The position numbers were made by a program, and so were the translations under genes. The notes under the pieces are model-generated. The model made no database searches. It had not been told where the DNA came from and saw nothing but the letters and a program-made list of their open reading frames with translations. DNA of 62,746 nucleotides, filler included. It is 4 parts of 4 records of this genome, joined end to end, with 100 filler letters (N's around TTAATTAATTAA, not from the genome) between each part and the next. Parts side by side here need not be neighbours in the genome. Positions count along the whole stretch, not along the records: positions 27,206 to 44,575 come from SRR20825019_1722; 3 more parts are not named here. One strand, given 5' to 3'. Positions within the stretch are counted from its first letter, which is position 1; the number at the start of each line of letters is the position of its first letter. This document shows, one piece after another, positions 1 to 62,746 of the stretch.

Positions 1-756
1 ATCAAACACGCCAACCCATGCGGCGTGGCAAAAGGCGCAACGCTCAAGGAAGCCTATGAGAAGGCCCTGAAATGTGACCCGGTTTCCGCCTTTGGTGGTA
101 TTGTGGCATTGAATGGCACGCTGGATGCAGACACAGCGACCGAGATCGTCAAGGTCTTCACCGAGGTGATTATCGCCCCCAATGTCACCGATGACGCCAA
201 AGCGATTATTGCGGCGAAGAAAAACCTGCGCCTGCTCACCACTGGTGGCCTTGCGGACCCGGCACAGGCTGCCAAAATGGTGAAGTCTGTTTCTGGGGGT
301 TATCTGGTGCAGAACCGGGATACCGGCCGCATCACACTCGATGACCTGAAGGTGGTGACCAAACGCGCGCCGTCGGACGATGAGCTCAAGGACATGCTGT
401 TCGCCTTCCAGGTTGGCAAACATGTGAAATCAAACGCCATCGTTTATGTGCGGGACGGCATGACCGTGGGCATCGGCGCAGGCCAGATGAACCGGCGGGA
501 CAGCAGCCGTATCGCCGCCATCCGTGCCGGTGAAGCCGCCGAGATGGCGGGCGAAAGCGAGAGCCTCGCCAAAGGCAGCGTGGTGGCAAGTGACGCCTTC
601 TTCCCGTTTGCGGACGGCCTGCTGGCTGCTGCGGAAGCGGGGGCAACAGCGATCATCCAGCCGGGCGGCAGCATGCGCGACGAGGAAGTGATCACCGCCG
701 CAGATGAAGCGGGCCTTGCCATGGTGTTCACTGGCATGCGCCACTTCCGCCATTAA
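1..756 (+). CDS. purH: Bifunctional AICAR transformylase/IMP cyclohydrolase, 3' part (5' truncated)
   Basis: Frame opens at base 1 (IKHANPCG); contains [25 protein letters not shown] and the C-terminal [11 protein letters not shown]. Confidence 0.97.
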
Positions 757-778
757 GATCAGCGGGCGTGCGAGACAT

Positions 779-1195
779 TCATGAGGCGCTTTCGAGCGCC
801 TCTTTTATTTTGGCGATGGTGTCACCTCGTGCGGCGGGCACATAGGCTTTCGCTGGCACTTTACCCCACACAGGGCCGGGCCAGGCGACGTCCCCCTCAT
901 AGCGCGCGATGATATGGATATGGAGCTGCGCCACCATATTGCCAAGCGCAGCCACATTCATCTTATCCGCCTCAAACAGCGTCTCCATCACAGATGCCAC
1001 ATGGCTGATTTCCCGCATCAGGGTTTGCTGGTCAGCCTCCTTGAGCGCATGTATCTCGCGGACCTCAGCGCGTTCAGGCACCAGAACGAGCCACGGGTAT
1101 GTGCTGTCGTTCATCATAAGCACACGGCAAAGGCGCAGGGAGCAGATTTCCACCGTATCTGCAAGTAGTTGCGGGTGAAGCTCAAATTCTGTCAT
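779..1195 (-). CDS. HIT-family protein
   Basis: FELHPQL start, PWLVLVP, NVAALGNMVAQLHIHII histidine-triad-like motif. Confidence 0.9.
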   Translation of the reverse strand: MTEFELHPQLLADTVEICSLRLCRVLMMNDSTYPWLVLVPERAEVREIHALKEADQQTLMREISHVASVMETLFEADKMNVAALGNMVAQLHIHIIARYEGDVAWPGPVWGKVPAKAYVPAARGDTIAKIKEALESAS

Positions 1196-1231
1196 AGTGG
1201 TTTTCCATAACGCGATTGGGGGATTGTTTAT

Positions 1232-1687
1232 ATGGCACCTTATTACCGGATCAGGCCAGCCAATGAGGAGGATATTTTTTTCATTCGGGCGTTAGAGCTC
1301 GACCCGGCAAATCAATATGTACACTGCTGGGACGAAGATACCCACCGCGAAAAAATGGCGCACCCCAGTTACCATTATTTCGTCGCGGAAGATGTTGAAG
1401 AAAAACCGCTGGGCTACGCGATCCTGACTTATAACACACCCGAACGCCTGGAATGGCGCCGGATCATCGTGGCGCGGCGTGGTGCCGGGCTTGGCACTAC
1501 CTTCATGCGAGACATACTGAAACATTTCTCCAAAGACCAGACACTCAAAACCATCCGGCTCGATGTGTATGAAGAGAATGCCCGCGCGCGGCATGTTTAT
1601 GCGTCGCTTGGTTTTAGGGAGACAGGCACCGATATAGCAAAAGTGCCAGGCCGCACCCTCATACTGATGGAAATCGATAACACCTGA
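1232..1687 (+). CDS. GNAT-family N-acetyltransferase
   Basis: IRPA start, RGAGLGT acetyl-CoA motif, LDVYEENARARHVYASLGF. Confidence 0.88.
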   Translation: MAPYYRIRPANEEDIFFIRALELDPANQYVHCWDEDTHREKMAHPSYHYFVAEDVEEKPLGYAILTYNTPERLEWRRIIVARRGAGLGTTFMRDILKHFSKDQTLKTIRLDVYEENARARHVYASLGFRETGTDIAKVPGRTLILMEIDNT

Positions 1688-1700
1688 AAATCAGCAACAA

Positions 1701-1733
1701 AAACCGCTGCCAAAATTGCCTCGGCAGCGGTTT
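1701..1733. terminator. Intrinsic terminator hairpin between convergent genes
   Basis: AAACCGCTGCC-N11-GGCAGCGGTTT inverted repeat. Confidence 0.7.
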
Positions 1734-1744
1734 CACGTGAAATA
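1729..1744. promoter_or_regulatory. parS-like palindrome
   Basis: GGTTTCACGTGAAATA matches 14/16 of the parS consensus TGTTTCACGTGAAACA; intergenic. Confidence 0.5.
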
Positions 1745-1754
1745 AGAGTGCACC

Positions 1755-2177
1755 TTAGGCTGAGGGGTCTTCCTCTTCCTCGTCTTCGTGCTCATCCTTC
1801 TCTTTTTTGGCCTTATCCTTCATCTTTTTGGCGTGCTTCTTGTGCTCTTTTGCCATGTCCTTGGCATGTTTTTTATGAGCCTTAGCCATATCCTTGGCGT
1901 GTCTCTTGTGTTCCTTGCCCATGTCTTTGGCTTGTTTCTTGTGGGCTTTGGCAATGGCCTTGTCGCACTTGGCTTGGGCTTTGGCCCTGTCGTCATCGGA
2001 CCCGCCTTCGGCCTTTTTCATCGCCGCGTCGCACTTGGTTTGTGCTTTTTCCATCGCCGCCTTGTGCACGTCGTGCATGTCACCCTTCTCGTGGTGATCA
2101 AGCGCCTGCGCCGCACCAAAGCCTGTGACAGCAAAACAGGTAGCAAAAATGATGGTGATAACCGGGAGCTTTTTCAT
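1755..2177 (-). CDS. Secreted Lys/His/Ala-rich protein with four 11-aa repeats and an acidic tail
   Basis: GGAGG RBS, signal peptide MKKLPV...AAQA, repeats of KAHKKHAKDMA type. Confidence 0.8.
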   Translation of the reverse strand: MKKLPVITIIFATCFAVTGFGAAQALDHHEKGDMHDVHKAAMEKAQTKCDAAMKKAEGGSDDDRAKAQAKCDKAIAKAHKKQAKDMGKEHKRHAKDMAKAHKKHAKDMAKEHKKHAKKMKDKAKKEKDEHEDEEEEDPSA

Positions 2178-2281
2178 CTTCCCCTCCTCAGATGACCTTC
2201 GGTTCGTCGAATACTCGCTAGGTATACTAGCGCACTTTGAAGCCCCCCACTACTGCGGAGGGCTAGACTCACGCATTAGTG

Positions 2282-3754
2282 CTATTCGCCTGCCGAGCGC
2301 CGCATGAGTTTCTCAAAAAAATCCACCTGCCGGGCGATCACAGTGATGGGTACGGCTTCATTGGTGCCGTGGATACGCTTGAGATCCTCGGGTTTGAACA
2401 CAAACGGCATGAAACGGTACACCCCATCTGCCACAGCGTCATAGTGCCGCGCGTCTGTCCCCTGTACCGTGAGTGTGGGCGCAATGGGGATATCGCTAAA
2501 TTCATCCCGGATCGTGGCTTCAATGGTTTTATAACCTTCGCCCAGAGCATCCGACATGCTGGTGGCCTCACGCCCACCACCCAGGTTGGTGATGGTGACT
2601 CGCTCGTCATCCACAAGGCTACGCGCACGTTCGGTCACGCTCTCCACCGTATCGCGGGGGTGAATGCGGTAGTTCACGACCGCTTCGCCGTACTGCGGCA
2701 GAATGTTGGTTTTGGTGCCCGATTTCATCATGGTGAAGGCTGTTGTTGTGCGCATGAAAGCCGCCACGGTCGGACTTTTTGAAAGCTCCACCTCGAGCAG
2801 CGGACGGGTGAGCCACAGGTTCGCGATCATCATACGGTTGATGAAAGGCTGCTCAGGCGCCACAGCAAATAAAAACTCCTCCAGATGCTCATCCAGCACC
2901 GGGTCATAGGGGTTGTCCATCACCGCCACACCCGCTTTGGCGGCAAGACTTGCAGCCGTAAACTCTTTTGGTGCGCTTGAGTGCCCGCCTTCATCTTCGG
3001 CCGAAAACCGGAGGGTGACTGAGCCTTTTTCACCAAGGCTCACGAGCGCCACCGGGCTTTTGATACCGGGCACAATACCGTCTGTCATTGCGGAGCCCTC
3101 ATCCATCGCCCACGCGAGCTGTACGCCCTTGGCCGCGAGGCGTTCGGCCATCTTGATCGCACCCAGATCGCCGCCCAGTTCTTCATCATGCCCAAAAAGG
3201 AAATAGATATCCCGGTCTGGGGTGAAACCCGCGATCGCCAGCCGTTCCGCCGCTTCCATCAAAGAGATCAATATGCCCTTGTCATCAAGTGCGCCACGCC
3301 CCCAAAGCACACCGTCCTCATCGATCACACCGTCAAACGGTGGATACTTCCAATCCTTCAGCCCATATTCGGGGATTGGCACCACATCCATATGAGCCAG
3401 AAGGGCGATCGGTTTTTTGCTGCTCTCTACCCCCGCAGGCCAGCGGTACATCAGGGAATAGTCTGAGACGACTTCCTTCTCCATCACTCGGTGCACGTTT
3501 GGATAAGTAGTTTCAAGGAAGGCGTGGAAACCCTTGAATGCCTCATCATCAGGCGCCTCTTCAAAGCTATGGCTGATGGTCGGGAACCGGATGGCGGCGG
3601 CAAGGTTCTCACCGATGCGGCGGGCTTCAACAGGGTCTATTTCCGCACTTCTAAGCGTTCGTGCCTCGCCCGCTGGCAGCATCACAAAGGTGCGCGTCAC
3701 CATCACGGTGATCAGCACCAACAGCGTGAGGCCGAGAAGTTTCAAGATACGCAT
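2282..3754 (-). CDS. M20 peptidase (PM20D1/carboxypeptidase S-like) with N-terminal anchor
   Basis: LAHMDVVP, WGRGALDDKG, FGHDEE, GGHSS, GTDARHY, RIHGTNE. Confidence 0.92.
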   Translation of the reverse strand: MRILKLLGLTLLVLITVMVTRTFVMLPAGEARTLRSAEIDPVEARRIGENLAAAIRFPTISHSFEEAPDDEAFKGFHAFLETTYPNVHRVMEKEVVSDYSLMYRWPAGVESSKKPIALLAHMDVVPIPEYGLKDWKYPPFDGVIDEDGVLWGRGALDDKGILISLMEAAERLAIAGFTPDRDIYFLFGHDEELGGDLGAIKMAERLAAKGVQLAWAMDEGSAMTDGIVPGIKSPVALVSLGEKGSVTLRFSAEDEGGHSSAPKEFTAASLAAKAGVAVMDNPYDPVLDEHLEEFLFAVAPEQPFINRMMIANLWLTRPLLEVELSKSPTVAAFMRTTTAFTMMKSGTKTNILPQYGEAVVNYRIHPRDTVESVTERARSLVDDERVTITNLGGGREATSMSDALGEGYKTIEATIRDEFSDIPIAPTLTVQGTDARHYDAVADGVYRFMPFVFKPEDLKRIHGTNEAVPITVIARQVDFFEKLMRRSAGE

Positions 3755-3852
3755 ATAGTCCCCCTGAGAACATAAGATGTCAGACCAGATATCTAGATCG
3801 TTCTAACTCTAATTCCAGACCTGTCATGCGGTTCAGTCGGGGATACCGATGC

Positions 3853-3877
3853 AAAAAGGCCGGGAAGCCCCGGCCTT
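3853..3877 (-). terminator. Intrinsic terminator downstream of the 3924-4295 gene
   Basis: AAGGCCGGG-loop-CCCGGCCTT stem with a U-tract on the minus strand. Confidence 0.7.
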
Positions 3878-3923
3878 CGTTGCCTGTATAGTCGCATCAT
3901 AGGCGCATCAAGCCTGCCGCTGA

Positions 3924-4295
3924 TTAATAGCAACTTGTCGCCGTTACATTGGCTTGTTTTGAATTGCCGCCCGCGGGTTTGACCGGGCAGGTCATGGCTT
4001 CGCTATTTGGCATAGTGGCCTGAGACTGACATTGCCCGATACCAGAACTGTTTACCGTAGCAGTGCATGAGGTCACAACAGTGGAACCGCAGGTTAGTGA
4101 AATCGTAAACGCATCGCCTTCTTTACCGCTCACACTGATGCCCGCAACGCCCGTGTTACCTTTGCTGCAGCTTTGGCCTTGCGCCTGCGACGGCACAACA
4201 TGCTGATCATTTGATACCGCTTCAACCGCGGTCCCGATTGTCGTGAACCCCAGCATTGCGGCACTCGCCAGCAGTAGTGAAATTGATGAACCCAT
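3924..4295 (-). CDS. Small secreted protein with 6 Cys, function unknown
   Basis: AGGAGG RBS, hydrophobic signal peptide, own terminator. Confidence 0.7.
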   Translation of the reverse strand: MGSSISLLLASAAMLGFTTIGTAVEAVSNDQHVVPSQAQGQSCSKGNTGVAGISVSGKEGDAFTISLTCGSTVVTSCTATVNSSGIGQCQSQATMPNSEAMTCPVKPAGGNSKQANVTATSCY

Positions 4296-4385
4296 AATCG
4301 CCTCCTTTGTTGAGCTATCAGAGAAACGACGTTTTCGGGGCCGGTTTGTGAGCTATTCCCAGCTGTCAGGCACCCTTACCAGGGT

Positions 4386-4805
4386 CTAGAAATGCACAAT
4401 CACAGGTGCGAGCATATACATACCGTCACTTTCCGGCTGAACGGATTTGAAACCGAGCTTTTCGTAAAACACCGGCTCATCACCAACCAATGTGATATAG
4501 GCCTTTGGCGGCGCTACGCGCTCCAGATATTTCATCAGGTACCGCATCACTGTTTTACCAAGGCCTTTGCCCTGATAAGCGGGGTCTACAGCTACATCAA
4601 CAATTTCAAAATTCAAGCCCCCGTCACCAACAATACGGCCCATGGCAATGGCTCGGTCGCCTGCGAGAATTTGCACACCATAAAGCGAGTTTGGCAGGCC
4701 GAGGCGCGCACCCTCTGCGTCTCGCGCGATGAGCCCTGAAACCTCACGGAGCCTCATAAAATCATCCACTGACACCGGCTTCTCAAGCACGTCAAAATGC
4801 GTCAT
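4386..4805 (-). CDS. GNAT-family acetyltransferase
   Basis: MGRIVGDG, DVAVDPAYQGKGLG, FYEKLGF; start moved to MTHFD, just after the nth stop. Confidence 0.88.
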   Translation of the reverse strand: MTHFDVLEKPVSVDDFMRLREVSGLIARDAEGARLGLPNSLYGVQILAGDRAIAMGRIVGDGGLNFEIVDVAVDPAYQGKGLGKTVMRYLMKYLERVAPPKAYITLVGDEPVFYEKLGFKSVQPESDGMYMLAPVIVHF

Positions 4806-4807
4806 GG

Positions 4808-5461
4808 TTATATCGTCTTTTCCTTGAAGAGGCAGATATCGGTGAGCTTGCACTTGGCGCAGTCTGGCTTGCGCGCCTTGCAGATATAGCGCCCGAGCAG
4901 GATAAGCCAGTGATGCGCATGCAACTGAAACGGCTCGGGGATCACTTTCATCAGCGCGTCTTCCACACGGTCCACATTCTTGCCGGGCGCGAGGCCGGTG
5001 CGGTTTGATACCCGGAAAATATGCGTATCCACGGCACAGGTTGGTTGGCCAAACGCAATATTCAGAACCACATTTGCGGTTTTGCGGCCCACGCCCGCCA
5101 GAGCCTGCAGCTCTTCCCGTGTTTCCGGCACTTTGGAGCCGTGTTTTTCAATCAGGTCACGGCAGAGCTTGATAACATTCTCGGCCTTGGCGTTATAGAG
5201 CCCAATGGTTTTGATGTGGGATTTCAGCCCATCAACACCTAGCGCAAGCATCTTCTCAGGCGTGTCGGCCACCGGCCACAGGTTCTTCGTGGCCTTGTTC
5301 ACCCCCACATCGGTCGCTTGGGCCGACAGCACCACAGCCACCAAAAGCGTGAACTCATTCACATAGTCAAGCTCGCCTTCGGGGTTTGGGTTGTCTTCCG
5401 CGAGACGCGCGAAAAACTCAAAAATCTGTGCGCGATTCAATTTTGAATATTTTCCCGCCAT
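4808..5461 (-). CDS. nth: Endonuclease III
   Basis: LSAQATD, HhH motif LAGVGRKTANVV, VDTH, C-terminal C-x6-C-x2-C-x5-C Fe-S motif. Confidence 0.97.
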   Translation of the reverse strand: MAGKYSKLNRAQIFEFFARLAEDNPNPEGELDYVNEFTLLVAVVLSAQATDVGVNKATKNLWPVADTPEKMLALGVDGLKSHIKTIGLYNAKAENVIKLCRDLIEKHGSKVPETREELQALAGVGRKTANVVLNIAFGQPTCAVDTHIFRVSNRTGLAPGKNVDRVEDALMKVIPEPFQLHAHHWLILLGRYICKARKPDCAKCKLTDICLFKEKTI

Positions 5462-6213
5462 TACCTGAGCCCTTCCGCAAGGTTAGCCACCACCCGCACA
5501 AGACGGGCAAGGTCCACATCACGCGAAAGGCGGTGATCCCCGCCCGGCACAAGGACGACCTCAACGTCCTCGCCGGTGATGTTATCTGCGATGCGCATGG
5601 CCGTCTGCCACGGCACGTCAGGGTCGGCGGTGCCCTGAATGAGGCGCACAGGGATATCAAGGTGGATAGGGCCGTGGTTCACGCGGTTCCGCCAACCGTC
5701 TTCAAACAGGTCACGGGTGAAAACATAAGGGTCTGGGCCATAATCACTGGGCACCAACAAACGGCCTTCGGTGAGGATGGTGTTGCGCTCAACCTCCGTC
5801 AGCGCGTCCCAATGCCAGAGCGTGAAATCAGGTGCTGCAGCGAGGCCCACGAGCGCCTTCACCCGCGCGCGCCGTGCTTTTGCGGCCAGAAGCGCGATCC
5901 AGCCTCCCATGGAACTGCCAACAAGGATTTGGGGGCCTGTCGTCAGCCGGTCGATCACCGCAAGCGCATCCTTGAGCCAAAGGCCGATGGTGCCATCCGC
6001 AAATTCGCCGGATGATTGCCCGTGCCCCTGATAATCAAACCGCACGAACGCGTGGCCTTCGCGCCGCGCCTGTTCCTCCAGCGCCAACGCCTTTGAGCCT
6101 TCCATATCGCTCATAAAACCGCCAAGAAACACCACGCCCGGCCCCGCGCCATTGGTGCGGTGATAGGCGATTTTTGTACCGTGCTCGGTTTCCATGAAGG
6201 ATGATTCTGTCAT
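5461..6213 (-). CDS. Alpha/beta hydrolase (ABHD10-like)
   Basis: GFMSDMEGSKA, GSSMGG nucleophile elbow, AAAPDFT, DPDVP, GDHRLS. Confidence 0.9.
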   Translation of the reverse strand: MTESSFMETEHGTKIAYHRTNGAGPGVVFLGGFMSDMEGSKALALEEQARREGHAFVRFDYQGHGQSSGEFADGTIGLWLKDALAVIDRLTTGPQILVGSSMGGWIALLAAKARRARVKALVGLAAAPDFTLWHWDALTEVERNTILTEGRLLVPSDYGPDPYVFTRDLFEDGWRNRVNHGPIHLDIPVRLIQGTADPDVPWQTAMRIADNITGEDVEVVLVPGGDHRLSRDVDLARLVRVVANLAEGLR

Positions 6214-6373
6214 ACTCAAATTCCCCGGTGCCAGATCTATGTGACTTGTGAGTGACCCTAGCAGGGGTCTTTTTAAGGCTCAACGATAGAAAAACCAAGG
6301 CATTGCTTGACTTCCACGCAGGGGATAGTTAACTCGCGAATTCCATATTTTCTATTTTGAGGAAACCAGACCA

Positions 6374-8359
6374 ATGAACGAGAACGAGAGTGTCAAAAAC
6401 CCGGTCAACCTGCGCCTGCCAGATGGCAGCGTGCGCACGTTTGATGGCCCGGTGACCGGCACCACCCTCGCCGCCGACATTGGACCCGGTCTCCTCAAGG
6501 CTGCGCTTGCCATCAAAGTGAATGGCGAGCTGTGGGATCTAGGCCGTGAAATTGAAGCGGATTCGGACGTTTCCATCATCACCAAACGTGACGATGACGG
6601 GCTTGAGCTGATGCGCCACGACGCTGCGCACATCATGGCCGAAGCCGTACAGGAACTGTTCCCCGGCACGCAGGTTACCATCGGCCCGGTTATTGAAGAC
6701 GGCTTCTTCTATGATTTCGCGCGCGACAAGCCGTTCACAGAAGAAGACCTAGAGGTGATTGAAAAGCGCATGCACGAGATCGTGAAGCGTGATGAGGAAA
6801 TCATCCGCGAGGTATGGGACCGTGATGAAGCTGTCGCTTACTTTAAGAAGATCGGTGAGCATTATAAAGCAGAGCTGATTGAGGCGATCCCGGCGGGCGA
6901 AGCTGTCACCATTTACCGGCAAGGCAACTGGCTTGACCTGTGCCGTGGGCCACACCTGCCTTCAACGGGCAAGCTGGGCGACGCTTTCAAATTGATGAAG
7001 GTTGCGGGCGCTTATTGGCGCGGTGACAGCAAAAACGAGATGCTGACGCGCATATACGGTACCTGCTGGACCGACAAGAAAGAACTGAAAGCCTATCTTC
7101 TTCGCCTCGAGGAAGCAGCAAAACGCGACCACCGTAAGCTGGGCCGCGAGATGGACCTGTTCCACCTGCAGGAAGAAGCACAGGGTAGCGTTTTCTGGCA
7201 CCCGCAGGGTTACACCATCTGGCTGCAGATGGAAAAATACATCCGTGGCAGGCTGCAAGGTGCTGGTTACCGCGAAGTAAAAACTCCTCAGCTTCTCGAC
7301 AGCAAGTTCTGGGAACAGTCGGGCCACTGGTCCAAGTTCCGTGAAAATATGTTCGTGGTGCCGGATGAGATCCCGAGCACAGAAGAAGATGCGCCGGTTC
7401 TGTCAGGCGATGCCAAGCTGATGGCGTTGAAGCCCATGAACTGCCCGGCACACGTGCAGATTTTTAAGCAAGGCATCAAGTCCTACCGTGACCTGCCGAT
7501 CCGTTTTGCCGAATTTGGCTGCTGTCACCGCAACGAAGCGCACGGCGCGCTGCACGGCTTGATGCGCGTGCGCCAGATGACACAGGACGACGCCCACATC
7601 TTCTGCCGGGAAGATCAGGTAACGGAAGAAAGTGTCGCTTTCTGTGCGCTGCTTGCCAGCGTTTACCGCGATCTTGGCTTCCCTGACTTCAAGGTTAAGC
7701 TGGCCACGCGCCCTGAGATGCGCGCTGGCACCGATGAGATTTGGGACAAGGCCGAAGGCGCCCTTGAAGCTGCGCTTAGGGCTGCGGAGCTTGAGTTTGA
7801 ATACGCCCCCGGTGAAGGCGCGTTCTATGGGCCAAAACTTGAGTTCCACCTCTCGGACGCCATTGGTCGCACCTGGCAGTGTGGTACGCTGCAAACTGAC
7901 TTTGTGCTGCCGGAACGACTGGACGCGAGCTACGTGGGCGAAGACGGCGTTAAGCACCGCCCGGTGATGCTGCACCGCGCCATCCTTGGCACGCTCGAGC
8001 GTTTTATTGGCATCATGATCGAGCATTATGCCGGCAAGATGCCGCTTTGGCTTGCACCAACCCAAATTGTCGTCGCGCCGATCACCTCTGAGGCGGATAG
8101 TTATGCGCAAAGCGTTGCAGACAAGCTTGAAGCCCTTGGCATGCGGGTGAAAACGGACCTCAGGAATGAGAAGATCAACTATAAAGTCCGTGAACATAGC
8201 CACGCCAAAGTACCGGTGATTTTGGTTGTGGGCATGCGCGAAGCGGAAGAGGGCAAAGTGTCCATGCGGCGCCTTGGCTCAAACGAGAATAAAGTGATGC
8301 CGTTTGAGGAAGCAGCAAGCGCACTCGCCGCTGAATCAGAGATGCCAACTGGCAACTAA
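6374..8359 (+). CDS. thrS: Threonine--tRNA ligase
   Basis: TGS domain, DLCRGPH, RDHRKLG, KPMNCP, GAFYGPK, HRAILG. Confidence 0.99.
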
Positions 8360-8494
8360 TGTGGCTAATCTGTAACAGTCTGCCAAAGCCCGCGCTTTTC
8401 AAGGCTTTGCACAGCGCACGTTACAAGCTATAGTACAAGTGCAAGGCGGGCTACATGTGTGGCCCGCCACTTAACTTCGACAGGAGAACCGACC

Positions 8495-9031
8495 ATACGT
8501 AGAGGGCAATTTGCGACCCCACCCAAACAGGAAGGGCCGCGCGTTAACGATCAGATCAGGGTAAGAGAAGTCCGGCTGATCGGAGCTAATGGTGAAAACC
8601 ACGGTGTCGTGACAACGGCTGAAGCGATGAATATCGCGGCAGACTCAGGCCTTGATCTCGTCGAGATCTCGCCAAACGCGGAACCGCCCGTATGCAAGGT
8701 TCTCGATTACGGCAAGTTCAAATACGAGCAGCAGAAGAAAGCTAATGCTGCCCGCAAAAACCAGAAAACTCAGGAAGTCAAAGAGATCAAGATGCGTCCG
8801 GGCATTGATGTTCATGACTACCAGACCAAAATGAAGAAGATTCACCAGTTCATCGAAAAAGGTGACAAGGTGAAGGTAACCATCCGCTTCCGTGGCCGTG
8901 AAATGGCACACCAGGAGCTGGGCATGGAAGTTCTTCACAAGGTTGCAGGTGAGATGGAAGAAGAAGCCAAGATCGAAGCGCGCCCCAAGATGGAAGGCCG
9001 CCAGATGATCATGGTGATCTCACCAAAATAA
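8495..9031 (+). CDS. infC: Translation initiation factor IF-3, probable non-AUG (ATA) start
   Basis: [39 protein letters not shown] 8 nt before the in-frame ATA at 8495. Confidence 0.95.
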
Positions 9032-9062
9032 GCATACCTGACAATGGGTGATGCCAGCGAAC

Positions 9063-9089
9063 AACCGCCTCATTTTGGGGCGGTTTTTT
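9063..9089 (+). terminator. Intrinsic terminator after infC
   Basis: AACCGCCTCA/TGGGGCGGTT stem followed by a T-run. Confidence 0.85.
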
Positions 9090-9129
9090 GTTGGCCAGAA
9101 AAGCTAGCGGTTTGCGGCCCTAGAAATAT

Positions 9130-9669
9130 CTATTTGACTGTATAGTCCCGACCTTCGAGGCAAGCGCCCATCGCGCGGTCATAGTCCGCGACTTCATGAG
9201 ATAGATAACGCTGACTGAACGCAAGGTCGGCTTCATAGGCCTTCTCGGCTTTACGCTTTGCCCGGCGGTTCTTCAGTGTGGAACCGAGAAACCCCGCCCC
9301 CGCACCAATGAGTGCGGACTTCCCAATGCTACTGCCCGTGATCGCCCCAACCGCAGTACCCAGGGCAGCACCTCCCACGGCACCGCGCACCGAGCTACCG
9401 CGTTCCTTGGTATCTTGTGGAGGTACAGGAACGCTCAGCCCCGCGCGGCTGGGATCAAAGCCGGTTTGGCCTACTGCCCAGCTATGGCACTCATAGCGAT
9501 CACGGTCCTGTTGGGCCGTATCCTGGCCAGCTTTCGGATAGATGTAGATCTCCCGTTTCGCTGGTGCCGACGTCCCGGCCGCCGCCGGGATTGCGGAGAG
9601 TGCAAGGCCCAGTATCGCAAGTGGGCCTGCAATGCGGCCAATGATGGCGGTTCGTGTGGTTGCTGTCAT
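9130..9669 (-). CDS. Secreted glycine-zipper protein
   Basis: Signal peptide, YIYPKAGQ...DRYECHSWA, GAVGGAALGTAVGAITG zipper, ACLEGRDY. Confidence 0.85.
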   Translation of the reverse strand: MTATTRTAIIGRIAGPLAILGLALSAIPAAAGTSAPAKREIYIYPKAGQDTAQQDRDRYECHSWAVGQTGFDPSRAGLSVPVPPQDTKERGSSVRGAVGGAALGTAVGAITGSSIGKSALIGAGAGFLGSTLKNRRAKRKAEKAYEADLAFSQRYLSHEVADYDRAMGACLEGRDYTVK

Positions 9670-9702
9670 GACTATTGCCCTTCTGGTTATATTCCTGACC
9701 CA

Positions 9703-9731
9703 TTAGACGACCAGCCAGATGGTTTCATTCC
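9703..9731 (-). promoter_or_regulatory. Putative ECF sigma promoter GGAATGA-N15-CGTCTAA
   Basis: 33 nt upstream of the glycine-zipper start; identical boxes and spacing at 11720-11748. Confidence 0.75.
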
Positions 9732-9751
9732 ACACAGAACCGAAAAACCGT

Positions 9752-10150
9752 CTACTCCCGTATGTTCTGCAGCCGGACACGGATTCTCTCGCGTGCCTTA
9801 TACCACCGTGTCATCTGGTCTTCGGTCAGCCGGCCGGACAACTCACGCTCCATGCTGTCGATCAAGATCATAAACTCTTGTTTCTGATAGCCGACGAGGC
9901 TTTCAACCTCACGCCCTGTGGCAAGCAGGATCGCATTCACCTCTGTCTCTTGGTCCGCTTCCACAGGACCAATGAGGCGACTGACATGGCTTACAAAACC
10001 ATCCGCCGTTCGCATGTCACGCAGTACCTCCAGCCTGTCCCGGATCACAGCGCCAAGTATCGCAGCCCCCAAAAACATCCCCACGAGCAGCGTGGCAGTC
10101 AGCATGGCAGCCACTTTCAGGATCGGTTTTTTTGCTTTCATGTTGCTCAT
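9752..10150 (-). CDS. Membrane-anchored helical periplasmic accessory/sensor protein of the ECF module
   Basis: One N-terminal TM, helical domain ending LTEDQ; start directly after the anti-sigma stop. Confidence 0.65.
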   Translation of the reverse strand: MSNMKAKKPILKVAAMLTATLLVGMFLGAAILGAVIRDRLEVLRDMRTADGFVSHVSRLIGPVEADQETEVNAILLATGREVESLVGYQKQEFMILIDSMERELSGRLTEDQMTRWYKARERIRVRLQNIRE

Positions 10151-10154
10151 ACCC

Positions 10155-10511
10155 TCAGAGTGAAAGGGCTGCATCCGCGCTTGCTGGTACAAGCGCAAAA
10201 ACAGCGTCGATTAAGTCGTCTGGCGGACCGAAGGCACTATTTTTTGCCATCGTGATATTATGAACGGCAAGTAACAGACAAACTGCCATCGCTGGCACAG
10301 CGAGACGGCGAAACATCATAGACATCGTGCCTGCAATCTCGATCATACCGTCCACCATGCCGGGCGCTGGCTCCTCCCCTTTATCGAGACGGTTCAGCAC
10401 ACGATCGACAAAGCCGGACTCAAAGCGCTTAGGTATGTGGGTCTCCAGCATATGGACAAGCCGGTCGTCCGCCTTCTCTGCTTCGGTCATCAGTTTGAGT
10501 TTCTCAACCAT
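10155..10511 (-). CDS. Putative single-TM anti-sigma factor
   Basis: Overlaps the ECF stop; GFVDRVL motif followed by one TM segment. Confidence 0.7.
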   Translation of the reverse strand: MVEKLKLMTEAEKADDRLVHMLETHIPKRFESGFVDRVLNRLDKGEEPAPGMVDGMIEIAGTMSMMFRRLAVPAMAVCLLLAVHNITMAKNSAFGPPDDLIDAVFALVPASADAALSL

Positions 10512-11070
10512 GCTTATAGTCCTCCAGTTGCGCGGCCATTTGTTTTTTAGCGCGCGCCAGTCTTGAAAGTATCGTGCCCTCAGGCATACCAAGGATTGCT
10601 GCCGTTTCAGATGTGGAGTGACCCTCTATGAGTCGCAGCACAATCACACTGCGAAAAGGCACGGGCAGGTTCATCAATGCACGGGCAATCGCTTGTCTCT
10701 CTTCCGCTTGCTTGCCGCTATCGACCGGACCGACAAGGGCATGGTCCATCTCGTAGTCAAGCGCCCTGAAGCGGCGGAAAAACCTCTTTCGTTTCTTGAG
10801 GTGGTCGAGGCAATGGTTGATCGCTATCCGGGTGACAAAAGTCTTGAGGCTTGCCTCACCTCTGAACCCACCAAGCGCTGCGTATAATTTCATCATCACC
10901 TCTTGCCCGATGTCATCCGCATCTGCACCCGGCCCCACCATGCCAAACACAACCCCGGCAACAGTGGTTTCGTAGTGTTCAACCAGCGTACGGAATGCCT
11001 CAGTGTCGCCACCAAGCACCCTTGCCACCAGCATTTCATCACTATGTGTACCCATGCCTGTCTTCGCCAT
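10504..11070 (-). CDS. ECF-family RNA polymerase sigma factor
   Basis: GDTEAFRTLVEHY, ADDIGQE, FRGEASLKTFVTRIAIN, ETAAILGMPEGTILSRLARA; start could be 11097. Confidence 0.93.
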   Translation of the reverse strand: MAKTGMGTHSDEMLVARVLGGDTEAFRTLVEHYETTVAGVVFGMVGPGADADDIGQEVMMKLYAALGGFRGEASLKTFVTRIAINHCLDHLKKRKRFFRRFRALDYEMDHALVGPVDSGKQAEERQAIARALMNLPVPFRSVIVLRLIEGHSTSETAAILGMPEGTILSRLARAKKQMAAQLEDYKHG

Positions 11071-11256
11071 GGCGTTCGCCAAAACCCCGCCTTTCACGTC
11101 GCTGATATATCAGCTGCGCGGTTATACTTGCTGGTCGAGGCCCGATGGGACAAGACGCAAAGACTCGGCGCCCCAAATACCCCTGATCCTTCCAACAACG
11201 CCCACACATTCCACTCATTGGGCCAAATGGTACAAAGCTCGTCCAGAGAAAAACTT

Positions 11257-11682
11257 TCAGGAGTCACGAGATTTCATGAATTTTTTCATGCGCGCTCGCC
11301 GCTCGTCCTGAATGGTTTTATATGTTTTCATCTGCTCCCTGCTGAGGTGGCGTGAAAGGGCGGCTTCGGTATCAGCCCGAACAGCTTTCATTTCTCTGGC
11401 AAGACTTAGTTTTTCCCTGAGTGAAAGCTTGGGTTTTACCCCTTTACCAAAACCGTGTTTCTCAAGAATTCCAAGCTGCTTCTCCCTGCTTGCCTCCAGA
11501 ATCGGTGTGACCTTTTCCTCCTGTTCGGCTGTGAGGCCAAGTCGAACTTTATTCTCCTCCGCGCGTTCCGTTAGCGCTTCAAGGGTCGCAGCATCTAAAC
11601 GCTGCTGAGCCCAGGCCTGAGCACCATGCCCTGTAACAACTATGACAACCACACACAAAAGGGCTCGAAAACTCACAAACAA
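11257..11682 (-). CDS. Periplasmic Spy/CpxP-like helical protein
   Basis: Signal peptide, LGLTAEQ and LSREQ (LTxxQ-like) motifs. Confidence 0.7.
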   Translation of the reverse strand: MFVSFRALLCVVVIVVTGHGAQAWAQQRLDAATLEALTERAEENKVRLGLTAEQEEKVTPILEASREKQLGILEKHGFGKGVKPKLSLREKLSLAREMKAVRADTEAALSRHLSREQMKTYKTIQDERRARMKKFMKSRDS

Positions 11683-11719
11683 AATATTTCTCCGTCGTGT
11701 TCATGTTTACTGTTCCCCT

Positions 11720-11748
11720 TTAGACGCCACATCGACCGGCATCATTCC
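11720..11748 (-). promoter_or_regulatory. Putative ECF sigma promoter GGAATGA-N15-CGTCTAA
   Basis: 37 nt upstream of the Spy-like start; same boxes as 9703-9731. Confidence 0.75.
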
Positions 11749-11759
11749 CACTAACGAAC

Positions 11760-11792
11760 AATATTCCACTATAGGCGTAATATTCCGCTATA
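11760..11792. repeat. Direct repeat AATATTCCRCTATA x2, 19-bp period, candidate operator
   Basis: Copies at 11760-11773 and 11779-11792, in the divergent region upstream of the XRE gene. Confidence 0.55.
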
Positions 11793-11880
11793 TTCATCTG
11801 GCATTCCGAGCATGACTTCCAAAGAATGTGTTGTGTTTTCAACGAAATACGCGGTGCAAAAACACCCAAAGGAGACCAGC

Positions 11881-12564
11881 ATGAAGTTTGGTGATTATCT
11901 ACGACAGACACGAGAAAAAGCTGGCCTGACCCAGCCCGAGGCCGCAGCGAGGGCCGATATTGAACAATCCTACCTTTCCAAGCTGGAAACCGGGAAGTCC
12001 TACCCTTCGGAAGATATATTCACGCGGCTTATTGCCGCCTATTCCATCGATGTGGAAGACCTGTGCCGGTCTGTGTTCGCAGCGGAGCTGGATAAGCTCC
12101 GCGAGATCAAGGATGTGCGCCGGGTGATCCTTACCCGCCAGAACAAGGAAAGCCGGTTTGTGCGCGCCTGGCTTATTGCGGGCCTTATCATGATCATGCT
12201 CGGCGGCGGCATGTTCGGCCTCGCCTATTCGATCCCCGATGGTAGGCATATGGAATATTCCTACCGCTCGGAAGGTGTGATCCAGCAGGGCGAATCGCCC
12301 ATGATTTTCGAGTTCCTGTCCGTTGGCGGACCGGACAGTGAGAACCGCAGCCTGAGCGACAGGGTGGATTATGCGTTCAAAACCTTGAGCGAGAACAAAG
12401 GCAACAGCTTCATTGAACCAGTAGAGGGCGGATACCGGAAATACACGCTGTTTGACAGCGTCAAAGCCAACCATCCCTCCGCTATAAGCTGGCATTATGC
12501 CTTCGGGATCATGTTCCTTTGTGGCGGGCTGGCATGCTTTTACATCAGCCGCCGCTGGCGATAG
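11881..12564 (+). CDS. XRE-family HTH regulator with two TM segments
   Basis: MKFGDYLRQTREKAGLTQPEAA...QSYLSKLETGK, then two hydrophobic helices flanking a loop. Confidence 0.87.
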   Translation: MKFGDYLRQTREKAGLTQPEAAARADIEQSYLSKLETGKSYPSEDIFTRLIAAYSIDVEDLCRSVFAAELDKLREIKDVRRVILTRQNKESRFVRAWLIAGLIMIMLGGGMFGLAYSIPDGRHMEYSYRSEGVIQQGESPMIFEFLSVGGPDSENRSLSDRVDYAFKTLSENKGNSFIEPVEGGYRKYTLFDSVKANHPSAISWHYAFGIMFLCGGLACFYISRRWR

Positions 12565-12587
12565 ACCGGACGCATTGTCATCAGTTT

Positions 12588-12628
12588 AAACCGGCCCCTG
12601 ATTGTTTTATCTCGGGGCCGGTTTTTTT
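12588..12628 (+). terminator. Intrinsic terminator
   Basis: AAACCGGCCCC...GGGGCCGGTTT stem plus T-run. Confidence 0.8.
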
Positions 12629-12697
12629 GTTGCACCGTTCGCGACACTGAAGCAGAATCACAGCATCACTGTTCGCCTGACCACAACGGAGCCTATC

Positions 12698-13603
12698 ATG
12701 GATTTATCTGCCATTCGCACCTTCTGCCGCGCCGTTGAAACGGGTAACCTGACAGCCGCCGCAAAGGCGCTTCATATCACCAAATCCGTGGCTTCCCGCC
12801 GTATACAGATGCTGGAAGACGACTTGGGCGTCAGGCTGCTGGCCCGCACCACAAAAGGCGTAGCTCCGACCGACCAAGGCATGCTTTTTTATGAGCGCAG
12901 CCTTCGCATTCTCGATGACCTTGAAGATGCGGCACAGGCGGTAAAGTGCACGGATGATAACCTTGTGGGCACGCTGCGCATTACAGCGCCCCGCAGTTTT
13001 GCAGACCTGTTTCTCGGTGCGCCCTTGATGGAATTTATCGCAAAGCACCCTGACCTGAAGTTTGAAATGAACCTCACGGATGAACGTGTGGATATTATTG
13101 GTGGCGGGTATGACCTCGGCCTGCGCATCACTCGCGAGCTGGATGACACCAGCCTGATTGCCCGCAAGCTTGCCACTATGCGCAGCCACCTTGTGGCCAG
13201 CCCGGGTTATATTGCTGAGTATGGAGAACCCAAAAAGCCGGAAGACCTGCGTGACCATGCCTGCGTGTTTTATTCAAACGTCGAGGCTGCCAAACATTGG
13301 CGTTTTGGTAGCGGTGCCTCAGGCGAAGGTGTACGCATCAAAGGGCGTATCACAAGCAACTCTGGCCAGATGCAGCTCGAAGCCGCGCTTGCCGGACTGG
13401 CTATTGCCAATCTGCCGCGTTTTTATGTGCATGAAGGGCTGGAAAGCGGCCGCCTTGTTGAGATGCTGGCAGACTTCCCGCGTTCAGCTACCATGCTCTA
13501 TGCCCTCTATCCTGAGCGGCGCCTGCTGCCGATGAAAGTACGCGCGCTCATTGACCATCTGGCTGAATGGTTTGGCCAAGACTGCAACGCCTGCAACCTT
13601 TAA
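12698..13603 (+). CDS. LysR-family regulator (CrgA-like)
   Basis: HTH LTAAAKALHITKSVASRRIQMLEDDLGVRLLARTT; C-terminal KVRALIDHL. Confidence 0.95.
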   Translation: MDLSAIRTFCRAVETGNLTAAAKALHITKSVASRRIQMLEDDLGVRLLARTTKGVAPTDQGMLFYERSLRILDDLEDAAQAVKCTDDNLVGTLRITAPRSFADLFLGAPLMEFIAKHPDLKFEMNLTDERVDIIGGGYDLGLRITRELDDTSLIARKLATMRSHLVASPGYIAEYGEPKKPEDLRDHACVFYSNVEAAKHWRFGSGASGEGVRIKGRITSNSGQMQLEAALAGLAIANLPRFYVHEGLESGRLVEMLADFPRSATMLYALYPERRLLPMKVRALIDHLAEWFGQDCNACNL

Positions 13604-13711
13604 GTCCCGCCGCGTTCGTTTTTAAACAACACCGCCTTCGTTTTTCCCGCCCTACTGAGTACCGCCATAATCCTTATTTAGAGTTCATGACAATGAATGA
13701 AGGAGGCGAAC

Positions 13712-14686
13712 ATGGGTTTGCTCATCGACGGCAAATGGCACGACAAGGGATACGATACAAAAGACGACGGGCGCTTCAAGCGCGAAGACTCTGCTTTCCG
13801 TAGCTGGATCACAGCGTCAGGAGAGGCTGGCTCGTCCGGCAACCAAGGCTTCAAGGCTGAAGCCGGACGCTATCATCTTTATGTATCACTCGCCTGCCCA
13901 TGGGCGCACCGCACTCTTACAATGCGCGCGCTCAAAGGCCTCGAAGATATGATCAGTGTCTCCGTAGTTGGCATGAGCATGCTTGAGGACGGCTGGACCT
14001 TCGATAAAGACGATGGCAGCACGGGTGACCCCCTGTTCGGTGCACGTTTTTTGCGTGATATCTACACTCGCGCCAAAGCCGACTATACCGGCCGGGTAAC
14101 CGTGCCTGTGCTTTGGGACAAAAAAACCGGCACTATCGTCTCAAATGAAAGCGCCGATATCATCCGCATGCTAAACAGCGCGTTTGATGGCCTTGGCGCA
14201 AAAGAAGGGGATTATTACCCTGAACTATTGCGTGCCGAGATCGATGAGATTAACGAGCGTGTTTATCACACGGTCAATAACGGTGTGTATAAAGCGGGCT
14301 TTGCTACCACGCAAAGCGCTTATGAAGAAGCTGTTGTGCCGCTTTTTGAAACGCTTGACTGGCTTGAAGAACGGTTGGCGGAAAACCGCTATCTCGCCGG
14401 TGACACTATCACCGAGGCAGACATTCGGCTGTTCACCACGCTTGTACGGTTTGACCCCGTATATGTGGGGCATTTCAAATGCAACATTCGCCGCATCGCT
14501 GACTATCCGGAGCTGAGCGCTTATTTGCGCGAAATATATCAGCTGCCCGGTGTGAAAGAGACGGTGGATATGACCCACATCAAAACGCACTATTACAAAA
14601 GCCACAAGACGATCAACCCAACCGGCATTATCCCGGCCGGCCCCGTGGTGGATTTTGATGCGCCACATGGCCGTGATTGGCTCTGA
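13712..14686 (+). CDS. yqjG: Glutathionyl-hydroquinone reductase (GST Xi class)
   Basis: MGLLIDGKW, SLACPWAHR, TVPVLWDKK, NNGVYKAGFA, INPTGIIP. Confidence 0.95.
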   Translation: MGLLIDGKWHDKGYDTKDDGRFKREDSAFRSWITASGEAGSSGNQGFKAEAGRYHLYVSLACPWAHRTLTMRALKGLEDMISVSVVGMSMLEDGWTFDKDDGSTGDPLFGARFLRDIYTRAKADYTGRVTVPVLWDKKTGTIVSNESADIIRMLNSAFDGLGAKEGDYYPELLRAEIDEINERVYHTVNNGVYKAGFATTQSAYEEAVVPLFETLDWLEERLAENRYLAGDTITEADIRLFTTLVRFDPVYVGHFKCNIRRIADYPELSAYLREIYQLPGVKETVDMTHIKTHYYKSHKTINPTGIIPAGPVVDFDAPHGRDWL

Positions 14687-14702
14687 GCGCAGGAGAAAGA
14701 AA

Positions 14703-15533
14703 ATGACAGATCGTAAAGTTGAACGCCTGTATCAGGCCGTGGCCACACCTGAAGGACAGGGTGTCACCGTGCACCGTACCATCGGCCGGCCGGATTTCTC
14801 TGTGCTTGATCCCTTCCTGTTGCTTGATGAAATGGTGTTGCCGAAAGATGCAAAAGGCGCAGGCTTCCCTGAGCACCCGCATCGCGGGTTTGAGACAGTG
14901 ACCTATATGCTGTCTGGCCGCATGGAACACGGCGACCGTGTCGGCAACAAAGGAGTTATCGGCCCCGGTGATGCGCAGTGGATGACAGCCGGGCGCGGCA
15001 TCATTCACTCTGAAATGCCAGTAGCGTCAGATGAGGATGTGCATGGTTTCCAGCTCTGGGTGAACCTGCCGTCTGACAAAAAGATGATTCCGCCCCGCTA
15101 TCAGGATGTGACAAAAGCCACGATCCCGACTGTGAACGGGACCGGCTTTGAGGCGCAATTGGTTGCAGGTGAGCTGCTGGGTGAAACCGGGCCCGTACGT
15201 GATATCGCCGTCAAACCCTTCTTTGCTGACATTACACTCACAGCGGAGAAAGCGACGCTACCAGTGGTAATGGGCCATACGGCGTTCGTCTACGGCATCA
15301 AAGGTGGGCTGGTGGTCGGCGGCCAACCTGTGCCGACACGCACCCTCGCTGTGCTGACAGACGGTGATCAAGTCACAGTTAAAGGCAAACCCGGTGCGCA
15401 GTTTCTTATGGTAGCAGGCGCGCCAACGCGGGAGCCTGTGGCACGCTATGGTCCGTTTGTGATGAACACACGAGAAGAAATTCTTGCGACAATTGACGAT
15501 TGGAACAAAGGGCGCTTCCTCGACGCGTCGTAA
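14703..15533 (+). CDS. Pirin-family protein
   Basis: LDPFLLLD, HPHRGFETVTY, MTAGRGIIHSE, YGPFVMN. Confidence 0.95.
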   Translation: MTDRKVERLYQAVATPEGQGVTVHRTIGRPDFSVLDPFLLLDEMVLPKDAKGAGFPEHPHRGFETVTYMLSGRMEHGDRVGNKGVIGPGDAQWMTAGRGIIHSEMPVASDEDVHGFQLWVNLPSDKKMIPPRYQDVTKATIPTVNGTGFEAQLVAGELLGETGPVRDIAVKPFFADITLTAEKATLPVVMGHTAFVYGIKGGLVVGGQPVPTRTLAVLTDGDQVTVKGKPGAQFLMVAGAPTREPVARYGPFVMNTREEILATIDDWNKGRFLDAS

Positions 15534-15534
15534 C

Positions 15535-15675
15535 AGAGGTGTGTTTCCCCTGAAACTCTTAACGAAGCTCTTGAACCCCAATTTTGGGAGCTTCCGCCCC
15601 GGGCCTTTTCCTCCCCCTATTCCTCGCGAAGGCTCGGGGTTCCTCGCAAACTATTGAGACTGCTTAGCTGCGAGC
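15535..15675 (+). ncRNA. Candidate multi-hairpin small RNA or structured 3' UTR
   Basis: Consecutive hairpins with C-rich loops (CCCT, CCCCAAT, TCCTCCCCC); G-U pairs favour the + strand. Confidence 0.3.
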
Positions 15676-15679
15676 CCTT

Positions 15680-16336
15680 TTAACCGTTATAGTCCTTATG
15701 AGGATTGGCTGGGCAAACTTTCACTTCAACCGGGTCCGACCGGAAGTCTGTCTGATAACACTCCCCAAGTAGCGAGCAGTAACAAGCCTTGCCTCTAAGC
15801 TTGTGCCGGGCTTTATCAAACACGTCCCAAAGGTCCGCATTCGAAGCATCTCGCGGCACAATGAAAAGGCTGGCGCCGTTCCCACTTGGCATGATCTGCC
15901 CCGAAACCCCCGACGTGATAATGGGCGCATCAGGCGAGCCATCGATATAGGACTGCACAAACGTCATCCTGTCCGTGCCCTTGTCGGCACAGCACGCGAG
16001 CATCAGGTGCCAAACCGTCTCCACGGGTTGATTATCGTAAAAGAGCGTGAAGCTTTTCACCGCCGCCGGGCCAACACCAGCATTTTCAAGGTTAAGAGAA
16101 ATAACCTTGGAGTCGCTTTGAACGTCGTAATTGCTGGAACTGAGCTGCAGATAGGGCCATGTCTCGGCTTTTACCTGCCTGTAGGCAGCGTCCGATTGCA
16201 AGTATGTCGCAACAAAGCTGGCGGCGGATATTAACACCGCACACACAGCAACAACCAGATTAAGCGTATCCTTGGAGAAGCGCCCGCGCTTCTGGGCAGG
16301 CGCTTCATTGTTATTTGTTTCTGGCTCAGAAGCCAT
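15680..16336 (-). CDS. Hypothetical membrane-anchored protein
   Basis: Strong RBS, single TM, WPYLQ, NAGVGPA, CYCSLLGECY. Confidence 0.75.
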   Translation of the reverse strand: MASEPETNNNEAPAQKRGRFSKDTLNLVVAVCAVLISAASFVATYLQSDAAYRQVKAETWPYLQLSSSNYDVQSDSKVISLNLENAGVGPAAVKSFTLFYDNQPVETVWHLMLACCADKGTDRMTFVQSYIDGSPDAPIITSGVSGQIMPSGNGASLFIVPRDASNADLWDVFDKARHKLRGKACYCSLLGECYQTDFRSDPVEVKVCPANPHKDYNG

Positions 16337-16366
16337 TTTGGAGCCCCCTCCTCCTGGTGTGGTCCT

Positions 16367-19300
16367 TTAGCGCAGGATTGACCGCAAGTGCCGTGTTGCG
16401 AAGCTAAGCTTTGCTACTGTCAGGCCGCCAGATGAACTCAGGTCCTCAATCAGCCGTTCTGCGCGAATGATGCGCGTAGCTTGGGAAGACGCCCAGTCTT
16501 TGGTCGCTTGACGCGCGGTACGTTCGCCCGCTTCAAGACAGACCTTCTCAACCAGCGCACGCTGCTGGTCGGCAAGGTCTTCAAGCTCAGACCGAACAGA
16601 CAGCACATCCCAGTGGTTTTCCGGCTGGATACGGTCTGCGCGCTGACGCAGCCAGTCAAAGCCGAGCCTATCACCAAGCGCGAAATGCACCGCCGCCACA
16701 TAATCCACGCGTTTATCAGCTTTCTCCGCCACTTCAATGATATCCGGGCCGGACGCAAGCACTTCAAAGGCAGATACAAATGTCGCCAGATCGTGGCCAA
16801 CACCGGCTTTCTTGAGCGCATCGCGGCGGCTAACAAAAGCTTCCTGCGCCGGTTCAGACAGGATTTCCTGCTTGATACCAAAGAGCTTTTTCACGGGGTC
16901 AGAGAAACGTTCCACCAACCCACTGACATCAAATGGCCGCGGCAGGTTTCTCAAGACCCACATCACCTGCTGCTTCATGGAATCGGAAACTGACTGGTGC
17001 ATGTCATATTGCACAGTGGCCGGAACCTTATAATCAAGATCGTTGATGGCTTCCCACTGGTCCTGCAGGCCAAAAACAGCCCGCACGATCACGAAGGCCG
17101 CGACAATGTCTTCCACGCCAAGGCCGGTTTCTTCCTTCACTTCATAAACAAAGGTCAGGCCCGCCCAGTTCACCACCTCGTTCGCCAGTACCGTTGCGAT
17201 AATCTCGCGTTTCAGACGGTGGTTTGAAAGGTCGTCCGCAAACCGCTTGCGCAGCACGCTCGGGAAGCCCCACTCGAGCTCAGGCCTGAGCACAGGGTCC
17301 TCGATCAACTTACTTTTAACCAAGATGTCCAGAAGCGACATTTTGGCATAGGCCATCAGCGTTGCGATCTCGGGCCGGGAAAGACCCTGCTCATTCGCCG
17401 CCAACTCGGCAAAACCCTCGTCAGTCGGCAGGTATTCAATCTCGCGGTTCAGCCCGCCATCACGTTCAAGCGCGCGCATCAGGCCAAGGTGATATTCGCG
17501 TGACCGTACCGCATTCGCTTCCGCGAGCGAGATCGCCTGTGTTTGCAGATAATTGTCCGACAGAACGATCTCGGAAACCTCGTCGGTCATCTCAGCGAGC
17601 AGCGCGTCACGATCTTCGGCCTTGAGGTTTTTGTTCGCGATCGCACCCGTAAGCAAAATCTTGATGTTCACTTCTTTATCGGAGCAATCCACACCGGCGG
17701 AGTTGTCGATAAAGTCGGTGTTCAGGCGGCCACCACGGCGGCCAAATTCGATCCGTGACTTCTGCGTCATGCCAAGGTTGCCGCCTTCACCGATAACCTT
17801 CACCTTAAGCTCAGACGCTGTGACCCTGAGGCCGTCATTCGCGCGGTCACCAACTTGTGCGTTGCTCTCTGCTGTTGCCCGTACGTAGGTACCGATACCG
17901 CCAAACCACAGGAGATCCGCTTCCGCTTTCATGATCATATGAATGAGGTCGGTCGGCGTCATCGCGTCCGCTTCAACCTTCAGCCATTCTTTGATCTCAG
18001 GCGTGAGTGAAATTGATTTCGAGGAGCGCGCGAAGATACCGCCGCCTTTTGAAATCAGCTTCTTGTCATAATCTTCCCAGCTTGAGCGCGGCATATCAAA
18101 CATGCGTTTGCGCTCTTTCCATGCAGCTTTGGTGTCGCCCGGGTTAGGGTCGATAAAGATATGCATGTGGTTGAAGGCGGCTTTCAGGCGAATGGTCTTT
18201 GAGAGCAGCATGCCATTACCAAACACGTCGCCTGACATATCACCCACACCGATAACGGTAAATTCGTCCTTCTGGACGTTGATGCCCATCTCGCGGAAGT
18301 GGCGCTGAACGCTGACCCAGCCACCTTTCGCGGTAATGCCCATCTTCTTGTGGTCATAACCGTTGGAGCCGCCGCTTGCGAAGGCGTCACCAAGCCAGAA
18401 CTTCTGGTCTACAGAAATGCCGTTTGAAATATCAGAGAATGTTGCGGTGCCTTTGTCTGCCGCCACAACCAGGTAAGGGTCGTCACCATCGCGGCGCACC
18501 ACATCCTTCGGCGGTTTTACCTTGTTGCCCACAAGGTTATCCGTGACCGACAAAAGGCTGGAGATAAACGTGCGGTAAGCCGCGATACCTTCAGCCATGA
18601 AGGCTTCCCGGTCGCTCATGGGGGGTAGCTGTTTTGGATAAAAGCCACCTTTTGCGCCCTGAGGCACAATCACCGCATTTTTCACCTGCTGTGCTTTCAC
18701 GAGACCAAGCACTTCGGTGCGGAAATCCTCACGCCGGTCAGACCAGCGAAGGCCGCCGCGCGCCACGGGCCCACCGCGCAAGTGCACACCTTCAACGCGC
18801 GGGTTGTAAACCCAGATCTCGGCAAACGGTTTAGGCAGCGGCATTTCGTCCACTTCGCGGGAGCGAATCTTGAACGCGAGGGCGCGCTCATCAACCCCGT
18901 CAATCACACCGGGTTGGTAGAAGTTTGTACGAATGGTTGCGCGAATAACATTCCTATAGGCGCGCATGATACGGTCATGATCAAGGCTGTTCACCGCATC
19001 CATCAGACTGCGGATATCGGTGACAATATTATTCGCCATGGTATCGCGGTTTGTGGTTTCATAGGCCGGGTCGAATTGCACCTTGAAAAGCGCCACAAGC
19101 TGGGCGGATATCTGGGCGTTATCAACCATGCTGTCGGCGATATAATCTGGCGTATACCCCATACCGAGCTGACGCAGGTATTTGCCGTACGCCCGCAGGA
19201 TCAAGATTTCCTGCCAGCTCATGGCAGATGTGATCACCAGTTCGTTAAAGCCGTCATTTTCCACCTTGCTGTGCCATACCTTGACAAACAGTTCTTCAAT

Positions 19301-21181
19301 AAGCGGCTTCAGGCGCTCAACCGCAAAAGGCGTACCTTCCGGCCGGTCCAGCGAAAAATCATGGATATAACTGGTGGTCACACCCTCAACTTCATAGGAA
19401 TGCTCCGACAGCACCTTGAAACCCATGTTCTCAAGGATCGGCATGCAGTTCGTCAGCGCGATCAGCTGGGTGCCGTGGTAGATTTTGAGGCGGAAACGAT
19501 TATCGCCATCTTCACGGTGATGGTAGAAATCAACCCGCACATCATCCTGACCAGCAACATCCTCCAGCTTCTGCACGTCATAGGCGGCCTGTGCTGGCGT
19601 GAAAGCTTCCCGGTAGGCCACTGTGAAGCGGCTCTTGTACCGGTGGTGCAAGGCGCCGCCGCGCTCCTCGCCGTGATGGGAGATAAGCTCAGCGTGCAGC
19701 CGATCCACCCAGCCTTGCGCGGCTTCTGCAATCGCACGGTTGATATCTTCAACGTCCGGATTATGCACTTTGCCGGGGAAGGTGCGGATAATGAAATGCC
19801 AGCGCGCCAGCGCTTCTTCCGTCAGGTTCGCATAATAAACCGACACTTCACCATTATAGGACTTGCAGAGAATATCGGCGACCGCTTGCCTGAGGCCTGA
19901 GTGGTAGTTGTCACGCGGCACATACACCATGGCAGAAACAAAACGCTCAAACCGGTCTGCGCGCACAAAAGCCCGAGGGCGAGGGCGCTCTGTCAACTGC
20001 AGAATACCGAGTGATGTATCAAACAACCAGTCCTCACCCACCTGGAACAGCTCATCCCGCGGGAAGGCTTCCAGAATATGAGCGAGCGCTTTGGCGGCGT
20101 ATGACCGCGGTGCAAACTGGGAACGCTGCATGATATTTGCGACCTTGCCGCGGATGATCGGCACATCGGTTGCAAACTTGCGATAGGAAAGTGATGTGAA
20201 GAGACCAACAAAGCGGCGTTCGCCTACGGCAACACCATTCGCGTCAAAGATTTTCACACCCACATAGTCCATGTGCGACTGGCGGTGCACCATGGATTTC
20301 ACGTTAGCTTTGGTGATGATCAACGGATCGGGCGCGGAGAGGAAGTGCCTGATTTCCGGCGACATCGGGGTCAGCCCTTCCTTGTCACGCAGCACATTTC
20401 GTGACGGGTCGCGGAGGATACCAAGACCAGACCCTTCAACACGATTGAAGTCAAATTTGGATGGGTCGCCTTCAAAGCGGTATTCACGGAATCCGAGGAA
20501 GGTAAAATGGTCTGCGCCAAGCCAGCGCAGCAACCGGATGGTTTCGTCCACCTCTTCCTGATCAATGGGCGGCGGGTTGACCGTGAGCGAAGCAACAGTT
20601 TCGTCAATCTTCGCCAGCATGGCTTTCCAATCACCCACAGCGGCGCGTACATCAGCAAGCGTGACAGCGAGTGTCTCTTCGATTTCCTTGAGCACCTCCT
20701 TGTCAGACTGCGCATCAATCTCGATGAACATGTAGGATTCGGTTGTCTCAGTCCCCTTATCACCGGTGACCCGCTTGCCTTTATCGTCACGGTTCTGGGT
20801 AAGGATAGGGTGGTGCATCATATGGATACGGGAATGCAGCGTGACGGCCAGACAGCCGGTGATCGAGTCGACCAGAAACGGCATGTCGTCATTAACGATC
20901 TGGATAACTGTATGCTTTGTAGACCAACCGGATTTCCCACCACGTGGGTTCAGTATCTTGATCAGCGGTTTGCCAACAGGGCGAGTTTCCGCCATCTGCC
21001 ACATGCTGCGGGCAACCGCAAACAGCGTCTCCGGATCACCCGCCATAAGATCGTCGGGACCTTGCGCATAAAACTGGCCCAGAAACTTGTCAAACGCCTC
21101 GAAATCTTCACCTGACATCGCCTCTATCGCGAAACGGCTAATCGCCGCCATGATCTGCTTATACTGCTCGTCACTGGTCAC
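16367..21181 (-). CDS. gdhB: Large NAD-specific glutamate dehydrogenase (~1600 aa)
   Basis: [60 protein letters not shown]; GTG start with an RBS. Confidence 0.96.
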   Translation of the reverse strand: [1604 protein letters not shown]

Positions 21182-21227
21182 TGTTTTGGTCCCTTCACAA
21201 CCTGATACTGGGGGTCTTTTCTTTTGA

Positions 21228-22358
21228 TTATTTCTTTTTGAAACGGCGAACCATTGTATCCACCGTTGTCGGCCCGGCATCCGCCACGCCGATTGCCTCA
21301 AGCCCGCCGCCGTCTTTGCGGCGTGCAAGCACAAGGCAAAACTCACTATCTGAATTGAAAGTATCCAGCGTTAAAGCGGGGGCGCCAAGCGCGTGCGCCC
21401 GCGCTTCATCCTGGCGGGTGTGGGCTGCATTCCCCACTTCACCGCGCCGTGCCATGCGTTCCGCTTTCACACAGCCCTTGATACCGCCGGGCTGCGCCTT
21501 AAGAAAAGCCACAAGGCTCTCAGACGTTTCGCCCTGCCGCCTGGCAAACGCAAGTGCGGAGGCATATTCCGTCAGGCGCGTTTTGTCGTAGTCCTTGCCA
21601 AACGTCAGTTTCAGCACGGGCGTAAAGGGTGCGCGGTCTTGCGCGCGCAACTTGTTTCGCTTGAGAAGGGCGTCATATGCGTCCGGTGCGTTTTCACCTT
21701 CTTCATACAGCGCAAGCGCGGCTGCAAGAGCCTGATAGAGATTATCGCGTCCGCCACCGTCAAGGTGCGCGACACGACCTGCCGCGCGCTCACAAGCGCC
21801 CAGTCGGTCATCAAGTTCTGGCGCAACCTGTGCGGTCTCCGCCTCTTCAACTTTGTTGCCCGGCGCCCTATAGCTCACCACCACCATAATAAAATGAGGT
21901 GCGTGCCCCGTTCGGCTGAACGGCAACATGATGCCGCGACAGTCCAGCGAACCTTCAGCAAATTCAAACTCTGCCGCGCGCTCCCGCCCGTCATCTGTTT
22001 CAAACTGGCCAAGAAGCGCGCCTGCGAATGCTGACTGAGGTATACCTTCCAGGCTAACGCCGGGGCCGATAGGTTCGTTCATCAAGGTTTTGACATCATC
22101 ACCCGCAAAACGCACCACAGCACCTGATGATGTGAATTCCAGCAACAAGGTGTTGGTCTTGAAAGGCGCAAGCCCTTGAGGTGTCAGGTCTTTAAAAAGC
22201 GGGAAGGCGTTTTCGGCTTTCAACTGCAGCCAGTAATCAAACGCGCGCAAGTGCAAGCGCCGTTCGTCGGCATCACTGGGTTGAGCGGTCGAGAAGTCGT
22301 CTGGGACGCTAGCGTCCGAGGGGCTATGGTCTGCGTTTTTTTCTTCGTCGCCGTTCAT
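21228..22358 (-). CDS. PAS-like domain protein of alphaproteobacterial type
   Basis: ERRLHLRAFDYW...RGIMLPFS, then a helical C-terminal domain YDKTRLTEYA. Confidence 0.7.
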   Translation of the reverse strand: MNGDEEKNADHSPSDASVPDDFSTAQPSDADERRLHLRAFDYWLQLKAENAFPLFKDLTPQGLAPFKTNTLLLEFTSSGAVVRFAGDDVKTLMNEPIGPGVSLEGIPQSAFAGALLGQFETDDGRERAAEFEFAEGSLDCRGIMLPFSRTGHAPHFIMVVVSYRAPGNKVEEAETAQVAPELDDRLGACERAAGRVAHLDGGGRDNLYQALAAALALYEEGENAPDAYDALLKRNKLRAQDRAPFTPVLKLTFGKDYDKTRLTEYASALAFARRQGETSESLVAFLKAQPGGIKGCVKAERMARRGEVGNAAHTRQDEARAHALGAPALTLDTFNSDSEFCLVLARRKDGGGLEAIGVADAGPTTVDTMVRRFKKK

Positions 22359-22585
22359 GGCCAACAAACCGTTTCTGAGTTCTGCGTCAGCGTGTGTCGC
22401 ATAAGTCGGGTATGGCACCGCACCAAAGCACTTGCAAGAAAGATCAACCGGATTAGACAACTTTTTTCCATGGCACCCACTACATACTGTTTTGACAGCG
22501 CTGCCAAGTGTTCCGGCTTGCTCCAAAATCCTTTTTGCGCCAAAAAGAACTGATCTTTACGGGGAAGGTAAGGGAGACTCGGACC

Positions 22586-24394
22586 ATGCAAAACACGCAG
22601 CCAGATGCGCGTTGGCAAAGCCTCACGGCCATGTTCTTTGATCAGGCGACAAAGATGGCCAGCAAACCATTGCTTTATGCCAAGTCAGGCGGGGCTTGGC
22701 GTTCCCGCAACTGGACAGAGACCGCCGAAGAGGTCAGCAAGCTTGCAAAAGCGCTTGAGGCCCTTGGTGTGGTGGCAGGCGACCGGGTGGTCATTATCTC
22801 CGAGAATCGCCCGGAATGGCTGATCGCGGACTTCGCCATCATGGCCGTTGGCGCTATCACCGTGCCGGCTTATGTCACCAACACCGCACGCGACCATTTG
22901 CATATTCTTGAGAACAGCGGCGCGAAAGCGGCGATTGTCTCCACCAAATCCCTCGCGCGCACGTTCCTCAAGGCGGCCCACCAGTCAGACGAGCTTGAAC
23001 ACACCATCACCATTGAAGAAGTAAAGCTCGAGCAACAGGTCAATGTGGAAGTGCACCACTGGGACAAGGTCCTTAGCGCCCAGGAAGCAGACGTTGCCCA
23101 CTTTGCCCGCCGTGCAAAAGACGTTTCCCGCCACGATATTGCGTGCCTGATCTATACCAGTGGCACCGGCGGTGCACCAAAGGGGGTGAAAACCCATCAT
23201 GGCTCGATCCTGCATAATGCTGAGGGCGCGATTGAAATTTTTCGCGGGCTTGGGCTCGACAATAATGTCTTTCTGTCGTTCCTGCCGCTCAGCCACGCCT
23301 ATGAACATACAGCGGGCCAGTGTTGGCCGCTCACCATCGGTGCCGAGATATGGTACGCAGAAAGCCTTGAAAAACTGGCCACCAATATGGCGGAAGCCAA
23401 ACCCACGGTTATGGTGGTAGTGCCGCGCCTTTTCGAGATGCTACGCACCCGCATCAGCCGGGCGATTGAGAAAGAAGGCGGTACCAAAGCCAAATTGTTT
23501 GGCCGCGCCATTGAGCTTGGCACCAAAATCGCCAAGGGTGAACGCCTCAACTTCAAGGAAAAGATCGAGAATATTTTCCTGAGCCTGACGGTACGCCGCA
23601 AGGTGAACAACCAGTTTGGTGGCCGCATCAAAGCGCTTGTTTCTGGCGGCGCGCCGCTGGCTCCTGATGTTGGATATTTTTTTGAGGCGCTTGGCCTGCC
23701 GCTCCTGCAAGGTTATGGGCAAACAGAATCCGGCCCTATTATATCCGTAAACCCGCCAGCGGCACCCAAGGCGCATAGCGTCGGCACCGTTTTCCCCAAT
23801 ACGGAAGTCAAAATCGCGGAAGACGGCGAAATTCTAGTTCGCGGCGAACTGGTGATGAAAGGCTATTGGCGGGACGACAAAGCCACAGCCAAGACCATTG
23901 TGGACGGCTGGTTACATACAGGCGACATCGGCAAGTTTGACGAAGACCAGCATGTGGTGATCACTGACCGTAAGAAGGACCTTATCGTCAACGACAAGGG
24001 GGACAATGTTTCGCCCCAACGCATTGAGGGCATGCTTGCGCTTGAGGATGAGATTGCCCAGGCCATGGTATATGGCGACCGCAAACCGCACCTTGTGGGG
24101 CTTATCGTGCCAGACGCTGAATGGCTGCGGGGCTGGGCCAAGGATCAGGACAAAACCCTCGACGGTATTGACCTCAATACAGACCCAGACCTTCGCAAAG
24201 CGATAGACGCGGCCGTTAGCCGCATCAACCATCGGCTCTCTAATCTTGAGAAAGTGCGGCGTTTTATCATTGCAGACGAAGCCTTTTCCATTGAAAACGA
24301 GCAACTGACACCAACGCTGAAGCTCCGGCGGCATGTTGTTGGTGAATTATATGGTGAGCGGCTTGAAAAGCTCTATCACCGGGCAAAGGCTTGA
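22586..24394 (+). CDS. Long-chain fatty acid--CoA ligase
   Basis: YTSGTGGAPKG, FLPLSHAYE, QGYGQTE, GWLHTGDIG, LTPTLKLRR. Confidence 0.95.
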   Translation: MQNTQPDARWQSLTAMFFDQATKMASKPLLYAKSGGAWRSRNWTETAEEVSKLAKALEALGVVAGDRVVIISENRPEWLIADFAIMAVGAITVPAYVTNTARDHLHILENSGAKAAIVSTKSLARTFLKAAHQSDELEHTITIEEVKLEQQVNVEVHHWDKVLSAQEADVAHFARRAKDVSRHDIACLIYTSGTGGAPKGVKTHHGSILHNAEGAIEIFRGLGLDNNVFLSFLPLSHAYEHTAGQCWPLTIGAEIWYAESLEKLATNMAEAKPTVMVVVPRLFEMLRTRISRAIEKEGGTKAKLFGRAIELGTKIAKGERLNFKEKIENIFLSLTVRRKVNNQFGGRIKALVSGGAPLAPDVGYFFEALGLPLLQGYGQTESGPIISVNPPAAPKAHSVGTVFPNTEVKIAEDGEILVRGELVMKGYWRDDKATAKTIVDGWLHTGDIGKFDEDQHVVITDRKKDLIVNDKGDNVSPQRIEGMLALEDEIAQAMVYGDRKPHLVGLIVPDAEWLRGWAKDQDKTLDGIDLNTDPDLRKAIDAAVSRINHRLSNLEKVRRFIIADEAFSIENEQLTPTLKLRRHVVGELYGERLEKLYHRAKA

Positions 24395-24398
24395 ACGA

Positions 24399-24608
24399 AT
24401 GACGGACAGTGAACAGCAGATTGCGGACCTTGAGATCAGGTTCGCTTTCATGCAGGAAACCATTGATACGCTTAATGAGACGGTGACGTCACAGTGGAGT
24501 GAGATTGACCGGCTGAAGCGGCGGCTTGAGAAGCTGCAGGCTGAAGTGGTCCAGCTTGAAGATAGCGGGCGGGACGGCAAGTCTGAGCCACCACCGCCGC
24601 ACTATTGA
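24399..24608 (+). CDS. slyX: SlyX-family protein
   Basis: LEIRFAFMQETIDTLN coiled coil, C-terminal PPPHY. Confidence 0.9.
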   Translation: MTDSEQQIADLEIRFAFMQETIDTLNETVTSQWSEIDRLKRRLEKLQAEVVQLEDSGRDGKSEPPPPHY

Positions 24609-24808
24609 CGGTGAGTGACGCAGCAAAAAGCTGGGGCGAGGTTGAAAGCCCCTGCGTTGGCACCTGCAAGCTGGATAACACCGGCATATATTGCATCGGC
24701 TGTCTGCGCACACGTGGTGAGATCGGCGTTTGGTCAACCGCGAGCAATGCGGAGAAACTTGCAATTCTCGCGGCCGTTTCCCGAAGGCAGGGTGATAACC
24801 CGAAATAG
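24605..24808 (+). CDS. DUF1289 family Cys-rich protein
   Basis: SPCVGTC...CIGCLRTRGEI..W. Confidence 0.85.
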   Translation: MTVSDAAKSWGEVESPCVGTCKLDNTGIYCIGCLRTRGEIGVWSTASNAEKLAILAAVSRRQGDNPK

Positions 24809-24869
24809 CCATGCCGACACCCTTTTACCATATAGAGTGCCGACGATAGTTCTTGGCTACCGCAACTTG

Positions 24870-25478
24870 CTACATCAGCCCTTCAGCTGCCATTGCCGCC
24901 GAAACATCCGGGTTCTGGAGCAATCGGTCACGGTAGGCTGTGAGGTCAGGCCAGCGATCAAGGCTGACCTTCGCTGGCACGGTCCAGAGCATGACCACCA
25001 GCAAATAGCAGTCTGCAGCTGTTAGTTCGTCCCCCAGCAAAAAGGCCTTCTTGTCCGATAGGCTCGCTTCAACGAGATCAAACCGGGCGGCAATCTGTTC
25101 CCGCTGTGCGTTTGTCTCTGCTGTGGGGGTCTCTTCAAAAAAGAGCGGTACTGTAAACCGTTTATGGAGCTCAGAGGATGTGTAAGCCAGCCACTCAATT
25201 GCCTGTCGGCGTTGAACACGCCCCTTGGGCAACAACCCTGCTTCGGGGTAACGGGCATCCAGCTCTATCATGATAGACAAAACCTCTGTCAGCACCTCGC
25301 CTTGATCATCCAGAAGAACAGGCACATAGCCTTTTGGGTAGGTCTCGCGAAGTGATATGCCGTCCTCTGCCATGCCGGTAGCCGGGTCATATTTCACAAG
25401 CTCGGGCACTACACCAGCCTTACGCAGTGCGATATGAACAGCAAGCGAGCATGCCATGGGTATATAATAAAGTTTCAT
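24870..25478 (-). CDS. Glutathione S-transferase (beta class)
   Basis: MKLYYIPMACSLAVHIAL, GYVPVL, SSELHK, TAADCYL. Confidence 0.92.
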   Translation of the reverse strand: MKLYYIPMACSLAVHIALRKAGVVPELVKYDPATGMAEDGISLRETYPKGYVPVLLDDQGEVLTEVLSIMIELDARYPEAGLLPKGRVQRRQAIEWLAYTSSELHKRFTVPLFFEETPTAETNAQREQIAARFDLVEASLSDKKAFLLGDELTAADCYLLVVMLWTVPAKVSLDRWPDLTAYRDRLLQNPDVSAAMAAEGLM

Positions 25479-25592
25479 CGTTTCATTCCTCTTGATGGTT
25501 CGCCGTCCTGATCTAAGGCCGGTCATGAATAGTATTTTTCCGAAGAACCCCTGCATTGGGCTTCCCGTACGGTTATGGCAGTGCGCCACGGA

Positions 25593-26285
25593 CTACCGAT
25601 TTGCCATGAGGTCATGCAGCGCCTTTTTAACCGCGTCGACTTCAGTACGTTTTCGGTAGTTGTTGGGAACAAAGGCGCGAAAGACCTTGCCGTCCTGCGC
25701 AATCACATAAGTCGCGGGGTCTGCAAACATGTATGACGACTGGCCCGTTAGCATCCCAACATCGACACCGATCTGGCGCAGCACCGTTTGGTGGCTTTCA
25801 GGCAGCTCAAAAACGAGGCCAAACTGGCGAGCGAGTGTATTATTGGCGTCATGCAACACATCAAAGCCCACAGAGGTCACCGCGCCTGCGATCACATCTT
25901 CCGGCACACCAGCAGACGCAAGCATATCCACTGCATTTGGCTTTTCACCTGTTACCGCCACGAGCGCGGCACCGTGGTCCGTAATTTCTCTAAGTCGCTC
26001 GTCATACTCCTTCAGTTGCAGGTTGCAGTAAGGACACCAGATCCCTCTATAGAAGGTCAGGACAAGCGGGCCATCTGCGAGATAACCTTCGAGGCTACAC
26101 ATACCCCCGCCATAAGCGGGCAACTCAAACCCCGGCGCAACCGCCCCCACATGGAGAGCATTTTCAACAATATCCAGGGCGCTAATCTCACCCGCGCCCT
26201 GTTCAACTAACTCCACCAGCTCCCTGGGCAAAGTGTCACGGAAGTGCTGAATTGCACTGCGAATTTTTCCGTTCAAGCCTGACAT
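25593..26285 (-). CDS. AhpC/TSA peroxiredoxin-like protein
   Basis: FYRGIWCPYCNLQL CxxC motif, PATYVI. Confidence 0.9.
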   Translation of the reverse strand: MSGLNGKIRSAIQHFRDTLPRELVELVEQGAGEISALDIVENALHVGAVAPGFELPAYGGGMCSLEGYLADGPLVLTFYRGIWCPYCNLQLKEYDERLREITDHGAALVAVTGEKPNAVDMLASAGVPEDVIAGAVTSVGFDVLHDANNTLARQFGLVFELPESHQTVLRQIGVDVGMLTGQSSYMFADPATYVIAQDGKVFRAFVPNNYRKRTEVDAVKKALHDLMANR

Positions 26286-26302
26286 TTAGCGTGTTCCCTC
26301 AA

Positions 26303-26372
26303 TTGACATCCATGTTATGTACATATATGAACAAAAAGAGACATAGATGTTATGTACACATATGTACATAAC
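26303..26372. promoter_or_regulatory. Divergent promoter region with two TetR-type operators
   Basis: Perfect GTTATGTACA-N4-TGTACATAAC at 26349-26372, degenerate copy at 26314-26337; TTGACA-N17-TATGAA at 26303-26331. Confidence 0.75.
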
Positions 26373-26394
26373 TTTTTACACATTGGATGAAATA

Positions 26395-26997
26395 ATGGTC
26401 AGGCCAACCAAATTCGACCGAACAGAAGCGCTCAATACCGCGACAGAAGCTTTCTGGAAAAACGGATTTGAGCAGTCTTCGGTGAAGAACCTGTCAGAAC
26501 TTCTGGGAATGACCCGGTCCAGTTTCTACAATGCCTTCGGCTCACGCGACGCACTTTTTAGCGAAACCATCCCGGAGTATGCAGCACAAAGCCCCGACGC
26601 GCCTTTATATAAGGAGATGCAAACAGACGTGCTTCCGCTAATCACGTCTGTGTTTCAAGATATTTGCCGGGCCCGCGCTCAAGACCCGGATGCTCGCGGT
26701 TGCATGATCGTCAACACGGTTTGCGAAATATGCCCGGCATCCGAAGGGCTTGGTATTGAGTTGGCTGAACGCATACTTAGCTCTGCGGCTCATCTCGAAC
26801 ATCTTCTGAGCCTGGCGCAGGAGCGCGGTGAACTAAGCGACGGTGCGAATGTGCATGCCCTGGCCCTGGCACTACAGAATCTGATGATCGGGATCAATGT
26901 TCTCTGCAAGGTGATACGGGACGAGAATGAGCTGTGGCTACTGACAAGGACCACGCTTGAAGGGCTGGGTCTCTACCGTGCACCCGCTGTTACATAA
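26395..26997 (+). CDS. TetR/AcrR-family regulator
   Basis: RPTKFD...FWKNGFEQSSVKNL...SSFYNAFGSRDALF; RGCMIVN. Confidence 0.93.
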   Translation: MVRPTKFDRTEALNTATEAFWKNGFEQSSVKNLSELLGMTRSSFYNAFGSRDALFSETIPEYAAQSPDAPLYKEMQTDVLPLITSVFQDICRARAQDPDARGCMIVNTVCEICPASEGLGIELAERILSSAAHLEHLLSLAQERGELSDGANVHALALALQNLMIGINVLCKVIRDENELWLLTRTTLEGLGLYRAPAVT

Positions 26998-27007
26998 CCC
27001 AAAAAAC

Positions 27008-27047
27008 AAAAAAGCCTCCAGACTATTTCTAGTCAAGGAGGCTTCTT
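27008..27047. terminator. Hairpin terminator between tetR and the tRNA
   Basis: AAGCCTCC...GGAGGCTT with an A-run (U-tract on the minus strand). Confidence 0.6.
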
Positions 27048-27075
27048 GTAACGCCTTGATTTCTCAAGGAAAAGA

Positions 27076-27105
27076 TGGAGCGGGCGATGAGATTCGAACT
27101 CACGA
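27076..27105 (-). tRNA. tRNA 3' fragment, probably tRNA-Gly (cut by contig end)
   Basis: Minus strand TCGTGAGTTCGAATCTCATCGCCCGCTCCA = T-arm + acceptor strand + CCA; anticodon not visible. Confidence 0.8.
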
Positions 27106-27205
27106 NNNNNNNNNNNNNNNNNNNNNNNNNNNNNNNNNNNNNNNNNNNNTTAATTAATTAANNNNNNNNNNNNNNNNNNNNNNNNNNNNNNNNNNNNNNN
27201 NNNNN
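27106..27205. other. Artificial contig linker
   Basis: N44-TTAATTAATTAA-N44; the 12-mer gives stops in all six frames. Confidence 0.99.
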
Positions 27206-27468
27206 ATGTTGCCGGGACTCTCGAACAATAAACCTGAATTAATTGCAAACGCTACTTGATTGTTGCGATTGTTGCAAGATGGTCTCATCCACTGAAACAC
27301 GGGAGAATATAAGGAGCACTTACGCCCTTCAGTGCAGACGAGGGTGGAATACTCTTATAAATCTAATTCTAAATTTTTATCAGTGTTCCGGCATAATTAA
27401 CTAAAACCGGCCGCAGAAGCCATGTTCTTAGTCCATGGCGACGCACTACTTGGTCTATATACAACTAA

Positions 27469-28761
27469 TTATCCAGTGGCGGCCTTGTGGAGGTTGATCT
27501 TAACCTTGTCCTCCTCCTTGATGCCCTGGTAGTACTCCTGGAGGATCTCCAAGACTTCATCACGACCGAAGTGTTCAGGAATAGGCTCACCCTCGGAGAG
27601 AAGCTTGCGGAGCTTGGTTCCGGAGACAATTACACGGTCCTCCTTACCGTGGGGGCAAGTGCGCATGGAAGCAGGTCCGTCACACTTGTGGCAATAAAAG
27701 GTCCAGTCAATCTTCAAGGGCTCGCAGAGGAGGTTCTTAGCAGCATCGGCAGAGCGGGGGATCTTATCGAAGATCTCCTGGGCATCAAAGAGACCATAGT
27801 AGTCCCCAACACCGGCGTGGTCACGGCCAACAATAAGGTGGGAGCAACCGTGGTTCTGGCGGAAGAGAGCGTGGAGGAGAGCCTCGCGAGGACCAGCGTA
27901 ACGCATATCCAGGGGGTAGCCAGCCTGGAGCACCTTCTCCTTGACAAAGTACTTGTCGACGAGAGTGTTGATGCACTTCACACGAACATCAGCAGGGATG
28001 TCGCCAGGCTTCAAGTTACCAACAAGGGAGTGGATGAGAACACCATCGCACACCTCAGCAGCGATCTTGGCAAGGTACTCGTGGGAGCGGTGCATGGGGT
28101 TGCGGAGCTGAAGGGCAGCAACAGTGGACCATCCGGCCTGCTCGAACAGAGCACGGGTCTCCTCGGGGCGAAGGTAGATCTCAGGGAACCTCTCAGGGAA
28201 ACCACCCTCAGAGAGAACCTTGACGGACCCAGCAAGGTTCACGTCCTCCTGGTTCATCACCATCTGGACGCCGGGGTGTTCCAAGTCGGTGGTGGTGAAG
28301 ATATGCTCGCACTCGAAGTTCTTGGCGTTCTTGTCCATCACGTAGGCATCGCCGACACGCATGGTGGCCATGAGGGTGTCGTTGTGGTAAAGGGCAACCT
28401 CCTCATCGGGGACAATGTCCTTGGCAACAGCCTCAGCGGTGGACACGGTGATGGGAATAGGCCAGAAGGTGCCGTCAGAGAGAGTGAAGTCGGTGCACAC
28501 ACTGCTCCAGTCGGACTTGCTCATGAAGCCATCAAGGGGAGAGAAGGCACCGTTGCCCATCATGATAAGGTCACCGGCTTCACGGGAGGTGATGTCGACC
28601 CTCTTGAGAGACTCGGCCTTCTTGACCTCTTCGGTGTGGGCGTCGCCCTCAAGAAGGTTCTTGACGAGGCCACGGCCGCCATGAACGGGGATGAGGCGAG
28701 AAGCCGGGGTAGCAGCAGTGGAGAACGATCTCTTGGCAATGGCCTTGGCGGAGGACAACAT
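27469..28761 (-). CDS. sat: ATP sulfurylase (sulfate adenylyltransferase), intronless, with mitochondrial-type presequence
   Basis: [34 protein letters not shown], Zn motif CHKC...CPH; leader [22 protein letters not shown]. Confidence 0.95.
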
Positions 28762-28792
28762 GTTGCTTATTTTTCGAAGGTGAACGGTGTAA

Positions 28793-28802
28793 TATATATA
28801 TA
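28793..28802. promoter_or_regulatory. TATA-like (TA)5 upstream of sat
   Basis: TATATATATA about 32 nt upstream of the ATG at 28761. Confidence 0.4.
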
Positions 28803-29813
28803 GCTGCGGTAGTAGGAACGAACAAGTGGGGGTGGGGGTGGAGGTGGGGCTAGGTGGTCTGAGATGCTTAGGGTATGGGAGTTCTTTGCCCCCCTCGACA
28901 GTGGCAGCGTGGCAGTGCGACACTGTGAGATTCAAGTGAAGATCACTCTCAGGACTGTCGTCCGTCGTTTCGATTTTCCGATTACGCCAGCGTGTGCAAG
29001 TGCAAAGCGTCGTCTGACTTCACTCGGGAGTGAGACCCCGACAAGGCCAGCCTGGCCTCGACCGAGAGGGGATGTGGGTTACTATTCACGAGCAGTCTGC
29101 CCGAGGGATCGCGACTCGGCGGGCACTGGGGTCCGTCGGTCGGGGTCTCGGCCGCCCGGCAGCCGGCCGGCTGTAACATCGTCGAAAAATGCTAAACAGG
29201 GCATCACGAAAAAACCGGGGATCCAAGCGGGGCCAGACGGTGCCGCCTCGATAGGCAGGTCGTACTGATGAATTTAGCATCACCGCCTAACCCCCAATTT
29301 CGCCCTCTCCCGGCGATTGCCCGGGTCGACCGGGCAGCTCGGCATTTCAACTTGTGATGCGCCGGCGGCAATGACTTATGTGTTATGGTGCTCATGCGAT
29401 CCCCCGTCATGCCTGGAGGCGATCCGTCCTCGACGATGCGAGGCGCGCCGGGCCCTGCTTGTTAGCGATACGCCAGAATCGCCAGGATCCGTCCAACCGG
29501 CGTTTGGACTTTGGCTTGTCCCCTGGTCAGTGCCCACTTGGTGGGACTTGTCCGACGATCATTCTCCATCGATCCACCCTCCGGCGCGCGCCGGGGACGA
29601 ACCGTGACTTGCGTATGATCGATGACGCGTTCGATCGGCCAGCCCACCCCGGCTATTGGGTGGGGCGCTCGATCTCCCGCCAGGTTGCGACAACGCCGCC
29701 ACTTGTTGTTGCTCGTCATGTACTCACCTTGCTCTGCGCATCCCGCAAACCTCCTTCACAAACCATATATCTAGAGCCTTCTCAAGAAGACTCTAAGCCT
29801 ACCGAACGTCAAT

Positions 29814-30632
29814 ATGCTCGCTGCCGTTTCGACTCTCTTCCGCTCTGCGGCTGCCCCTCGTGCCGTGTCGACTGGCATTCGTGCCATGTCTTCAGTGGCT
29901 CTTCCCACCAACTTCGTCGAACTCAACGCCAAGAAGGACTCGACTCCCCTTGAGATTATGGATCAGGCCCTTGCCCACTACGGTATGGACGCTGCCATTT
30001 CATTCTCTGGTGCTGAGGATGTCGTCCTCATCGAGTACGCCAAGCAGACCGGCCGCCCCTTCCGCGTGTTCTCCCTTGACACCGGGCGCCTTCACCCCGA
30101 GACCTACCAGTACTTTGCCGATGTCGAGGCCCACTATGGCATTAACATCGAGTACATGTTCCCCAACCACGCCAAGGTTGAGGCTCTTGTTCAGGAGAAG
30201 GGCATGTTCTCCTTCTACAAGGATGGCCACAAGGAGTGCTGTGGTGTTCGCAAGGTTGAGCCCCTCAACCGCAAGCTCAACACCCTGAAGGCCTGGATCA
30301 CTGGCCAGCGCAAGGACCAGAGCCCCGGAACCCGCACAGCTGTCCCCTTCGTCGAGGTCGACCCTGTTTTCAAGGGTCAGGGTGAGAGCGGTGAGTTGAT
30401 TAAGTTCAACCCTCTTAGCGACACCACCAGCCGTGACACGTGGACCTTCATCCGTGCCAACAATGTTCCCTTCAACCCCGTGCACCTCCAGGGTATGGTG
30501 AGCATTGGATGCCTGCCCTGCACCCGCCCTATCACCCCCGAGCAGCACGAGCGTGAAGGTCGCTGGTGGTGGGAGTCCACCGAGCAGAAGGAATGCGGTC
30601 TCCACTCTGGAAATACCAAGAAGGCTGCATAA
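29814..30632 (+). CDS. cysH: APS reductase (4Fe-4S CysH type), intronless, with mitochondrial-type presequence
   Basis: [46 protein letters not shown]; leader [27 protein letters not shown]. Confidence 0.94.
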
Positions 30633-30914
30633 GCTGGGGCGTTTCACCGGATGTTCTGATGAGTCCAGAGTAATATCATCTTAGAGTGTACAAAGCATCA
30701 GTCGCGTGAGTTACAATACATATATCTATATACATAGTAAACTCAACAATCTTGTCAGTCGTGTAAGGTGTACGGATTCTTTTAATGCATATCAGAATAC
30801 CTCGCATCGCGAGGAAGCTTGAACTCAGAAGCAGGGACTCGACTTATTAGACGCTCGACCTACTATGACTGAATATTCCACAATGAAGAATTGCAATAGA
30901 CACACTACAACAGA

Positions 30915-32389
30915 CTACTCAAAGAAGTTCTCAGACTCAGAACGGGGAGGATGATAATGATCCCGCGAAGCGCCATCCACAGATATTAACCCATTAGGAC
31001 GGCTGCGGAATTGCTCGTCTGTAGTGTTCACGCTAGCCCCCACCGCCAGCCCAACGCCTGACACCGCGTCTGATAGCCTCTCGCCTCGTAGATTGCCTCC
31101 TGTGGTGTACACTCCTGTGCGGCTAGCCGCAGTGGGAGGAACCTCCGGTAGAAGCGCCTCCGAAGATGGGCCATCCGTTAGGGCACCTTCCACATCGAAA
31201 TCCTCATCTCGGGGAGAAACCTTGCCCAGCTTTTCCCCGGGTACATGACCAGACCCCATACCGATCCACGTCTTGGCTGATCCTCGCGGTTTAGGTATCA
31301 GTGTACGGTAGGTAAGGTCAATATCATCCAACACTTCCTTCACGCTGAAGGCGTCACCCACAGTTTCAAAGAACGGGGCCTTCACTTGATCATCCATCTT
31401 GAAGTCACGATAACTAAAGGCATACTGGTGCAATAATGCGGCGAAAAACATTTCAATACATATCAAAAAGTCCTGGACTCCAGTAGCGACATTCTCCGCC
31501 GTAAACTGCGCGGTCTCATGTATAAAATCTACCCTCGTAAGCACAGCAATGGCAAGACCCTGCCAGAATGTGAAAAAAACCACCGCCTTAACGCAAAGGA
31601 ACTTAATTCCTGGGTTGTACTTTGCCAACAGTTCCCGTGTCCCCAAGTAGAAGAGAAGCAGCGCATACAATGCCACCGTGACAGAAAGATTCGTCAAGAA
31701 TGTGATGTACACATATCCACTCTGGAACGAGAACTCTCCCTCCCGATATACACCTCCCCAGTCCAAGAAGAGTGACAGTACCGACAATGTAGGCTTCAAC
31801 ACGAGAAACTGGCACACAGCAGCCTTGGACATGTCTAAGAACCTCCTGCGCTTCGTGTAAGAAGCACAGCGGCTCATAAGGGCGAACTCAAACTTACTTG
31901 TTCATCTTCACTGGCTTCAAACAGAGGTTGAGAGGAGGAGCATGTTTGAGAGGCGGTTGGAGTGATATTGCATCCAACAACTTGTCCTCGTCACCAATAT
32001 AGGCCTAGGATACTCAATCAGTAACTGGCCCGGCTCGTTGGACAAGAGCTACTCACCTTAAGCAAGCACAAGAAGGTATAAAGCGTGTAAGCCTCATATG
32101 AGTCCCTGACAATATCATAATACATAGAGTACTCCAGCGACATCAATCCAAACCAGGAGTCCAAAGCATAAACCTGGCCATATTTTCAGGCTAAGAGCGG
32201 CACTCACACTCACACATATCCTACCGGGACCATGACCAGAATGCGGAGGTATAGTCGTTGAACTAATGGCCTAGTGTAATAACGAAGATGCTTTGCACTA
32301 TGGTATATGGTAATAGCAACGCTGAGTAGAGCAAACACGCCAGCCACGCCAATGGCCAACTTGTGGAGGACACCCTCGCTCTTTGTCAT
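30915..32389 (-). CDS. TMEM184: TMEM184/OST-alpha family transporter, 4 exons
   Basis: Spliced HLRYYTRPLVQRLYLRILVMVP|VYA, RDSYEAY, KFLCVKAVVFFTFWQ, LICIEM; GT-AG introns 32174-32224, 32005-32056, 31846-31897. Confidence 0.9.
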
Positions 32390-32729
32390 TGTGAAGACGA
32401 TTTCGTCCGTGGAAGTCTCCAGGATGACGCTAAGTGTGATATGCTACCGGAATGTGATCCTTGTCTCCAGGTTATCTATAAGTTTTTATTTGACTTGTCC
32501 AGGTGGAGTGCGGTTGTTCGACGATCAAGGACTCCATCCGTTGGTATTCGCTGCATACACGGCTAGTCGCCGCCAACTCGCAGTCGAAACGGAACAAAAT
32601 CACAGTCCAATGCTTCTCCAGCGGCCGGCAAGGCAGGTTGCCAGAGCCACAGACAGCTTCGTGACGGCCAGACTCCCCATCCGAATCTCACGAGGACCTG
32701 ACTAGGGACCCACCGCTGTCTCTACTTTC

Positions 32730-33420
32730 ATCAGACCGGGCCCACAACCCGTTCACTGCTGATGCAGCCAGCATACCGCCGGCCACGGAGCAGCCCGGCC
32801 CAGCCCGGATGAGCAAAGCACCCAACTGAAGATTGCGCCAGTGGGCCAGCCGGCGCGGCCGAGTCAACGGCGGTTGGCTCTAGTCGCCCCTGTCAGAACC
32901 TATGGCCGACTCACTGGCAGTCAGTTTGCGCCTGCGGACGAGCGCGATCAGGTTGGCGCGCCAGGCCCGGCGGCAGCCGGCTGCCGGCCGGGCGCTCGGG
33001 ACCGGGGGCGCGCGGACGCCCCCGGCCGCGCGGGGCCCGGCGGCGGCGCCGCCCCGCGCTGGCGGCGACCAGGCCGCCGGCCGCACCGCCGTCCGTCCCG
33101 GCTGGGCCGGAAACGGCATCAGCACCCAAAAATAGCACGCGGAAGAACACGGACCAAACTCCTGATGAAAGGCTGTGCCCGTCAGGAGCGTGGGGGGGCC
33201 GGAACCAACCCTTTTCTCAGTTGGCGCCGTTGACATGAACCAATCACTATTTGTTTCCAGGTCGATCAATGTCTTTCGACCTGATGTTGAGATCAATCTG
33301 TGATTCGATCTCGACCACCGGCACCGGGTCCTGGCCGGCCGCGCCGCGCCGCCCGGGCTGTTGCTCGCGTATGGTGAACCACGGACCGTTGTGAAGCTAC
33401 TTCGGCCGGCCGTCCAAATG
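32730..33420. promoter_or_regulatory. GC/CCGG-rich island between divergent TMEM184 and PDCL3
   Basis: Near-pure G/C tract at about 32950-33120 in an otherwise mid-GC contig; limits approximate. Confidence 0.55.
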
Positions 33421-33542
33421 CCACACTTCCATGCAGAGTGAGGTACCCAAAGGTTTGTCGGCTGACTAGAGGAGACTTGTCGCGAGACCTCTATTAATAC
33501 GGATAGGTTCACCTCACAGTCAAACTCAAGAAGCCCGTCACA

Positions 33543-34308
33543 ATGGCGACTGAGTGGGACGATGCCCATATGAAGGTTGGGACTGACTATGGCATGAAAC
33601 TGCGGGAAGAAGCAGCAGCCAGAAAGGCAGAAGAGGAGTTGGAGGAACTGGCCTTGGAAGCAGCCGCCAACTACGACCCCCTCGAACACAAAAATTTGGA
33701 CCAACTCGACGAACTTGAGGATGATGAAGATGAGAGAATTCTTGCGGCATATCGTGAGAAGCGTCTGCAAGAAATGAAGGAGCAGGCAAAAAATAGTCGG
33801 TTTGGTGATGTTCGTGAGATTGCTCAACCTGATTGGGAAGCGGAAGTAACCAAATCAGGGAACACCTTCGTTGTGGCCCACTTGTACAGTAATAGGTGAG
33901 TAGATGAACAGGGGATCTGTTGACTTTCAATAACTTTGCTCTTGTCGCAGTGTAAGCATGTGTGAAGTTGTCGACCGCGCCATGATGAGCTTGGCATCAA
34001 AGTTTGGCCACGTCAAATTCGTAAGGATAGTTGGAAGTCGTTGCATTCCAGACTACCCAGACAGAAATTGCCCCACAATATTGGTTTATAACAATGGTGA
34101 CATCCAGTCACAGATTGTTCGTTGTGAAGGCTTGGGAGGAGCACACATGACGCCAGATGACTTAGAGTGGAGACTGAGCATCCTTGGGGCTGTGAAGACC
34201 GATCTTGAAGATGATCCAGCTGTTAACAGACCAGTTCAAAAAATGACGTTTGCCAGGGGAGCCCCGCGCGACCGCAGAAACGATGATAGCGATGTGGATT
34301 CGGACTAA
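33543..34308 (+). CDS. PDCL3: Phosducin-like protein 3 (Plp2/viaf), 2 exons
   Basis: TEWDD, LDELEDDEDERILAAYREKRLQE, CIPDYPDRNCPTILVY; intron 33896-33950. Confidence 0.9.
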
Positions 34309-34402
34309 CACCTCTCTCCTGCACTTGGATTTTCTGGTTCCAATTCCACGGAAGACCTTGCGCTGAGATGGCTCTTATCTAAATAGGACTTAAACTGGAT
34401 GG

Positions 34403-37400
34403 TCACGGTATGAGAGCGGTAGTTGACTTGGTTGTATCCCTCCGATCCCTTCCCTGTTTCGTTCCATTAGTGATGTGTAGTTCTACTCACAACGGAAAAC
34501 CTACATGTTGTTGGCTGGATTTCTCTTGTAAGGAGTCCAGAGACCGCTCCTCTTCAAGGCCTTTCTCAAGATCTTTGTATGTTTTTCTAGAGTTTGGGGT
34601 ATTTTCTCCTTTGAGGGTTGACAACGTGCGCGCAACAGCAACCACACTGGCCCTCCTGGATGCCCTCAGAGAACTTTCCATCACAACAGGTGGTCTCAAC
34701 CCAGAGAGCTGACGCCTGGCCGCGCTTCTTCCCTTCTTCCGAATCAGCCATAGAATATATCCTCCCCCGGCTATTATGGCAAAACATACCGTCACTGCAA
34801 CAGCTCGTCAGGATGGATGCATGAGATGAATAGGCCAACACACCTCCTACAACACACAATGCCAACAGGCCTCCAACACCAGCACTCAGGAGTATCACCA
34901 ATAGATAATTGTTGGCCGACGCAGCCGTAGCGACGGATTTCGTGACAACACCAAATGTAGAGAAGTGAGAAGTGCTCCCAGTGCACACCGACCTACAATG
35001 AGAAAGATTAGACAAATTACGCGATGCGATACATTCATATTCGCACCCTGAGAGCGAAATGTCCGATTCGCACACCCATTGATTGTTACTATCGGCATAC
35101 GCAAGGCAGTACGATGCAGCGCTGTCCAGCAGAGTGCAAGATAGGCCGATCTCAATATTAGACTGGAATGTCTGAGCAAGTACTGTGATCCCATCCGTCG
35201 CGTCAACAAAGTCGAGATTGACCACAGAGCTGTGGATGGCGCTGCTGTCTTGCCCAGGCAATTCGCTATCGCGAACTGCGGACACACTGAAGCATGCAAA
35301 ATGTTAAGATCGAATCCTGTTCACGAATCTTAGGAGCACCGCTACCTCAGCATCACATTGGCAACAGAGGATAGCGCCGAAGCAGGCACTTTGACTTGCC
35401 CAAGAATGCTACCGGTGCTGTCTTGGTGTCAGCATCTCATCGACTTTGAAGTGTACCAATATAGCTCACCTATCGGACATATCAACTACGGAATCAGACC
35501 CTTCTGTAAGATCATTAATTGTGTCGACAACCTTGCGCGTGAAAGGAGGCGTTACACAATTAGATGCAGAGCTCGCACATGTTCCTGGGAATTCATTAGC
35601 TACGGACAAGAACGGTGCGGGGAAGAAAAATCACTGTACCATCAAAGCAGAGATGAAAGCCTGACGTGCAAAGACCCCCTGAGCAATCCGACAGCGATGT
35701 CTTACAAGAGCCATCACCACAAAGAATCTCCCCGACTCCACATCCGTCATATGCGGGGCACTCTCCGGATGTGCAACTCGCGTCAGGACATGGCTTCTGT
35801 CCGGAAGGGCAGGACGATGGCGGGCAATCTTCAGCCAGAATGTTAATACGACTTCCATTCATGGGAGAGAATTAAATATACCTGTAGACGAAGAAACGCA
35901 ACCTGAGGGGCATCGCCTGGGCGTAGGTTCTGCGCAACTATCTGGAAAAATGTACAGCTTCGTGGCCACAGCGGGACAGGCACCATCAAAGCCATAAGGA
36001 GATACGCGAAAGTAGTACTGAAAGAACCATCAGTCCGACCACTCTATTGTGCAAACAAGGCAATGGCACATACAGTTGACCCTACGGAGAGTGAAGAGAC
36101 ATCGACGGTGACTTCTCGTGCGCTAGTCTTGGTTGCTAAGGTTACTACTGAAGAGGAGAAAGCCTTGTCCGTGGAATATTGCACTGTGTACGAGAACGGA
36201 GACTGCGCAGAATTAGGTACTTGAGATCACTTCTGAGATGCGAACTCACCCGCCCTGTACTTGGTTCCCGCCACGATACTGCTACGTGGGTCGAATTCCG
36301 GAGCGCAGTTAATCGACCCACTCTGCTACATCTGACAAAAGAAAAACTCAGCATTAAATCGCAACAGGAAGATGTAGGAGCTTACGATGGAAAACAATTG
36401 CTCTGGCATCCATTCGAGGTCAGACAGTGCTGATTTGTCTGCCCACAATAGCCCTCCGCTGAACAGCACTGTCCCTCAAATTTTCCAGTACATGGTTGAT
36501 TCGGCCCGCACCGCACCACCCCATTCAAACACTCGTCAATAGAGACGATGCGATACTTCTTTGACTTGATGTAATTCACAACTTCCTCTATTGCTGAGAT
36601 GGTGTGGGCGAGTGTGTCATGTTGCAAGTGAATCAAACCCGACGGCTCCGAGCTTTCAAAGTCACTCTTGAAAGTGGGCAAAATCTGACTTTTGGTCGCA
36701 TCATTGAACTTCCAGTCCTGCACAATTGCTTCAGCCACATGCCAATGGCCCGGCTCTTGTGGCATTGACCCACCTTTGTATCCGCGGAAAAATGGACCAC
36801 ATACATTCCCATGTCAGTGACAGTCGACCTAGTCAGTTCTGTCACCTCCCCGTACGGCGGCCTGAAATGGCGGACCTTATACGGTATGTACTTTTCAACG
36901 AAGTAATTCGACTTTCCGAGATCATCGCGTATTTCCTTTGCGGTCGTGTAGGTGGAAAAATTGGCGTGAAGCCAAGAGTGCTGACCAACGTGATACCCTG
37001 CCGCCACAATTTCCAGGAGAACAGTACTGTGGTCACTCCAAGTCAACCGTTTTCCATTCACGAAAAAGGTAGCCTGCATACAATCCATAAGACATCAATG
37101 ACACTATGTACAACTGGTCGTGCGCCTACGTTATCAACCTTCAACCGCTGTAACTCGGCCACCGCGTCTCGAGTGACCTGACTGGATGGCCCATCATCAA
37201 AAGTTAGCAATATGGTGCCGGGCTCCTTGCAGAGTTTGATTTCCTCAGTTCTGTGTGGACAACCACCAGAACAGTCACCTGGGCAACTGGTGCATGTCTC
37301 TGCCTCCTATGACAAACAACATTTGAGTCACGAGAGTTCAAACAAGTGCTCCTATTAGTACTAACGTTGCAGACGCCGTCGCCACACGATGCGGTACAGT

Positions 37401-37813
37401 TGGCCTGGCAACCCTCTTCAACCAAGCAGTGTTCGCTGGTAGTGCCACAATATCCTGACCTGGAGCAGCACAGTCCAGCATAACTGTGCTGACAAGGATT
37501 TGCGGCGTCGCAGCGATTCGTCTGTTCGATCGTGCATAAGCGTCGATGGTCGCCTAAACACACCATCATACCTCCACGGTACAGTTAGCCTGGCAACCTC
37601 TTGATGTAAGGCAATGATCGTCCGTCGTCCCTGAAATCTAGCGTAAGGTGGAGCAAAGCAACTGGGCGCCCTCCTACCGCAATATCCATATTGGCTGCAG
37701 CAATGTCCGGCCTGGGAGCATCCCCCAGTTTCTGCTGAGCACGAGGGTTCAGCCTCGTGAACCTGAAGCAAGACTAAGAGAATAAGCAATGTCTGAGGAA
37801 TACTCTTCCACAT
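34403..37813 (-). CDS. Multi-exon type I membrane protein: signal peptide, hevein x2, NodB/CE4 deacetylase, hevein, FN3, Cys-rich repeats, GPS-like motif, TM, tail
   Basis: Manual splicing through ~14-15 short GT-AG introns; TFDDGP (37187-37204), HSWLH, FRPPYG, DTKDW, LQHD; CCSxxGYCG x3; FN3 VSW...LSVGSTYYFRVS; TSHFSTF (34953-34967); stop at 34487 if the last intron is retained. Confidence 0.75.
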
Positions 37814-38029
37814 CTTGACCTATCCTCAGCTCAGAAATTGGTATCTGATAGGGTTCTTCTTCACAGACTAATACAAGTACACGAGCCCAAGCTCCTATGG
37901 ACACGGACCAAATAGAACGAACCAAGAGCCCAGTTACCGAAGCTACACAAACCCGTCAACAGTCAGCTGCCACAAAAGTTGAACCCCAGACAAGAAACGT
38001 GTGGCACTGGCAGGACGATCGTGACACAG

Positions 38030-38860
38030 ATGGCCACCGCTTGTCATTCAAACCTCGCCAATGCCGCGGTGGAAGGGAAGGTTACCGGGGCGGGCGGCGC
38101 AACACGGTTCGTCAGCGGCGGGTCGGCGCCGGCAACGGCGTCCCGGCCCGCCGGGGCCGACCCGACACGAGGATTGCGGACTATGGTGATGCGATCGTGA
38201 CCGCCCGGCATCGCCAGCAGCTGGCGGTGGCCAAGTTGAACACCATCGGATTGGACCACGGCCCGCCGTCACCCGGCCGGGCGGCGGTCGGCGCATCGGA
38301 CCGTCGCAAACTGAGCCCTGCTGCGGCTCCCTGACCGCCGGCCCAAAGCACCGCCTCGGTCAGCATCAAACCACACTAAGCGGCTTCAAGGCTGGAACAC
38401 GGACAGTTGAAAACTGAAATTGGCAACTCCATCAGTCCGGTCATTCGGGGCACCCGACCGGCACGGCCCGGCCACTGAGTCCGGGGTCCGTCAGTTCCTT
38501 CTGTCAGTGTGCCGGCGCCCGGCGACGCCGGGCGGCGCGGGTCAGGGGGCGGCTTTGTCACTGTCATCATCAGGCAACTTCAATTGATTGTGATAATTGA
38601 TCGATTGATTGATTGATTGATTGTAATTACATCAAATGATCATCCAAGTCCAAGGGTGGCAGGTTTGAACTGCAGCGCCGGGCCCGGGCCGGCCCGGCAG
38701 GGGCCGGGAGGCCCGCGCGACTCATGCCCATCCCCCGGGCCGCGGCGGGCGGCCTGTGGTCGTTGTCATGGGCGGCCCCTCGGCCCGCACGCCTCACAAA
38801 CGGCCGCCCGGCCACCCCGGGCTGGCCGGTTCGGGCGCCGCCGGACGACGGCTGTTTTGG
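38030..38860. promoter_or_regulatory. GC-rich island with central (GATT)n tract between divergent genes
   Basis: CCGG-dense flanks; GATT repeats at 38603-38623; limits approximate. Confidence 0.5.
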
Positions 38861-39505
38861 CGGCGATGCAAAGTCACACTGTAGTGTCAGGTCCAGGAGA
38901 CCACTGGCCAGTGAGCCCCATCATTACCACTCCAACATACCAACAGTTCACTTTTCATGAATTTGGAACACCTTATTTGACGCTTTATGTATTTGAAGGT
39001 TATTAGCGATACTTGTGGATCTATATCCATAGCCTCTGTGTTGACGGTATTGACGCCACATATGGGCCTTGAAGAAAATATGGGGTGCACTGCACTTGGT
39101 AACGGAGAGTGCGTAGAAAATTCACCTACTGACAATGCCTTCCCGATATCTACGGAGTCCTCGCCCGGCGAAGCATCGACTGGGAGCTCTTGTAAAGAAC
39201 GAGAAGTTTTATTGAACAACCAACACGCAGGAGCAGTCGTATTTGCATCTTCCGAGCTAGACTGTACTCAGGCCATTAGCATCTTGAAAAAATGCTCGAT
39301 TTTAATATCCCGGGCTGGTATTGGGCCATTTTCTCAAGCAGATGCTAAACTTGTTCTTGGTTTCGATACGGATGCAGGAGTTGGTAAAGAGTGCTCATGT
39401 GAAGACTGTCAAGATGTTGCCGTATTGAGGAAAAAGAGCAAGTATAGGCAACAGATAGAACTGAACTCCAAGCAGTCATCCAAAAATCCGAACTTGTCAG
39501 AGTAG

Positions 39506-40319
39506 GTTGAAGAGGCATCTGACCCACTTGCCCTCATGCTGTTGCGTAGATTTGCTATTGGAATTGCAGTCAATACCCCTGTATCTCGATTAGCAGTGAA
39601 AGCATTGGACAATCGACTAATTAGAGTCAAAACTTTCGATGCTATCATGCCAGCTCTTTTGGCATACTTGCTAGAGAATTGCGGCAGCAAGTCGGTGTTC
39701 AAGCAGCGAGTATCAAAGTGGATTACATGGTTTCCATTTAGGGATTGGGATGCGTGGTTGTCCATCTGGCACCGACCCTCTAAGGGACAGGTGCTCCCAT
39801 TGAGGGATGAAGGGTGCACTATGGTTGTAACGCTTCAAGCAAAGTCAGAACAAGCCGAAGAGATCGGCAAACAAGCTCAACGCGCCGGCATGAAATGGCT
39901 TTGGGTGCCCCTTGAAGGTGCAAACCAGGCTATCCTTAGCAAGAAAGAAACGAAGAGGTGCGTGCGTGTCGACGATGCCTTTGTTCTAGCTGATATTATC
40001 GCAAGGGTGTTGGTATCAGCGGCACGTGAGGCGTTTGCTGAACTGCGCGGTGGGGGACGACTCGTGGTCCACTGTGCTGCGGGAGTGCATAGAACAGGTA
40101 AGCTTGCATGTCAGACTACAATAGGGTTGCGTTCGCTGAATTTCTAATGTAGGAGTCTTTTGCTATTTGTTGCTTAGGATGGCGGGCTATTCACACGATG
40201 AAGCGCAGGTTAGCATGTGGAGAACCCGCGCAGAGACAGGACGCGGAGTTGGTGTTCACCGTGTTGAATACGCCGAAACACTCGTGCCCGATATACTCGC
40301 ACAGTCAATAGACTCATGA
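39506..40319 (+). CDS. Cys-based PTP/dual-specificity phosphatase; 5' structure uncertain (may begin in ORF 38987-39505)
   Basis: VVHCAAGVHRTG P-loop; intron after it, last exon GVFCYLLLRMAG...SIDS ending at TGA 40317-40319. Confidence 0.75.
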
Positions 40320-40531
40320 GACCTGAACGGAATCTATTGCGGGAAGAATAATGGACATCTAGACCCTGTGCATCTTTACTTGGTCTACGAGCGGAACGAA
40401 TGCCACGAAACATATCTTATTGGTCAGGACTGTTCCAACGGGTTTCCATTCCTTCCTTTCCGCAAGAAATCCTGCTTCTATTTGAAATTTCCTTGGCTTG
40501 CCGCTGGGTTTTCAGTGCGGAAAAGAAACGC

Positions 40532-41521
40532 CTATTCCCAGCTCTCATCTTCACTGGTGCTGTTGCTCGATTCCTCTGCTTCTACACGCGCCTGCTTCGA
40601 TGCTCCTCCACCAATATCAAGACCGAATAGTGTGGACAGATTCCTCTTGCGCTGGGTCGGAGATCGTCTCGGACTAAACGCCAATGTCCCGTAAGCGTCC
40701 GGCTGAGACATCTTGCGCTCCCGCTCCTCCGTGGCAGCAGCAACCACCTCCGTGTCTGTGCCCCAGTTAAGTTTTGCACCTATTCCAGCATAAAGGTCAT
40801 ACCTGGCATTTTAGTGTACAGTGACCCCATTCTGATCATAAGCTCTTGCGGTGCTGGAGGCTGTCGCGGCAGGATGTTGTCGCCCTCTTTATATCCTGGT
40901 GGTGCGGACATAGTATACGAGACCTTCCTGGCATAATGGACGAGATCATCAGGTTGCACAGGGTCTGTCAAAAAGTATACAATTAGGCAGCCGCACGCGC
41001 ATAAACGCTTCTCGCATACTTTTGAGCCCTTCCCTTAATTTCTTCAAGCGCTTTCGGCCTTTCTCGGTGGACTCCATCAGCTTCTCTTCAGCATTTTTCA
41101 GGCTGTTCACGAGAGAGGATAAGGCTTCAGTTCTCTTCTGGCACTCTTGTTGCACATGCACAATTTTGGACTGAAACTCCTGATGTTTCTCGACTAGTAT
41201 AAGCAAGAAAAATTAGCTCCAAGTATGTGAGAGAGAGAAGAATACTTACGGTTTTTTAGATTTTCTTGTAGCACCCTATCCCGCTCTACCAGGACTTGAA
41301 CAAGTTCATGTGGTTGCCCGCCAGCCTTTCAAAGAAACAGTGAGTGAAGTTGAATCAGCAGACAAATTTTTTCGTACACTTGTGGGAAGTCTTTGGTTAT
41401 CATCTCGAGCATTTACAACATCCCGGATGCTGACTGCCTGGTGCTGAACTGACTCCAAAACCTTTTTGGTAAGGGCAGCAATAGTATTGAGGTCGGCGTG
41501 AAGATTCTTTACGGCGCTCAT
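40532..41521 (-). CDS. MED4: Mediator complex subunit 4, multi-exon
   Basis: Coiled coil, then VQPDDLVHYARKVSYTMSAPPGYKEGD...PPAPQELMIRMGSL, acidic C-terminus. Confidence 0.8.
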
Positions 41522-41589
41522 GGAAGGCTTCTGGTCATTCGTCCAACGTGACACGTATAGATATTTACTAAGGCTCCACTAAAGGCTGC

Positions 41590-42030
41590 ACACCGTCACG
41601 GCAGCTGTCGCCAGCCTACCGCTCGCTGGCACCCTGACCGGCCGGTGCGCCGGCGGGGGCCTCGGGACGGGGCGGCCGCCGGGCTGGCACTCGGAGTCAT
41701 CAGCTTGGGAGCCGGGCCCCCGCAGCGGGAGGGGCCGTATGTACTCCACCGCCCGCTGCCATATGGGGGGGCTCAGCCGGCGCCGGCCGGGACGGGCGAG
41801 CCCCGGGGCTCACCAGTGGCCGGCTCCGCGTGAGTGAGCGACCCGACGGGGGTCAGGCCGGCTGCCCCGTGGCGTCGCTCGCCGGCGCCGGCCCGGACTG
41901 GCCCCGGCGCGGGGTCCCGGGCCGGGGGTCGGCGGGCGGGGCCGGTCGGCGCCCCGAGCGCCGTGGGGCCGGGGGTCGGGTCCCGGGCCTCGGGTCCCCC
42001 GGGCCCCGCCGAACCTCCGCCCCCGCCGCC
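41590..42030. promoter_or_regulatory. GC-rich island between divergent MED4 and MPLKIP-like genes
   Basis: Near-pure G/C tract; limits approximate. Confidence 0.55.
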
Positions 42031-42166
42031 GAACTACTTTCAGGTTCGGTTCACTAGGTGTTCGTGCATACAGTATTGCTGGGACAGTTGGTGAGACCTC
42101 AGAAACACTCCGGTTTAAAAGCATCCAGAACTTCCTGTAGAGAGAATAAGTTTATCGTTGGCATTC

Positions 42167-42691
42167 ATGGAACTTCCAACCCAATTTGGGAAGGTGCGGA
42201 ATCATGGACCAAGGCACCACCCTTATTCGTCGCCAGCAGGGGGAGCTGGCGGTCAAAGAGGTGGCCACCGTGATAACATGGGGGCTAGGGGTAGGGGAGG
42301 TCGCGGGGGTCACTCGAACAGAGGTGGACTACGTGATCACCGAAACGGGGGTCGAGGAAGGCAGCAAGGTTTCCAACAAGGTTTCCAACAGGGTTTCCAA
42401 CAAGGAATGGGGAGCGGTGACCGGAGTTTCCCACACAGTCTGAACAGAGGAGGGCACCGAGGAGGGGGTGGGGGGGGTCCTCAAGCAGACGGCCGCGGAT
42501 ATTTCAAGGCGTCATTCTTTGAGGATCCGTGGCGAGAGCTGTTGGATGAAGCTGGTATGTATACAGCGGCCGCTTGCGACTTTCAAGTTGCCAGTCTAAC
42601 TTCCATATCTGTAGATGGCGGCAGCATACCTAAGGCGACTGGGTATTTCAAACCAACTTTCTTTGAAGATCCTTGGAAAAATTTGATGTGA
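42167..42691 (+). CDS. RGG-rich protein with two MPLKIP/TTDN1-like C-terminal motifs
   Basis: YFKASFFEDPWRELL and YFKPTFFEDPWKNL; QQGF x3; probable in-frame intron 42555-42614. Confidence 0.65.
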   Translation: MELPTQFGKVRNHGPRHHPYSSPAGGAGGQRGGHRDNMGARGRGGRGGHSNRGGLRDHRNGGRGRQQGFQQGFQQGFQQGMGSGDRSFPHSLNRGGHRGGGGGGPQADGRGYFKASFFEDPWRELLDEAGMYTAAACDFQVASLTSISVDGGSIPKATGYFKPTFFEDPWKNLM

Positions 42692-42910
42692 TCAAAATTG
42701 TGAAGGAAGCGATGAGCAAATTCTGTCTTGCTGGTAAGGCATGGGACACTTAGCAGGTGGCTGGCCTACCACAGCTACATACGTTGAGTTTGAGCTTTGC
42801 GGCTATGAAGTCAGCAGTATGGCTCCGGAGTCACTATGTATGAAAAAGCTATCCCATTCCATTGCCGTGTAACTAGGATCTTGTAATATCACAGTAATGT
42901 TTATTCGCAA

Positions 42911-44575
42911 TTAATAGGACAGGTCGTCGACCATCTGAATGGAGGGAGGAATGGTGACTCCATCTTCGAAAAGAAGAGAAAGCACCATTGGCTTTGCAGT
43001 ATTCGTAGAGTTGGATGTGTCCGCTGCTTTGTCGGGAACACATACGCACTTGCGCTTACCCTTCGACTTGTGCACCTTGTGTCTATGCTTCTGTTCGCGT
43101 TTCTTATGCTTGAGACCACGGCCTGCAGCTTCGCTGCCATCGCCTTCAGAAGAGCCCTTACCCACGTAGTCGTCCTGATCTTCGGGAGCTGAAGACACAT
43201 CGGCTAGCGTATCCTCTGCGCCAGCGGCGTCCAACATGCTCGTTCCAGGCATCTCGGCGGGATCGCCAGATGGTTTCAGCAAGTCATCCAAGCTGCCCGA
43301 TGAGTCCTCAGTTCCCTCTTCCAACTCCAGCATTGATACATCATTTCCCCTGTTCCCGCTTGAATCTTCGTCCTCATTGGCATGGACATGTGTGCATTTG
43401 CATTTCAGACCGTCGGACGAAACCGGCAGGTCGAAGTCCTTGCCAACATCCAAAGATTGCTCTTGAGCTACATTCTCTGCGCTCGATGGTGCATGATGCT
43501 CGCCAACCTTCTCGTTCATTTCCTCCGCCCCAATGCGCCCTCTCTTGCCCGTGAGCTGGTTCCCGTAAGGCAAGTTCTTACCTCGCGATGACATCATGCT
43601 AGTCCCCGGGCCTCCCCCGACATCCCGGCGGCCAGAACGTGCGCAGCTATTGGCGTTTCCTGAGGCTCCACAGGCCGCTTGCTGCTTCATACGAATATGT
43701 TCCTTGAGATCCCTCTCCAATTCCATGATGGACAATGTGACTTCCTGGTCAATCAACTTGTTCTTGCTCCAAACATTCGACATATCCGCGCGAACAAGGT
43801 CCGTTGCCTTGACACTCTTCTTTTTAAGACGCATCAACGTTCGAGAAGCCCACTTCTTTGCTTTAGTGGCGAAATTCCACACCTTCTTAATGCTTCGGGG
43901 CACATGACCAATGGTTTTGACCCGCTTTTCCATCTCAAGTCTCATCTTCCTCACCATCTTCTTGTTGTGTTCGATCTCCGCCCATGTCTGCTGCGATTTC
44001 CCAGTCATCGTTTTCAGCTGTGCCTCCATGTCTTTGCGAGCCTGCCTTAGCTTTGTGTTTTGCTGAAGAGTATGAACATGGAAAGCCCGTAGACGCTTCT
44101 GGAGCTGAGCAAGACGCACATAAGCGGTGTAGTGATACTTGCGCAACAAAGTGTTGTATCTCAACAGCTGCCGGATCTTGTAGTGCTTCTTCCTATCCTT
44201 AACGTAAGCTCCCGCATCGCGACCCACGGCCATCCACTCCACATGTAAGCCATAGACCAAGGCATCTCCCCAGGTCTGTATGCGGTACTTAAAGCCCCAG
44301 CTATAAACCCTCTCTACAAAAGCGTCCACCTTCTGGGAAACCCTTCTTTGCGTGTCGAGTAAGCTCAAACTGAGATGCACCTTAGGGGCCCCAAAGAACT
44401 GCGACTTGAAGCGAACAACATGGGTGCGACGCCGAGTTGGCCTGTACGGACGCCAGTCTCTCAGAACACTTGTACTAAGGCGATGTCTGCCGCGCGCAAT
44501 TTTGGTACCCGGGAAAGCCACAGTTGCTCCTTTTGTTAATGAAACATCCGTTGCGGGTCTGGGGTATGTGGGCGA
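42911..44575 (-). CDS. H-type lectin domain + coiled coil + acidic low-complexity tail (5' truncated)
   Basis: VRFKSQFFGAPKVHLSLSLLD...GFKYRIQTWGDALVYGLHVEWMAVG; frame open to the contig end. Confidence 0.7.
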   Translation of the reverse strand, partial: SPTYPRPATDVSLTKGATVAFPGTKIARGRHRLSTSVLRDWRPYRPTRRRTHVVRFKSQFFGAPKVHLSLSLLDTQRRVSQKVDAFVERVYSWGFKYRIQTWGDALVYGLHVEWMAVGRDAGAYVKDRKKHYKIRQLLRYNTLLRKYHYTAYVRLAQLQKRLRAFHVHTLQQNTKLRQARKDMEAQLKTMTGKSQQTWAEIEHNKKMVRKMRLEMEKRVKTIGHVPRSIKKVWNFATKAKKWASRTLMRLKKKSVKATDLVRADMSNVWSKNKLIDQEVTLSIMELERDLKEHIRMKQQAACGASGNANSCARSGRRDVGGGPGTSMMSSRGKNLPYGNQLTGKRGRIGAEEMNEKVGEHHAPSSAENVAQEQSLDVGKDFDLPVSSDGLKCKCTHVHANEDEDSSGNRGNDVSMLELEEGTEDSSGSLDDLLKPSGDPAEMPGTSMLDAAGAEDTLADVSSAPEDQDDYVGKGSSEGDGSEAAGRGLKHKKREQKHRHKVHKSKGKRKCVCVPDKAADTSNSTNTAKPMVLSLLFEDGVTIPPSIQMVDDLSY

Positions 44576-44675
44576 NNNNNNNNNNNNNNNNNNNNNNNNN
44601 NNNNNNNNNNNNNNNNNNNTTAATTAATTAANNNNNNNNNNNNNNNNNNNNNNNNNNNNNNNNNNNNNNNNNNNN
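44576..44675. other. Artificial contig linker
   Basis: N44-TTAATTAATTAA-N44. Confidence 0.99.
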
Positions 44676-44703
44676 GTTGCTCTACCAACTGAGCTAAGGT
44701 ACC
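44676..44703 (-). tRNA. tRNA 5' fragment, probably tRNA-Phe
   Basis: Minus strand GGTACCTTAGCTCAGTTGGTAGAGCAAC = acceptor strand + D-arm; identity inferred, anticodon missing. Confidence 0.75.
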
Positions 44704-44718
44704 TATTATTAAGGAGCG

Positions 44719-44726
44719 CAAATATA
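44719..44726 (-). promoter_or_regulatory. Bacteroidetes -7 promoter element for the tRNA
   Basis: TATATTTG matches TAnnTTTG. Confidence 0.7.
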
Positions 44727-44800
44727 AAATCAATTTTGAAACCCTACAACATAAAGACTAAAAAATTCGTTTGTAATTTTACAAAACCATAAATAAAAAG

Positions 44801-45532
44801 ATGAATTTGATAATAGACATAGGTAACTCGAGAACTAAACTTGCAGTTTTTGAGTACGTTACCCTTAAGGAAAGAACAATTTGTTCATCTAATGAAATTG
44901 AAAAAAAAATTAAAGAAATATTAGAAAATTGGTCTAATATCACACATTCTATAATATCTAACACGTCTTCTTACCCAATAGAACACTTAAATTTCTTAGA
45001 AAAGTATACTATTGTTTTGCAACTTAATCAATTTACCAGCGTCCCTTATACAAACAATTACAATACGCCAGAAACATTAGGTTTAGATCGTATAGGTTTA
45101 GTAGCTGGATCTGCAAAAACATATTCAAATGAAAATGTCTTAATTATAGATGCAGGTACTTGTATAACTTATGATTTTATTGATAGTACAAATAAATATC
45201 ATGGAGGTTCTATTTCACCTGGATTACAAATGCGCTTTAAGGCTATGCATGAATTTACAGCAAAACTTCCATTACTTAAGGCTACAGATAATGTAAACTT
45301 AATAGGGAAAAGTACATCTGAGAGTATGCAAAGTGGTGCCATTTGGGGTACTTGTAATGAAATAGATGGTTTTATAAACCGTTATAAAGAAAAATATCCT
45401 GATTTAACAGTTATTTTTACTGGTGGAGACGCTGATTTTTTGTCTAAACGTATAAAAAATAGCATCTTTGCCAACTCTAATTTTTTGTTGGAAGGATTAA
45501 ACCATATTTTAGAATTTAACAAAGACACATGA
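44801..45532 (+). CDS. coaX: Type III pantothenate kinase
   Basis: IDIGNSRTK, LGLDR, IDAGTCIT, GGSISPG, TGGDA. Confidence 0.95.
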   Translation: MNLIIDIGNSRTKLAVFEYVTLKERTICSSNEIEKKIKEILENWSNITHSIISNTSSYPIEHLNFLEKYTIVLQLNQFTSVPYTNNYNTPETLGLDRIGLVAGSAKTYSNENVLIIDAGTCITYDFIDSTNKYHGGSISPGLQMRFKAMHEFTAKLPLLKATDNVNLIGKSTSESMQSGAIWGTCNEIDGFINRYKEKYPDLTVIFTGGDADFLSKRIKNSIFANSNFLLEGLNHILEFNKDT

Positions 45533-46782
45533 TTAAACGATTTGTAGTAATCGTAGCGCTCTTAGGTATAGTGTTGACGGCAAGTGCACAGGAAGGAACC
45601 TCATCTCCATATTCATTTTATGGTATTGGTTTAACTAAATTTAGAGGAACTGCAGAACAGCGAGGAATGGCTGGTTTGGGTGCCTATAGTGATAGTATTC
45701 ACATAAATTTACAAAACCCAGCAAGTTTCGCGAAATTACGCCTAACTGCTTATTCCGTTGGAGCTAGTCACCAATCTTTAAGTTTAGAAGACGCAAATGC
45801 TTCTGAGTCTGCTTCACACACCACCTTTGATTATTTAGCATTAGGATTTCCAGCAGGTAGACTAGGATTTGGACTTTCAGTTTATCCTAGCACAACAGTT
45901 GGCTATAACATAAAACCTGATAATGGTGAGTCATTAAGCTCATCAGACCAATTTACTGGTAGAGGTGGCTTAAATAAAGTAGCGCTTTCTACCGCTTATA
46001 AAGTTACAGACAACTTTAACATTGGTGTAGATTTTCAATATAACTTTGGAAATATTCAAAACAAAAGCATTCGCTTTCAAGACGACATTCAGTTTGGAAC
46101 TAGAGAAATTAACCGATCAGATTTCTTAGGCTTCAGCTTTAAGGTTGGTGCTATTTACGACACTAAGTTAACTGAGAATTTAGACTTAACTGCTACAGCA
46201 ACCTATATGCCTTCAACAACTATAAATGTTGAAAATTTCAGGGAATTGGCTACAGTAATTGTGGGTAACTCAGGACAAGAATTAGTAGCAGACAGACAAG
46301 ATATTGAGTTAGAAGATTCAGATTTTAAAAACCCTTCAGAAATTAGTTTAGGATTAGGGATAGGAAAAGCGAATAAGTGGTATGCAGGCCTTGAGTATGT
46401 AAATTCACAAAAAAGTAACTTTAATAATCGTTCTTTTAATAATGAAGACGTTATTTTTGACGACGCCTCTAAATTTAAAGTTGGAGGTTTTTATATTCCA
46501 AAATATAATGACCTTACAAGTTACTTAAACAGAATTGTTTATAGGCTTGGAGCACGATATGAAGAAACCGGTCTAAACCTAAGAGGAGAAGACATTAACG
46601 AGTTTGGCATATCTTTTGGAGTAGGTATACCAGCAGGACGATTATTTACAAATGCTAACTTATCTTTTGAATACGGACAACGTGGTACAACAGATGCAGG
46701 CTTAATAAAAGAATCGTTTTACAATATTATAATCGGCTTGTCTTTAAATGACAAGTGGTTTGAAAAAACTAAGTTTAATTAA
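45529..46782 (+). CDS. Outer membrane beta-barrel (OmpP1/FadL-like)
   Basis: Signal peptide, SSPYSFYGIG, NPAS motif, alternating beta strands. Confidence 0.8.
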   Translation: MIKRFVVIVALLGIVLTASAQEGTSSPYSFYGIGLTKFRGTAEQRGMAGLGAYSDSIHINLQNPASFAKLRLTAYSVGASHQSLSLEDANASESASHTTFDYLALGFPAGRLGFGLSVYPSTTVGYNIKPDNGESLSSSDQFTGRGGLNKVALSTAYKVTDNFNIGVDFQYNFGNIQNKSIRFQDDIQFGTREINRSDFLGFSFKVGAIYDTKLTENLDLTATATYMPSTTINVENFRELATVIVGNSGQELVADRQDIELEDSDFKNPSEISLGLGIGKANKWYAGLEYVNSQKSNFNNRSFNNEDVIFDDASKFKVGGFYIPKYNDLTSYLNRIVYRLGARYEETGLNLRGEDINEFGISFGVGIPAGRLFTNANLSFEYGQRGTTDAGLIKESFYNIIIGLSLNDKWFEKTKFN

Positions 46783-46796
46783 CCATTTTAAATACT

Positions 46797-48173
46797 ATGA
46801 AAACTAAAGCAACTTTATTAATAACAGCTTTATTTCTAGGCATACAGTTCACTAATGCACAAGCTGCAGACTGTGCAACACAATTGTCGCTTTTTGCAAC
46901 AAGTGCTAAGAATAAGCAATACGACGCAGCAAAACCTCACTATGAAACATTAGTGAAAGACTGCCCTTCATACTCATTAGCAACATACCAATATGGTGTG
47001 CGTATGTACAAGCATTTTTTAGATAAAAGCACAGAAGCTAATAAAAAGCAAAATGCAGAAAATCTAATTGCTGCACATCAAGCAAAACTTAAATATTTTG
47101 AGAATGACCCTAAAGTAGATAAGGGAGATGTTCTTGCAGATATAGCACAAGTAATGTACGATAACAAATTAGGTACTACAGAAGAGCAATATGCTGCTTT
47201 TGATAAAGCTTGGACTACAGATAAGGCATCTTTTAAAAGTCCTAAAGGTTTACTTACTTACTTTTCTTTATTAATAGACCTTCAAGAAGCTGGTAAAAAA
47301 GATCTTCAAGAAGTGTTTGATAAATATGATGAGGTAATCACTAAAATTGAAAAAGAAAATGATGAGTTAGCTGTTAAAGTAACTCCTCTTATTGAAAAGC
47401 AAGATAACCAAGAGTCTCTTAACAGATCTGAAAAGATTAGTCTTAAGAATGGAGAAATTTATCTTAAAAACTACAGTGTAGTAGCTGGAAGTATCAACGG
47501 TAAGTTTGGAAAAATTGCAGATTGTGAAAACCTTATCCCTTTATACCAAGGACAGTTTGAAGAAAAGAAAACTGATAGTAACTGGTTAAAAAGTGCTGCT
47601 GGTCGTTTAAGTGGTAAAGATTGTACAGATGATCCTTTATTTAAGAAACTAGTTGAAGCATTACACACCAATGAGCCTTCTGCAGATTCTGCGTTCTACT
47701 TAGGTAGATTAGAAGAGCAAGCTGGAAATATGACTAAAGCGCTTAAATATTACAACGAGTCTGCCGAGTTACAGACAGACCCAACTAAGAGAGCTAAAGT
47801 ATATTACAGATTGGCAGAAAGCGCTAAAGCTAAAGGTAGCTACAGTACTGCAAGAAGCTTTTACAACAAAGCGTTACAAAACAAGCCTTCGTTAGGTGTT
47901 GCATACTTAAAAATTGCAGATATGTACGCTAAAAGTGTAAACAACTGTGGTGGTACTTCTTTTGAAAAGAGATCTGTATATTGGTTAGCTGCAGATATGG
48001 CGTCTAAAGCTGGTCGTGTAGATCCTTCAATTAAGAGTAATGCAGATCAAGCTGCTGCAGCTTACAGAGGTAGAGCTCCACAAAAATCTGATATCTTCTC
48101 AGCAAACATGGCTGGAAAGACAGTAAATATAGGATGCTGGATTGGATCTTCTGTGAAGGTTCCTAACTTGTAA
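46797..48173 (+). CDS. Exported TPR-repeat protein
   Basis: Signal peptide; TPR-like helices KALKYYNESAEL and ARSFYNKAL. Confidence 0.85.
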   Translation: MKTKATLLITALFLGIQFTNAQAADCATQLSLFATSAKNKQYDAAKPHYETLVKDCPSYSLATYQYGVRMYKHFLDKSTEANKKQNAENLIAAHQAKLKYFENDPKVDKGDVLADIAQVMYDNKLGTTEEQYAAFDKAWTTDKASFKSPKGLLTYFSLLIDLQEAGKKDLQEVFDKYDEVITKIEKENDELAVKVTPLIEKQDNQESLNRSEKISLKNGEIYLKNYSVVAGSINGKFGKIADCENLIPLYQGQFEEKKTDSNWLKSAAGRLSGKDCTDDPLFKKLVEALHTNEPSADSAFYLGRLEEQAGNMTKALKYYNESAELQTDPTKRAKVYYRLAESAKAKGSYSTARSFYNKALQNKPSLGVAYLKIADMYAKSVNNCGGTSFEKRSVYWLAADMASKAGRVDPSIKSNADQAAAAYRGRAPQKSDIFSANMAGKTVNIGCWIGSSVKVPNL

Positions 48174-48174
48174 A

Positions 48175-48741
48175 ATGCAAAACACATATAATATATATAT
48201 AAAGAGCATTGCTGTAACTTTTGTTATAGCAATGCTTTTTTCTTGTAAAGGAAAATTAAACGAGGTTCGTAGCTTCGAGTTATTACAGGATGGCCCACAG
48301 GCAATTGGACAAGAGATAAATCTTTTTTATACAGATTCTGGCAAAGTGGTAGCCAACCTTAAAAGTGCTAAACTTAAAGATTACTCAAATCAAGAATTTC
48401 CGTATCGGGAATTTCCAGATGGATTAACAGTAGATTTTTTTGATGACAGTAACAAAAAGAATACAGTTTATGCAGATTATGGAATAATCTATGAACCAAC
48501 GGGCTTAATAGATTTACAAGGAAATGTAAAAATTGTTACTAGCGATAGTACTATTGTCTACGCAGAACAATTATATTATGACCAACAAAAGCAATGGGTC
48601 TTTACAGACAAACCTTATACTGCATTGTTTCCTAGTGGCTCTACCACAAATGGAGAAGGATTTGACAGCAATAAGGATTTTACCAAATTTCTATCCAGAT
48701 CAGACGTTGGTGTCATGTATTTAGAAGAAGAAGAAAAATAG
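48175..48741 (+). CDS. lptC: LPS export lipoprotein LptC
   Basis: Lipobox LFSC, YTDSG, EFPDGL, LQGNV, EQLYYDQ. Confidence 0.85.
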   Translation: MQNTYNIYIKSIAVTFVIAMLFSCKGKLNEVRSFELLQDGPQAIGQEINLFYTDSGKVVANLKSAKLKDYSNQEFPYREFPDGLTVDFFDDSNKKNTVYADYGIIYEPTGLIDLQGNVKIVTSDSTIVYAEQLYYDQQKQWVFTDKPYTALFPSGSTTNGEGFDSNKDFTKFLSRSDVGVMYLEEEEK

Positions 48742-48772
48742 CTGTACTTTTACAACCTTATTGTACAGTATT

Positions 48773-48967
48773 ATGAAACTCTATAAATTTTTTGAATACG
48801 CTTATATTGCCATAGCCGTTTGGTTTATTGGTGAAGCTATAAGCATATGGGCAACAGACAGAGGCAGATCTTATATGCTTCTTGCTTTTGCTGCAGTTGC
48901 GCTATTTTTATTCTTTTTTAAAAGAAAATTTAGGCGTAAAATTGAAGATAACAATCGTCAAGAATAA
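48773..48967 (+). CDS. Small two-TM membrane protein
   Basis: Two hydrophobic helices and a basic tail; stop overlaps the next start. Confidence 0.7.
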   Translation: MKLYKFFEYAYIAIAVWFIGEAISIWATDRGRSYMLLAFAAVALFLFFFKRKFRRKIEDNNRQE

Positions 48968-50256
48968 TGCATTCTGAAATCATTATCATTGTTTTATCTC
49001 TTATCCTTTCTGCTTTCTTCTCAGGAATGGAAATTGCTTATGTGTCTTCTAACAAAATACATATTGAAATAGAGAAGATGCAAGCCGGCTTCTTGGCCAA
49101 TATCTTAAGACGTCTTACCAAAAAACCTTCAAAATTTATTGCAACCATGTTGGTTGGCAATAACATTGCCCTAGTTATCTATGGATTTTTTATGGGCGAT
49201 TTACTCTTGGCATTATTTCAAAACATGCTTCCTGTAGAAAATGAGATACTTCGATATATTTTTGTAGACCTTAGTTTACTTACGCAAACTATAATTTCTA
49301 CACTCGTAATTTTACTTACTGCAGAGTTTTTACCAAAAGTCTTCTTTCAAATTTATGCCAATTCTTTACTTAAGATATTTGCTGCACCAGCATATGTATT
49401 TTATATCTTATTTGGCTTTATTTCATCATTTGTAATATGGGTCTCAGACCTTGTATTAAAAAAGTTCTTTAAAACAGATGGAGATGAAGTACAACTAGCC
49501 TTTAGTAAAGTAGAGCTCGGCAACTACATTACAGAACAAATGGAGGCTATCGAGGAACATGAAGAAGTAGATAGTGAAATACAGATTTTTCAAAATGCTT
49601 TGGAGTTTTCAGAAGTAAAATCTAGAGAAGTAATGATACCTCGTACAGAGATTGTTGCTGTTGATATTACTACAGAACCTAAAGATCTAATTAAATTATT
49701 TACAGATACAGGCCTTTCTAAAATACTAGTGTACAAAGACACAAATGACGATATTATAGGTTACGTACATTCATTCGAACTTTTTAAGCAACCTAAAACG
49801 GTAAAAGAAATTCTAATGCCAGTAGTTTTCGTACCTGAAACTATGCTAATAAAGGATATTCTTAATACACTTATAAAAAAGAGAAAAAGTATTGCTGTAG
49901 TTATAGATGAGTATGGTGGCACAAGCGGCATGATTACCGTTGAAGATATTGTAGAAGAATTATTTGGCGAGATAGAAGATGAACATGATTCTGTAATACT
50001 TACTGAAGAAGTACTTAATGATAATGTGTATAAATTTTCTGCTCGATTAGAAGTAGATTATATTAATGAAGCCTATAAGCTAGAGTTACCTGAAAGTGAA
50101 AATTATGAAACCCTAGGTGGTATGATTGTTCACTTTACAGAAGACATTCCAGAACAAGGCGGAATTGTAGAAATTGAAAACTTTAAACTACACATTCTTG
50201 AAGTTTCTAACACAAAAATAGAACTAGTAGAGCTACATAACCTCCAAGAAAACTAG
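48967..50256 (+). CDS. HlyC/CorC (CNNM-CBS) family protein
   Basis: SAFFSGMEIA, AEFLPK, MIPRT, VIDEYGGTSG, EIEDEHD. Confidence 0.93.
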   Translation: MHSEIIIIVLSLILSAFFSGMEIAYVSSNKIHIEIEKMQAGFLANILRRLTKKPSKFIATMLVGNNIALVIYGFFMGDLLLALFQNMLPVENEILRYIFVDLSLLTQTIISTLVILLTAEFLPKVFFQIYANSLLKIFAAPAYVFYILFGFISSFVIWVSDLVLKKFFKTDGDEVQLAFSKVELGNYITEQMEAIEEHEEVDSEIQIFQNALEFSEVKSREVMIPRTEIVAVDITTEPKDLIKLFTDTGLSKILVYKDTNDDIIGYVHSFELFKQPKTVKEILMPVVFVPETMLIKDILNTLIKKRKSIAVVIDEYGGTSGMITVEDIVEELFGEIEDEHDSVILTEEVLNDNVYKFSARLEVDYINEAYKLELPESENYETLGGMIVHFTEDIPEQGGIVEIENFKLHILEVSNTKIELVELHNLQEN

Positions 50257-50352
50257 GTCTTTACACCGTGTAACTTTTACACACATTTTCTTTCATGTTA
50301 TGTGCTAAAACCTTATTTTCGCCCACTATTCAAGACAAAAGAATAAATTACA

Positions 50353-52455
50353 ATGGCAGTATTAAACAAAATTAGAGAACGCTCAATCTTCTTGATCATC
50401 ATTATAGCATTGGCGTTATTTTCATTTGTATTAGCAGATGTTATCAGAAACGGCGGCTTTTCATCAGGTAAAGGTGAAAATACAGTAGCTACAGTTGGCG
50501 GTGAAAATATAGACCGTACAGAATTTGCTAAACAAGTTGACTTATATTCTAAGCAACTAGGACCAAATGCATCTACTATGCAAGCAGTAAACAGAGTTTA
50601 CGATGCAAAAGTTAGAGAAGTGGTATTGGCTCAGCAATTTGAAAAGCTAGGTATAGAGGTTAGCCCAGAACAATTAAAAGCAACAATGGCTTTACAATTA
50701 GAAGGTAACCCTACATTTTCTGATGAAAATGGTACGTTTAGCGAGCAAAAACTACAAGAGTATTTAGCTAACATTAAAGCGAGTTCTCCTCAAGCTTACG
50801 AACAGTGGAAAAACTACGAAGACCAAGTTGCTTTAGCAGCTAAAGAAACTCAGTACTTTAATATGATTAAAGCTGGTGTTGGTGCAACATTATTAGAAGG
50901 TAAGCAAGCATACTTACTAGAAAACAATACTGTTGATGTAGAATATGTAAAAATACCTTGGACAGCTGTTGATGAAAGTGAAGCACAAGTAAGCAAAGAT
51001 GAAATTAAAGCATATATAAAAGCTCACCCAGATAAGTATACTGTCGAAGCTGGTAGAGATTTACAATATGTTTTATTTGAAGAAAAAGCTTCAGATGCAG
51101 ATGTAGAAGACATGAAAGCTGAAGTTGCTGCAATGGCAGAAAACAGAGTAGAGTCTGGAGACACACTTTTAGGATTAAAAAACTCTAAAAACTTAGAGAC
51201 TTTTGTTAATGCAAACTCAGATGTGCGTTACGATGGTAACTACAAGTTTAAAAAAGACCTACCTAAAGATTTTGCAGATGAATTATTCAACTTAAATAAA
51301 GGTGAGGTTTATGGCCCATACAGAGATGGTAACACTTTAAAGCTTTCTAGACTAGAAGACACTAAGTCTATGCCAGATTCTGCCAAGGCAAGACACATAT
51401 TAATATCTTATACAGGTTTACAAACTGCTACAGATGTTGAACGTACAGAAGAAGAAGCTAAGCAACTTGCAGATAGCCTTGCATCTGTATTAAGAAGAGA
51501 TCGTAATAAGTTTACAGATTTTGCAACTACCTATTCAGCAGATAAGGTTTCTGGTGCAAAAGGTGGAGATTTAGGCTTCTTTACACCAGGTCGTATGGTT
51601 CCTGTATTTAACGATTATGTTTTTCAAAATAATGAAGGAGATCTTGGAGTTGTAAAATCTCAATTCGGATTTCATATTATAGACATACAAGAACAAACAG
51701 ATAAAGAAAAAGCTGTTAAACTTGCAACAATAGTAAGAGAGATTGAAGCTTCAGAAAAAACTACTAACGATTTATTTGCTGAAACAACTAAGTTTGAAAT
51801 CGCAGCTAAAAAAGGTGATTTTGCAGAGTTAGCTAAATCTAGTGATCTTACTGCCAGACCAGTAAAAGGTGTTAAAGCTTTAGATGAAAATATTCCTGGA
51901 GTTGGTAGACAACGTTCTATTGTAAGCTGGGCATTTAATGAAGAAACTAATGTTGGAGATGTTAAGCGTTTTGACGTTCCTCAAGGATATGTTGTAGTGC
52001 AAGTAACTGGAGAGAATGAAAAAGGGTTAATGAATGTTGAAGATGCATCAATCACTGCTACTCCAATTATCAAGAATAATAAGAAAGCAGAGATTCTTAA
52101 ATCTCGTATTAAAGGAAATACTTTAGCAGAAATTGCTCAAAACCAAGGCGTGCAAATTCAAACTTCTAACGCTCTAAACCTTAAAAGTCCAACATTAACT
52201 GGTGCTGGTAATGAGCCAGAAGTTGTTGGCGCAGCGTTTAGCCTTAAAGAAGGTGCTACAAGTGCTCCGCTACAAGGTAAAAATGGAGTATATGTTGTTA
52301 AGGTTGTAAAGCGTAACGAAGCTACACCATTAGATAACTACAAAGCGTTTTCAGTTCAGGAATCAAATAAAAGAACCTCTGGAGTAAACACTAAAGCTTA
52401 CAATGCTTTAAAAGAAGCTACAGAGATTGAAGATAATAGATCTAGATTTTACTAG
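50353..52455 (+). CDS. Membrane-anchored parvulin-type peptidylprolyl isomerase (PpiD-like)
   Basis: MAVLNKIR + TM, ARHILI, GGDLG, FGFHII. Confidence 0.9.
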   Translation: MAVLNKIRERSIFLIIIIALALFSFVLADVIRNGGFSSGKGENTVATVGGENIDRTEFAKQVDLYSKQLGPNASTMQAVNRVYDAKVREVVLAQQFEKLGIEVSPEQLKATMALQLEGNPTFSDENGTFSEQKLQEYLANIKASSPQAYEQWKNYEDQVALAAKETQYFNMIKAGVGATLLEGKQAYLLENNTVDVEYVKIPWTAVDESEAQVSKDEIKAYIKAHPDKYTVEAGRDLQYVLFEEKASDADVEDMKAEVAAMAENRVESGDTLLGLKNSKNLETFVNANSDVRYDGNYKFKKDLPKDFADELFNLNKGEVYGPYRDGNTLKLSRLEDTKSMPDSAKARHILISYTGLQTATDVERTEEEAKQLADSLASVLRRDRNKFTDFATTYSADKVSGAKGGDLGFFTPGRMVPVFNDYVFQNNEGDLGVVKSQFGFHIIDIQEQTDKEKAVKLATIVREIEASEKTTNDLFAETTKFEIAAKKGDFAELAKSSDLTARPVKGVKALDENIPGVGRQRSIVSWAFNEETNVGDVKRFDVPQGYVVVQVTGENEKGLMNVEDASITATPIIKNNKKAEILKSRIKGNTLAEIAQNQGVQIQTSNALNLKSPTLTGAGNEPEVVGAAFSLKEGATSAPLQGKNGVYVVKVVKRNEATPLDNYKAFSVQESNKRTSGVNTKAYNALKEATEIEDNRSRFY

Positions 52456-52473
52456 TAGAATCTTAATTCATAA

Positions 52474-52506
52474 AAAAAACCTCCAATTTAAAGTTGGAGG
52501 TTTTTT
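52474..52506. terminator. Bidirectional terminator overlapping the GHMP kinase 3' end
   Basis: AAAAAACCTCCAA-loop-TTGGAGGTTTTTT. Confidence 0.85.
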
Positions 52507-53432
52507 AATGCAACCATTTCAGCGAAAGATAAAATAGTATGGTATCCTTTTTCCTTAAAATAGATTTTATCCTCAGGGTTTCCTACTACTAAGACAAAGT
52601 CGCCACCCCAACCTCCTAAACTTTTAATAGTTTTAGGATAGTCTGAAAATAGCTGTTCCTTAATTGTAGGTGTTTTAATAAGTTGCGAAATTATAGTTTC
52701 GTGCTTATTTAAAGTATCTGAAAACTCCTGAACTGAATTAGCAGTTAAAACACGTTCTGTTAATTTAGAAATTTTCGACAATACATTACGTAAGGTATCT
52801 TTAGGAACACTTCTATAATGCTTTATTGAGTCTCTACTGTTTTGCTTTTTATTAAGATATACAAAGAATAGCACTTTATGAAAGGATGGCTTAAAAGAAA
52901 CCTCTTTGCTAATATTTAAGCCATCATTTAATTGATACAAAATTGGTGCTCTATGTTGTGCACAAGCAATATCGTAACCGCTGCCTCCAAAGGTTTGCTT
53001 AAGCAATTTAAAGGCGTCAACCTGTGCCCAATTGGCTAAGTTATTAATTAACGTAGAAGAACTACCTAAACCCCAATTATTTGGAAATTCAAGCTCTGTA
53101 ATTGCAAGTGTTCCTTTAAAGTTATCTTTAAAGCCATCATTTAAATCACAAACAACTTGTAAGATTTGTGTAAGCCGTTGAGCAACTTCAAGAGTTGAGT
53201 TAGTGACTACTTTTGAGGTTGTATCTAATTCAAAATCTGCTTGAAACCAAATATTATTATTTACATCTACACTTTGCCAACGCAAAACCTGTTCTGGAAT
53301 AGAAGTTATTTTAAGTGATTGACCAAATGTTGTAGGGATTGCTAAAGATTTAGCACCATCTAAAACCACATATTCTCCAGTAAGTAATAATTTACCTGGA
53401 CTGTAAAAATATTTAGGGTTTTCTACTACCAT
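52488..53432 (-). CDS. GHMP kinase (GYDIA family), probable mevalonate-pathway kinase
   Basis: GKLLLTGEY, WGLGSSS, GSGYDIA, KSLGGWGGD; directly downstream of HMG-CoA reductase. Confidence 0.85.
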   Translation of the reverse strand: MVVENPKYFYSPGKLLLTGEYVVLDGAKSLAIPTTFGQSLKITSIPEQVLRWQSVDVNNNIWFQADFELDTTSKVVTNSTLEVAQRLTQILQVVCDLNDGFKDNFKGTLAITELEFPNNWGLGSSSTLINNLANWAQVDAFKLLKQTFGGSGYDIACAQHRAPILYQLNDGLNISKEVSFKPSFHKVLFFVYLNKKQNSRDSIKHYRSVPKDTLRNVLSKISKLTERVLTANSVQEFSDTLNKHETIISQLIKTPTIKEQLFSDYPKTIKSLGGWGGDFVLVVGNPEDKIYFKEKGYHTILSFAEMVALKNLQL

Positions 53433-53434
53433 AG

Positions 53435-54745
53435 TTAAGACCTATAAGTTTCCAATGCGTCAACCACTGCACTATGGCTAACAGTATTTGTAGTAAAGTG
53501 TTTTACCATTGCTGTTTTTTCATCTGCAGTAGCATTAAACTGATTTAAAATATTCATTAAATGCATTTTCATGTGGCCTTGCTGTATTCCTGTTGTAGTT
53601 AAAGATTTTATAGCAGCAAAGTTTTGAGCCAATCCAGCAACTGCAACAATCTTCATTAATTCTTTTGCATTAGGACTTCCTAATAATTGCAATGCTAACT
53701 TCACTAAAGGATGTAAACTTGTTAAGCCACCAACGGTTCCTAAGGCCAAAGGCACTTCCATCCAGAATTTAAATATACCATTATCTATACTTGCGTGTGT
53801 AAGGCTAGAATATTGTCCATCTTTAGAAGCATAGGCGTGTATACCTGCTTCAACAGCTCTAAAGTCATTTCCTGTTGCGAGCACAACTGCATCTATTCCG
53901 TTCATTATTCCCTTATTATGAGTAACGGCTCTAAAAGGTTCAATTTCTGCAATTTTTATGGCTTGTATAAATTTTTCAGCAAACTCTTTTCCGTCAGGAA
54001 TTTTAGAATCTGAAAGCTCTTCAACAGGACAAGAGACTTCTGCTCTAACAATACAATTAGGGACATAGTTAGAAAGAATACTCATTACGATATGTGGTAA
54101 CTCCTCATTAAATGCTGCATATGAAGACGCTTCAGTCTTAAAAGTTTCAGCAAATTGCTCTAAACAACTGTTTATAAAGTTCGCGCCCATAGAGTCAACC
54201 GTCTCAAATGTGCAATGTAATTGGTAATACCCTTGTAAAGCTTCAGTTTTATTAACTAATGAAATATCTAAAACGCCACCTCCACGCTTTTCCATATTCT
54301 TAGTGAGTGCTGCTACAGAGGCCAGTAATTTAGGTTTAACTTCAGAGAAAAAAGACTTTAATATTTCTGCATTTCCCTGAAATGTAAAATGAACCTGCCC
54401 TACTTTTTGAGTATCTAAAACTTCTGCTTTAAAGCCACCTCTATTTAACCAAAATTTTGCGGCATTACTTGCTGCTGCTATAACAGAGCTTTCTTCAATT
54501 GCCATTGGTATAGCATAGTTTTTCCCGTTTATTGAAAAGTTTGGTGCTACACCAAAAGGTAAATAGTAGTTTGAAATTGTGTTTTCTGTAAACTCGTCAT
54601 GCAGTTGTTGTAACTGTTGATTAGTGTTCCAGTATTGTTTAAGTATATGTACAGCGCTTGAACTTTTTTCGAAAAACGTAGTAACTAGCCAATCAATTTT
54701 TTCTTCTTTGCTTAGCTTAGAAAACCCAGTAATGGTTTTACTCAT
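53435..54745 (-). CDS. mvaA: Class II HMG-CoA reductase
   Basis: ENTIS, EESSVIAA, DSMGAN, HNKGIMNG, TGNDFRA, GIQQGHMKMH. Confidence 0.95.
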   Translation of the reverse strand: MSKTITGFSKLSKEEKIDWLVTTFFEKSSSAVHILKQYWNTNQQLQQLHDEFTENTISNYYLPFGVAPNFSINGKNYAIPMAIEESSVIAAASNAAKFWLNRGGFKAEVLDTQKVGQVHFTFQGNAEILKSFFSEVKPKLLASVAALTKNMEKRGGGVLDISLVNKTEALQGYYQLHCTFETVDSMGANFINSCLEQFAETFKTEASSYAAFNEELPHIVMSILSNYVPNCIVRAEVSCPVEELSDSKIPDGKEFAEKFIQAIKIAEIEPFRAVTHNKGIMNGIDAVVLATGNDFRAVEAGIHAYASKDGQYSSLTHASIDNGIFKFWMEVPLALGTVGGLTSLHPLVKLALQLLGSPNAKELMKIVAVAGLAQNFAAIKSLTTTGIQQGHMKMHLMNILNQFNATADEKTAMVKHFTTNTVSHSAVVDALETYRS

Positions 54746-54763
54746 AGTAATAGTTTAAGACTG

Positions 54764-54771
54764 CAAAGATA
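54764..54771 (-). promoter_or_regulatory. Bacteroidetes -7 promoter element for mvaA
   Basis: TATCTTTG, 18 nt upstream of the ATG. Confidence 0.7.
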
Positions 54772-54805
54772 ATTGTTTTGGTTAGTTTCTTTTACACTAA
54801 CCTCT

Positions 54806-55630
54806 TTAAAGCACAATACCAAACCCTTGCAGGCCACTTTCATAAGCAGGCAGTATTTCTGTGTTATCCCAAATGCCTGTAATTATGGTTCTGGCATACT
54901 CTTCTGGCAACAATCCATTTTGCATTAAAGAGCTTGTCAATTTATAATTGTACTTAAGGGTATGATGGTTGTATGTAAATAAACCATCGTCATTAAAAGT
55001 CATATACCAAACGTGTGGCTCACCATCATTTGCAGGCATACCAATAACGCCAGGATTTAACCAGTACTTTTCATTTTCCAAATGCTGAAAAGGCAAGCCA
55101 CAATGGCCACCAACAATTATATCTGCATTTAATTTTGAAAAGTTTGGTGCTTTAACTTCCCAGTTAGTTGATTTGTATATAAACTCTGATACATTAAAAT
55201 ATGACCCATGTAAAATGCCCACTTGGTTTCCAGCGTAGTTAAATGTTATATGGTCTGGAAGCGATGCTATATAATCTAAAGAGGATTTGCTGAGTTTGCT
55301 TTGCGCATATGGAAACCAAAGTTGAGAAAAGCCATCGCATCTAGAACCTTCTCTAAAATCACAACCGCAATCTTCTGCACCATCACGAAGCTGTATCTCT
55401 ACATTACCTAATATACTCCTAGCGCCCCATTTTTTAAATGTTTGAACAACCTCTTCTGGTTGCGCACAATACCCAACGATATCTCCAGTACAAATACAAT
55501 TTTCTGGCGGTATACCTTGTTTATCTGCAATTCTTATAAGTTCTTCAAGAGCTTGTAAATTGCTGTAAACGCCTCCAAACAAAAGCATTTTACCTTTTAC
55601 AGTCCCTAAATCTGTTAATTTTTTATCCAT
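54806..55630 (-). CDS. Metallophosphoesterase with atypical first motif
   Basis: GGVYSN, GDIVGY, GNVE, HGS, GHCG, NPG. Confidence 0.85.
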   Translation of the reverse strand: MDKKLTDLGTVKGKMLLFGGVYSNLQALEELIRIADKQGIPPENCICTGDIVGYCAQPEEVVQTFKKWGARSILGNVEIQLRDGAEDCGCDFREGSRCDGFSQLWFPYAQSKLSKSSLDYIASLPDHITFNYAGNQVGILHGSYFNVSEFIYKSTNWEVKAPNFSKLNADIIVGGHCGLPFQHLENEKYWLNPGVIGMPANDGEPHVWYMTFNDDGLFTYNHHTLKYNYKLTSSLMQNGLLPEEYARTIITGIWDNTEILPAYESGLQGFGIVL

Positions 55631-56013
55631 TTTGGTAACATATATAACATCATACAACATAGTATTCCCCAGACATTAATCCAGAGTAAATCTGCATATT
55701 TTCCGGTTGAAAATTTAAGAGCTTCAGGAAACCAGCCAAAAACAAGTAAAAAGCCAAATACTAATCCGCAACACACACTTAGGTAAAAGCTTAGTTTAGG
55801 AACCTTTGTATTCCAGAATAAGAAAACAGGTGTAAGCCCAATAACCATAGTTCCAGAAATTGTGGTAGCAGATAATATTTCAGCATCTAAAAAAACTGGT
55901 ATGGTTCCTAAGATAGCAACTGCTATCATTGCCAAACGACCAAATTTTAATGTGTTTCCTAAATTAAGATCTACAGCCAATAATTTAGAAAATGATGAAA
56001 ACGTAGAGTCTAA
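55615..56013 (-). CDS. C-terminal part of a multi-TM transporter (sodium:solute symporter-like), 5' truncated
   Basis: LDSTFSSFSKL motif and four TM helices; frame open to the contig end. Confidence 0.65.
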   Translation of the reverse strand, partial: LDSTFSSFSKLLAVDLNLGNTLKFGRLAMIAVAILGTIPVFLDAEILSATTISGTMVIGLTPVFLFWNTKVPKLSFYLSVCCGLVFGFLLVFGWFPEALKFSTGKYADLLWINVWGILCCMMLYMLPKWIKN

Positions 56014-56113
56014 NNNNNNNNNNNNNNNNNNNNNNNNNNNNNNNNNNNNNNNNNNNNTTAATTAATTAANNNNNNNNNNNNNNNNNNNNNNNNNNNNNNN
56101 NNNNNNNNNNNNN
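56014..56113. other. Artificial contig linker
   Basis: N44-TTAATTAATTAA-N44. Confidence 0.99.
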
Positions 56114-56138
56114 GGGGGGGGGGGGGGGGGGGGGGGGG
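56114..56138. repeat. Poly-G run at contig start
   Basis: 25 consecutive G. Confidence 0.9.
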
Positions 56139-57366
56139 ACGGCGCGGTGTGCCGAGAGAGTGCGCTTGCAGGTGGTGCGAAGACAGTGGAGGTGGGTCGC
56201 CGCTGGTTGGCCCACAGGAGCCGCGGCTTTTGCGGAGAGGACGGCGGTGGCCACTTGCAGGGTGCCGTTCTGGGCAATGGTCACCCACTTGCGGCAGTGG
56301 AGGAGCTATGCTGCTCAAGAGCCGAACAAAAGCGGCCACTGGCACTGGCCGGAGGCTGCCGCGGCCTAGTACCCGGCCCCACCAGAGGGCCAGAGGACTG
56401 GTCGGCTCAGTGGCATGCCCGGCCGACGGCTGAACTGAACGCTCCGACGTCGTCAGTGAGTGAGCACCAGCAGGCTGCCTCATCAGTGAGGCAGGGGTCC
56501 CCTCCTAACCGGGCCTGGCGCGCGCGCTGGGGGGCGTACTACTCTAAAGACTGACTCAACCAGCGGGCGCCGCCGGGTCAGTGGCGGGCGGCGGTGCCGG
56601 CCAGCAGGGAGCGCCCGGCGCTGCCGGCGGCCGGTGCCCCCGCAGCCGGTCAGCCGGTCGGTCCCCCGGCGTACTCCTTCCGCTGAAGAACAGAAATTGA
56701 ATTCCCATCCGGTTCCCGCCAAATCCCATCATCGTCCCAAGGCGCCATAACGATCAGAGCAAGCCTTGAAGGCCCCAAGCAGCTCCATGCGAGCGTCAGT
56801 CATGCCCTGCCAGGGGTGTTTGGCACGGTCCCGTCTCACCAGTCGAGGCTAGCCCTGCGACAGTGCAAGCCTCATCATGGGAGTTCTGGCGGGAGACTGC
56901 CGGATCGCCGGACGGACAGGGACCGGCCCGGACGGTCAGTCCGCGTCCGCGCCGGCCGCGGCCGTGGGCCTGCCGTGCCACCCGGTCCACCGTCCGCCGG
57001 TCCGGCGTCGTCCTCTAGGGCCGCCCTCTCCTTGTCCGTGTTGGGCCGGCGAGGTCATCCAAGTTCAATTCTCATCAGGAGTTCGTTCCCTAACGCTGAT
57101 GAACCCTTGCGGCTCTGGCCGGTGTGCCTCGCACGGTGGGAGTGAGTGTCACCGTGGATGATGCTTTCACACCGTACTGGCCGCGCTCAGTCTGTCCTCA
57201 CTCCGGGCCAACCCGATCGGCCGCAATGGCACCAGAAAACGGTCGTTCTGGGCCGTGGTCCCACAAGGCGGTGTGGTAACAGCGCACGCTCGTCCGGGGC
57301 CCGAGGACCACGGTCTTGTATATAATGGAGCCCCGGCGATAGGAGAAGGAATCAACTTAACACACC

Positions 57367-59161
57367 ATGACACAGGCCCCCTCCGTCAAGACCCTCTTTG
57401 ACTCACTGGACGGTGACAAGGATGGACAGCTCTCATACAACGAGTTGAACGAGGCGTTCTCTCACTTGGGCATTGCGGTGGACTATGACCAGGTATGGCA
57501 CGAGAGCTTGGTGTGGTGGTGCGGTGTGGTGACGGCCGCTGCAGCTGATGGCAGTCGCTGAGCACGTCGACCCCAACGGCACCGGCAAGGTCTCCTACGA
57601 GGGCTTCCTCGTCTCTATCGACAAAGCACTGAGCATGGGCCAGGTGAGCCGCCCCAGCCGACTGTATGTGGATGCATGTCTGACCCACGCCCGGCCAGGT
57701 TGTTCCGGAGGGTCCCGCGCCCGTGCCGGCCACTGCCGACCCTGGAGTGGCGCAGGCCAAGGAGCGCCTTATCCGGCACCTCTTCTCCGTTGACGCCCGC
57801 GGCGCTGGGTTTGTGAGCGTGACAGAGTTCCAAGACGCGATGGATGCGTGCAACATCCCCATGCGCACACGGGAGGCCGACGCCATCCTGGCCACCGTGG
57901 AGATCACAGACGATGGCAAGGTGGTCTATGGGGCGCTGGCGGGCAGTGCGCCCCGTGGAGGCGCGCCGGACTTGGACGCCGTCTCCGCTCCTACAACGGT
58001 AGGCATCCGGTGTACGTGGTGGTGTGCCGTGGACTGATCTTGCTGCAGGTGTACTCCCCCCGGCGTGAAGAGCCTCCCGCCCCTGCGCAGCCCTACATCC
58101 CTGCCTCCCACGAGCCCGCCCCCGCCCCGCAGCGCATGTCACAGCCCAGTGCGAGCAAGCTGGCCTCGCCCTTCGGCACCCACCAGGACATGTCCAACAG
58201 CATGGTAAGACGCGGCCCCGGTGACGTTCTGATGCCGCCTGCCTCACACCGCGCCCCAACAGGCTGCCAACAACGCCAACAACCAGTCCGCCGCCGGGCT
58301 GTCGGTGCACGACGGTTACCGCCGCCTCATTGCGGGCAACCTCAACCGCCAGACATTCGTTCAGATCCTCAACAACAATGGCTTTACTGATATCTCCCCC
58401 GAGGCACAGCGCCTCCTTGACCGGTGAGTTCCCCATGTTGATGTCACCGCTCTGGGCCACACTGACTGCGGCCCAGCCTCGAGGCGTCCGGCCACATCAA
58501 CTTCAGCCACTTCATGCGCGCGCTGCAGGCCCCCTCCACCGCCGGCTCCGTTCATCCCACCGACGATAGCGTCACTGCGGGGCGCCGGTCCCAGCACCAC
58601 GGCAACTTCGTGCTGCCTATTGGGAACATCTCCCTGGAGGACCAGTCCGCGCCTCCCACCCCCTCGTCCACATCCGCCCGCTCCCCCACAAAGGCCATGC
58701 GCCACCTCAACGACGTCCCCGTCTCGGAGCTGTTGGGCGGCGGTGCCTCGCGCCAGAACGATGAGACCAGCAGCGTGGCCTCCAGCCGCCGCTCCAACTA
58801 TGTGACCGTCGCACAGAAGCTGTGTGCCGGTGACATTGACCCCGCGGGCTTCCGTCGGTTCTTGCAAGAGGAGGGCATCCCCGAGAGCCACATGCACACC
58901 AAGATCCTCAACAACATCTCCGGTGGCGGTGGTGTGCGCTTCCAGGAGCTCATGAAGGCTCTCCCCGCCGAGACCGTCGCTACACCTGAGGCAGCACAGC
59001 GCCCCGCCGCCGGCACGAGGAAGGGCATCAGCTCCGGGATGGCCGGCGTGCTGGACCACACCGTGGACCCCAGCGCGGCACCCCAGTCTGGCCTGCGGAC
59101 TTATGGCAACAAGGGTCAGATGTCCAACATCCCCATGAACTGGAATTATGGCGTGCAGTGA
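57367..59161 (+). CDS. Multi-EF-hand calcium-binding protein, ~6 exons
   Basis: DGDKDGQLSYNE, DPNGTGKVSYEG, DARGAGFVSVTE loops joined across short GT-AG introns; degenerate EF-like units later. Confidence 0.78.
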
Positions 59162-59199
59162 TCGCCCACCACCTGAGTAAACCGGATTATAGAACCGCA

Positions 59200-61937
59200 T
59201 CAGTCTTCTGCTATGAGTGAGGTAGTGAGCATGGCTCCGAGTGTGCTGCGGGAGGGCCCGCGCCCGTCCCCGCGCAGGAACTGGAGGACCAGTGGATGCC
59301 GGCAGGTGGCATCACAGCCCAGGAGGGCAGCAAGGTAGTGCTTGAGTTCTTCACAGCGCCTGGAGCACACCTTGGATGAGGTGGGCCGGTACTTCTTCGG
59401 GGGCAGGACAGGCAGCGTCACCTCCTGCCCGCGGAAGGTCCGCCCAAGCTCCTGGTGGAGCGCGAGGAACTCCGAGTACCGCCGCTGGATGATGCTCACG
59501 CTGCCGTGCTCGCCGGCATTGCCCCACATGATCTCGAGGCTGTATCTGCGCCCCAAGCACTCAGTCAGCCCCGTCAGGACCCGCTACCCCGGATCCGCCA
59601 CCCACCTTGCGACTCTCTTGCCCTTTTCATCTTCGACGTCATAGTCCACGTAGTTGATGATGGCCACATCCCCCAGGGATGCCTCCACCATCTCCAGGCT
59701 TGCCCGCGCCGCCGCCAGCTGGGCCTGGCATCGCTTGAGCTTGTCTGACAGCTGCTCGATCATGTGGTTCTGCAGGGAGCCGGTCAATTACACATCCCGT
59801 CCCGGCCACCTTGACACTACCTCCTCGTCCTTCTGAATCAGCCGCGCAAGGCCCCCTGTCAGCTGGTGCACCGCAGCCTCCGCCCCGCCGTCGGTCAGTG
59901 TGGAGCGGCGGCTCGATGGGGTGGTGCCCGGAGGGAGGACGGCCGGGGACATGTCCGGAGAGAGCGTGGGTGTGTCGGGCGGGGCGGTTGAGCACACAGA
60001 CGCCCGGTGCTCGTCCGCCAGCCGCGGGACCACCTCGGGGCTGAGAGAGTAGCACACGGCAACGATGTTGCTGGCCATCATGTGGCCGACCAGTGATGTG
60101 GCCAGGGTGACCGGCCCCTTGGTGCGCTTCCGGTCCGCGCCCACAAGGCATTCACCGAGTGACACACGCTCGTTCTCGGCATAGAGGGCGACCGTCCTGT
60201 TAGTGTCCTCGCTCCGCAGCTGCGCGGCAATGTAAGTCAGGCGTGGTGAGGCCCGAGGCGTGCGGGGGAGGGTGGAGCACCTGCATGGGCATGGAGTGCG
60301 ACTCCTCACGAATGGACTTGGGCACCAGCCGCTCGAAGCCCTCATGCAGCGCCGGGCTGAGTGTCGCCGAACCTGCCCCGGAGAAGTTCGGTTAGCCCGC
60401 CCCAAGCCGCAATCACAGTCGTACCTAGGTAGAGCCGCTCCAGCGCGGTGTTCCCCCTTAGCACCCGGTCCACCACGGTGCCCACCGCGGGCGTCCCATC
60501 GTTGCCACTGAGATCGAGCACCTTCAGCGCGGGGCTGGCGGCGGCGGCCTCGCACAGAGCAATCATGCCCTCGTCTCCGATGCTGCCACGCGGGCCACAC
60601 GGCACTCAGTCAGCACGAGTCACATCGCAGGCAGTCGCGCTGTTACTCACAGGTTGTATGAAATGTTCAGCCCGGCGAGGGACGGGGCTGGGTCGCCTCC
60701 AAGGGCCGTCGCCAGCACCTTCGCCCCCGCAGTGCCGCACTCGTTGGAGCTGAGGTCGAGGGTGGTGAGAGCGGCATGCCCCAGCACATTGGCAAGCGAA
60801 CTGCAGCCCTTGGCTGTGACGCAGTTGTTCTTCAGACTGAGCTGCGAGAGGGCCCTGGCATTGTTCCGTCAGACACTTCACTCCGAACATCGCTGTCCCT
60901 CCTAACCTGTTCCCGCGAAGAGCGCGAGCGAGGGCAGAGACGCCCGCGTCCCTCATGTGGTTGTGGGTCAGATCGAGCCGGGTCACCGCCGAGTCACGGT
61001 TCGCCGCGAGCGCGGAGGCGACCTCCTGTGCACCGGGGATCCCCAAGGAATTGTGTGATAGGTCCACGGTGGCGAGGATGGAGTTATGCCGCAGCAGACC
61101 TGCCAGTGCAGCACCACCCTGAGATCCGACCTCATTCCGGGATACGTTCTGCGAGCTCGGTTAGCCAGTCACTGGAAGCGACGTGCCGGCCGTGGGCCAG
61201 CACCCGGATAGGGCATACCAGCGTGAGGAGGCCGGGATGGCTGGTGAGCGACTCTGCGAGGGCCTTCGCGCCTTGGTCACGAATGCTGTTGTCGGACACA
61301 TCCATGTGGACCACCGAGTAGTTCCCCAACATATACCCCGCCAGCACCTCCGCGCCCTCCGTGCCCAGGCCGGTCCCCTGGAGGGACAGCACGCGGACAT
61401 GGAAGCGGCTGCTCCTCATGGCCTCACACACCGCGGACATGTCCCGGGGAGTGAGGCATGCCTCCTTGCTCGGCAACCGCACCTAACCGCAGCTGCATTA
61501 GCGCGCTAACAGCCATTCTGCACTAGTCAGAAAGTGCTTTACCTCGCGGACGGTGCCAGCAGTGATTGCGTCCAGAAGGTCCTCCGTCGTCTCCAACAAG
61601 GTCACGCTCATGCGCGGGCCCGGCTGAAAGGAGTGTGCCGACGGTGCGCTGCCAGGGCCGGGGTTGACCCAACTGTTATTGGACGGCACGAGCGGCACGG
61701 AACCCGCCACGTGCGTTGTCATGGGACCTGACTGCAAATGAATGGGAACACCACGGCCCACTGGGGTGTCCTCTGTCTGCGGCACGTCGTGGGCCACCTC
61801 AGCGTCTACCATGGCACGCTCCTCCTTGGGCACTGATCCGTGAATCACCGCAGGGCTCTCGGGGTTTGAACCTGTGGACGACAGCACTCAGTCAGAACTC
61901 GAAGCACACGGCCTACAAGAGACTCACCTTCCATCAT
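59200..61937 (-). CDS. RI-type leucine-rich-repeat protein with coiled coil and C-terminal PX domain, multi-exon
   Basis: LSLQGTGLGTEGA, MDVSDNSIRDQGA, LDLTHNHMRDAG, LDLSGND; PX RRYSEFLALH...LPPKK...RCEELKHYL; first exon MME + GTGAGT donor. Confidence 0.75.
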
Positions 61938-62235
61938 AGTTAACGCAAATGCGCCAACCAGCACACTGCTTCGGACCTCGTTTCTATATGTCCTCACCCT
62001 GAGCGTACACTCCGGTTTTTAACTGTGTGAGGCCTGTGCGGAAGCGGGCAGCGCAAGCCAACTGACTGACCATCACAGCCTCAGGGCTCAGGCCCGCGGC
62101 CCGTCCAGTCCGGGCGGCGGCCGCCCGCCCCCCGCGCGCGAGGCGGCGCGGCCCCGTCCGTTCGGTCACGGTTAGGCCGGCCGCCGGGCGTGCCCCGCGG
62201 GCCCCCGGGAGTACGCCCGCGCGGCTGCGACGCCG

Positions 62236-62275
62236 GGTCCGAGACGCAGGTGCGGTCCGAGACGCAGGTGCGGTC
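62236..62275. repeat. 18-bp tandem repeat GGTCCGAGACGCAGGTGC x2 within a GC island
   Basis: Exact copies at 62236-62253 and 62254-62271. Confidence 0.85.
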
Positions 62276-62718
62276 GCGGCTGGCCGTGGCGGGCGCGGCC
62301 TGGGGCCGTGCCGGCCGCGGCGTGAACCCGGGACCCGTGCCAGGCGGGACCAGGCGGGGCCCGGCCTGGCCGGCGGTCGCGTCCGGGCACTCTTGGTCGC
62401 GTCGGGCGTCAGGGGGGGAGGGGGGAGGGTTACGGAGAACGGTTGTGGCGGCGCCACGTCTTCAGTTGCGCTGTGGTGAGAGAGTAACCTTATGGCGGAG
62501 TGGTTGAGCTGGTGGGTCCCCGAGCACGAAAGGGTTTATGACTACCGCGTATGATTTCTTCTTTTATTGTATTCATTCCAGGTAATCTACTTCTAGAATC
62601 GATAGTGCCACCTACCGGACAAAATTTCGGCTATATAGTTTTGTCGTTGAAGAGCAAACATCCAGCGATGCTCCGCAACAGGTACAAGTATAAGTGGACT
62701 CGAGCCTCAAGGTTACAT

Positions 62719-62746
62719 TGTGTGTGTGTGTGTGTGTGTGTGTGTG
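62719..62746. repeat. (TG)14 microsatellite at window end
   Basis: Direct reading. Confidence 0.95.

Follow-up and report, generated by a model that had tools for sequence, protein, structure and literature searches.

A divergent pair of genes for ATP sulfurylase and APS reductase with presequence-like leaders on a eukaryotic contig

A gene for a Sat-type ATP sulfurylase and a gene for a [4Fe-4S]-type APS reductase without a redoxin domain are located head to head on a eukaryotic contig, and both encode a short basic N-terminal extension that is free of acidic residues. On the basis of these extensions we favor, if with some reserve, that both proteins are imported into one organelle, probably the mitochondrion. 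The pair was found in a stretch of 62,746 nt (the window), which is not one molecule but a concatenation of four contigs; the linkers between them are N runs that include a short AT stretch (27106–27205, 44576–44675 and 56014–56113).

The eukaryotic contig and its two enzymes

The contig with the gene pair extends from 27206 to 44575 (17,370 bp). Delimited by the N linkers, it carries spliced GT..AG introns and eukaryote-type Pfam neighbors and appears to be the only eukaryotic contig in the window, as the other three look bacterial. Beyond the reductase, a gene of the Solute_trans_a family (OST-alpha-like; Pfam PF03619, E 2.3e-53) is found at 30774..32460 on the minus strand. Its three GT..AG introns of 51–52 nt (31846–31897, 32005–32056 and 32174–32224, minus strand) are skipped by contigs from two public runs, X1 and X2, which both contain the joints. 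Therefore, this contig is eukaryotic and transcribed, and for 27206–44575 the eukaryotic origin assumed in a first-pass annotation of the DNA is confirmed. A search with an exon of this neighbor returned 21 matches, the top one a eukaryote-transcriptome record with 37% identity and the second one from the streptophyte alga Klebsormidium (44% identity across 55% of the query); a close green-algal match was not among the 21. In an atlas search, Chlorophyta made up the majority of the first cluster, a weak indication given in coarse taxa only. No family was returned by an Rfam scan of the contig and no tRNA by a search across the window, and a complete bacterial genome of 4.2 Mb (G001) had no match to 27206–33500. 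The best explanation for the genome carrying the pair is a gene-dense eukaryote, with the pair being nuclear.

The sulfurylase gene is intron-less and located at 27469..28761 on the minus strand (430 aa plus TAA). A PUA_2 domain at residues 26–184 (E 1.3e-46) is followed by the ATP-sulfurylase domain at residues 194–410 (E 1.4e-87; PF14306 and PF01747, respectively), and the protein passes the NCBIfam models NF003166 (492.4 bits, cut-off 387) and TIGR00339 (374.7, cut-off 322.95). In an alignment of nine sequences the elements Q218-L-R-N-P-M-H-R-S-H227 and G312-R-D-H-A-G317 are invariant, corresponding to Q-x-R-N-P-x-H-x-x-H and G-R-D-H-A-G, which we take to be the nucleotide and sulfate-binding motifs. 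Equally invariant in these nine are C357, C360, C369 and H371, a C-terminal Cys/Cys/Cys/His cluster that presumably forms a metal site. The identity to Sat proteins of Desulfobacterota (named proteins from Desulfobacterales, Desulfovibrio and Desulfurivibrio) is 64–68%, with 68% reached against one Desulfovibrio sequence. By its sequence the enzyme is thus of the Sat type of sulfate-reducing bacteria. In a tree built from the query plus 29 out of 120 listed hits, however, it is placed not within bacterial Sat but in a sister clade to the bacterial group, together with five other extension-bearing proteins (P0121–P0124 and P0171; SH-aLRT 95). One of these five relatives comes from a eukaryote transcriptome collection, and all six clade members have a 13-residue deletion in common compared to three bacterial Sat.

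The reductase gene, also intron-less, is located at 29814..30632 on the plus strand (272 aa plus TAA). Its product is an Fe-S APS reductase of the CysH type, with a PAPS_reduct domain (PF01507) at residues 61–239 (E 1.2e-46). The closest solved structure is 2goy (E 3.4e-89), and according to the translation and the alignment to 2goy all Fe-S and catalytic cysteines are present (ECCGVRK, GCLPCT and KECGLH); the cysteine pairs CC..RK and GC.PCT are the definition of an Fe-S APR (Patron et al. 2008, PMC2275785). The protein passes TIGR02055 (239.8, cut-off 235.3). The best-scoring NCBIfam model is TIGR00424 with 384.3 bits, which is under its cut-off of 553.2, and this match covers profile positions 93–329 of 464 only. 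A C-terminal thioredoxin- or glutaredoxin-like domain is absent, as neither PF00085 nor PF00462 matched, and there is no space for one 3' of the gene, which ends at 30632, the last exon of the next gene starting 282 bp beyond on the opposite strand. The enzyme is 66–69% identical to those of plants, green algae and red algae. In the tree it falls within a clade with the Archaeplastida APR (support 99) and outside of the green/plant clade (support 98). A representative search returned 5082 hits, and the best 150 of these 5082 include many fragments, the underlying 50% clustering being too coarse. Judged by their placement in the trees, reductase and sulfurylase differ in ancestry. The identities proposed for both genes from the first-pass annotation agree with the Pfam and NCBIfam results, at the same coordinates.

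Transcript-like contigs, promoters and the spacer

Contigs from three public runs (X1 and X2 from one sample, X3 from another study) all cover both genes. On the minus strand, cDNA-like contigs (X1 records 1–2, X2 records 6–8) extend over 27373..28768 for the sulfurylase, and on the plus strand (X1 record 4, X2 records 9–10) over 29801..30726 for the reductase. Each leader is in one piece with its coding sequence: X1 record 2 and X2 record 8 traverse the sulfurylase leader up to 28768, and X1 record 4 and X2 record 9 begin at 29801, 5' of the reductase leader. The first-pass annotation had considered the case of transcripts that start downstream of the leaders; the contigs span both of them instead. 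Their ends are 7 nt (sulfurylase) and 13 nt (reductase) upstream of the leader ATGs, which are the first ATGs of the inferred mRNAs. Contig ends alone do not prove an RNA start, and 28768 and 29801 are called inferred 5' ends here. A non-genomic loose end is attached at 28768 in both X1 and X2, and another loose end precedes 29801 in X2; these resemble a template-switch oligo and presumably mark RNA 5' ends. Furthermore, a TATA-like element is found 23–34 nt upstream of the sulfurylase end (28791..28802, minus strand) and another one 30–37 nt upstream of the reductase end (29764..29771, plus strand). Including the end at 32460, three out of three ends lie about 23–37 nt downstream of such an A/T-rich element.

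The head-to-head layout with a spacer of about 1.05 kb was described correctly: it measures 1052 bp from ATG to ATG (28762–29813; GC about 0.59, CpG o/e 1.06) and 1032 bp between the inferred 5' ends (28769..29800). It contains no repeat family and no Rfam match. That contigs of X1–X3 are missing over 28769–29800 and from 32461 on carries no evidential weight. All four divergent pairs on the contig have a GC-rich spacer of about 0.6–1.2 kb, and the spacer studied here matches the other three in length class, GC, CpG o/e and GC-rich 8-mers. Since a GC-rich divergent spacer of about 1 kb is the norm on this contig, it is no evidence of co-regulation. Co-regulation, suggested previously, may exist but receives no support from this layout, in which each gene has a TATA-like element of its own; the same applies to one short promoter region shared by both genes. 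The immediate adjacency of the two genes would be expected by chance with a probability of about 2/N, that is, 1e-4 to 4e-4 assuming one gene per enzyme among 5,000–20,000 genes. Orientation and spacer length add no weight to this estimate because all four divergent pairs are alike.

Leaders, import and competing explanations

The N-terminal extension of the sulfurylase comprises 22 aa (codons at 28696..28761, minus strand) and has no counterpart in bacterial Sat, which begins 3 residues ahead of the conserved L-[IV]-P-x-H-G-G. In the reductase, 29 aa (29814..29900, plus strand) precede the part shared with the stand-alone homolog P0003. The leaders contain four (sulfurylase) and three (reductase) Arg plus Lys and no Asp or Glu at all, whereas control stretches of 25 aa held 4–6 acidic residues in four of five cases and one in the fifth. 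Thus, the basic, acid-free character reported for both extensions was found again, and the patterns R-x-F/S (KRSF/S, sulfurylase) and R-x-M/S (IRAM/S, reductase), cleavage-like as judged by eye, read as quoted. In windows of 11 residues, the helical moment peaks at 0.71 in the reductase leader and at 0.47 in the sulfurylase leader, the latter value being inside the controls' range of 0.38–0.56. The best 9-residue Kyte-Doolittle means are 1.12 (sulfurylase) and 2.07 (reductase, borderline and without a charged n-region). By this measure neither leader has the signal-peptide hydrophobic core of a bipartite complex-plastid leader, and a secretory leader is therefore rejected.

Both leaders start with Met-Leu, as do those of four out of the five closest sulfurylase relatives. 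The extensions of these five are 29–46 aa long, have 0–1 Asp or Glu and are not conserved in sequence; being retained and acid-poor in spite of this divergence, they behave as targeting peptides do. Moreover, the first in-frame Met after the start of the sulfurylase is residue 67, within the PUA domain, and hence the extension is always translated. The reductase has an in-frame Met25 (29886–29888) with a purine at -3, just 5' of the start of bacterial homology. Initiation there would yield a leaderless protein of bacterial length, and the short 5' leaders of 7 and 13 nt ahead of the first ATG could favor leaky scanning.

From the mitochondrial targeting claimed at first, the import-like nature of the leaders was upheld; a mitochondrial rather than a plastid destination is no more than probable, as the reductase type has so far been tied to plastid-bearing eukaryotes. 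According to PMC2275785, Fe-S reductases from this clade have to date come from eukaryotes with plastids, aplastidic ones using PAPS reductase, and plastid leaders of green algae are short and not separated from mitochondrial ones by software. Because of this similarity, we can only infer a mitochondrial destination for the pair studied here.

The explanation we propose is the following. The Sat-type sulfurylase would convert sulfate and ATP to APS, which the [4Fe-4S]-type, thioredoxin-dependent reductase would reduce to sulfite. Each enzyme would be made with a short basic presequence lacking in its prokaryotic relatives, and the two would share one destination, probably the mitochondrion, where a free thioredoxin or glutaredoxin might donate the electrons in place of the fused redoxin domain of the plant enzyme. 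As a tentative reading, an aplastidic protist may reduce sulfate within its mitochondria, independently of Euglena, by a nuclear module of two genes of different foreign ancestry. It is conceivable on the same terms that a Desulfobacterota-type Sat like the organellar one of Archamoebae and a redoxin-less APR of the plant/algal clade were brought together in what is now a divergent pair. Similarly, the six-member clade of presequence-bearing Sat might represent a wider, unrecognized set of eukaryotes whose organelles metabolize sulfate, and what Entamoeba and Mastigamoeba have as an "activation-only" pathway could then be a remnant of such a module.

The strongest competitor, though an unlikely one, assumes an algal host whose plastid is primary and of the green type; the leaders would then be short transit peptides, and the unusual enzymes would serve ordinary plastid sulfate assimilation. 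The position of the reductase with the Archaeplastida APR and its high identity to the plant and algal enzymes fit such a host, as does P0098, a relative that has no redoxin domain but a long leader rich in Ser and that adjoins the green clade in the reductase tree. So do Klebsormidium as the best named match of the neighboring gene and the Chlorophyta in the first atlas cluster, although the neighbor has no close green-algal match. On the other hand, the reductase is outside of the well-supported green/plant clade and without a thioredoxin domain, and its leader, like that of the sulfurylase, is shorter than the 41–83 aa found in six plastid-type APR homologs. An early Phe motif marks red-type plastid leaders; it is present in the red-type P0004, P0006 and P0053 but in neither leader here, and a signal-peptide core is missing as well. 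In favor of the alga, transit peptides of green algae are short and inseparable from mitochondrial ones (PMC2275785). Yet, a Sat-type sulfurylase is not mentioned in excerpts of the algal surveys PMC2275785 and PMC4220642, and this type is known from mitochondrion-related organelles of Amoebozoa (PMC7465240).

Somewhat less probable still is that one or both leaders are inert, with the reductase made mostly from Met25, the sulfurylase extension non-targeting and the pathway cytosolic or dual. Points in its favor are Met25, with its purine at -3 just ahead of the bacterial homology, 5' leaders of no more than 7 and 13 nt, and a sulfurylase leader of weak helical moment; in addition, the aplastidic eukaryotes surveyed in PMC2275785 have cytosolic enzymes. 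Against this, the sulfurylase offers no in-frame Met before residue 67, all five closest relatives retain an extension, and extensions are present on both enzymes of the pair. We consider it very improbable that assembly error or contaminant genes only simulate adjacency in one eukaryotic genome. The window itself joins unrelated contigs, both genes are intron-less with bacterial-looking relatives, their GC3 of 0.72 and 0.73 exceeds the 0.42–0.60 of eight neighboring ORFs, and no independent contig crosses the spacer. However, N's and repeats are absent at and near the spacer, which resembles the other three between divergent pairs here. The TATA-like elements of both genes are spaced as in eukaryotes, and for either gene the cDNA-like contigs carry adapter sequence at the 5' end. 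Furthermore, both proteins have extensions missing in bacteria, and the bacterial genome G001 does not match the stretch.

Comparison with known systems

Current teaching places reductive sulfate assimilation in the plastid of plants and algae and in the cytosol of other organisms, Euglena being the sole mitochondrial exception (PMC2275785 and PMC4220642). If the pair were mitochondrial, it would be a second, independently assembled case; the compartment of this pathway would be more plastic than believed, and sulfate activation in the mitosomes of amoebae, which is puzzling, would be connected with a complete assimilatory route. Moreover, the pair would cleanly exemplify how genes acquired laterally from different sources become neighbors and gain presequences, and the reductase would offer enzymology a natural redoxin-less eukaryotic APS reductase. 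If the host were a small green alga instead, merely an unusual combination of enzymes in an ordinary plastid pathway would result.

Among prokaryotes, a sulfurylase gene is found beside cysH in 23 of 80 loci from bacteria and archaea. All 23 have both genes in the same orientation, unlike here, and their sulfurylase is of another type, 28–42% identical to the one described here. A metagenome scan with our sulfurylase returned 80 Sat-type loci (46–67% identity, prokaryotic-looking); none of these belongs to the extension-bearing clade, and in none of the 80 does a reductase gene of this kind lie closer than 5 kb. Judged by these loci, the pair does not look like a transferred bacterial sat-cysH operon, a reading rejected for its wrong sulfurylase type and orientation, and the pair on our contig differs further by its eukaryotic promoters and presequences. 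The reductase by itself resembles the thioredoxin-dependent CysH of bacteria (2goy), also a stand-alone Fe-S reductase of about 240–270 aa passing TIGR02055. With the plastid APR of plants and algae (TIGR00424, thioredoxin-independent) it shares a 66–69% identical reductase domain, the same Fe-S cysteine pairs and KECGLH. Unlike these enzymes, it has no redoxin domain at the C-terminus, and its leader is much shorter.

The Archamoebae have an organellar pathway consisting of ATP sulfurylase, APS kinase and pyrophosphatase, located in the mitosome of Entamoeba and in the hydrogenosomes of Mastigamoeba and Pelomyxa. As reported in parts of PMC7465240, the Desulfovibrio-like sulfurylase of Entamoeba sits in mitosomes and is about 60% identical to Desulfovibrio Sat, compared to 68% here, and the Mastigamoeba enzyme, assigned to hydrogenosomes, has a predicted N-terminal signal, comparable to the presequence-like extension of our enzyme. 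With such a sulfurylase already known from mitochondrion-related organelles of Archamoebae (PMC7465240), the earlier view of an undescribed system does not find support. The partner gene is different, as it is an APS reductase here and the archamoebal pathway has no reductive branch; conversely, families of APS kinase or pyrophosphatase were not among the 15 neighboring ORFs of our contig scanned with Pfam.

What the first-pass annotation had stated on Euglena and Entamoeba agrees with the literature. A euglenozoan host is unlikely for the pair, since at the cDNA-like contig ends no spliced leader is seen between adapter and gene. In Euglena gracilis the sulfurylase is of the algal-plastid type, in contrast to the Desulfobacterota Sat type found here, and gene order is not reported in the excerpts of PMC2275785, whereas our two genes are adjacent and divergent. 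Localization is experimental there and deduced from presequences here. Nevertheless, as in our proposed mitochondrial module, Euglena combines an ATP sulfurylase with an Archaeplastida-related Fe-S APR, each (like its sulfite reductase) bearing a mitochondrial presequence that is short and without a signal peptide (PMC2275785), and in both cases activation and reduction of sulfate are proposed to take place in the mitochondrion.

The gene pair and its genomic surroundings

An ATP sulfurylase gene of the Sat type (27469-28761, minus strand; 430 aa with PUA_2 and ATP-sulfurylase domains) and an APS reductase gene (29814-30632, plus strand; 272 aa with a PAPS_reduct domain) stand head to head, separated by a spacer of 1052 bp from ATG to ATG. 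Both end with a TAA stop codon and are free of introns and internal stops, and their ORFs and domain matches bear out the positions assigned in the first-pass annotation. The two sulfur genes have a third-position GC content of 0.72 and 0.73 versus 0.42-0.60 in eight neighbouring ORFs, which could reflect either the strong codon bias of well-used genes or a shared recent or foreign history.

Three N blocks that include a 12-base AT linker (27106-27205, 44576-44675 and 56014-56113) divide the 62,746-base window into four joined contigs with GC contents of about 55%, 52%, 34% and 64%; any finding that spans the joints would be an artefact. The pair belongs to the second contig (27206-44575; 17,370 bp), the sole eukaryotic one of the four. 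This is clear from the OST-alpha-like transporter gene adjoining the reductase (Pfam Solute_trans_a, E 2.3e-53), whose three GT..AG introns (52, 52 and 51 nt) are skipped in contigs of two public sequencing runs. The end of the first contig carries bacterial-looking ORFs (GST-like, peroxiredoxin-like and TetR-like). No match to 27206-33500 was found in the complete 4.2-Mb bacterial genome G001, with which 48% of the window's sampled words are in common.

Further neighbours on the eukaryotic contig are a phosducin-like gene and a weak Med4 match. A multi-exon gene at 36382-37819 (minus strand) combines up to three hevein-type chitin-binding motifs, two of them Pfam matches with their own stretch and the third weak (E 0.0065), with a NodB polysaccharide-deacetylase domain, and this chitin-deacetylase-like architecture might help in placing the host. 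At 38981-40147 (plus strand), two ORFs of the same frame, the second tyrosine-phosphatase-like, are split by a single TAG (39503-39505); with a GT directly following, it probably belongs to a small intron or 5' splice site. A MPLKIP-domain protein with Gly/Arg-rich repeats (42158-42691, plus strand; 12-nt tandem repeat at 42362-42405) is adjoined by an H-type lectin gene (42911-44575, minus strand) reaching the contig end.

Ancestry of the two enzymes

Among the best 120 database matches of the sulfurylase, 115 are 404-448 aa long and have no leader; those named by source come from Desulfobacterales, Desulfovibrio, Desulfurivibrio, Desulfosalsimonas, Desulfoluna, 'Deltaproteobacteria' and Thermodesulfovibrionales, with no other names, and all of these are 63-70% identical. 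Five of the matches listed, including the closest, have an N-terminal extension that is 29-46 aa long and contains at most one acidic residue (P0121, P0122 and P0123, 70-72% identity; P0124 and P0171, 64-65%); a eukaryote transcriptome collection is the source of one of them. A quick maximum-likelihood tree, built from the query plus 29 of the 120 matches listed (the five extension-bearing ones, those with a named source and a selection of the others), unites the query and these five in a clade (SH-aLRT 95) that is sister to bacterial Sat. In a 9-sequence alignment, the six extension-bearing sulfurylases have in common a 13-residue deletion versus three bacterial Sat (columns 185-197, query residues about 159-160), which could be a signature of the eukaryotic clade; the nucleotide-binding motifs and the C-terminal Cys3-His cluster are invariant. 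The protein passes NCBIfam NF003166 and TIGR00339, and its closest solved structures are 1jhd and 4dnx.

The reductase possesses both cysteine pairs and the KECGLH site, which define the Fe-S APS reductases according to Patron et al. (2008, PMC2275785). Among solved structures, 2goy comes closest (E 3.4e-89). The best matches lie in plant, green-algal and red-algal APR, whose reductase domains are 66-69% identical to the query and in most cases fused to a thioredoxin or glutaredoxin domain; five stand-alone proteins of 240-262 aa are also among the best. The plant model TIGR00424 yields the top NCBIfam score, 384 bits, which is below the cut-off of 553 because only profile positions 93-329 of 464 are matched, and the thioredoxin-dependent model TIGR02055 is passed (239.8 vs a cut-off of 235.3). 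There is no space for a further reductase exon, as the last exon of the neighbour lies 282 bp downstream on the opposite strand. In a quick tree built from the query together with 22 of 120 matches listed and 20 of 80 named prokaryotic loci, the reductase joins the enzymes of Archaeplastida and the five stand-alone proteins in a clade with a support of 99. Enzymes of cyanobacteria, acidobacteria, Methanoperedens and proteobacteria (60-65% identical) stand apart from it. The reductase has a long branch (0.84) and is not part of the green/plant clade, whose support is 98; the tree leaves its position within the 99-supported clade unsettled.

A sulfurylase gene lies within 3 kb of the reductase in 23 of 80 prokaryotic loci found with the reductase, always on the same strand and of another type, only 28-42% identical to that of the window. 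These 23 loci, among L081-L160, belong to Terriglobia and other Acidobacteriota, Methanoperedens and further archaeal and bacterial records. Such a reductase within 5 kb of a Sat-type sulfurylase was found in none of the 80 loci found with the sulfurylase. Thus, the two genes differ in ancestry. The pair does not resemble a transferred operon, since the prokaryotic pairs found in these loci are on the same strand and contain the other sulfurylase type; accordingly, the adjacency arose in the eukaryote.

Transcripts and the divergent spacer

Three public runs match the gene pair, none of them recorded as RNA: X1 and X2, from one sample, and X3, from another study; their contigs and the window are at least 99% alike. 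X1 and X2 behave like cDNA, with the three transporter introns spliced out and non-genomic loose ends at contig ends, which we take to be the tagmentation adapter and the template-switch oligo of Smart-seq-type libraries. The latter is added at the RNA 5' end. Oligo-like loose ends occur at 28768 (X1 and X2), 29801 (X2) and 32460 (X1, neighbouring gene), each with an A/T-rich TATA-like element 23-37 nt upstream. Contigs by themselves cannot establish an RNA start; from these loose ends and the spacing of the TATA-like elements, we infer RNA 5' ends at 28768 and 29801. The untranslated leaders would then comprise 7 nt for the sulfurylase (28762-28768) and 13 nt for the reductase (29801-29813), the first ATG in each message being the leader ATG. 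Both are very short; that of the neighbouring transporter gene would be about 70 nt.

The codons of the sulfurylase leader are covered by the contigs X1 record 2 (27916-28768) and X2 record 8 (28327-28768), and the reductase leader is inside X1 record 4 (29801-30726) and X2 record 9 (29801-30234). X3 contigs also cover parts of both sulfur genes. The first-pass annotation, which had proposed a clustered, co-regulated mitochondrial sulfate-reduction module, named transcripts starting downstream of the leaders as evidence against it. These were not found: the cDNA-like contigs include both leaders and end upstream of the leader ATGs.

The four divergent spacers of the eukaryotic contig (28762-29813, 32461-33530, 37820-38980 and 41579-42157) measure 579-1161 bp, with a GC content of 59-73% and a CpG o/e of 0.94-1.06; the four convergent spacers measured have 219-282 bp and 41-46% GC. 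In coding sequence the CpG o/e is 0.70-0.85, suggesting that gene bodies are depleted of CpG while promoters are protected. All four divergent spacers contain GC-rich 8-mers such as GCCGGCGC, and nine of the ten occurrences of these on the contig are located there. Since all four are alike, a head-to-head arrangement across approximately 1 kb is the ordinary layout of the host genome, and the only unusual aspect is which two genes adjoin. Each sulfur gene has its separate TATA-like element; common regulation of the pair is possible.

Target compartment and comparison with known systems

Measured against homologues starting at the conserved core, the leader of the sulfurylase comprises 22 aa (4 R+K, 7 S+T, 6 A) and that of the reductase 29 aa (3 R+K, 7 S+T, 8 A), both free of acidic residues; of five 25-aa controls from mature parts and neighbouring proteins, four have 4-6 acidic residues and one has a single one. 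The helical moment is 0.71 for the reductase leader and 0.47 for the sulfurylase leader; the controls span 0.38-0.56, which includes the sulfurylase value. Both patterns pointed out in the first-pass annotation, R-x-F/S and R-x-M/S, are present by eye.

We consider import of both enzymes into mitochondria moderately probable. In its favour count the short, basic leaders starting with Met-Leu on both partners and on four of the five sulfurylase relatives, and the lack of a signal peptide: a hydrophobic core was found in neither leader, with the reductase borderline at a 9-residue Kyte-Doolittle mean of 2.07. Two precedents count as well. In Archamoebae, this sulfurylase type is organellar: PMC7465240 describes it in the mitosomes of Entamoeba, whose enzyme and that of Desulfovibrio vulgaris are about 60% identical, and, with a predicted N-terminal signal, in Mastigamoeba hydrogenosomes; the likeness to the sulfurylase of the pair is one of type. 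Euglena has ATPS and APR with presequences, according to PMC2275785. Against mitochondria, other known members of the reductase clade belong to eukaryotes with plastids, and short green-algal transit peptides are inseparable from mitochondrial presequences (Patron et al. 2008, PMC2275785). Import of both enzymes into plastids appears rather unlikely; six plastid-type APR homologues have leaders of 41-83 aa.

That the leaders are non-functional or partly bypassed is improbable. In favour of it, an in-frame Met25 just ahead of the homology start makes a leaderless reductase possible; against it, the sulfurylase has no alternative in-frame Met before Met67. An artefactual gene pair is hardly credible. 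The host can be guessed at only from weak signs that disagree: the best match of the neighbouring transporter gene is a eukaryote-transcriptome record (37% identity), followed by Klebsormidium, and atlas clusters give Chlorophyta first, then Ascomycota.

The value of the pair depends on this host. In an aplastidic protist, it would mean that a mitochondrial pathway of sulfate reduction was built a second time and independently; if the host is a small green alga, the pair would be an unusual enzyme set of an ordinary plastid pathway. Our search of the open-access literature turned up neither a mitochondrial APS reductase outside Euglena nor a eukaryote in which a Sat-type sulfurylase is paired with an APS reductase. 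The single elements are already known: organellar Sat from Archamoebae, presequence-bearing ATPS and APR from Euglena and stand-alone Fe-S APR from bacteria. What is new is the arrangement that combines them.
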